Assembly (NCBI GenBank): GCA_964013405.1
Contig: CAXGWI010000024.1
Coordinates: 1-34,962, forward strand
DNA length: 34,962 bases
DNA from: an uncultured Myxococcales bacterium
Lineage (GTDB): Bacteria; Myxococcota; UBA4151
Direction of reading: 5' to 3'
Notes under the pieces: generated by a model
What the model was told of the DNA's origin: nothing
Database searches by the model: none
Seen by the model: the letters and a program-made list of their open reading frames with translations, nothing else
In this document: in pieces, positions 1 through 34,962 of the stretch
Layout: every line of letters starts with the position of its first letter
How positions within the stretch are numbered: position 1 is the stretch's first letter
Position numbers and translations under genes: made by a program

Positions 1-240
1 CAACACCGCCATCGTTCACGGGATCAACACCGCCATCGTTCACGGGATCAACACCGCCATCGTTCACGGGATCAACACCACCGTCATTCACGGGATCAAC
101 ACCACCGTCGGCCACAGGGTCTTCGCCACCGTCGTTCACGGGATCAACACCGCCGTCGTTCACGGGATCAACACCACCGTCGGCCACAGGGTCTTCGCCA
201 CCGTCGGCCACAGGGTCCTCACCACCGGCATCCACGGGTT
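1..240. repeat. 24-bp coding tandem repeat, about 10 units visible
   Basis: Units in register from position 1, e.g. caacaccgccatcgttcacgggat (x3 identical) and variants caacaccaccgtcggccacagggt, cttcgccaccgtcggccacagggt; no spacers. Confidence 0.95.
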
Positions 241-517
241 CCGGCCCAGCGTCCTCAGGATCCACCGCCCCGCCATCAGGTCGCCATTCCGACCCCACAT
301 CTTCCGCAGGGCCAGCATCGGCATCAAAACCCCCACCATCGACCGGTGCGGCACCACGCCGAACACAAAGGGATTGCTCACACACCAAGCCCTCAAAACA
401 GGTGTTGTTGGCGAAACAGGCCCCATTCTCCTGCCCGACAGCAGGCCCACTCACTGGCTGGGCGCCGGGGCAGGCCAAGAGCAAGGAGGCGCAGAGAGCA
501 ACAGAGAATGGACGCAT
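1..517 (-). CDS. Lipoprotein with small Cys-rich domain and acidic 8-aa tandem repeats (partial, runs off left edge; absent from ORF track)
   Basis: Manual translation from ATG at 517 (GGAG 6 nt upstream): MRPFSVALCASLLLAC (lipobox), CFANNTCFEGLVCEQSLC, then DGG(V/E)DPV(N/A) repeats; no stop before position 1. Confidence 0.85.
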   Translation of the reverse strand, partial: MRPFSVALCASLLLACPGAQPVSGPAVGQENGACFANNTCFEGLVCEQSLCVRRGAAPVDGGGFDADAGPAEDVGSEWRPDGGAVDPEDAGPEPVDAGGEDPVADGGEDPVADGGVDPVNDGGVDPVNDGGEDPVADGGVDPVNDGGVDPVNDGGVDPVNDGGVDPVNDGGV

Positions 518-570
518 AAGGGACTCCAACCAGCACCGTGTTTTAACACCGCTACGGAAGCGGAGCACGC

Positions 571-1614
571 CTAAAACGATCCGGTGGTCCCGAGCTCTCT
601 GAGGCGATCGTCCAACTCAGCGACCGTTCGAGCCAGCCCCGACCGCCCGGCCGTTCGCAGGGCAGCACGCAAGGCTGCTTCGCTGCTGCCAAGGTCCTGG
701 GCCGCCTCCGTTGCGTCGGCAAGCCAGAGCAAAAATCCAAGGGCGCTTAAACTTCCCACCGCCAGTTGATCATCGGCGACGGCAAAGCGGACCAAACGCT
801 CCCGGCTTTCGGTCCGGTCGCCTTCAGCCCAGGCGAGGGCTGCCTGCCCGGCCCAATGGCCGAGCAGGAGGGACTTTTGCCGGGCCCCCGAGAGCGTAGC
901 GATCGCTGTTTGGGCATCCTCCAGCCGGCCCCGGTCCAAATGCAGGAGTGCTGACCAAAGCTTGAACCGATCGCTGGTCACCTCTTGATCTGGAGATAGA
1001 GTGGAGCGGCCGCGCTCAAGGTGGCGGGAGGCTTCATCAGCCCGCTCGGCTCGAAAGTGACCGATCACCCCAAGGAGCTCGAGGCGTGGGAAAAGCCGCG
1101 GGGCCGGTAAGGCTCGCAGGAGTTCATCGGCCCGCCCCCAGGCCGACTTGAAAGGCTCGTCCTGCTCCAATCGCAACCAAGACTCCGTCGCCACCAGCCA
1201 GGCACAGGCCAAATACGTCGCATCACCGAGGTCTTCGGCTCGCTGCACCAAACGATTGGGCTTTGGACTCAAGTCTTGCCACCGCTGCAGTTCCATCTCG
1301 ACCCAAAAAGGCTGTGAACCCCCAGCGCCAAGGAGATGGCGTGGCAACTGGGAGCCCGCTAACAGACAGGCGCCGACATAGGCCTCATCCTGGGGCTGGA
1401 GCCCCTCTTCGAGCAGCTGCTGCGCCGCCTTGCGGCTGGACTTTGTATCCCCCTCAGCCCGGAGTAATCGGGCCTGGGCCAGGCGAAAGCTCGGGTCCGG
1501 ATCGACACCCACGTGCCCAGACCACTGGGTGAACAGCGAGCGCGCTTGGGCCTGTTCATCGATCAGTAGCGACCGATCGAAGCGAAGCGCGAGAATGGGG
1601 ACGATTTCAGCCAT
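571..1614 (-). CDS. Hypothetical helical, TPR-like protein
   Basis: 347 aa, Ala/Leu-rich helical repeat pattern; start overlaps the upstream kinase stop by 8 nt (ATGGCTGA). Confidence 0.7.
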   Translation of the reverse strand: MAEIVPILALRFDRSLLIDEQAQARSLFTQWSGHVGVDPDPSFRLAQARLLRAEGDTKSSRKAAQQLLEEGLQPQDEAYVGACLLAGSQLPRHLLGAGGSQPFWVEMELQRWQDLSPKPNRLVQRAEDLGDATYLACAWLVATESWLRLEQDEPFKSAWGRADELLRALPAPRLFPRLELLGVIGHFRAERADEASRHLERGRSTLSPDQEVTSDRFKLWSALLHLDRGRLEDAQTAIATLSGARQKSLLLGHWAGQAALAWAEGDRTESRERLVRFAVADDQLAVGSLSALGFLLWLADATEAAQDLGSSEAALRAALRTAGRSGLARTVAELDDRLRELGTTGSF

Positions 1615-4600
1615 CGCCCAGCAAAGACACGGCCTCGTCGATTTCCTGCACTCTGTCGTCCGCTCCCAGGCCCTGCCACTGTTGACGGGCCAAATCGAAG
1701 ATCTGACGAGCCCGGTCGTCCTGGGACTGGGCCCGGGTCAGGTGCCCGGCCAGCGTCAGGGGCTCTGCGATGTCTTTGTCCGTGACAGCGCCCGTTGCGA
1801 GCCGGGCTGAGGCTTCGGCAAGGTGGTGGTCGAGAGCGGACCAGTCCCCCGCAGCGGCGGCACAGGGAACAAGAACCGCATGAGTTGGACCCACCAGATC
1901 GTTCCGGCCGCTGGCCAATACTCGCTCCAAAGCCCGGTCCAAAGTGGCCCGGGCGGCAAGATAACGACCTGCCTCCAATTCGATGACCCCCTGGGTCAGC
2001 ATGGGAAAGACCTCGGCCGGATGATTCAGGCTGTGGTAGATCTGACTGGCTTGAGCGAGCGCACTGACAGCTTCGTCAACCCTTCCCAAATTTCCGAGGA
2101 CTCTTCCCCCACCGTTGAGTGCATCGGCTTCGCCCAGCGGCATCCCCGCTTCGGAAAAGCTTCGTCCGGCCCGGCGGAAATCCTGCAGGCTCGCTTCGCT
2201 GTTCCCAAGGGTTTTTAACACCCGCGCAGAAGCCAGGTACGAGCGAGCGATAACCCTTGGGTCTGTCTCGTTACCGATCGTTTGAATGAGTTCGTCCCGG
2301 AGTCCTTCAAGTTGATCCGTTTTGCCGACCCATTCTGCCCAACTGATTTCGTCGGTGAGGACCGCAAGGCGGTCGCTCGCCGTCGAAGCGATCGAGCGAG
2401 CGTTGCTCAATAGCTTGCCGGCCGCTTCCGGCTCACCTCGCACGCGATTCCATCGCGACGCCAAAATATGCCCCAGAAGGCTAATTTCAAGCTCGTCTGC
2501 CTCCATTGCTTGTGCTGAGTGTTCACCCAACTCATCAAAAGCCCGACGGTGAAATGCGAGCATACCAAGCAGGGCTTGCAACTGAAAGTAGAGAAGCGAC
2601 TTCGTAGGTAGGCACGCTATACATTCCTCAGCGTCCTGGCCCAGGGCCAAGGCCCGATCATACTCACCGAGGCGCATTCGATGCCGGGCAGCCACCAGAT
2701 AAGCTCGAGCAGCCCCTTCCACATCACCAGCTTCACGACGATGACCTGCCAGTCGAGCTGCTTCCACGCCGTGGTCCTCGCCAAAACGGCTGGCCAGCAT
2801 CCTTGCGATCGCTTGGTGCTGCCCTTGCCAGCGCCCACTCTGCCGACAACGGTCGAGCAGCAGTTGGTGAAGTTGCGCATCGGCAAACCGCATCACGAGG
2901 CCCCTCGCTCGAAAGGTCACCAGACCGGCCCGGTCGAGCCGGTCAAGGAACTCCTCCTGCCATGGGAGACCAGCTTCGGAGCCGGCCTGCATCAGTTCGT
3001 GAACCTCGGTTTCCTGGCCCAAGAGGGCTGCGAGTTCCAAAAACGGCAGCGCCTCGTTCAGCTGCTGACCCAAGACCTGTTCGAGGCGACGGGCCCAGAG
3101 CTGGATCATATTGTCCGGAAGGTCGAGTTCATCTCCCGGGGCCAGATGAAAGCCTTCGGGTCCGTCATGGAGGCGACCTTCCCCGGCGAGCTGCTCAACC
3201 AGGTGGACAGCGATGGATGGTCTGCCTCCCGAATGTCGGGCCAGGTTCGCACTCAGCGCGTCTGCGACCGGCAGGTGATCGCTGATCAATTGGGCTGTAT
3301 CCGGTAGGCTAAGGGGGCCGACCGGCAGCCTGTCAGCGGTCACTTTTTCTAGGAGGGAATGGCACAAAGTGCCTTCACTAACCGCAGAGGGTACCAAGGT
3401 CATGAGGACCAGTAGAGGGCATTCGATCTCGTCGGCTCTTTGATTGAGGTATTGCACCAACTGGAGCGAGTCTTCGCCCCATTGCACATCATCGATCCAA
3501 AGGATCAGTGGTCCCTGCAGAGCCATGGACTCTATCACCCGCAACAGCAGCCGTTCCCGCTCGCCTGGTGAGAGCACGGAGAGATCCTGGGATCCGGTGG
3601 TGTGCAGCCCCTCCTCGCCAACCAGCAAATGGGTCAAGGCCTTCAGGTCGCGGACCGTCAATGCCTCGCTGTCCAAGCGCCAAGCCAACTGTTCCCGTAA
3701 CGGACGGGGCGGCAACTCCTGGGCCATGCAGGCCCGCTCGATGGCCCCCTCCACCCCAGAGGCCGCTGTCAGTTGTTTACAATGGGAGACCCGCAGGCAC
3801 TGAGCCACGCCCAATTCAACGGCCCGGGTCCCCAGCCATTGGGCCAGTCTGCTTTTGCCCTGTCCCTGCTCGCCTTCCAAAATCAGAAACCGGGGCCGAC
3901 GGGACTCGGCCGTTTCCCGCAAAAGAGTCCATAGTCGGTCGCGCACGATGGCTCGATCCACGAACGGCGGCTCTCGTAGACCGAGCAGGGCGAGCCCTGC
4001 ACCGGCAAAAGAATGCCGATCGGACATCCACGGTCCGACCCGCCAAGTCGGGGGGACATCGATGGCTCGAAACTTCCAGTGATCTTCTTCTGCGGCGGGG
4101 ATCTCGGGGATCTCTACCTGCTCGTCCTGAAGCGTCACTGCCACCGTGACCGCCTGGGTCGGCTGGTCGGCCAGCGTGGGCTGCTGGGTATCGGCCAGGG
4201 GTTGGGCCACCGACAAGGTCTTCCGGGACAGGGAATCATCGGTAATATGATAACCTTCCAAGCCAAGACGTTGAACCGAAACAGGGTCTGGTTCGAGCAT
4301 CGCCCCTAAACCCAAGGACTGGAGCTCCTTTGCCGCTTGGGCCGCGTTGAGGAAACGCCCCCGGGGGTCCTTTGCGAGCAGCGTATTTAACCAGCCTTCC
4401 AAAGATGAAGGCACTTGAAATCCAGGCGCTAGCGGTGGCGGTGCGACCCGCAGGTGCGCCTGGGCCAATTGGCGAATCGTCTGCATTTGACCGAAAGGTG
4501 ACTCGCCCGTCACCAGCCGCCAGGCGAGACAACCCAATGCGTACAGGTCTGTCCATGGTCCGAAATGACGCCACTGCCCCTGAAACTGCTCGGGGGCCAT

Positions 4601-5158
4601 ATAGCGAGGCGTCCCCCTGATCCCTTCATCTCCACGACCGGTCGAGGTCTCGAAGGCCAAACCAAAATCGACGATACGCAGGTCCCAAGCCTCTTGCACC
4701 GGTCGAGCCAGCAGCAGATTATCCGGTTTCAGGTCTCGATGGAGAACACCTCGGGCATGGGCTGAGGACAGGCCACTGAGCAGCTGTTCCAGAATGACGA
4801 CCAACTCCCCCCAGTCCCGGGGACCCCGGTCCGCCAAGGAACCCCCACCGCACAATTCCATCGCCAACCAAGGGGCGCCGGCCTTCAGATCAGGGTGATC
4901 CCAGTCCTCGGGCAGCGTGCCGAAGTCGTAGATTTTGATGATGTGAGGATGATCCAGGGCAGCGACGGCTCGAACTTCCCGATAGAAGCTGTCGGCGTCT
5001 CCCTTACCGAGCCCATCCACATCGAGGACTTTGATCGCCACCCGAGCATCAGCCGTCCCGTGATGCCCCGTAAACACCCGGCCCATACCGCCCTTACCGA
5101 GCGGCTCCCCCAACTCAAACGGTCCGACTGCCCACCGTTGCGGTGAGTCGTCAGGCAA
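1607..5158 (-). CDS. Ser/Thr protein kinase fused to STAND-like (AAA_16) P-loop ATPase and C-terminal TPR region
   Basis: Kinase motifs GKGGMG, AIK, HRDLKPDN, DFG, GTPRYMAPEQ; Walker A GEQGQGKS; Walker B LILWIDDVQW; helical repeats after. Start placed at TTG 5158 (8-nt overlap with the peptidase end, GGAG upstream); ORF track extends to 5341. Confidence 0.9.
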   Translation of the reverse strand: MPDDSPQRWAVGPFELGEPLGKGGMGRVFTGHHGTADARVAIKVLDVDGLGKGDADSFYREVRAVAALDHPHIIKIYDFGTLPEDWDHPDLKAGAPWLAMELCGGGSLADRGPRDWGELVVILEQLLSGLSSAHARGVLHRDLKPDNLLLARPVQEAWDLRIVDFGLAFETSTGRGDEGIRGTPRYMAPEQFQGQWRHFGPWTDLYALGCLAWRLVTGESPFGQMQTIRQLAQAHLRVAPPPLAPGFQVPSSLEGWLNTLLAKDPRGRFLNAAQAAKELQSLGLGAMLEPDPVSVQRLGLEGYHITDDSLSRKTLSVAQPLADTQQPTLADQPTQAVTVAVTLQDEQVEIPEIPAAEEDHWKFRAIDVPPTWRVGPWMSDRHSFAGAGLALLGLREPPFVDRAIVRDRLWTLLRETAESRRPRFLILEGEQGQGKSRLAQWLGTRAVELGVAQCLRVSHCKQLTAASGVEGAIERACMAQELPPRPLREQLAWRLDSEALTVRDLKALTHLLVGEEGLHTTGSQDLSVLSPGERERLLLRVIESMALQGPLILWIDDVQWGEDSLQLVQYLNQRADEIECPLLVLMTLVPSAVSEGTLCHSLLEKVTADRLPVGPLSLPDTAQLISDHLPVADALSANLARHSGGRPSIAVHLVEQLAGEGRLHDGPEGFHLAPGDELDLPDNMIQLWARRLEQVLGQQLNEALPFLELAALLGQETEVHELMQAGSEAGLPWQEEFLDRLDRAGLVTFRARGLVMRFADAQLHQLLLDRCRQSGRWQGQHQAIARMLASRFGEDHGVEAARLAGHRREAGDVEGAARAYLVAARHRMRLGEYDRALALGQDAEECIACLPTKSLLYFQLQALLGMLAFHRRAFDELGEHSAQAMEADELEISLLGHILASRWNRVRGEPEAAGKLLSNARSIASTASDRLAVLTDEISWAEWVGKTDQLEGLRDELIQTIGNETDPRVIARSYLASARVLKTLGNSEASLQDFRRAGRSFSEAGMPLGEADALNGGGRVLGNLGRVDEAVSALAQASQIYHSLNHPAEVFPMLTQGVIELEAGRYLAARATLDRALERVLASGRNDLVGPTHAVLVPCAAAAGDWSALDHHLAEASARLATGAVTDKDIAEPLTLAGHLTRAQSQDDRARQIFDLARQQWQGLGADDRVQEIDEAVSLLGDG

Positions 5159-6839
5159 AAATGACAGTCTCCGCTTCCCGCACCACATCGGTGAGACAAC
5201 CGGCTTCAAAGGGTGAGCGGAGCCCAGCACTTCTGACCAGATCCTGGAACGGGGCTCGACCGCCACGCTTGCACAAGGCCAAGTAGCGTTCGAACGCGTC
5301 GCCCATATCCCGCCGAGAAGCGACCCAGAATTGCAACGCACAGGTCAGCGCCAGAGTATAGTCGATATAGTAAAAGGGCATGCCGTAAATATGCCCCTGC
5401 CGTTGCCAGTAGCCCCCCTTCGCCGGGTATTCTAATGTCCCATAGTCTCGCCAAGGCAGGTAGGTGCGCTCCATCTGCTGCCAGAGTTGGTGACGCTCCG
5501 CTGGTGTGGCATCCGGTTGTTCGTAAATCAGGTGCTGGAAATGATCGACTGCGACGCCATAGGGCAGGAAAGATAAGCTACCGGCCAAGTGAATCCGTCG
5601 GAAGGCATCTGCCTCATCACCAAAAAACAACTCCATGTGGGGCCAGGACAGGAATTCCAGGCTCATGGAGTGGACCTCGGCAGCCTCATAGGTGGGCCAC
5701 ACGTAGTCGGCCAACTCGGCATCCCGGCTACACCAGGACTGAAACGCATGCCCGGCTTCGTGGGTGAACACATTCACGTCGTGGTCGGTGCCGTTGAAGT
5801 TGGCGAAGATGAACGGGACATCGTAGTTGGGAAAGCTGGTACAAAAGCCGCCACCAGCCTTGCCGGGACGAGCGCTTAAGTCGAGGAGCCCACGCTCCAC
5901 CATCATCTTAAAGAAGGCATCGATCTCGGGATGCAGTTGAGCAAACATCGTTTTGGCCTGCTCCGTCATCCAGGCTTCTTCCCCGCGGGGGCGCGGATTG
6001 CCCTCGGGCCGGTAGGTTCCCTCATCCCAGGACATCAGCTTCTCGAGACCGAGCACCTCAGCCTGGCGGTCTTTAATCCGCTTCACCAAAGGCACGACCT
6101 CATCACGGACCTGAGCCCGGAAGCGCTGCACATCTTCCCGGTTGTAATCGACCCGATGCATGCGCTTGTAACCCAATTCCACGAAGTCGCTGAACCCCAA
6201 GGTCTTGGCCATCTTTGCCCGCAGGCTCACCTGTTCGTCGAAGATCTGGTCGAGGTTTTCGCCATTTTGCTCAAACCAATCCCAGAAGACCTGGTTCGCT
6301 TCCTGTCGTACCGCCCGGTCACCGTCCGCTAGATGGCGCCCGAGGCCGGGGAGGTTATATTCTTCGCCCCGGAAGGTGACCTTCGCCCCGGCTTTCAACT
6401 CAGTGTATTTGCTGTCCAGCTTCGCCTCGGCCACCGACGCTTCCACAATGCTCGGCGCAAAGGCATCGCGGTCCGCCTGCCACAAGTTGAAGGCGTGCTG
6501 GCCAAACCGCTGCTCCATCGCGGGCCGCTCAGGGCTCTCAAGGAGCAGGCGCTTAAACGCGACGTCGAGTTCTTCGAGCCGGGGCCGCAGTTCGTCGGCT
6601 CGATTCTGGGCTTCACGGTAGGCTTCGTTCTGGGTGTCCTGAGCGAAGTGAACGTGGGTGAGTGAGACCCATGTCTGAACGTCCTCACGGATTTCATTCC
6701 ACGTACGGATGACCTCCGAACGGGCCGCTGCGTCCGTCGCTGCATCCAGGGAGGCCCGAAGCGCCTCATACCGTTGTTTCAGCTCCTCGACATTGGGTTC
6801 CGAGGCCTGCATTTCACTGAATTTAACTGCGTCCATCAT
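5151..6839 (-). CDS. M3 family oligoendopeptidase (PepF-like, M3B)
   Basis: HEAGH zinc motif, downstream EAAEVHSMSLE, GKAGGGFCT, PFIFANFNG, HIYGMPFYYIDY; 562 aa. Confidence 0.92.
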   Translation of the reverse strand: MMDAVKFSEMQASEPNVEELKQRYEALRASLDAATDAAARSEVIRTWNEIREDVQTWVSLTHVHFAQDTQNEAYREAQNRADELRPRLEELDVAFKRLLLESPERPAMEQRFGQHAFNLWQADRDAFAPSIVEASVAEAKLDSKYTELKAGAKVTFRGEEYNLPGLGRHLADGDRAVRQEANQVFWDWFEQNGENLDQIFDEQVSLRAKMAKTLGFSDFVELGYKRMHRVDYNREDVQRFRAQVRDEVVPLVKRIKDRQAEVLGLEKLMSWDEGTYRPEGNPRPRGEEAWMTEQAKTMFAQLHPEIDAFFKMMVERGLLDLSARPGKAGGGFCTSFPNYDVPFIFANFNGTDHDVNVFTHEAGHAFQSWCSRDAELADYVWPTYEAAEVHSMSLEFLSWPHMELFFGDEADAFRRIHLAGSLSFLPYGVAVDHFQHLIYEQPDATPAERHQLWQQMERTYLPWRDYGTLEYPAKGGYWQRQGHIYGMPFYYIDYTLALTCALQFWVASRRDMGDAFERYLALCKRGGRAPFQDLVRSAGLRSPFEAGCLTDVVREAETVIFA

Positions 6840-6897
6840 TCACTCCAAGGGGAGCGAACTTTGGCGAAAAGATGCGTCTGGGACAAGCCCTGCGACG

Positions 6898-7896
6898 CTA
6901 AAAGTCGGCTTCGAGGCTTACCTCGCCGGTGACACCCATCTGATAAGCACTCACCCGCCGTTCAAAGAAGTTAGCCAACTCCTGGACGTCTTGCAGTTCC
7001 ATGAAGCTGAAGGGGTTCTGGCTATGGAACATGGGCTTCATGCCCAGGTTGCTTAGGCGCTGGTCGGCCACGTACTGCAAGTAGCTGCGCATATCCCCCG
7101 GAGAAAGGCCTGCGACTCCCTGGCTGAGAAGGTCTTCCGCGAAGGTCATCTCACAGTCCACCGCTTCTTGGAGCATCTCCTGAACTTCCGATTCAAAAGC
7201 CTCATCGATCAACCCGGGCTCCTCACGACGCACAATGTCGATGATTTCGAAAGCGAAACGCATGTGACCGCTCTCGTCCCGAAAGACCCAGTTCGTGCCC
7301 GTTGCCAGGCCCGGCAGGAGCCCCTTGGAACGCAAGAAGTAGACGTAAGCGAAGGCGGCGAAGAAGAAGAGGCCTTCGATGCAGCATGCGAAGCAGACCA
7401 AGTTCATCAAGAAGCGACGGCGGTGGTCCCGTGTCGTGAGTTCATCGAGCTCATCAATGCTGTCCATCCACTTAAAGCAGAAATCAGCCTTCTTCTTGAT
7501 GGAGGGAATGTTGTGAATTGCAGCGAAGGCAGCGGCCCGCTCATCATGATCGGGCACGTAACTGTCGAGCAGGGTCAGGTAGAACTGAACATGCAGTGCT
7601 TCTTCGTACAACTGTCGGCTCAGATACATCCGAGCCTCAGGGCTGTTGATGTGCTTGTACAGATTGAGCACTAAGTTGTTGGAGACGATCGTATCGCCGG
7701 TGGCGAAGAAGGCCACCAACCGGTTGAGCAGGTGGCGCTCAGACGGCGAGATCCGAGAACTGAGATCGGCCAAATCCCGGGCGAAGTCGACCTCTTCAAC
7801 CGTCCAAGTGTTCTTAATGGCATCTCGATACATCTCGTAGAGAGCCGGGTAGGCCATGGGGCGCAGGGTTAGATTCAGTCCGGGGTCGAGAATCAC
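6898..7896 (-). CDS. nrdB: Ribonucleotide reductase class Ia beta subunit
   Basis: Di-iron ligands FFATGD, EEALH, IEG, RDESGH; radical Tyr in HVQFY; C-terminal NFFERRVSAYQ; directly downstream of nrdA. Confidence 0.96.
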   Translation of the reverse strand: MILDPGLNLTLRPMAYPALYEMYRDAIKNTWTVEEVDFARDLADLSSRISPSERHLLNRLVAFFATGDTIVSNNLVLNLYKHINSPEARMYLSRQLYEEALHVQFYLTLLDSYVPDHDERAAAFAAIHNIPSIKKKADFCFKWMDSIDELDELTTRDHRRRFLMNLVCFACCIEGLFFFAAFAYVYFLRSKGLLPGLATGTNWVFRDESGHMRFAFEIIDIVRREEPGLIDEAFESEVQEMLQEAVDCEMTFAEDLLSQGVAGLSPGDMRSYLQYVADQRLSNLGMKPMFHSQNPFSFMELQDVQELANFFERRVSAYQMGVTGEVSLEADF

Positions 7897-7947
7897 CTTT
7901 ATGTCTCCGCAATCGGTGGGGTGGTCAGTGAAAAGGGGCAGTGATGA

Positions 7948-10332
7948 TTATTGGCACCACTCACAACTCTCCGGATTTTCCAGAGAGCAGGCCAAGGCTG
8001 CCGCCGCTTCTGCCTCAGAGCGCTGGGGAAGTTGGGAGCCTGTGGCAATGGTGGATTTGGCGATACGCGTCGCTGGGCGGCTGCGCAGGTAATAGGTCGT
8101 CTTCAAGCCCTGCTTCCAAGCGTAGAAATACATGGAGCTCAAGCGATCGATGCTGGGGCTTTCCATGAAGAGATTGAGACTCTGACTCTGGTCGATGAAG
8201 GGCCCACGGGCCACGGCCCCATCCACCAGGTATTTCTGCTTGAGTTCCCAGGCGGTGCGGAACAGCAGGCGGAGGTCGGCTGGAATGGCTTCGATCCCTT
8301 GAATAGAACCTTCCGCAGCCTTGATGGCCTCCCGGATCTCCGGTGTCCAAAGCCCCCGTTTGTCGAGGGCTTTCGCCAGGAAGTTATTCACCTGCAAGAA
8401 CTCGCCAGACAGGGTCTCCCGCTTAAACAGATTGCTCACCTGTGGCTCGATGCATTCGTAGCAACCCATGATGCTGGCAATGGTCGCCGTGGGCGCGATG
8501 GCCACCAGCAAAGAGTTCCGTAAGCCATGCTCGGCGATCTCGGCCTTCAGGGCTTCGAAACGCTCTGGCTGGGATGGGGTCACACCCCAAAGATCGAACT
8601 GGAGCTGCCCCTTGGCCGCTCGGGTCTCGGGGAAGGTCTCGTGGGCACCATGCTCCTTCGCCAGCTCAACGCTGGCCACCAACGCGTGGTAGTAGACCTC
8701 CTCTTGGATGCGCCCGCTCAACTCGATGGCCCGAGGGTCGTCGAAGGGAATCTCTAATGAGAAGAGCACATCCTGCCAGCCCATCAAGCCCAGACCGATC
8801 GGGCGCCACTTGAGGTTGCCGCGCTCGGCCTTATCCACCGGATACCAAGTACGATCGATGACACGGTCCAGTTGCTTCACAGCCTTGCGCACTGTGGCGC
8901 CAAGTTTCTCCCAAAGCACCCCCTCCTCACCCACGTGCCGAGCGAGGTTCACGGAGCCCAGATTGCATACGGCCGTCATGTCATCGGAGGTGACCTCAAT
9001 AATCTCCGTGCACAAGTTGGAGAGGTGAACCACCCGGCCGTTCTCGCCGGTCTGATTGCACTTGAGGTTCGAGGCATCCTTAAAGGTCATCCAGCCATTT
9101 CCGGTCTGGGCCAAGGTCCGCATCATCCGGTGAAACAAGTCCCGAGCCTTCACCCGCTTGATCGCCTTGCCACTGGCTTCCGCATTCTCATAGGCCGTCT
9201 TGAACGCGTCGCCATAAAGATCGCAGAGTTCTGGCACGGTCGCTGGGTCGAAGAGCGACCAGACGTCGTCCCTCGCCATGCGCTCCATAAACAGATCTGG
9301 CAGCCAGTTCGCCAGATTGAGGTTGTGGGTCCGTCGGGCTTCATCGCCGGTGTTGTCCCGCAACTCGAGAAAGGCTTCGATATCTCCGTGCCATGGCTCT
9401 AGGTACACACAGCAGGCGCCCTTGCGTCGCCCGCCCTGGTTCACAGCTGCCACCGAGGAGTCGAGGGTCTTCAACCAGGGGATAATACCGTTGGAGTGAC
9501 CGTTGGTACCCCGGATCAACGAACCGGCGCTACGGACCCGGTGGTATGCGATCCCAATGCCGCCGCCGAACTTCGAGAGCCGGGCCACCTCTTTATAGCG
9601 GTCATAGATCCCCTCGAGCTGATCCGTTGGTGAATCGACCAAGAAGCAGGATGAGAGCTGGGGATGGCGGGTGGCCGAGTTGAAGAGCGTCGGCGAGCTG
9701 GGCAGGTAGTCAAAATTGGAGAAGAGGTCATAAAGCTCGATGGCTTCATCGACGTCAGCGGCAAGGCCACAGGCCACGCGCATGAAGAAGACCTGGGGCG
9801 TCTCGACGACCCGCCTCGTCTCGGGATGCTTCAAGAGATAGCGATCGTAGACCGTGCGCAAGCCAAAGTAATGGAAGTGGAGGTCCCGACGAGCGTCCAA
9901 GGCTTCGTCCAAAGCCTGGCGATTGGCCTGGATGAAGGCCAAGGCCTCATCGTGGAGCAAGCCGAGTTCCTGGCAACGCACCATGCAGTCCGTGAAGCTG
10001 AAGAGTCCCTGACGGTGCACCTCCTCGCGTACGAACCGAGCCAAGAGACGAGCGGCCAACAGAGAGTACTCAGGTTCCTCGGCGATCTGAAGCGCCGCGG
10101 TCTGAATCGAAAGGCTATCCAACTCCTCGGTCGTCGCGCCATCGTAGAGGCCGCCGATAGTACGCGTCGCGACGAACATCGGGTCCACTTTTGAGAGGCC
10201 TTCACCACAAGCTGAAACCGCAGCAACGATCCGGTTGACGTCCACCAGTTCCAGGCTTCCATCCCGCTTGCGCACGCGCATCGAGAAAGGCTCATTCTTG
10301 GAAGCCTCGGCTTGTCTCATGGACAGGGTCAT
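7948..10332 (-). CDS. nrdA: Ribonucleotide reductase class Ia alpha subunit with N-terminal ATP cone
   Basis: ATP cone VRKRDG; SPTLFN, SSCFL, NLCTEI, VCNLGS, APTATIA, KTTYY; C-terminal CEWCQ Cys pair. ATG at 10332 has GGAG 5 nt upstream. Confidence 0.97.
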   Translation of the reverse strand: MTLSMRQAEASKNEPFSMRVRKRDGSLELVDVNRIVAAVSACGEGLSKVDPMFVATRTIGGLYDGATTEELDSLSIQTAALQIAEEPEYSLLAARLLARFVREEVHRQGLFSFTDCMVRCQELGLLHDEALAFIQANRQALDEALDARRDLHFHYFGLRTVYDRYLLKHPETRRVVETPQVFFMRVACGLAADVDEAIELYDLFSNFDYLPSSPTLFNSATRHPQLSSCFLVDSPTDQLEGIYDRYKEVARLSKFGGGIGIAYHRVRSAGSLIRGTNGHSNGIIPWLKTLDSSVAAVNQGGRRKGACCVYLEPWHGDIEAFLELRDNTGDEARRTHNLNLANWLPDLFMERMARDDVWSLFDPATVPELCDLYGDAFKTAYENAEASGKAIKRVKARDLFHRMMRTLAQTGNGWMTFKDASNLKCNQTGENGRVVHLSNLCTEIIEVTSDDMTAVCNLGSVNLARHVGEEGVLWEKLGATVRKAVKQLDRVIDRTWYPVDKAERGNLKWRPIGLGLMGWQDVLFSLEIPFDDPRAIELSGRIQEEVYYHALVASVELAKEHGAHETFPETRAAKGQLQFDLWGVTPSQPERFEALKAEIAEHGLRNSLLVAIAPTATIASIMGCYECIEPQVSNLFKRETLSGEFLQVNNFLAKALDKRGLWTPEIREAIKAAEGSIQGIEAIPADLRLLFRTAWELKQKYLVDGAVARGPFIDQSQSLNLFMESPSIDRLSSMYFYAWKQGLKTTYYLRSRPATRIAKSTIATGSQLPQRSEAEAAAALACSLENPESCEWCQ

Positions 10333-10916
10333 CGCAACTCCTTCTGGGCTCGCTTTGACACAAAGCAGCCCCTGCAAGGCCTCGGCCGGTCGGCGCCGAA
10401 AAGCCCGGTGATTGGATCTCTCAATTGTGGCTCCCTCGCCGAAGAGGCCCGATGGGCTTCTCTGGGTCGGTGCCTTTAGATGTAGGAGGGCGATCTGGCC
10501 TGGTCAACGGTGACAAACAAGAAACGAAATTTTGGCCATCTTTCGGCCCGATGGGCCAACCCTGGCCGTCTTCGTTAAGGGTATAAAAAACCGAATAATA
10601 TGGCTGGCCGCGGGGCCTGTTTGGGGGGCCGGAAAAAGGGATTTTAATCAAAATATTTGGCCTGCCCTCTTCAGGTCCGGCCAGGGGGGCACCTTCGTAG
10701 TAACCCTGTTTTTTCGGGTACTTAGAAGCAAGCAATTCAGTGGTTTGTTTTAAGCAAAATGCCGTTCTCGAAATTTCCCTGAAAAGAACTAGGCCTTGAC
10801 TCGAACTGCTGGTGTCAATTCGGCCCAACAAGCGATCTGTGGTCGGCTGGGAGAACGAGTAAAACGCGCCGGCTCACTGACGCTGTAAAAGCAAAAGAGG
10901 GATGCCCAAAGCGTCG

Positions 10917-11336
10917 TTAACGTGGCGTTTCGATATGGAGAGTGATGCAGGCTTCTTCATCGCCGAGATCACATGCCAACTTGAGGTAGTGCTTGCCGAA
11001 AGTTTTGGATTTAAAAAAAGCGCTTCCCCAATTCCACAGCTTCCCGGCCTCTCGACAAGCTTTAGGCTCGAAAAGTCGACAACCACGGGCGTAATAACGG
11101 GCAGCCCGTCGATGGTTCGGCTCGACGCCTCGTCCATCGAGGAAGATCTCCCCCAACATCCAACAACTCATACCATGGCGCCAGGTGCATCCCTTGCTCA
11201 GAAGGGCCCGAACGGCAGCGGATGGCCGATCTTCTTCCTTGCCCGCCAGCCGGAGCACCTCTGCTTCCTGATAGCATGCATCTGGACGCGCTTCGCTACA
11301 CTGGAGATTCCCAGCGAGAAGCAGGACGACCCACAA
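10917..11336 (-). CDS. Secreted Sel1-like repeat, Cys-rich protein
   Basis: Hydrophobic N-terminus; SCWMLGEIFLDGRGVEPNHRRAARYYARGC and KLACDLGDEEAC are Sel1/Hcp-type repeats with paired Cys; start uncertain (TTG). Confidence 0.75.
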   Translation of the reverse strand: MWVVLLLAGNLQCSEARPDACYQEAEVLRLAGKEEDRPSAAVRALLSKGCTWRHGMSCWMLGEIFLDGRGVEPNHRRAARYYARGCRLFEPKACREAGKLWNWGSAFFKSKTFGKHYLKLACDLGDEEACITLHIETPR

Positions 11337-11342
11337 GACTGA

Positions 11343-12611
11343 CTAGTCTCCCCCGAGCCGGACGAAGGCTTCATACAGGCCCGTATTACCCGGCTGCGCG
11401 ACGTTGCGTTCATAGTGACGGACCCAGAAGGTGTAGGTCGTTTCCGCCTCCACCTCGAAGGGGATCAGGCAGTTATAGTTACCGGCCTGGCCATCGATAT
11501 CATCGTTCTCACCGAGAAGTTCCTGGCCGTCGGCACTGCGCAACTCACAGATCGGGTCCATGGGCGCCTCGGTACCAAACTCCATTAACGCTCCGGTGGC
11601 CGCGACGAAGGAGAAAACGTCCACATCGCCCGGGACAGCAATCTCCCCGGAGATGGCTGCATCCACTGTGATGGGCGTTGCATTGGCTGCATCATCACCG
11701 TGATCGTCCCGGAGATCTTTCGCCACAAAAGTGTAGATCCCTGTTCCTGCTTCGGCTGAAAAGTGACGAACGCCTACGATGACGGTCTCACCGGCTTCCA
11801 TGGTCCGGCGAATCCAGCAGTTGTAGCCGCGACCGCTGTCATCATCGCCAAGCTGTTCTCCGTCGTCACCGTTGATGGCTTGTCCCTCAGCATCAAAGAG
11901 CAAGCAAAGAGTGTCGATGGAACTGTCGGTATAGAACCGATAATCCCCAGCGTCGGCCACGGTGACCTGGAAGTAGTCCATGTCACCGCAAGCCAGGATG
12001 CCCGGCGTTTCCGCAGCCAGTTCCACGGCTGTCGCCCCGGCTGCGTCAGCACCGTGATCCACTTCAAGGTCTTCACACGCGCAGGCTGCACAACCATCAC
12101 CGGTCTCTTCGTTGCGATCATCGCAACTCTCGTATCCCGCGGCCCCCTCTTCAAGGTCGGAGCGGCGAATGCCATCGCCACAACTGGCTGCCTGGCAGTT
12201 ACTCAAGCAACTATCGTCGTTGGCTTCATTGCCGTCATCGCAAGCCTCATAGCCCTCAGCGCCTTCAGACAGATCGCTGCGCACGATGCCATCACCACAC
12301 TTAGCGTTGAAACACTCGTCGGTGCAGGCGTCGTCGGCATCTGTATTGCCATCGTCACATTCCTCAAGCCGGTCCACATTGCCATCACCACATTGGGGTT
12401 CAGCCTGCTCCCGACAGCGAGACGTGCAGCCATCACCATTGCGACGATTCCCATCATCGCACTCCTCGTCACCTTCACGGATCCCGTCCCCACAGATCGG
12501 GCCATCGACAGGACCAGCATCTTCGCCCCCACCGGGCCCCGGATCACTATTTGGGTTCGGCACGCAGGCCAAAGCAACGCAGAAACAAAGAGACAGACAG
12601 AGACGGACCAT
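11343..12611 (-). CDS. Lipoprotein with four myxococcal Cys-rich repeats (DUF4215-like) and two PPC-like beta domains
   Basis: Lipobox ALAC; four CGDG...CDDxN...C repeats; two internal repeats starting DHGxDAAxAT with GDxDxF and NC motifs. Confidence 0.85.
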   Translation of the reverse strand: MVRLCLSLCFCVALACVPNPNSDPGPGGGEDAGPVDGPICGDGIREGDEECDDGNRRNGDGCTSRCREQAEPQCGDGNVDRLEECDDGNTDADDACTDECFNAKCGDGIVRSDLSEGAEGYEACDDGNEANDDSCLSNCQAASCGDGIRRSDLEEGAAGYESCDDRNEETGDGCAACACEDLEVDHGADAAGATAVELAAETPGILACGDMDYFQVTVADAGDYRFYTDSSIDTLCLLFDAEGQAINGDDGEQLGDDDSGRGYNCWIRRTMEAGETVIVGVRHFSAEAGTGIYTFVAKDLRDDHGDDAANATPITVDAAISGEIAVPGDVDVFSFVAATGALMEFGTEAPMDPICELRSADGQELLGENDDIDGQAGNYNCLIPFEVEAETTYTFWVRHYERNVAQPGNTGLYEAFVRLGGD

Positions 12612-12737
12612 GGAGCGGCTCCTTCAAATGCGATAGAGTCTTAGCCGAGGAAGCGGCTCCTGGCTAACGAAGAAAGCACTACCAGACCAAAGGGTTTGTT
12701 AGTAAAAGCCATCACGCCGACCTTCGGAGAAAGACAC

Positions 12738-13199
12738 ATGGCTGAAGAACGCATCAAAACTTTTAAGGAATTTTGGCCTTATTACCTGGCTGAACACCGC
12801 CGCCCACTTTGCCGCGTGCTGCACTTTGTCGGCACCAGCGGCTTTCTTGCCGCATTCGTGGCGGGCTTGATCTACCTTCCCCAACCCACGCTCCTCGCCT
12901 TCGGACTTGTCGCCTTTGCCAACGGCATGGCCGGTCGCTATATCGAGCCGATCCGGCCCGCCCGTCGCCTGACCGCTGTGACTGCCCTCGCAGCCATGGC
13001 CATCGCCCCGCAAGTCTTCATCCCGGGCATCGTCTGGGCCTATGGCTGCGCTTGGGTTGGACACTTCAAAGTCGAAAACAATCGCCCTGCGACCTTCGAT
13101 TATCCAGCCTGGAGCCTGATCGGTGACTTTCGCATGTACGGAATGATGACGCTTGGCCACTTGTGGTCTGGCGATTCCGTCGCGACAGGGGAGGCATGA
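12738..13199 (+). CDS. DUF962/Mpo1-like membrane protein
   Basis: FKEFWPYYLAEH, LHFVGT, AWVGHF.VENNRPATF.YP.WSL.GDF signature; ATG 12738 with GGAG upstream. Confidence 0.85.
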   Translation: MAEERIKTFKEFWPYYLAEHRRPLCRVLHFVGTSGFLAAFVAGLIYLPQPTLLAFGLVAFANGMAGRYIEPIRPARRLTAVTALAAMAIAPQVFIPGIVWAYGCAWVGHFKVENNRPATFDYPAWSLIGDFRMYGMMTLGHLWSGDSVATGEA

Positions 13200-14008
13200 G
13201 CAAGCCCGAAGCCGAAGCCTGGTTCCGCAACCTCCAAAACGAACTCATTCGCAGCTACGAATCGATCGAAGTGGCCGCTGGAAGCTCGGCCCGATTCGAG
13301 CGCCAACCTTGGCAGCGACCTGGCGGAGGGGGCGGTACGATGGCGGTCTTGCGGGGGGAGGTCTTTGAGAAAGCAGGGGTGAACTTCTCCCAGGTGGAAG
13401 GAGTTTTCAGCGAACGCTTTCGCGGTGAGATTCCGGGGACAGATGAAGACCCCTCGTTTTGGGCCTGCGGGGTCAGCGTCGTGGTGCACCCCCGTTCCCC
13501 CATGGTCCCGGCGGTACACTTCAACACCCGGCACCTCGTCACTCAAAAGGCTTGGTTCGGCGGCGGGGCCGACATGACCCCAGTCTTTCCCAACGAAGAA
13601 GATACCGCCCTGTTTCATGGGGCGCTTCAGGAGGCCTGTGATCTGCACGCTGTCGCCGACTATGAGGCTTACAAGGCTTGGTGTGACCGGTATTTCTATC
13701 TCCCCCATCGCCAGGAGCCCAGGGGGGTCGGCGGCATCTTTTTCGACCAGCTCAACAGCGGGGATTGGGCCGCAGACTTCGCCTTCGTCAGAGAAGTGGG
13801 TAAGGCTTTTGCCTACGTTTATCCCCAGTTGGTGGCCCGCCGCGTGAACGAGCCCTACGATGAGCATCACCGGGCAGCGCAACTGGTCAAGAGAGGCCGT
13901 TATGTTGAGTTCAACCTCGTCCACGACCGGGGCACCCGCTTCGGTCTCGAGACGGGGGGCAATACGGAGGCGATCCTCATGTCCCTGCCGCCGATGGCTT
14001 CGTGGTAG
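13196..14008 (+). CDS. hemF: Oxygen-dependent coproporphyrinogen III oxidase
   Basis: GGGG..VFEKAGVNFS, HPRSPMVPAVHFNTR, WFGGGADMTP, RGVGGIFFD, RGRYVEFNLVHDRGTRFGL, ILMSLPP; ATGA overlap with the DUF962 gene. Confidence 0.96.
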   Translation: MSKPEAEAWFRNLQNELIRSYESIEVAAGSSARFERQPWQRPGGGGGTMAVLRGEVFEKAGVNFSQVEGVFSERFRGEIPGTDEDPSFWACGVSVVVHPRSPMVPAVHFNTRHLVTQKAWFGGGADMTPVFPNEEDTALFHGALQEACDLHAVADYEAYKAWCDRYFYLPHRQEPRGVGGIFFDQLNSGDWAADFAFVREVGKAFAYVYPQLVARRVNEPYDEHHRAAQLVKRGRYVEFNLVHDRGTRFGLETGGNTEAILMSLPPMASW

Positions 14009-15263
14009 GTCGAGCCACCTGAGCCAAGGTCTTGGCAAACTCCAAGAGCTCCTCTTTGCCGTGGGCCAAGGAGAGGAAACATACCTCATAGGCCGAGGGC
14101 GGAAGATAATAACCCGCAGCGAGCATCGCCTCGTGCAAAGGCGCAAAGCGACTGGTGATCTCCGGATCGACATCGCAGGCTCGTCTGGGCGGCTCAGCCT
14201 CACTGCCGTAGAACCACAGGATCGATCCCCACCGCACCACCCGCAGGCGGTCGAGTGCCTGCGCCTGGACGGCCTGGTGAACAAGGTCGGCCCGCTGCTC
14301 CAACTGCTGATACACCCGTCCGTCGTTCAATCGTTTCAAGGTCGCTAAACCGGCGGCCACGCTCAGTGGGTTTCCAGACAACGTCCCGGCTTGGTAGACA
14401 GGACCGACAGGGGCGAGCAGGTCCATCACCGTCGCAGCCCCCAAGATGGCCCCCATCGGCAGGCCGCCCCCAATAATTTTTCCAAGGGTGACCAGATCGG
14501 GCCGCACGCCTAATTGGGGGCCCACGCCCCCATAACGCAGCCGAAACCCGCTGATCACCTCATCAAAAATGAGAAGCGCGCCATGCTCATCACATAATCT
14601 TCTCAGCCCAGCGAGAAAGGCCTGCCGCTGAATGAGCAGTCCATTGTTGGCTGGCAAAGGCTCGATGACGACAGCAGCGATGGAGGACCCCTCGGCGGCA
14701 AACAAGGCTTCGGCAGACTCGAGATCATCCAGGTCGAGGACGCGAGTGCAGCCTGCGATCGCCTCGGGTACCCCTGCGGAATTGGCGATAGCCTGGGTCG
14801 CGAGACCGCTGCCTGCCTTGACGAGAAAGCTGTCCGAGTGGCCGTGGTAGCCGCCATCAAACTTCACCAGCAGGGGGCGCTCTGTCGCCGCTCGAGCCAG
14901 GCGTCCAGCGGTCATCACCGCCTCCGTACCAGAACTCACCATGCGAACTCGGTCGGCCCACGGAAACCCAGCGAGAATCGCTTCCGCAAGTTCGACCTCC
15001 TGACGGTGGCATGCTCCAAAGGTTAAGCCATCCTGGGCCCGGCGCTGGACCGCTTCAACCACCTCTGGATCGCCGTGCCCCAAGATCAGGGGGCCCCAAC
15101 TCATACACAAATCCAAGTAACGGGTCCCGTCTTCGGCATAGATCCAGGGGCCTTCCCCCTTGGCCATAAAGACGGGCTCGCCCCGTACCGAACCAAAGGC
15201 CCGCACCGGTGAGTTCACGCCACCAGGAATGGCCTTGCAGGCTCGTTCAAACCATTGGGTCAT
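13977..15263 (-). CDS. hemL: Glutamate-1-semialdehyde 2,1-aminomutase
   Basis: IPGGVNSPVRAF, SWGPLILGH, SGTEAVM, YHGH, FDEVISGFR, PLP lysine in TLGKIIGGG, YQAGTLSGNP. Confidence 0.96.
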   Translation of the reverse strand: MTQWFERACKAIPGGVNSPVRAFGSVRGEPVFMAKGEGPWIYAEDGTRYLDLCMSWGPLILGHGDPEVVEAVQRRAQDGLTFGACHRQEVELAEAILAGFPWADRVRMVSSGTEAVMTAGRLARAATERPLLVKFDGGYHGHSDSFLVKAGSGLATQAIANSAGVPEAIAGCTRVLDLDDLESAEALFAAEGSSIAAVVIEPLPANNGLLIQRQAFLAGLRRLCDEHGALLIFDEVISGFRLRYGGVGPQLGVRPDLVTLGKIIGGGLPMGAILGAATVMDLLAPVGPVYQAGTLSGNPLSVAAGLATLKRLNDGRVYQQLEQRADLVHQAVQAQALDRLRVVRWGSILWFYGSEAEPPRRACDVDPEITSRFAPLHEAMLAAGYYLPPSAYEVCFLSLAHGKEELLEFAKTLAQVARPTTKPSAAGT

Positions 15264-16000
15264 GACGTCGATCCTTTCAAAACATGATTGACCGCTTCAA
15301 AGACTGCCGACCAAGTGGGCCCCTCGGCAACGATGACACGAGGCAGATCACCGTTCTGCATCAGCCAATCGGCCGTTGTCGGCCCATAAGCGACGCCTGG
15401 AACAGCATGAAGCCATGGGTTATTCTGCAAGTGGTTTCTAGCGGCACTCGGGCTGCCATAGACGGCACAGTCGACAACACACTGTGGCTGGGCCAAGTCC
15501 TCGGGCGGCCGATTCTCGTAGACCACCAGTCGGGCAACAGAAAGACCCGCTGCTGCCAGTCGTCGCGGCAGTACATCGCCAGCTAAGTTGCCCACCATCA
15601 GCACGACACGAGTCCCCGGTGGCACGTCACGGTGAATGCGATCGGCTAAACCGATCGCGTCGGTGCGCAGAGGCGTCGTGACCTGCAGGACACCACGAGC
15701 CTCCAATGCGGCACGGGTGCCTGGCCCTTGCGCGTAGATCCGCAAACCCAAGGCCCCCAACAAAGAGCCTAAAGCGGGCCATTGAGCCCATGTACAACGC
15801 ACCGCACCGGGACTCGGAAACACGATAACCTCAGCCGACCGCAATGCCTCCCCCAAGGCCGCTTCGCCCCCGGGCAGTTCAAGCGGTTGCAACTGAACAC
15901 CAGGCCACTGAAGTACGCGGAGGCCCTGGTCGGTGAGGTGAGACCGCAGTTGTGACTCGTCTTCACGGGCTCGAGTCAACAACACACACCGTTGCGTCAC
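15260..16000 (-). CDS. hemD: Uroporphyrinogen-III synthase
   Basis: VLLTR N-terminus, VIVFPSPGAV, AQGPGTRAAL, VVYEN, YGSPSAA, YGPTTA; lies between hemC and hemL; GTG start at 16000 overlaps the hemC stop (GTGA). Confidence 0.85.
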   Translation of the reverse strand: MTQRCVLLTRAREDESQLRSHLTDQGLRVLQWPGVQLQPLELPGGEAALGEALRSAEVIVFPSPGAVRCTWAQWPALGSLLGALGLRIYAQGPGTRAALEARGVLQVTTPLRTDAIGLADRIHRDVPPGTRVVLMVGNLAGDVLPRRLAAAGLSVARLVVYENRPPEDLAQPQCVVDCAVYGSPSAARNHLQNNPWLHAVPGVAYGPTTADWLMQNGDLPRVIVAEGPTWSAVFEAVNHVLKGSTS

Positions 16001-16929
16001 AGCCCTTCCTCCAAGGGTGCCCACAAACTGGCCGGCTCGATGGCCTTCGCCCCTGCCAATCGACCATAAGCCAGCGCCGCCAAGGTCTCGGGCGCCCCCG
16101 TGACCGCGGTCATCCGCCAGTCTCCGGGTCCCGCCGACTGGCCCAAGCGAAGACACCATTGCCCGCTGGCCGTCGGCGCCGCACGGGCACCAAAGGGCAC
16201 ATGGCAGCCCCCTTCGCTCAAAGCGAGTGCCTCCCTTTCGAGACCGACAGCCAGGTTTGCCTGGGGGTCGCTCAATCCCCGGAGGGTCCGCTGAAGCTCC
16301 CCATCATCGCTCCGGGTCTGGACAGCGATCGCACCTTGACCTGGAGCCGGCAACCAACACTGTGGATGAAGGACAAAGGACCGCAGGCCGCTGAGATCAG
16401 CCTGCAAGCGATGCAGACCAGCCCGGGCCAAAATCACCCCATCGACCTCCCCCTCAAGAGCCTTGCGCAGACGGGTGGGCACGTTGCCTCGAATCGGCAC
16501 AGGCTGAAGATCGCCACGCCACGCGTTGAGCATCGCCACCCGACGGGCGGCAGATGTTCCGATACGCGCCCCCTCCCTGACGGGTAAGATCCCCGTATCG
16601 GCCACCGCATGGGGAGCGACAAGGAGGAGATCCTCCGAGGCGACGCGCTCGATGACGATGCTTGGCGAACAGCGAGGATCGCCCGCTGTGGGCATATCCT
16701 TGAGGGAATGCACCGCAAGGTCGGCTCGCCCCTCAGCGACGGCAGATTCCACCTCGCTGGTGAAGAGCCCCTTTTCCAGGTTGTCCGAAAGACGCAGATC
16801 CAGGGCAACATCGCCCCGGGTCTTAATGATGCAAAGCTCCGCAGCTTGTCCTGTCCCCGCTAAGAGCCCTTGAACTCGGCGAGCTTGAGCAAGGGCTAGA
16901 TCGCTACCACGTGTCGCAATTTTTAGCAT
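15997..16929 (-). CDS. hemC: Hydroxymethylbilane synthase (porphobilinogen deaminase)
   Basis: KIATRGSDLALAQ, KGLFTSEVE, AVHSLKDMP, IRGNVPTRL, LPAPGQGAI, cofactor Cys in GGCHVPFGA. Confidence 0.96.
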   Translation of the reverse strand: MLKIATRGSDLALAQARRVQGLLAGTGQAAELCIIKTRGDVALDLRLSDNLEKGLFTSEVESAVAEGRADLAVHSLKDMPTAGDPRCSPSIVIERVASEDLLLVAPHAVADTGILPVREGARIGTSAARRVAMLNAWRGDLQPVPIRGNVPTRLRKALEGEVDGVILARAGLHRLQADLSGLRSFVLHPQCWLPAPGQGAIAVQTRSDDGELQRTLRGLSDPQANLAVGLEREALALSEGGCHVPFGARAAPTASGQWCLRLGQSAGPGDWRMTAVTGAPETLAALAYGRLAGAKAIEPASLWAPLEEGL

Positions 16930-18128
16930 TGCTCGTCCTCCGGATAAGGCAGCCGAAACGGAGGAGGCTCCTCCTCTTGATCCAATGCAACCAAGGACTC
17001 TCGGATGGACCAGGCCTGCCGGCGGAAGAGTCGTCGGAGTTCATTTTCCAAGGAACGCCGAGCCTTTGGACTAAGCCCCTCAGAATAACGGTCCAAGACC
17101 CCGGGCAGATCATCGGCGATGACCTGCTCAAGCTGGGCCTGGTTCGATCGCGCCAAGCCCCGAAAACGATGGTGGGCAAGCCGCTCTAAATAATCGGCAA
17201 CTGCTCCCTTCACCAACTGCTGAAAGCGAAGCGCATCGGCTTCACCCAAAGTCACACCTTGGGACGCAGTAAACGCGTCCAGTCCTTGATACCGCGCTCC
17301 AAGTTCCTCGGCCAACTCAGTGCCCACTTGGGCTGGACTGCCCAAATCAACCACGAGCGGTCCCGAGGTTAACTCCAGCATCCCAGTGCGAATCAAGGGC
17401 TCGGGACTGGCGCTGCATAGAACGACTGCAGCGACCTCTGCACAAGCCGCCGACAAAGCTGATAAGGGCTCATAGCTCCCTTGCGCGTCGGGGCTGCGGT
17501 TGAAGCGCCGCACCTGATAGCCGCGACTCTGGAGCGTCTCTGCACAGCGCTTGCCGATGACGCCCATGCCGACGACGATCACCGTCGATGCCTCGCCCAA
17601 AGAATGAGCCAAGTGATCTGCGACCAAGGTGTGCATACCGGGTGTGGCCGCCTGGTGATGACCTTGCCGAACCTTTGCTGCCAAACGACCGGCCGCCCCC
17701 GCGACGATGTTCAGTACAGGGCTCGACCGCTTTGCATCCCTTGCCTCTTGCAATGCCCGCCGCACTTGTCCGCCAATCTCCCGCTCTCCCTGAACCAGTG
17801 ATTCGAGCCCCACACCCACTCGAAAGACGTGTTCCACAGCGGAAGCACCCCGTAGGAGTCGGGGCTCAACAGCATCCCCCCTCCCGTCGAGACGGCGGTG
17901 CCAAGCGGTCTTTAACATTTGGCAGGCCCAATCGACATCATGAGCGCTAACCCACCACTCCAAACGGTTGCAGGTGTGCAATTGAACAAAGCCAGTGATC
18001 CCTTGCGCCGTTAATGATGCATACAGGACCTGCTGGTCTTCTGGGCTCATGGCCAAAGTCGAGCGCAACCTGGCTCCACTGCGACGAAAGTCGCAGCTAG
18101 CTACCGCTAGCGGAACTCGAACACTCAC
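16923..18128 (-). CDS. hemA: Glutamyl-tRNA reductase (divergent)
   Basis: Catalytic TCNRLE, HVFRVGVGLESLVQGEREIGGQVR, Rossmann VVGMGVIG, NRS, VDLGSP; hem operon context. Confidence 0.88.
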   Translation of the reverse strand: MSVRVPLAVASCDFRRSGARLRSTLAMSPEDQQVLYASLTAQGITGFVQLHTCNRLEWWVSAHDVDWACQMLKTAWHRRLDGRGDAVEPRLLRGASAVEHVFRVGVGLESLVQGEREIGGQVRRALQEARDAKRSSPVLNIVAGAAGRLAAKVRQGHHQAATPGMHTLVADHLAHSLGEASTVIVVGMGVIGKRCAETLQSRGYQVRRFNRSPDAQGSYEPLSALSAACAEVAAVVLCSASPEPLIRTGMLELTSGPLVVDLGSPAQVGTELAEELGARYQGLDAFTASQGVTLGEADALRFQQLVKGAVADYLERLAHHRFRGLARSNQAQLEQVIADDLPGVLDRYSEGLSPKARRSLENELRRLFRRQAWSIRESLVALDQEEEPPPFRLPYPEDEQC

Positions 18129-19462
18129 GCCGCCAACTCCTCTCGGACCTGTGCCGCCGCCTCAAGCCCGGAACGCACGGCAACTTCCACAGAGACGCCA
18201 CCGAGATAGCTTCCTGCTAAGTTCAGCCCTGGTCGACGGCCCACATCATCTTGCAAGGCTTTAAGGGCCCTAGGCGAGCGTAAATCAGGCTGGGGAATAC
18301 CGCGAGGATGACGATAAACTCGACCCATCGAAACCGACAAGACTCGGCCCGCAAGTTGGCTCAGTTCCCGACGGGCCAACTCCTGTAAATCCGCATCATC
18401 AAGATCAAGAATCTTAGGATCATGCCGGCCGCCGAGATAGACCGTGACGAGCCAATGCCCCGCGGGGGCACGCTCAGGCACCATGGCACTCACATGAACA
18501 GCCCCCAACATGCGAAAGCCCTCATCCCGGGGCAGCAGCGCACCAAATCCATCCGGCAAGGGCGGCTGGCCAGTTCCACCAAGGGATACGGTCGCCATCG
18601 GCACACTGCTCAGTTGCTGAAGCACCTCCAGTGTATCCGGCATGAAAGGTGGCAGAAGCCGCTGCAGACCTCCGAGCGGCGTCGCTAGAATCAACTGATG
18701 GGTCGAGTAGACTGCACCACTGGCAGCGCAGACATGGTAAGAGCCATCAGATCCGACTTCGATACAGGACACAGGCTCAGCCAAGTGTAATTGTGATCCC
18801 AGGCGGCTAGCCACCGCTTCAGCCAATTGACCAAACCCACCACGCAGTGCGTAGACCCCCCGGCGCCCTCCTCCAGTCGACGCACTCCGCAAAACCGAGG
18901 GAAGAACACGACCGCTGGCTCCCGTCCGCTGCCAGAGCTTGGGAAAGGCACGGGCCATATCCAAGTTTTCACTGTCACTCGCAAAGATCCCGCCCACCAT
19001 GGGATCGATGACGCTGCGACGAAACTCAGTACCAAAACGCCGCTCCATCCACTGGGCAACACTTCGGTCCTCAAGGCTTCCGGCTTTCATCAGGCCCCAG
19101 ACCACCTGCCATTTCGATCCAGGGCTCAACAGCCCGGACATGAAGAAGTCGAGGGGGCCATTCGGTACTCGAAAGAGCCGGCCTTGGCGGAGGATGTATC
19201 GAGCTGCCCTACCATCCATCGCTTCGACTTCGTCCATCAGCTCAAGTCGTTCCAGTAGCCCCCAAAGCGCTTCTGACTCCCCCCGAAAGGTATGGGGGCC
19301 TGTTTCGAGCAAATAGCCTTTCCATCGCTCACTCCAAGCGCGCCCGCCTGGATGCGAAGCCGCCTCCAAAACGGTCACATCAATCCCCGCGGAGGCGAGC
19401 GATTCAGCGGCTGCCAGTCCGGCCGGCCCCGCCCCAACGACCACAGCATCGCAATGCTTCAC
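18125..19462 (-). CDS. hemY: FAD-dependent protoporphyrinogen oxidase, HemY type
   Basis: VVGAGPAGLAAA, E...GGR, ETGPHTF, PMVGGIFA, GFGALLP, IPQ, LAGSYLGGVSV; lies between hemE and hemA. Confidence 0.9.
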   Translation of the reverse strand: MKHCDAVVVGAGPAGLAAAESLASAGIDVTVLEAASHPGGRAWSERWKGYLLETGPHTFRGESEALWGLLERLELMDEVEAMDGRAARYILRQGRLFRVPNGPLDFFMSGLLSPGSKWQVVWGLMKAGSLEDRSVAQWMERRFGTEFRRSVIDPMVGGIFASDSENLDMARAFPKLWQRTGASGRVLPSVLRSASTGGGRRGVYALRGGFGQLAEAVASRLGSQLHLAEPVSCIEVGSDGSYHVCAASGAVYSTHQLILATPLGGLQRLLPPFMPDTLEVLQQLSSVPMATVSLGGTGQPPLPDGFGALLPRDEGFRMLGAVHVSAMVPERAPAGHWLVTVYLGGRHDPKILDLDDADLQELARRELSQLAGRVLSVSMGRVYRHPRGIPQPDLRSPRALKALQDDVGRRPGLNLAGSYLGGVSVEVAVRSGLEAAAQVREELAA

Positions 19463-20499
19463 GGTGAGCCGCTCAACTCGAACACAGATTGAACAAAGGT
19501 CTCGATGCCTTCAATCGGGGTATCGGGCACCAAGCCGTGCCCCAAGTTGAAGATGTGACCGGTCTGACCACCCACCGCCCGATGCATCCGCTGCACCCGA
19601 TCTCGAATATCAGCGGCAGGAGCAAACAAACCGATGGGATCTAAGTTTCCCTGGACGCACCGGGGTGGGTCCATGGCGCCCAAGAGCCCGGCAGCTCGCG
19701 CCAAGTCCACGCGCCAATCAAGGGCAAAGCCCCGAGCAGCACAGTCGAGACTTTGATCAAAGAGATGACCACCATTGCGGAGATACAAGAGGATCGGGCC
19801 ATCCTCACTCACCTCTTCAAGGATTCGCTCATTCACAGGCTGAGCCCAGCGAGCGTAATCTTCCGCCCCCAGTTCACCAGCCCAGGTATCGAACAACTGA
19901 ACCGCATCTGCGCCGCTCGCCAATTGGTAACGAAGGTGAGCAATTACCGCGTCAGCAAGACGGTTCAGAAGATCGGCTGCCGCTTCTGGTTGGCAACTAA
20001 GAAAAGGTTTAATCTTACTAAAACGACGGGTTCCGCCCCCCTCCACCATGTAACAGGCGAGGGTGAAGGGCGCGCCGGCAAAGCCAAGAAGGGCTTTTTC
20101 ATCCCCCAAGGCTTGCCGCAGCAAGTTAAGGGCACCGCCGACATAGGCGAGGTCCTGGGCAGGCTCCACGGGTCGAAGCTTGGTCACATCGGCTGCTGTG
20201 GCGATCACGGGATCGAGCCGTGGTCCCCCAGGCGGATAGTTAAGCCCCTGACCCATCGCCTCCGGGATGTTCAGAATATCGGAAAAGAGAATCGCCGCAT
20301 CCACATCGAAGCGACGCACCGGTTGCAACGTGACCTCGCAGGCCAACTCTGGAGTTTTCATCACCGTGAGGAAATCGTGTTCCTTACGCACCGCTCGATA
20401 CTCGGGAAGGGTGCGGCCAGCCTGGCGCATCATCCACACCGGTGGACGATCAACAGCCTGGCAATGCAGGGCCCGAAGCATGCGCTCTCTAGCATTCAT
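19459..20499 (-). CDS. hemE: Uroporphyrinogen decarboxylase
   Basis: PVWMMRQAGR, AAILFSDIL, GFAGAPFTLACYMVEG, QLFDTWAG, QGNLDP, IFNLGHG. Confidence 0.97.
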   Translation of the reverse strand: MNARERMLRALHCQAVDRPPVWMMRQAGRTLPEYRAVRKEHDFLTVMKTPELACEVTLQPVRRFDVDAAILFSDILNIPEAMGQGLNYPPGGPRLDPVIATAADVTKLRPVEPAQDLAYVGGALNLLRQALGDEKALLGFAGAPFTLACYMVEGGGTRRFSKIKPFLSCQPEAAADLLNRLADAVIAHLRYQLASGADAVQLFDTWAGELGAEDYARWAQPVNERILEEVSEDGPILLYLRNGGHLFDQSLDCAARGFALDWRVDLARAAGLLGAMDPPRCVQGNLDPIGLFAPAADIRDRVQRMHRAVGGQTGHIFNLGHGLVPDTPIEGIETFVQSVFELSGSP

Positions 20500-21538
20500 G
20501 ATGGGGACTCCAACCTTTCAGTTCCTGATAACAGATCGCTTCCAGGGCATCGATCCACCGAGGATCCGCGTTCAAGCAGGGCAACAGGAGAAAGTCCTGT
20601 CCACCTGCAGCCATGAATTCGTCCCTGCCCTCAATACCGAGTTCCTCAAGAGTTTCGAGGCAGTCCGTCGTAAAGCCAGGGCTTAAAACCGCGAGACGCT
20701 TCCCCTGATTTCCCAGCCGGTGAAATGCGTCGGCTGTACTCGGCTCCAACCAGGCCTGTCGGCCCAAACGACTCTGATAAGAAAGCGACCATTGCGCCCG
20801 GTCCAAACCACAAACCTCAGCGATGAGTTCGGCACTCCGTTCGGCCTCACCCCGATAGCAAGAGGACTCCTGCCGCTCAGCGTGCTGGCAGCGGGGTGCG
20901 GCCAGACAGTTTTGACTGCAATGACGACTCTTCGCCAGATGGGACAGCGGCATACTGTGAAAAGAGAAAAGAACATGATCGGGCTGAAAGGAGCGAAGTT
21001 CATCCTCGATCAACGATCGCCAGGCATCTAGGAACTCAGGTCGGTTGTAGAAGGGCGCCGCCACCCGCAAACTCGGAAAATCCCATTGCCGAATAAGCTC
21101 CTGCATCGCCTCAGCGGTGGTCGATGCGGTCGTCGCTGAACTATTTTGGGGAAAGAGGGGTACAGCAAGCAATCTGTCCACCTGGTGTTCTTGGAATGCA
21201 CGCACGCCCTCTTTGATACCAGGTTGCCCAAAGGCCATGCCCACTTGGACCACGAAAGAATCGCCAAGGCGCTTCTGCAAGCCCTCGCCCACCTCCAAGG
21301 TGTATGCCACCAATGGAGACCCCTTGTCGGTCCAGATTTTGGCGTAGGCTTTCGCCGAACGAAAGGACCGAAAGGGCACGATGATGAGATTCACCAGAAT
21401 CCAGCGCAGTGGTGCCGGTAGGTCGATCAGTCGAGGATCACCAAGAAAACGGCGCAGGTAGCGAGCAACCGACCACGCTGTTGGCCGATCAGGGCTACCC
21501 ACCTGCAAAAGCAAAATGCCGGTCTTAGACTGTTTCAT
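20489..21538 (-). CDS. hemH: Ferrochelatase with internal Cys-rich insertion
   Basis: GILLLQVGSP, YLRRFLGDPR, Y.KIW...GSPL, PLFPQ.S..T, LFSFHSMP, YQSRLG..WLEP, FTTDCLETLEE. Confidence 0.96.
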   Translation of the reverse strand: MKQSKTGILLLQVGSPDRPTAWSVARYLRRFLGDPRLIDLPAPLRWILVNLIIVPFRSFRSAKAYAKIWTDKGSPLVAYTLEVGEGLQKRLGDSFVVQVGMAFGQPGIKEGVRAFQEHQVDRLLAVPLFPQNSSATTASTTAEAMQELIRQWDFPSLRVAAPFYNRPEFLDAWRSLIEDELRSFQPDHVLFSFHSMPLSHLAKSRHCSQNCLAAPRCQHAERQESSCYRGEAERSAELIAEVCGLDRAQWSLSYQSRLGRQAWLEPSTADAFHRLGNQGKRLAVLSPGFTTDCLETLEELGIEGRDEFMAAGGQDFLLLPCLNADPRWIDALEAICYQELKGWSPHHEC

Positions 21539-21591
21539 CGGGTGGAGTCCCTATAGAAATTATCACGGGAATGGAACACGCCTCGTTCCCC

Positions 21592-21610
21592 ATGACAATT
21601 CGCTGACAGT
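21592..21610. promoter_or_regulatory. Putative OmpR/PhoB-family direct-repeat operator (TGACA-N6-TGACA)
   Basis: atgacaattcgctgacagt, with TGACA at 21593 and 21604 (11-bp period), in the divergent gap between hemH and the sensor kinase. Confidence 0.45.
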
Positions 21611-21680
21611 CGGCCTGGGCTGGGTGGGCTTCACTTGATCCTGAGCTAAAGTTCAGGAAGAGCCAACGTGGAGATTGACC

Positions 21681-22766
21681 GTGGACAGTAAAACGTTCCG
21701 AACCGAGTACATGGTCTTTGGCTTTGCGCTTGTGACACTGGCCGCGCTCACAATGTGGTGGTCAACCGCCTTGGTCCAGTGGGTTGACGGTGGCTATGCA
21801 CGACAACTGCTTGAGTTGGAACACGAAGCCTTGAACCGAGTCGTGCGACAGGATCCGGGAGACTACGTGCTTCGCCCCCTTCCCCACCGAATGGGCTGCA
21901 GCCTTGCACCTGAAGCACAAGGGCAACTTTGTCCGCCCGAATCGGTCTTCAACGAACTGGAATCGTGGCGAGAGCGGCGCACCTTCATGGTTCAAGGCGA
22001 ACTGGGCCTCTTGATGATTCTTTTATGCATCGCCTTCTGGATGCTGTTTCGCCTCGTTCGCTCCGAGCGCCGCTTTGCCGAGGAGATGTCCTTCTTTCTA
22101 GGCCGTGTGACCCACGATATGAAGACGCCGCTGGCCGGGCTCAAGGCACTTCTTCAAAGCCTATACAAGGGGCGAGTCCCCGAAGAAGAAAGGCAACGAA
22201 TGTTGCTCTTAGGACTTGAGCAGGTGGCAAGAGAAGAGCGCCTTGTGTCCAATTTGCTCACAGCCCAACGCATGCGAGCGGGTGGTCAACGAAGGAACGA
22301 CCAACCGGTCGCCCTGGTTCCCTTGCTGGAGCGTCTGGTGTCGGAACGTAACCTCTTGGCCCACGGGGAGCGCGAGTACCGCTTAGAGTGCGCCGACAAC
22401 CTACGGGCTCGGGGCGACCGAGACGAAATACAGAGTATTCTTCATAACCTTCTCGACAATGCCCAGAAATGCGGTGCAACCCGAGTGCACATCAAGACCT
22501 CCCTATGTGGCGATCTCGTCCGGATCGACTGCCTTGATGATGGCGAAGGCTTTCCCCCGACGGAAGCGGATAATCTGTTCGATGCCTTTGTGCGCTCATC
22601 CACCGACTCCGGCGCATCCGGTGGTGGCGTTGGATTGGGTCTGTACTTGTGTCGCCGCCTCGCTCGGGAGATGGGGGGCGACGTGAAAGCGAGCAGTGAG
22701 GGGCTTGGGCAAGGCGCCTGCTTTTCCCTGCTCCTTCCCTTTGCCCAAGAGGAGCAGACCCCATGA
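21681..22766 (+). CDS. Membrane sensor histidine kinase (HisKA + HATPase)
   Basis: Two TM segments; H-box THDMKTPL, N-box NLLDNA, DDGEGF, LFDAF, GVGLGL. Start is GTG 21681 (GGAG upstream) or TTG 21675. Confidence 0.93.
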   Translation: MDSKTFRTEYMVFGFALVTLAALTMWWSTALVQWVDGGYARQLLELEHEALNRVVRQDPGDYVLRPLPHRMGCSLAPEAQGQLCPPESVFNELESWRERRTFMVQGELGLLMILLCIAFWMLFRLVRSERRFAEEMSFFLGRVTHDMKTPLAGLKALLQSLYKGRVPEEERQRMLLLGLEQVAREERLVSNLLTAQRMRAGGQRRNDQPVALVPLLERLVSERNLLAHGEREYRLECADNLRARGDRDEIQSILHNLLDNAQKCGATRVHIKTSLCGDLVRIDCLDDGEGFPPTEADNLFDAFVRSSTDSGASGGGVGLGLYLCRRLAREMGGDVKASSEGLGQGACFSLLLPFAQEEQTP

Positions 22767-23470
22767 CCACTCGTCGAATTCTCGTGGTCGAAGACGACCA
22801 ACTCACGGGCAGCATGATCCAGTTGAATCTCGAACATGAGGGTTATGAGGTCACCCTGATGACCCACGGTGAAGCGGCTCTCGAACGACTTGAGAGCGAC
22901 CAGTTCGATCTCCTTTTACTGGACCAAAATCTACCGGGACTCGGTGGCCAAAGCCTTCTGCACACGGCTCGAAAACGGGGGGTGACCACGCCAGCCATCA
23001 TGGTCACAGCCATCACCGAGACCCGCATCAAACTGGAGGCCTTTAAGCGAGGAGCGGACGACTACCTGACCAAGCCTTTCGATATGGCTGAGTTGAGTGC
23101 CCGGGTGGCAGCTCTGATTCGGCGTAGCCAGGCGGCTCGGGAGTTGCCCAGTTCCAAGCGCTTACGGATGGGTACTGTTTGGGTCGACCTCGAGGCCCGG
23201 TGGGTCGAGAGCGAGCAAGGAGAACGCACGGAACTCTCCCCCACTGATGCCAGCCTCTTGGAGCTGTTCGCTCGGGAGCCTGGCACCACTTTGAGCCGAG
23301 CCGATATCATCGAAGAGGTCTGGGGCATGGATGCCTTTCCTTCCGAACGAACGGTGGACAACTTCATCGTCCGACTGCGGCGACTGATCGAGCCAGAGCC
23401 CGCCGAGCCGGTCTACCTGCGCAGCGTCCGTGGCAAAGGCTACCGTTATCAGCCGGAGGGACATCCATGA
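22763..23470 (+). CDS. OmpR/PhoB-family response regulator
   Basis: ILVVEDD, LLLLDQNLPG, MVTA, GADDYLTKPF; winged helix RTVDNFIVRLRRLIE...SVRGKGY; ATGA overlap with the kinase. Confidence 0.95.
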   Translation: MTTRRILVVEDDQLTGSMIQLNLEHEGYEVTLMTHGEAALERLESDQFDLLLLDQNLPGLGGQSLLHTARKRGVTTPAIMVTAITETRIKLEAFKRGADDYLTKPFDMAELSARVAALIRRSQAARELPSSKRLRMGTVWVDLEARWVESEQGERTELSPTDASLLELFAREPGTTLSRADIIEEVWGMDAFPSERTVDNFIVRLRRLIEPEPAEPVYLRSVRGKGYRYQPEGHP

Positions 23471-24012
23471 GCCTCGTACGCGATCTTCTCACAGGCGATG
23501 GGCCCGTGAGCCGGCTCCTGCCAGGCCGGCAAAGCGGCCCGGCCCTCGCCATGAAGGCCTTTGGGCTCTTCGGTGTGCCCATGTTGGGCTGGATCAAACC
23601 GGAAGTCGTCGAACTCAACGACCACTCTTGCCGCCTGCGCATCCGCTTCCGGCGGCGAACGAGAAATCACGTGGGTAGCATGTACTTCGGGGTGCTGTGC
23701 GCTGGCGCCGACCTGGCGAGCGGCCTATTGGCCGTACGGCACGCCGCTAAAATCAACGAAGAGGTGAGCTTAATCTTTAAAGATGTCCGCGGTGACTTCC
23801 GGCAAAAGGTCATGGGGCATTGCTTCTTTGAGTGCCAGGATGGTGAGGCCATCGCCGCGGCGGTGAAACAAGCTGACGAAACCGGCGAACGAATCAACGT
23901 CCCAACACAGATCCTCGTGTGGCCTGAAGATGGCTCGCCGGAGGAACCAGCCGCCGTCTTCGAACTCACCCTCAGCTTAAAAGATCGTCAACGCTCAAAG
24001 GCCCCCCAATGA
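23467..24012 (+). CDS. Hotdog-fold protein (DUF4442/PaaI-like thioesterase)
   Basis: RRTRNHVGSMYFGVLCAGADLASG, SLIFKD...F; ATGA overlap with the regulator. Confidence 0.8.
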   Translation: MSLVRDLLTGDGPVSRLLPGRQSGPALAMKAFGLFGVPMLGWIKPEVVELNDHSCRLRIRFRRRTRNHVGSMYFGVLCAGADLASGLLAVRHAAKINEEVSLIFKDVRGDFRQKVMGHCFFECQDGEAIAAAVKQADETGERINVPTQILVWPEDGSPEEPAAVFELTLSLKDRQRSKAPQ

Positions 24013-25094
24013 GGGCCATCCTCCTTCTTTCGGCTCCCGTGCTGCTGCTCGCATGTGGCAAGGCTGTCGTTCGCCTCGAAGCCGGCCCGCCCCCAAGCCC
24101 CGATACCGGTCCCCGACAAGCCGGCGATGGGGGCCATAGCCGAGGGGATATGGCTGGTACCAACAGCGACGGGGGAGAAACTGCAAGGGCCGATGCCGGG
24201 GACGAGATCCCCCCAAACCCCTTTGGCCCGGTGGGGCCGGTGCGGCTCGAATCTGGCACTGTCGCTGGACGGGCCTATTTGGCGGCCGTGCCGACCAATG
24301 CCCACGGTCTCGCCTTCTACTTCCACGACAGCGGCAAGGACGAATCAGCGCTCCTGCGAGTGGAAGTGCAGGATCTCATCCAGCGCTTCAACCAACGTCT
24401 CGTCGCCGTTGTGGCCCTCCGTGCCAGTGGGGGTGACCCCCGACGCTGGGATGTGAACAACCTGTCGGCCAACGACAACCAGGATTGGCCTGCCCTGGTC
24501 GCGCTAAGAGATGCGTTGGTCGCCAGCACGGATCTGGGCCCCAATGGTCCGGTCTATGCCGTTGGTCAGGGTAATGGTGGCACCTTCGCGACCTTGTTCG
24601 CCTATTTGGCCCATGAAGCGGGGTGGACGGTTTCCGGCGCCATGATTCACGGCGCCCCCATCGCCGGTGGCTGGGTCACCGGAGCTTACAGCCCCCGGAG
24701 CACCTTTGTCCTGTCGGAAAACGATGAGGTGGTAAACGAAGCCCGATTACTCGATCAGCTACGTAGTCTTGAAGCTCGTGAGGTCCCCTACACGCTCCTT
24801 CGCTGCGAGGAGAAGTCACTCCACCGCTGGCGCTTTACCCGAATTCCGGGACTGGATCAGGAGACGAGCGACCTGGTCTTTTTAGAGCTCAAGGACTTGG
24901 GCATCATCAACTCAGAGGGTCAGCGCCTGGTTCCCATTCAAGAGGCCTGGGTCCGAGCCGCAAGGCATCCCTTCTGGCCCGATACGATCCGCCCCCACCT
25001 GCCGGCCATCGAGGATCAACTGCGGGTGGTGTGGGCGGCCCGGACCTTTTGCGGCAACCACCTCCCCGCAGAAATCCGATTCCTGCTGCCCTAG
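24009..25094 (+). CDS. Lipoprotein with alpha/beta-hydrolase-like fold (nucleophile Ser apparently absent)
   Basis: Lipobox LLLAC, low-complexity linker, FYFHDSG, VYAVGQGNGG elbow, SENDE; ATGA overlap with the upstream gene. Confidence 0.7.
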   Translation: MRAILLLSAPVLLLACGKAVVRLEAGPPPSPDTGPRQAGDGGHSRGDMAGTNSDGGETARADAGDEIPPNPFGPVGPVRLESGTVAGRAYLAAVPTNAHGLAFYFHDSGKDESALLRVEVQDLIQRFNQRLVAVVALRASGGDPRRWDVNNLSANDNQDWPALVALRDALVASTDLGPNGPVYAVGQGNGGTFATLFAYLAHEAGWTVSGAMIHGAPIAGGWVTGAYSPRSTFVLSENDEVVNEARLLDQLRSLEAREVPYTLLRCEEKSLHRWRFTRIPGLDQETSDLVFLELKDLGIINSEGQRLVPIQEAWVRAARHPFWPDTIRPHLPAIEDQLRVVWAARTFCGNHLPAEIRFLLP

Positions 25095-25175
25095 CTGGGA
25101 ATCCGATTATTCCTAAGCCCAATACCTTGTCATTTTTCGGCCTTAAGCTCATGACATTCCAAGTAAGGAAGTCAT

Positions 25176-27341
25176 ATGGCCCTCTTCGCTCATCTCATCA
25201 TCATCGCCGTGATGACTCTGGTATCGCTACCGTTTCTCACGCCGCTTTTGGGCATCCAAGAACAAGATATTCCGGGCCCTGTGTGGCTCTTGGTGATGAT
25301 CTCGGCGGTGGCCAATATTCTGGTGATGGGTTACCATTATTTGGTCCCCCCCCACCCTAAATTTCTGCTCACCGGCTGGCGCCGCCTGGTCCTACGACTG
25401 CACATCCTTTCAGGTACTGTTGAACTCGTAGCCGGCGTGGTCGCGATTCTGAATCCCGGTCATCGCGTTGCAGCCACCGTGATGGCCCTCAGTGCGCTCT
25501 GCGTCCATGTCCCATCGGCCCTGGCCCAAACGCCTATCGTCTTCGGTAGCCGAGCCATCATGCGCCCGGGTTATCTACTCTGTATCGGCCTCCACGCATT
25601 CTGCGCCGCCAGACTTCTCGTCTATCCCCAGTCCTCCTATTGGGTCGTGACAACCTTTCTCATCTTCAACGTCTATGTCTGGTGCCGGCTCTATTACTAT
25701 GTCTTCGACAAGTTTGAGCTCTTCTCGGGCTCCCGCTACACGGTCGCCATTTGCGCTGCGGGCCTCACCACGATCCCCGCAGTCCTTGGCTCCAGTAGCA
25801 TCCTGCTGCTCATCGCAGGCTGCTCGGTCTACATGGGCCTCTACAGCATGTTCTTCATTCGAAGCTCGCTGGACTATCAAGAGTTTGTCCGGGAACGGGC
25901 CCGCGATGCGTCGCCAATCGAGGGCTATATGAGCCTGGTCGAGAAACAGGACGAGGAGCAGTCGAAACACTCCGCTCGCAACTTCTTCGATAGCCTCTTG
26001 GAGCCGAGTTCGCAGCAGGTGACTGTCGATGCCCTCTATCAAAGCCTGGCTGGCTCTGGTTTGACCGTCGACGACCTACGCAGTGGTTTAGAGGCACGGT
26101 TTGGCGGCCATAGCCTGAGCTTCGATGCCTTCTATGACCAGGTCTGGAGTCTGCGAGAGATTCGGCGCCATGCCCTCGTGGTCGCGGGCGCGGAAAAAGC
26201 GAAGAGTGATCGGGACAAAGCGGAGTTTGTCTTCGGTCTACTCGACTTGGACCGGGACGGTTTTCTCGTCCAAAGCGATTTTGAACTCCTGACATCGGAG
26301 TGGGCCATGCCAGCCCCTGAAGCGGCCCGCCTCTTGGAGCATCTCGAGGTCACGAAAGGCCGGAAGATGGACTTTGACGGCTTCTTTCGCCGTCTCCGGC
26401 CGGTGTGGCGGTTTGTCTTCTATGATGTGGTGGACGCGAAACATGGCCGCCGGGAGGACATGCTTGTCCGGGCGGTGACTGCTCGCAGAGAAGCCAAGGC
26501 AACGAAATCGGTTCGTCGGGACCTGCGCCGAGAATTGGTGGGTCACATCGAATTCTTGCAGGGCGCGACCAGCGAGTTTCTCGATGAGTTTGCAGCCTCC
26601 TTGGTCGAGACCCGTTGGGAGGCAAATCAGATCGTCTTCTCCGAGTCGGAGCCTGGTGACTGCCTCTACATTGTCCGGCAGGGTCAACTGCGGGTGGACC
26701 GCAGCGGCGAGTTGCTCGGTCATGTCGCAATGGGCGACTGGGTCGGTGAAGGCGCATTGTTAGACGACAGCGTTCGCTCGGCATCCCTACGAACGACCGC
26801 GCCCTGCAGCCTGTTCGAAATGTCCAGAGCCTCATTTCGATTTCTTCTCGAAAAGCACCCCTCAGTGGAATCAACGCTCACACAGATTCACGAGGATCGA
26901 AACCTCGACGCGATGCACCATTCGCTCAAGCAGGGCCTCTTGGCTGATATCCCGCTGCTGGCCCAAGCGGAAAGCGCACCGCTCCAGGCCATCACCCAGG
27001 CGCTCGAGAGAGAAGTGGTCGAAGGTGAGGTTTTTGCAGAAGGCGCTCAAGCGGACCGTTTCTACTTGATCGGAGCCGGCCAGGTCCAAATCATCCACGG
27101 TGGTATCGTCATCGCTGAGTTGGCGACCGGCGGCTACTTTGGCGAGGGGGCGCTACTCGCCGACCTGCCCCGAACGGCCAGCGCCGTTGCCGTCGGCAAG
27201 GCCACGCTCTATAGCCTGGACAGGACCGCATTTGAACACATCCTCGCCCAATTCCCGGCCCTCGCCGCCAGCGTTCAAGCGGTGCACGAAAGTCGTCAAC
27301 AGGCCTTGCATCAGCCCTCCGGCTCAGGAGATCCGTCATGA
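25176..27341 (+). CDS. Polytopic membrane protein with EF-hand region and two cyclic-nucleotide-binding domains
   Basis: About 7-8 hydrophobic segments in aa 1-228; EF loop DLDRDGFLVQSD (aa 357-368); phosphate-binding cassettes GEGALLDDSVRSAS and FGEGALLADLPRTAS; AAGGAAG RBS. Confidence 0.88.
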   Translation: MALFAHLIIIAVMTLVSLPFLTPLLGIQEQDIPGPVWLLVMISAVANILVMGYHYLVPPHPKFLLTGWRRLVLRLHILSGTVELVAGVVAILNPGHRVAATVMALSALCVHVPSALAQTPIVFGSRAIMRPGYLLCIGLHAFCAARLLVYPQSSYWVVTTFLIFNVYVWCRLYYYVFDKFELFSGSRYTVAICAAGLTTIPAVLGSSSILLLIAGCSVYMGLYSMFFIRSSLDYQEFVRERARDASPIEGYMSLVEKQDEEQSKHSARNFFDSLLEPSSQQVTVDALYQSLAGSGLTVDDLRSGLEARFGGHSLSFDAFYDQVWSLREIRRHALVVAGAEKAKSDRDKAEFVFGLLDLDRDGFLVQSDFELLTSEWAMPAPEAARLLEHLEVTKGRKMDFDGFFRRLRPVWRFVFYDVVDAKHGRREDMLVRAVTARREAKATKSVRRDLRRELVGHIEFLQGATSEFLDEFAASLVETRWEANQIVFSESEPGDCLYIVRQGQLRVDRSGELLGHVAMGDWVGEGALLDDSVRSASLRTTAPCSLFEMSRASFRFLLEKHPSVESTLTQIHEDRNLDAMHHSLKQGLLADIPLLAQAESAPLQAITQALEREVVEGEVFAEGAQADRFYLIGAGQVQIIHGGIVIAELATGGYFGEGALLADLPRTASAVAVGKATLYSLDRTAFEHILAQFPALAASVQAVHESRQQALHQPSGSGDPS

Positions 27342-28945
27342 GTTCTAAAAATCCGACAAAAGTCCTCATTCTGGGGGGGGGCTATGTGGCGATCTATGCC
27401 GTCAAAGCGCTGAAACGGGCCATCCGTCGTGGCGAGGTGGACGTCACCGTTGTCGACAAGAACAACTACCACTGCTTTCACGGTTTGGTGCCCGAAATGC
27501 TGGTTGGGAAAATCCAAGCAGGACAAATCATTTCCCCGGCTCGCCGGATCTTTCAACCAGCCCGGTTTGTCCTGGCAGATATCGAGAAGGTGGATACGCA
27601 AACCAAGTCAGTGGCCGTTCGCCGAGGCCACGATGGCGAGATTGTCCACTTAGCCTATGACCACCTCATCGTCGGCCTTGGCTCCGTCGATAATCTGACC
27701 CGCTACCGGGGTATTGGCGAGCACACGCTGCGACTCAAAAGCTACTGGGATATCATCGGGGTCCGTAACCGAGTCCTCGCCATGCTGGAAATGGCTGAGT
27801 TGGAAGATGACCCGGAAGAGCGCAAGCGCTTGCTACACTTCGTCATCGCCGGCGGAAACTATGCCGGTGTCGAGGTGGCCGCAGAACTCGCCGCCTTTTT
27901 GAATGGCCTAGCCAAAAAGGAGTTTCGTCGTCTCCAGGGTGACGAGGTTCGGGTGACTCTGGTCCATGCCGGTGACCACGTGCTGCCGGAACTTGGGGAA
28001 CGCTTCCCAAAGCTTTCAGCGAAAGCAGCCCATTACCTTCAGTCCATCGGCGTGCACCTCAAGCTTGGGCTGCGCCTCGACGCGGCAACGCCTTTGGAGG
28101 CTATACTCAGTGATGGCTCACGGCTGCCCTCGCGCACCATCATCAGCTGCACCGGCACCGCCCAATCACCGGTACTCGCAACCCTTCCCTTCGATCGGGA
28201 CGCCCATGGAAGGTTGGTGGCCGACGCCAATGGCTGCGTAAACGTAGAGGCTCAGATCTGGACGGGGGGAGACTGCGGCGCCATACCCATGAAGAAGGGA
28301 GGTACTGCTCCCCCCCTCGCGCTCTACGCCATGCAAGCCGGAAAAACGATCGGCAAAAATATCCTCCGAAGCCTGCGCGGAAAACCCTTGAAACCCTACA
28401 GTTTTGGGGGCCTCGGTGACTGTTGCCAGTTGAGCACGGGCAAGGGCGTAGGGCAGATGATGGGGATTCCCGTGACCGGCTGGCTTTGCTGGCTGATCTG
28501 GCGTGCGTTCATGGTGGCCTATTTGCCCTCCTGGATGAAACGGGTCCGAACGGTGCTCGATTGGATGACAACCCCCTTCTTAGGCCGGGACATCATCGCC
28601 GTAACGGCGCCTTCAGAAATGGGTGTGCAGCAACAGCTCTTCGAGCCAGGGCAGTTCATCGTCAACGAGGGGGATGTGGGCAAAGCCATGTTCCTGATCC
28701 GTAGTGGGGAGGTGGAGGTTATTCGTCGAGGCGAGGACGGCACCGAGACCGCCATCGCTACCTTGGGCCCCGGGGAGCACTTCGGTGAGATCGCCGTGCT
28801 CAACAATGTTCGTCGCACGGCATCGGTACGGGCCCGGTCCGCCGTCGAGCTTCTGCGCATCGGCCAGGAGCAAGCAAACCTGCTGACGAGCACTTACCAG
28901 GGCTTCGGCGAGATTGCGGCCACGGCCGAGAGCCGGCTCAACTAG
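27338..28945 (+). CDS. Type II NADH dehydrogenase-like flavoprotein with C-terminal cyclic-nucleotide-binding domain
   Basis: VLILGGGY, YDHLIVGLGS, FVIAGGNYAGVEVAAEL, GGDC, membrane-anchor segment GWLCWLIWR; then FIVNEGDVG..MFLIRSGEV and FGEIAVLNNVRRTASV; ATGA overlap. Confidence 0.9.
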   Translation: MSSKNPTKVLILGGGYVAIYAVKALKRAIRRGEVDVTVVDKNNYHCFHGLVPEMLVGKIQAGQIISPARRIFQPARFVLADIEKVDTQTKSVAVRRGHDGEIVHLAYDHLIVGLGSVDNLTRYRGIGEHTLRLKSYWDIIGVRNRVLAMLEMAELEDDPEERKRLLHFVIAGGNYAGVEVAAELAAFLNGLAKKEFRRLQGDEVRVTLVHAGDHVLPELGERFPKLSAKAAHYLQSIGVHLKLGLRLDAATPLEAILSDGSRLPSRTIISCTGTAQSPVLATLPFDRDAHGRLVADANGCVNVEAQIWTGGDCGAIPMKKGGTAPPLALYAMQAGKTIGKNILRSLRGKPLKPYSFGGLGDCCQLSTGKGVGQMMGIPVTGWLCWLIWRAFMVAYLPSWMKRVRTVLDWMTTPFLGRDIIAVTAPSEMGVQQQLFEPGQFIVNEGDVGKAMFLIRSGEVEVIRRGEDGTETAIATLGPGEHFGEIAVLNNVRRTASVRARSAVELLRIGQEQANLLTSTYQGFGEIAATAESRLN

Positions 28946-29931
28946 GGGCTTATCTCGCGGGCGAGATCGAGGGCCGCATAGGTGAGAACCGCATCGGCAC
29001 CGGCCCGCTTAAAGGCGAGCATGCTCTCCATCATCACCGCATCGCCATCAAGCCAGCCCCGCTTGGCCGCGCCCATGAGCATGCTGTATTCACCACTGAC
29101 CTGGTAGGCGAAGGTCGGCATTTGGAAGCGCTCTTTCACTCGCCAAATGACGTCAAGATAAGGCATCCCGGGCTTCACCATGACCATGTCCGCTCCCTCG
29201 TCGATGTCGAGGGCGACCTCTCGCAGCGCTTCATCCCCATTGGCCGGGTCCTGTTGGTAGGTCCGCTTATCAGCGACACCAAGGGCTGCTTTGGAGCCCA
29301 CCGCGTCCCGAAAGGGACCGTAAAATGCGCTGGCGTACTTTGCGGCATAGGCGAGGATCTGGACCTCCTGGCGCCCCTGACTGTCTAAATGCTTGCGAAT
29401 CGCGCCAACCCGTCCATCCATCATATCGCTGGGCGCGATGATGTCACAGCCCGCACTCGCCTGGACAATACTCTGGGCACATAGCGCTTCGATAGTGGCC
29501 TCGTTGAGGACCTCACCCCGTCGAACGATGCCGTCCTGACCGTGACTGGTGAATGGGTCGAGGGCCACATCGCAAATCACGCCGAGGTCTGGCACCGCTT
29601 CTTTGACCGCGTTCACGGCTCGACAGATGAGGTTGTCCGGACTGGTCGCTAGGCTGCCATCCTCGTCTTTCAATTCAGGCTCAATGACCGGGAAGATCGC
29701 AATGGCCGGAATACCAAGGTCTCGAGCTTCTTTGGCCGCCTCAACCAAGAGGTCGATGGACTTCCGCTGGACCCCGGGCATGGAGGACACGGGCTCATAG
29801 CGCTTGGTCCCCTCGATCACGAAGCAGGGCCAGATCAGATCATCCACGCTTAGCCGGTGTTCCCGAACCAGACGCCTCGACCAATCTGTCTGACGGTTCC
29901 GGCGCATACGAGTCTGGGGATAGTAGGGCAC
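28942..29931 (-). CDS. hemB: Porphobilinogen synthase (ALA dehydratase), Asp-rich non-zinc type
   Basis: RMRRNR, DVALDPFTSHGQDG, APSDMMDGR, AKYASAFYGPFRDA, MVKPGMPYLD, AYQVSGEY. Confidence 0.97.
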   Translation of the reverse strand: MPYYPQTRMRRNRQTDWSRRLVREHRLSVDDLIWPCFVIEGTKRYEPVSSMPGVQRKSIDLLVEAAKEARDLGIPAIAIFPVIEPELKDEDGSLATSPDNLICRAVNAVKEAVPDLGVICDVALDPFTSHGQDGIVRRGEVLNEATIEALCAQSIVQASAGCDIIAPSDMMDGRVGAIRKHLDSQGRQEVQILAYAAKYASAFYGPFRDAVGSKAALGVADKRTYQQDPANGDEALREVALDIDEGADMVMVKPGMPYLDVIWRVKERFQMPTFAYQVSGEYSMLMGAAKRGWLDGDAVMMESMLAFKRAGADAVLTYAALDLAREISP

Positions 29932-29990
29932 TGGGGAGTCCTCGCTAACGCCTTATGGCAGGCCCCGCAGAAAAAATCGTCACCGCCTCG

Positions 29991-31199
29991 TCAACGCAGC
30001 CGAAGAGCCTCCAGCCGCTTCTCGATTTGGGCCGGGGAGAGCACCCCCTTAAACACATAAAGGGCCGCTGGAAGCCCCTCACCCAAGACCGCTTCGCTGA
30101 CCCGGAGCCGCTGGGAGCAGCAGAACAAAATCTTCTCCTCCATGCCGGCTTCTACCCATTCGACACGCCGCCAGACCGCGGCCCGACTCCAAAAGCCCAG
30201 GAGTTCAATATGCACGTGCTCGCCGGTGGGTTCGTGGGTTGCCAGTAGGTCGGGAACACAGGTGCCGAGACCGGGCAGGTCCAAGAGTGCCTGGCTCGGT
30301 GCCAGACTCCAATCGCTGTTGCGTTTGCCGAACTGCTGCAAAAGTTTGTTCACCTCGGGGGCCGCCTCATCCCTTCCGGCGCCATCGGCGCACCCGGGGC
30401 TCGTGAGGGAAAAACTGAGCGGGGCTTTGTCCTTGCCCCAAAGCAAGCTGGCTCGAAGTTCGAAGGGGCCACAGCGCTCAAGAGCCGGCAGCAGTTGGGC
30501 GAGTTGCAAGCCGTACTTCGTCACGCTGCTAAAGAGGCTGAGAGGACCATCGATGCTCAGGTGATACCCAGCCCCTTCCGGGCGCAGTTCGTAGAGTAAG
30601 CGCAGAAACTTAAGCCGGTGAAAGAGGCGGCGGGCGGCAGCCGGATGGCGGGGAAACAAGTCCACCTCAACGGCGGTCGCTTTCAAGAGCACCGCTTGGC
30701 AAGAGGACCGCTTATAGTCCGCAACCAACTGTTCCGGGCTGGGTTGGGCGAAGCGACTCAGTCGTTGGGCTCCCTTCAAGTCCGCGTAGAGGCGACGGTC
30801 GACTTCCGCCGCCGGCAACCCGAAGACCTGACCTGCTTCACGGAGGACCGCCTCCCGATCGAACTGCTCCCCGTCAGGTAGTGCTCGCCGTCTCGTCGTA
30901 GCCAGCGAAAACACCAGGGACCGAACCTCGGCGGGCTCCGCACCCTCGAGGGTTTCGAATTCGCAGTCATCGAGCAGAAGTTTTTGCAAGCCCTCAAGCA
31001 GGCGCTTCTCGCTGGCTTTGTGATCCACCGCCTTCCATTGCTCGAGGAGTTGCGTCCTCGGCGCACCGCGGCTGCGGGCGAGGATTCCGATGAGTTCGGT
31101 CGCTAAAGCTTCTGCTCGCCGGGCCTTGGCCCCCTCGAGCTTGATGATGTGCAGATGGCCACTGCGCCGCTGCACACGGACCAAGTCAGCGGTAAGCAC
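29991..31199 (-). CDS. DUF790 (Bax1-like) endonuclease family protein
   Basis: MLTADL start (GTG 31199, GGAGG upstream), LYADL, IDGPLSLF...KYGLQLA..LPAL, VPD...IELLGFW nuclease-like motif; follows the XPB-like helicase. Confidence 0.85.
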   Translation of the reverse strand: MLTADLVRVQRRSGHLHIIKLEGAKARRAEALATELIGILARSRGAPRTQLLEQWKAVDHKASEKRLLEGLQKLLLDDCEFETLEGAEPAEVRSLVFSLATTRRRALPDGEQFDREAVLREAGQVFGLPAAEVDRRLYADLKGAQRLSRFAQPSPEQLVADYKRSSCQAVLLKATAVEVDLFPRHPAAARRLFHRLKFLRLLYELRPEGAGYHLSIDGPLSLFSSVTKYGLQLAQLLPALERCGPFELRASLLWGKDKAPLSFSLTSPGCADGAGRDEAAPEVNKLLQQFGKRNSDWSLAPSQALLDLPGLGTCVPDLLATHEPTGEHVHIELLGFWSRAAVWRRVEWVEAGMEEKILFCCSQRLRVSEAVLGEGLPAALYVFKGVLSPAQIEKRLEALRLR

Positions 31200-32547
31200 G
31201 GTGCCTCCGCCGACGTTCGCTGGTGCGGGCCTCGCCGGTGTTGCCGGCCACCAGTTCGTAGAGCACAGCCCGTTTCTCGCCATCGGGCCGCAAGATCCGC
31301 CCTAAGCGCTGCACGTGCTCCCGGACACTGCCACTACCGGATACCACGATCGCGACGCGGGCTGCGGGGACATCGACCCCTTCGTTGAGCACCCGACTGG
31401 TGGCAAGGATCCCCAAGTCCCCCTGACGAAAGCGGTCGAGAAGATCACTGCGCTCGGCGACCTTGGTTTGGTGGGTGATGACCGGAACGAGGAAGCGCTC
31501 CGAGATGCGGTGGGCCGTGGCGTTGTCCTGGGTGAAGATGAGCATTTGGTCACGGCGGTGGCGGTGCAGCAAGTCATCGACCACTTCCAATTTGCTGGGT
31601 GCGGCGAAGGCCAACCTGCGTTGATCTTGGTAGCCCGCCATGGCCTCCCGCCCCGCTTCACTGCGGGCCGAGCGCATGATGAACTCACTCCAGCCCTTGC
31701 CGCTGGACATCCGAATGCCCTGCTGTCGTAGGAACCCCGTATAGAGGGCCCTTGAAGCGTCGTAGGCGGCTCGCTCCTCTGGGCTGAGTTCGACCGTGAT
31801 CCGCTCCACGTCATAGTCGGCGAGATAAGCCCCAGCCAACTGGTCCACGTGCTTGGCGTAACAGATAGGACCCACCAGGTCATCGAGGAGTTGGTCCCTT
31901 CCATCATCCCGCTCGGGGGTGGCCGTTAGGCCCAAACGAAATGGAGCGAGGGCACTCTGGGCTGCCAAGGCATAGGAAGCGCCCGGTAGGTGATGCACCT
32001 CATCAAAGAGGATGAGACCGAAGCGATTGCCCAAATGGTCCATGTGCAAATAGGCCGAATCGTAGGTCGTCACAGTGATCGGCTCGACCTGATGGGAGCC
32101 CCCACCCACCAGGCCGATGGGCTGCTTAAAATGGAGCCGGAGCCGATCGGCCCATTGGCGCATCAAATCGAGGGTCGGCACCACGATCAGACTATGGCGG
32201 TTCTTGGCGTGGATCGCTTCCATACCGACCAGGGTCTTGCCAGCTCCGGTGGGCAGGACGACCAAACCTTGGGAGCCTTGCGCCTCCCACCCTTGCAATG
32301 CCTCGCTTTGATAACTGCGAAGGGTCCTGCGAACCTGTAAGCCATGGGGCAACTCACCATAGGCTTTCGCACGATCCTCGTAGGGGGCATCACCCCGATG
32401 AAGCGCCGTGAGAATGGCGGCGTAGCGCCGGGCCGGTGCCCGTAAACAGCGGGCCCTTGGGTCTGGGACGAAGCCGAGTTGGGCAGCCTGGGGTAGATCT
32501 CCCCCCCTCAACTCAAGGGTGCCGGCATGAAAGGTTAAGGTGAGCAT
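31186..32547 (-). CDS. SF2 DEAD/DEAH helicase, XPB/Rad25-like
   Basis: LRSYQ, LPTGAGKT, VVPT, TTYDS, DEVHH, LTAT, VLNEGVD, QRLGRILR, LYELV. Confidence 0.93.
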   Translation of the reverse strand: MLTLTFHAGTLELRGGDLPQAAQLGFVPDPRARCLRAPARRYAAILTALHRGDAPYEDRAKAYGELPHGLQVRRTLRSYQSEALQGWEAQGSQGLVVLPTGAGKTLVGMEAIHAKNRHSLIVVPTLDLMRQWADRLRLHFKQPIGLVGGGSHQVEPITVTTYDSAYLHMDHLGNRFGLILFDEVHHLPGASYALAAQSALAPFRLGLTATPERDDGRDQLLDDLVGPICYAKHVDQLAGAYLADYDVERITVELSPEERAAYDASRALYTGFLRQQGIRMSSGKGWSEFIMRSARSEAGREAMAGYQDQRRLAFAAPSKLEVVDDLLHRHRRDQMLIFTQDNATAHRISERFLVPVITHQTKVAERSDLLDRFRQGDLGILATSRVLNEGVDVPAARVAIVVSGSGSVREHVQRLGRILRPDGEKRAVLYELVAGNTGEARTSERRRRHRAYR

Positions 32548-32636
32548 GACCTGCTCTTGGCAGACCTTGCCATTCCACCCAAGGGCTCGTTGTCTTTTCG
32601 CGCCATCGACTGCAGGCTGGCTTCGGGAGGCTTTCG

Positions 32637-33236
32637 ATGCGTGTCATCCTTTTGTTCGTGCCAATTTTCCTCTTGGGCTGCCCCCAAGAGATCCAAGATG
32701 TAAAATACACACTCGGCTATGAGGCTGCCCTCGATAAGGCCGTACGCAACAACGAGATCAAGCGGGTGGAGACCAGCAAGATCATTGCGTACATCCAAGC
32801 CACCGGCGAAGAGGACCCGAGCCTCCGGCAGCACACCTACGGCGAGTTATCCGAGTTGGCCAAGGCCTGGGAGGCGAAGTTTCAAGAACGGCTCAAGGGG
32901 CTCAAGGCCCGCTACGAGAAGGGCTGCCGCCAAGCGTTGGACACCTTCACGGCCGAAGTCGACCGCTGCCTCGGCGCGACGATGGGTCAAACCCTTGTTC
33001 TGAAACCGCTTGTGAAAGAGGCGGTTCCCAAGTGCCAGACCCTGTTGGGACAGGCCGAAGACAGCAATTCAGCCCGCCCGTCGGAAACACTAGACGCGCT
33101 CAAAGCAGCCATCCAAGCCTGTGAGCGGGCCGTGGCCAAGCGCAAGGCCTGGTACGACAAGGAGATGGCGACGAAGTACAATAAAAACTGTGAGGAAGCG
33201 GCCCGAGGCTTCGGCGTCGCGACCTACGACGAGTAG
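32637..33236 (+). CDS. Hypothetical helical lipoprotein
   Basis: MRVILLFVPIFLLGC lipobox; GGAGG RBS; charged helical body with several Cys. Confidence 0.75.
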   Translation: MRVILLFVPIFLLGCPQEIQDVKYTLGYEAALDKAVRNNEIKRVETSKIIAYIQATGEEDPSLRQHTYGELSELAKAWEAKFQERLKGLKARYEKGCRQALDTFTAEVDRCLGATMGQTLVLKPLVKEAVPKCQTLLGQAEDSNSARPSETLDALKAAIQACERAVAKRKAWYDKEMATKYNKNCEEAARGFGVATYDE

Positions 33237-33241
33237 GAGAC

Positions 33242-33598
33242 ATGATGCGCATTGCCCTGCCTCCGGAGCGGCGCCTTCAAGCCGACTTTAGTACTCGGGA
33301 CGCCATCAAACAGGCTGCAAAATGGACGGCAATGGCCCTCCTCACCCTGGGGATGAGCACCCTCGTGTCGGGGGTCCTTCAGCAAAAAGAGGTGCTCGAG
33401 AAGACACGAATCGTCGACCCTGAGGGACGGACCAGAGGGCGAATTGTCTGCACCGCCACCTTCAAAGACATCCTCGCCCACGGCATTCTTTGGCATGCCT
33501 TGATCCTCGGGACCCTTGGGCTTGCTTGGCTCATCGCAGGCTCCACAAGCCAGGCTTGGCTGCTCTCCCGCTGCCACCTCCAGGTGGACGAGGCTTAG
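33242..33598 (+). CDS. Small membrane protein with internal duplication (resembles DUF6693-like proteins)
   Basis: AGGAG RBS; two similar halves RLQADF..WTAMALLTLG and RIVCTA..WHALILGTLG; family assignment from memory only. Confidence 0.6.
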   Translation: MMRIALPPERRLQADFSTRDAIKQAAKWTAMALLTLGMSTLVSGVLQQKEVLEKTRIVDPEGRTRGRIVCTATFKDILAHGILWHALILGTLGLAWLIAGSTSQAWLLSRCHLQVDEA

Positions 33599-33697
33599 AC
33601 CTTTTGACCTGACTACCAAGTGATTCCCCGAGGGGCTGGAGCAGTCGCGGCAAACGACGGCCCTCTGGGCCCCTCCACCAGGTGACAAGCCTCTCCC

Positions 33698-34555
33698 TCA
33701 GTGGCTGTGGCGATGCCCAAATAACCAGGTCAGACTGGCGAAAGCAGCGGCGACTAGGGTCTGAGTGGCACCCACCGGGAAGTCAAAGAGAAAAGCGAGC
33801 AGATAGCCACCGAAGCCGCTGATCGCCCCGAGTAATGCCGCGGTCATCAGACAAAGGCGCACGTTTGGAGCGATGTTCACCGCGGCGAGCGCCGGGAGCA
33901 CGGTAAAGGCAAAGGTCGGGAGCGCGCCCAGGACTCGGGTGGAAACAGCGAGCCCGACTCCCAGCCCGATAAAAAGCCCGAACTCAAGTCCTCGTACCGG
34001 TAATCCCCGCACCAGTGCACCCGTGCGATCAAAGGAGACCGCACTGAAGCCCCGCCATCCCCAAATATGCACCGCCAAAATCAGCACCGCCAAGATCGTC
34101 ATCAATCGGAAGTCACTGGGCAAGACCGCTACTGCGGTGCCAAAAAGGACGCTCTCGATGTCTTGGATCTCTTCAACGATTTTAGTGCCCACCACCAGGG
34201 TCCCGGCCGCACAAGCCAGAAACATAAAGCCCAGCAGAGAATCCCTGCGATGCTGCTCGTGGCTGGTGTCCGCCGCAATCAGCCACAGGGTAGCAAAAGT
34301 CATGAAGAGTGCACCGAGGATGGGGGCTATGGAGCCAATGGAGTCGATTGCGCTTAAGCCAAGAAAGTAGGCGCCGGCCACGCCAAAAGAAGCCGCTTGA
34401 GAAACGGTAGCCGCTAAGAAAACCATACGACGAAGGACCACATAGACGCCCATCATCCCCAGCATCATCCCAGCGAGCGCCCCCGTCAGTGAAGGGTCTC
34501 GAAACAACTCCCAGTGTTCAAAGAACACGCTGAGTGTCGGGGTTGTCCCGCTCAT
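33698..34555 (-). CDS. Metal (Zn/Mn/Fe) ABC transporter permease, ABC-3 family
   Basis: GVYVVLRRMVF, VLFG, SFD..A.VRGLP, GALP.....LPA.AA, D.PVGA; multiple TM segments. Confidence 0.9.
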   Translation of the reverse strand: MSGTTPTLSVFFEHWELFRDPSLTGALAGMMLGMMGVYVVLRRMVFLAATVSQAASFGVAGAYFLGLSAIDSIGSIAPILGALFMTFATLWLIAADTSHEQHRRDSLLGFMFLACAAGTLVVGTKIVEEIQDIESVLFGTAVAVLPSDFRLMTILAVLILAVHIWGWRGFSAVSFDRTGALVRGLPVRGLEFGLFIGLGVGLAVSTRVLGALPTFAFTVLPALAAVNIAPNVRLCLMTAALLGAISGFGGYLLAFLFDFPVGATQTLVAAAFASLTWLFGHRHSH

Positions 34556-34945
34556 GGCGGAGCGCCCCCAGCGAAGACAGCACCGTAACGGAGTTGAAAG
34601 CGGGGGTCGGCCAGGACCTCTTCTCGCTCGCCGGCCAGAACCACCTGATCGTCTCGGTCCATAAAGACCACATGAGTTGCGATTGCAGGCACCACGGTCA
34701 GGGAATGACTCGCGATGATAACCGCAAGCGATCGCTCGGTGCGCAAATCATTGATGACCTGAAAAATAGCTTTCTCAGCCATGGGGTCCATGGCGCTCGT
34801 AGGCTCGTCCAAGAGCATAATATCGGGGCTGCTAGCAATAGCCCTGGCCATAAGGATCCGCTGTTTTTGGCCTTCGCTCAGTTGGGAGAAAGAGTGGGTG
34901 GCTACCTGAGCCGCACCCACATCATCGAGCGCTTGACGGACGCGG
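34552..34945 (-). CDS. Metal ABC transporter ATP-binding subunit, C-terminal part (5' truncated)
   Basis: Signature LSEGQKQR, Walker B MLLDEPT, SH switch; frame stays open (RVRQALDDVG) up to the terminal poly-C. Confidence 0.88.
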
Positions 34946-34962
34946 CCCCCCCCCCCCCCCCC

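Follow-up and report, generated by a model that had tools for sequence, protein, structure and literature searches.

Two adjacent genes in the window (the whole stretch of 34,962 nt that was analysed), here termed A and B, form a conserved and co-inherited unit. Taken alone, B is a known fold in altered form. The pair is likely to be a second-messenger-controlled redox module at the cytoplasmic membrane face, with A as the core enzyme and B as an optional, dedicated flavin reductase. The literature searched contained no description of A-B, in line with the initial annotation, which knew of no characterised system with this architecture, and no report of direct allosteric cAMP/cGMP control of a membrane dehydrogenase. 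The two forward-strand open reading frames, their ATGA overlap and the 81-bp gap before A were all confirmed (Table 1).

Table 1 Positions of the A-B genes, their domains and motifs, and flanking features in the window.
Feature	Positions	Strand	Details
Gene A	25176..27341	+	721 aa (P0001): membrane domain, then EF-hand region, two cNMP domains
Unnamed membrane domain of A	25176..25865	+	aa 1-230, 8 predicted helices
EF-hand region of A	25938..26444	+	aa 255-423; family-level EF-hand matches
A loop 357-368	26244-26279	+	the one loop here that retains EF-type ligands
cNMP-binding domain 1 of A	26613..26858	+	aa 480-561, cassette G524-S537 with R534
cNMP-binding domain 2 of A	27006..27260	+	about aa 611-695, cassette G656-S669 with R666
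Gene B	27338..28945	+	535 aa (P0002): NDH-2-fold flavoprotein, cNMP domain C-terminal
ATGA overlap, A stop / B start	27338..27341	+	
Altered second dinucleotide motif of B	27851..27874	+	aa 172-179 G-G-N-Y-A-G-V-E; Asn174 for Gly, catalytic Glu179 kept
S270-C-T-G273 of B	28145..28156	+	replaces WxxG
A328-L-Y-A-M-Q333 of B	28319..28336	+	replaces AQxAxQ quinone-site motif
C-terminal membrane-attachment region of B	28466..28585	+	about aa 377-416; weak NDH2_C (E 8e-4), aligns with 9mqy C-terminal helices
cNMP-binding domain of B	28637..28876	+	aa 434-513, cassette G483-S496 with R493
Intergenic gap 5' of gene A	25095..25175	+	81 bp
hemH	20489-21538	minus	
hemB	28942-29931	minus	convergent with gene B

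B lay directly 3' of A at 13 of the 33 genome loci, and one locus had the two fused; gaps in the paired loci, from Myxococcota and Verrucomicrobiota records, ranged from -4 to +33 nt, with the -4 overlap found here in 7 of the 13. In the genome sampling, after removal of fifteen weak matches that contained internal stops (E about 1e-3 to 1e-4) and were taken for noise, A and B occurred in the same 5 of 301 and the same 3 of 401 genomes (two phyla), always adjacent. Neighbourhood conservation, which the initial annotation had set as a check, is borne out. The A-linked B sequences formed a single clade (SH-aLRT 98) in a quick tree, of which the ingroup and the L047/L052 outgroup were used and three outgroup rows translated from the wrong strand (L042, L043, L045) were disregarded, and A was upstream in all nine informative metagenome loci of that clade. 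Distances among A and among B proteins co-varied (rho 0.87, 14 pairs, 0/5000 permutations), as is expected for any linked genes and with several of the paired loci near-identical. The pairing extends across the deepest division in the tree of paired A proteins. A Chloroflexota record (L030) contains a natural fusion, a 937-aa open frame in the order B-cNMP-linker-A, with an A part outside the cNMP-bearing A clade and a B part sister to the A-linked B clade (SH-aLRT 89). This fusion is known from a single record, and no other was found among 7995 candidates scored, in a second fusion search or among 150 relatives of G056. Fusions of the B subfamily to DevB, MPAB and ApbA also occur, which weakens the argument from the A-B fusion.

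The unnamed membrane domain family of A comprises 261 clusters and extends beyond bacteria to protists and rotifers. Its members mostly occur without B, and in both eukaryotic groups the proteins consist of the membrane domain and EF-hands only. No B was present in the flanks covered at 18 of the 33 A loci, the B subfamily was missing from 17 of 20 genomes searched, and B-less copies were scattered across the A tree. Since A mostly occurs without B, it is not the obligate half of a split enzyme. The domain occurs in bacteria as well as microbial eukaryotes, almost invariably together with EF-hands; the family has neither a name nor a profile, and no relative of it has a solved structure. Its pairing with a flavoenzyme in bacteria offers the first testable hint of its role.

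The membrane domain of A is His-rich, as first described. Its model has eight predicted helices (pLDDT 93.6); an AlphaFold2 model of full-length A has pLDDT 92.6 and pTM 0.84. Conserved residues are H54, H60-P61-K62, R69, H76, G80, E83, H111, G124, Y133, H140, Y167, W169, R171 and Y188, and the five His (54, 60, 76, 111, 140) are invariant across 66 close homologues. Among distant members, H76 (115/115), K62 (112/112) and R171 (117/117) were always kept, H111 and H60 were kept in 110/119 and 105/112, and position 140 was Lys instead of His in 42/119. One conserved His falls on each of helices 2, 3, 4 and 5, with one more in a loop, and by loop charges the invariant His, Lys and Arg are predicted to face the cytoplasm; no conserved His lies close to the outer face. 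The domain also has a putative buried N47/E83/H140/N165 network; the covariation analysis was weak (effective depth 172).

Pfam, NCBIfam and PADLOC had no family matching this domain. Ferric_reduct was absent among the best 25 of 83 families for 94 A members (E up to 2), the remaining families matching at most one member each. Cytochrome b561, heme A synthase, CREST/PAQR, PAP2 and membrane desaturases gave no Pfam or NCBIfam profile match to the domain and were absent among the fold-search matches listed, which leaves each of them a candidate. Foldseek gave no PDB match at E up to 0.001, the VIA wide fold search reached a best Z of 7.2 (none at 8 or above; a soluble helical bundle, rmsd 3.4 over 114 residues) and the VIA second fold search a best Z of 6.4 with cytochrome oxidase subunit III-type bundles, each of which shows neither novelty nor difference. 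The NOX/FRD membrane fold was likewise absent among the fold matches listed. The ESM Atlas gave no usable match for P0001 or P0084, and PDB sequence searches matched the cNMP and calmodulin-like parts only. That no fold match supports a redox role of A was counted against such a role.

The EF-hand region holds at the family level, where 69 of 94 A members match EF-hand_7 and canonical loops occur at two EF-hand positions (86/124 and 116/129). The present copy is mostly decayed: Pfam found no EF-hand, loop 275-286 has decayed, and loop 357-368 fits a relaxed EF pattern, with a strict PROSITE-like count of 0. Both cNMP domains of A (Pfam E 5.7e-34) and that of B keep the phosphate-binding cassette G-E...R-[ST]-A, so the three intact-looking cassettes noted at the outset stand; judged by their residues, all three are predicted to be of the CAP/PKA type. 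In the A-linked B proteins the cassette is intact in 19/19 rows.

B matched Pyr_redox_2 (E 2.3e-26) and a cNMP domain (E 5.1e-23) in Pfam, and the NDH-2 fold in PDB 9mqy (E 3e-38). Measured against the NDH-2 membership criteria of Marreiros 2017, B resembles 9mqy in its two dinucleotide-binding domains, the first, FAD-binding motif (GxGxxG or GxGxxA; G13-G-G15-Y-V-A18), the GD motif (D312 in 71/71 aligned B-subfamily proteins), the catalytic Glu and the C-terminal membrane-interaction helices (Gly376 in 67/71). It departs from NDH-2 in having GxNxxG for GxGxxG, S/T-C-T-G for WxxG and A-[LIH]-x-A for AQxAxQ, a fused cNMP domain where these criteria allow no other domain, and a fixed membrane partner gene. 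At the second motif, GxGxxGxE, Asn174 takes the place of the second Gly in 71/71 proteins, an invariance that is partly circular because the metagenome rows were found by a pattern that includes Asn174; Glu179, Gly172, Gly177 and Gly273 are invariant. Position 270, a Trp conserved at 99% in NDH-2 (PMC5299459), is Ser in 32 and Thr in 39 of the 71 and never Trp, and position 329 of the quinone-site motif (AQxAxQ, AQxAxR or APxAxQ) is Leu, Ile, His or Thr and never Gln or Pro (0/71). The FAD/NAD(P)H dehydrogenase originally read in B survives as an NDH-2 fold with an FAD motif, without the canonical NAD(P)H-site and quinone-site motifs. With Gly174 and Trp270 gone, B may have lost its use of NAD(P)H; His210, which replaces Glu, is a hint of NADPH. 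NDH-2–cNMP fusions with canonical motifs exist, unlinked to A. B represents a branch of NDH-2 that the standard criteria for the family reject: its nucleotide and quinone sites are changed, it has a cNMP domain, and its partners are interchangeable, namely the A membrane protein, heme-b oxygenases and lipid enzymes. The genome encodes complex I NuoD, so B is not required as the main NADH entry.

In a sister B clade, an MPAB/Lcp domain occupied the upstream slot, the slot of A, at 51 of 79 loci. The MPAB/Lcp family is reported to carry heme b (PMC12724181), and its presence in this slot was counted as support for coupling. The clusters of MPAB/Lcp, B subfamily and a conserved 450-aa gene resemble A-B in the B subfamily, the direct upstream slot and occasional fusion; they differ in having as partner a heme oxygenase domain whose family is known, and in the decayed cNMP cassette of B.

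Taken as one system, B would be a reductase, gated by cNMP, that serves a cofactor site in A, a reading to which we assign a probability of about 0.45. A would be an eight-helix membrane enzyme in which cytoplasmic His54, His60, His76 and His111, with Lys62, Arg69 and Arg171, form a site that may bind a single heme or metal ion together with a negatively charged substrate, probably a lipid. Ca2+ would switch A through the EF-hands, an ancestral state weakened in this genome, and cAMP or cGMP would also switch it through cNMP domains added in one bacterial clade. B, on the same membrane face, would transfer hydride from NAD(P)H to FAD and pass electrons to the site of A, directly or by a lipid-soluble carrier, under the control of its own cNMP domain; the electrons would stay on the inner side, with no sign of a path across the membrane. 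More tentatively, A could be the founder of a new fold, and of a new family of membrane metalloenzymes switched by Ca2+, in bacteria, protists and rotifers. A single bacterial branch would have gained cNMP sensors and taken on a dedicated reductase, gated by cNMP and derived from NDH-2, whose nucleotide site has been rebuilt. If true, this would be a redox switch that responds to two second messengers and is independent of NOX enzymes.

The main alternative, possible if somewhat unlikely, is that the two proteins are co-regulated and uncoupled, A being a membrane protein without redox function that is gated by Ca2+ and cNMP (a hydrolase or transferase for lipid phosphates, a transporter or a channel) and B an independent cNMP-gated dehydrogenase, grouped in an operon as two effectors of one messenger. 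That A is usually alone fits this account, as do its invariant K62-x6-R69, H76, H111 and R171, which may correspond to the residue types of phosphate-handling sites such as that of PAP2, and its buried network, which could serve as a path for solutes or protons. In addition, sister B clades lie in operons with aldehyde dehydrogenase and patatin enzymes that each carry a cNMP tag of their own, and a class III cyclase is divergent from A in three B-less loci (L018, L021, L035). Uncoupled proteins are harder to reconcile with an A-linked B clade never found without A wherever the flank is informative, with pairing across the deepest A split, one fusion included, and with the absence of any channel, transporter or phosphatase fold among the matches to A (Foldseek PDB, VIA wide).

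We consider it improbable that B no longer uses NAD(P)H and instead oxidises a lipid or small molecule that A produces or handles, passing electrons to the quinone pool in a two-step pathway. The Asn174 and Trp270 changes would suit such a donor, as would the lipid and isoprenoid oxidation enzymes that adjoin sister clades, and SQR and FCSD share the fold without binding NADH (PMC5299459). Against it, the circularity noted for Asn174 applies, Glu179 and the three Gly residues are invariant, Cys at the Trp position occurs also in NDH-2–cNMP relatives that keep GxGxxGxE, and B has no Cys at what we take to be the SQR catalytic positions.

Plant and fungal EF-hand NDH-2 (NDB type, Neurospora external NADPH dehydrogenase) likewise link a Ca2+-sensing module to NDH-2. 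There the EF-hand is inserted within the enzyme, after the GD motif (PMC5299459), whereas in A-B a separate membrane protein carries the EF-hands and the enzyme itself bears cNMP. CNG/SthK channels, PKA/PKG regulatory domains and Pycsar effectors have only cNMP-binding domains in common with A-B, which lacks a pore, a kinase and a TIR domain. PADLOC matches covered the cNMP stretches only, and a search for class III cyclases found none in the window or at any A-B locus, so that A-B does not fall within Pycsar/CBASS as far as a cognate cyclase of this class is concerned. The genome as a whole encodes 22 such domains.

NOX5/RBOH and the ferric reductase superfamily share with A-B the EF-hands, a His-bearing membrane domain and a flavin dehydrogenase; A-B differs in showing no sequence match, another His pattern, 8 rather than 6 helices, cNMP control and two genes. 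The flavin domain of NOX is FNR-type, and the glutathione-reductase-type fold of B differs. The NOX5-like route proposed initially, in which electrons from B would cross the membrane by way of two hemes in A and reach O2 or Fe3+, drew on four to five conserved His on helices 2-5, the EF-hands and the flavoenzyme partner, but is very improbable, given the other flavoenzyme fold, the absence of Ferric_reduct among the families listed, single conserved His on different helices at the cytoplasmic side, one of them (His140) often Lys, and none of the NOX/FRD His pairs, of which TM3 and TM5 each have one with a spacing of 13-14 residues (PMC3591440).

Promoter scanning of the gap upstream of A gave chance-level minus-strand sites only, and terminator scanning was likewise at chance level. 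One metatranscriptome yielded a single 312-nt contig inside B (depth 2.9) and nothing covering A or the A-B junction, which is not evidence for or against expression. No match was found in the viral contigs, plasmids and phages searched, and GC and GC3 of A and B equal those of flanking genes and so give no sign of recent transfer. The placement between hemH and hemB holds loosely: hemB converges on B, and four unrelated genes (histidine kinase, response regulator, DUF4442 and a 361-aa ORF) separate hemH from A. A heme-pathway link was rejected, as among 112 loci hem genes were present at three only, namely hemB in the two closest relatives (L003, L066) and a hem gene at one MPAB locus (L135), and in G004 hemH and hemB lie side by side with neither A nor B nearby; the heme-gene surroundings of A-B are incidental.

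The A-B pair, in which gene A encodes a membrane protein with an EF-hand region and gene B a flavoprotein of the NDH-2 fold, is a well-supported case of a real, conserved two-gene module. Its two components belong to a membrane family that has no name and to an altered NDH-2 type. The module is apparently undescribed, and its chemistry is what we infer below. The ATGA overlap joining the genes and their own 81-bp gap 5' of A, both reported in the initial annotation, were confirmed in the window. In A, Pfam recognises a pair of cNMP domains; in B it matches Pyr_redox_2, a single cNMP domain and, weakly, NDH2_C. The annotation also placed the pair between hemH and hemB; hemB indeed converges on B, but four genes separate A from hemH, which is upstream and on the opposite strand, and the heme genes stand outside the A-B unit. 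As hemH and hemB are adjacent in another genome (G004), the heme cluster of this genome seems to have been split by a block of four genes: those for a histidine kinase, a response regulator and DUF4442, and a 361-aa ORF that matches no family. This block is co-oriented with A and B, and its order is conserved only in the closest relatives, L066 and L003, the latter being the nearest named locus (88% over the membrane domain; labelled Myxococcales). The window also holds a DUF790/Bax1-like nuclease gene adjoining one for an XPB-type helicase, an arrangement known above all from archaea.

Location of the A-B pair and of associated features
Feature	Location	Strand	Description
Gene A	window 25176-27341	+	721 aa
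Gene B	window 27338-28945	+	535 aa
Kinase/regulator block	window 21675-25094		
Nuclease-helicase pair	window 29991-32547	-	
Membrane-anchored class III nucleotide cyclase divergent from A	L018:221-1756, L021:101-1609, L035:6535-7926	-	B-less loci
Hydrophobic gene after B	L013:4202-4588; also L014, L015, L017, L023, L069-L072, L078		122-128 aa
Three-gene block	L079-L144, e.g. L106:4715-8961		MPAB/Lcp heme-oxygenase domain, B-subfamily flavoprotein (cNMP cassette decayed), 450-aa gene
cNMP-tagged-enzyme clusters	L074, L075, L076, L127, L128, L132-L134, L139, L140, L142		
MPAB/Lcp homologue	G000:C23:16146-17174	-	32% to L106 protein

Adjacency of the two genes, proposed earlier as a check, was found in other genomes. 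Among 33 genome loci with A, several near-identical Opitutaceae pairs included, B lies directly downstream in 13 and is fused to A in 1, 18 are without B in the flanks examined, and in 1 the contig ends inside A. The fusion, a single Chloroflexota record (L030), runs through 937 codons in one open frame and covers a partial B, cNMP, a linker, the membrane domain and EF-hands. A and the B subfamily (relatives sharing the altered NDH-2 motifs) matched the same 5 of 301 genomes of this phylum and the same 3 of 401 genomes of the phylum of G042, adjacent in each; both sets share a collection with the 33 loci and add none to them. A metagenome survey covered the best 79 of 188 B relatives, of which 11 are at least 57% identical to B; upstream, six of these have the A membrane domain, three the C-terminal part of A, and two fewer than 140 bases. 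The A membrane domain was found in the flanks examined of none of the other 68, where an MPAB/Lcp domain is upstream in 51 (fused in 6 of these), patatin, aldehyde dehydrogenase, DUF374, RoxA-like or OYE genes occur in 13, and none of these in 4. In the B tree, A-linked sequences group in a single clade, to which the fusion is sister; in the A tree, cNMP-bearing proteins form one clade through which B-less copies are scattered, and the A part of the fusion falls outside it. Given these patterns, and a B-subfamily gene missing from 17 of 20 genomes searched, B of the A-linked clade depends on A, whereas A is independent of B. In most Opitutaceae-type pairs a small hydrophobic gene without Pfam match, missing from this genome, directly follows B.

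The AlphaFold2 model of full-length A is confident (pLDDT 92.6, pTM 0.84), with eight helices in residues 1-230 (pLDDT 93.6). Pfam, NCBIfam and PADLOC have no model for this membrane domain, and no PDB fold stands out; its sole significant structural match is BFVD entry G8DFK9, an unnamed viral protein of 530 aa (E 2.4e-4, query TM-score 0.63, 18% identity). A word-based search matched 88 proteins and an exhaustive one 261 clusters at 50% identity (150 listed). Among the members with a named source are cyanobacteria, actinobacteria, Nitrospirota, rotifers and marine protist transcripts. Most of the distant members are only membrane domain and EF-hands; cNMP occurs in 9 of 84 scanned, and a flavoprotein domain in none of them. 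Three probably eukaryotic members (P0175, P0128, P0166) carry the membrane and EF-hand unit twice (1044 aa) or have additional membrane segments.

Counted across 125 distant members, only where aligned, H76 (115/115), K62 (112/112) and R171 (117/117) are invariant and H111 (110/119) and H60 (105/112) nearly so, followed by E83 (103/116), R69 (96/113) and H54 (91/111); position 140 is His in 64/119 and Lys in 42/119. Loops 2-3, 4-5 and 6-7 and the C-tail are rich in Lys+Arg and the remaining loops poor, which by the positive-inside rule would place the conserved cluster, EF-hands and cNMP domains in the cytoplasm. In a weak covariation analysis L75 pairs with V110, suggesting that H76 and H111 are probably neighbours, and a His at 164/165 accompanies Lys140 in 32/42, versus 25/162 for His140. 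Together, A probably has one cytoplasm-facing cofactor or catalytic site and a buried polar network. The previously noted EF-hand region has canonical loops in 86/124 and 116/129 family members, but A of this genome keeps only loop 357-368, making Ca2+ control here doubtful.

Both genes are single copy, and searching this genome with a canonical NDH-2 yielded B alone; the genome also carries NuoD. The closest solved relatives of B are NDH-2s (E 3e-38), and by the criteria of Marreiros 2017 (PMC5299459) it retains the FAD motif, Asp312, Glu179 and membrane helices. The second Gly of GxGxxGxE is Asn in 71/71 aligned subfamily proteins, a count that is partly circular for metagenome rows, whose search pattern included this residue, but that holds for the rows retrieved by homology or by way of A. 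None of the 71 has the WxxG Trp, and the quinone-motif position is never Gln or Pro (0/71). All A-linked copies have His210 in place of the NADH-selecting Glu, which may indicate a preference for NADPH. Fusions of NDH-2 to cNMP that keep the canonical motifs (34-38% identity) also occur without linkage to A, so such a fusion is not in itself unique to this system.

Our main reading, with a probability of roughly 0.45, is that A would be a membrane enzyme switched by Ca2+/cNMP and holding a metal or heme in a cytoplasmic site, and B would serve it as an optional reductase gated by cNMP. The genome carries 22 class III cyclase domains. No class III cyclase lies within the window or adjoins any A-B pair, but in three related loci that lack B one is divergent from A, in support of a genuine cNMP input to A. 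The reductase role is favoured by the altered acceptor site of B and by the presence in the same slot of MPAB/Lcp oxygenases, for which heme b has been reported (PMC12724181); it is weakened by A being mostly alone, by the single fusion and by B fusing with several neighbours. Co-regulation with a non-redox A is the main rival, somewhat less likely than this reading, and B taking electrons from another donor is a distinctly weaker option. The NOX5-like conduit first proposed is highly improbable, since NOX pairs its His on TM3 and TM5, two on each (PMC3591440), whereas the conserved His of A differ from this pattern and point to one predicted cytoplasm-facing site.

That the pair is undescribed agrees with the literature searched, in which no description of the pair, the membrane family or NDH-2–cNMP fusions was found; the search took in few papers behind subscription and not the 2016 survey of the NDH-2 family, where such fusions might be noted, and the accessible part of bioRxiv 10.1101/2025.10.14.682086 does not mention cyclic, cNMP, EF-hand or fusion.

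The three-gene block of the 51 metagenome loci ends with a conserved gene without Pfam match, whose N-terminus resembles nitroreductases. An MPAB/Lcp homologue in the genome under study is not linked to B. Elsewhere, B-subfamily genes cluster with aldehyde dehydrogenase and patatin, each with a cNMP tag of its own, and with DUF374, RoxA-like cytochrome c or OYE genes, ApbA being in frame with B in L074 and L128, and four cyanobacterial proteins (P0090-P0093, 970-980 aa) fuse the B subfamily to a DevB/HlyD adaptor.
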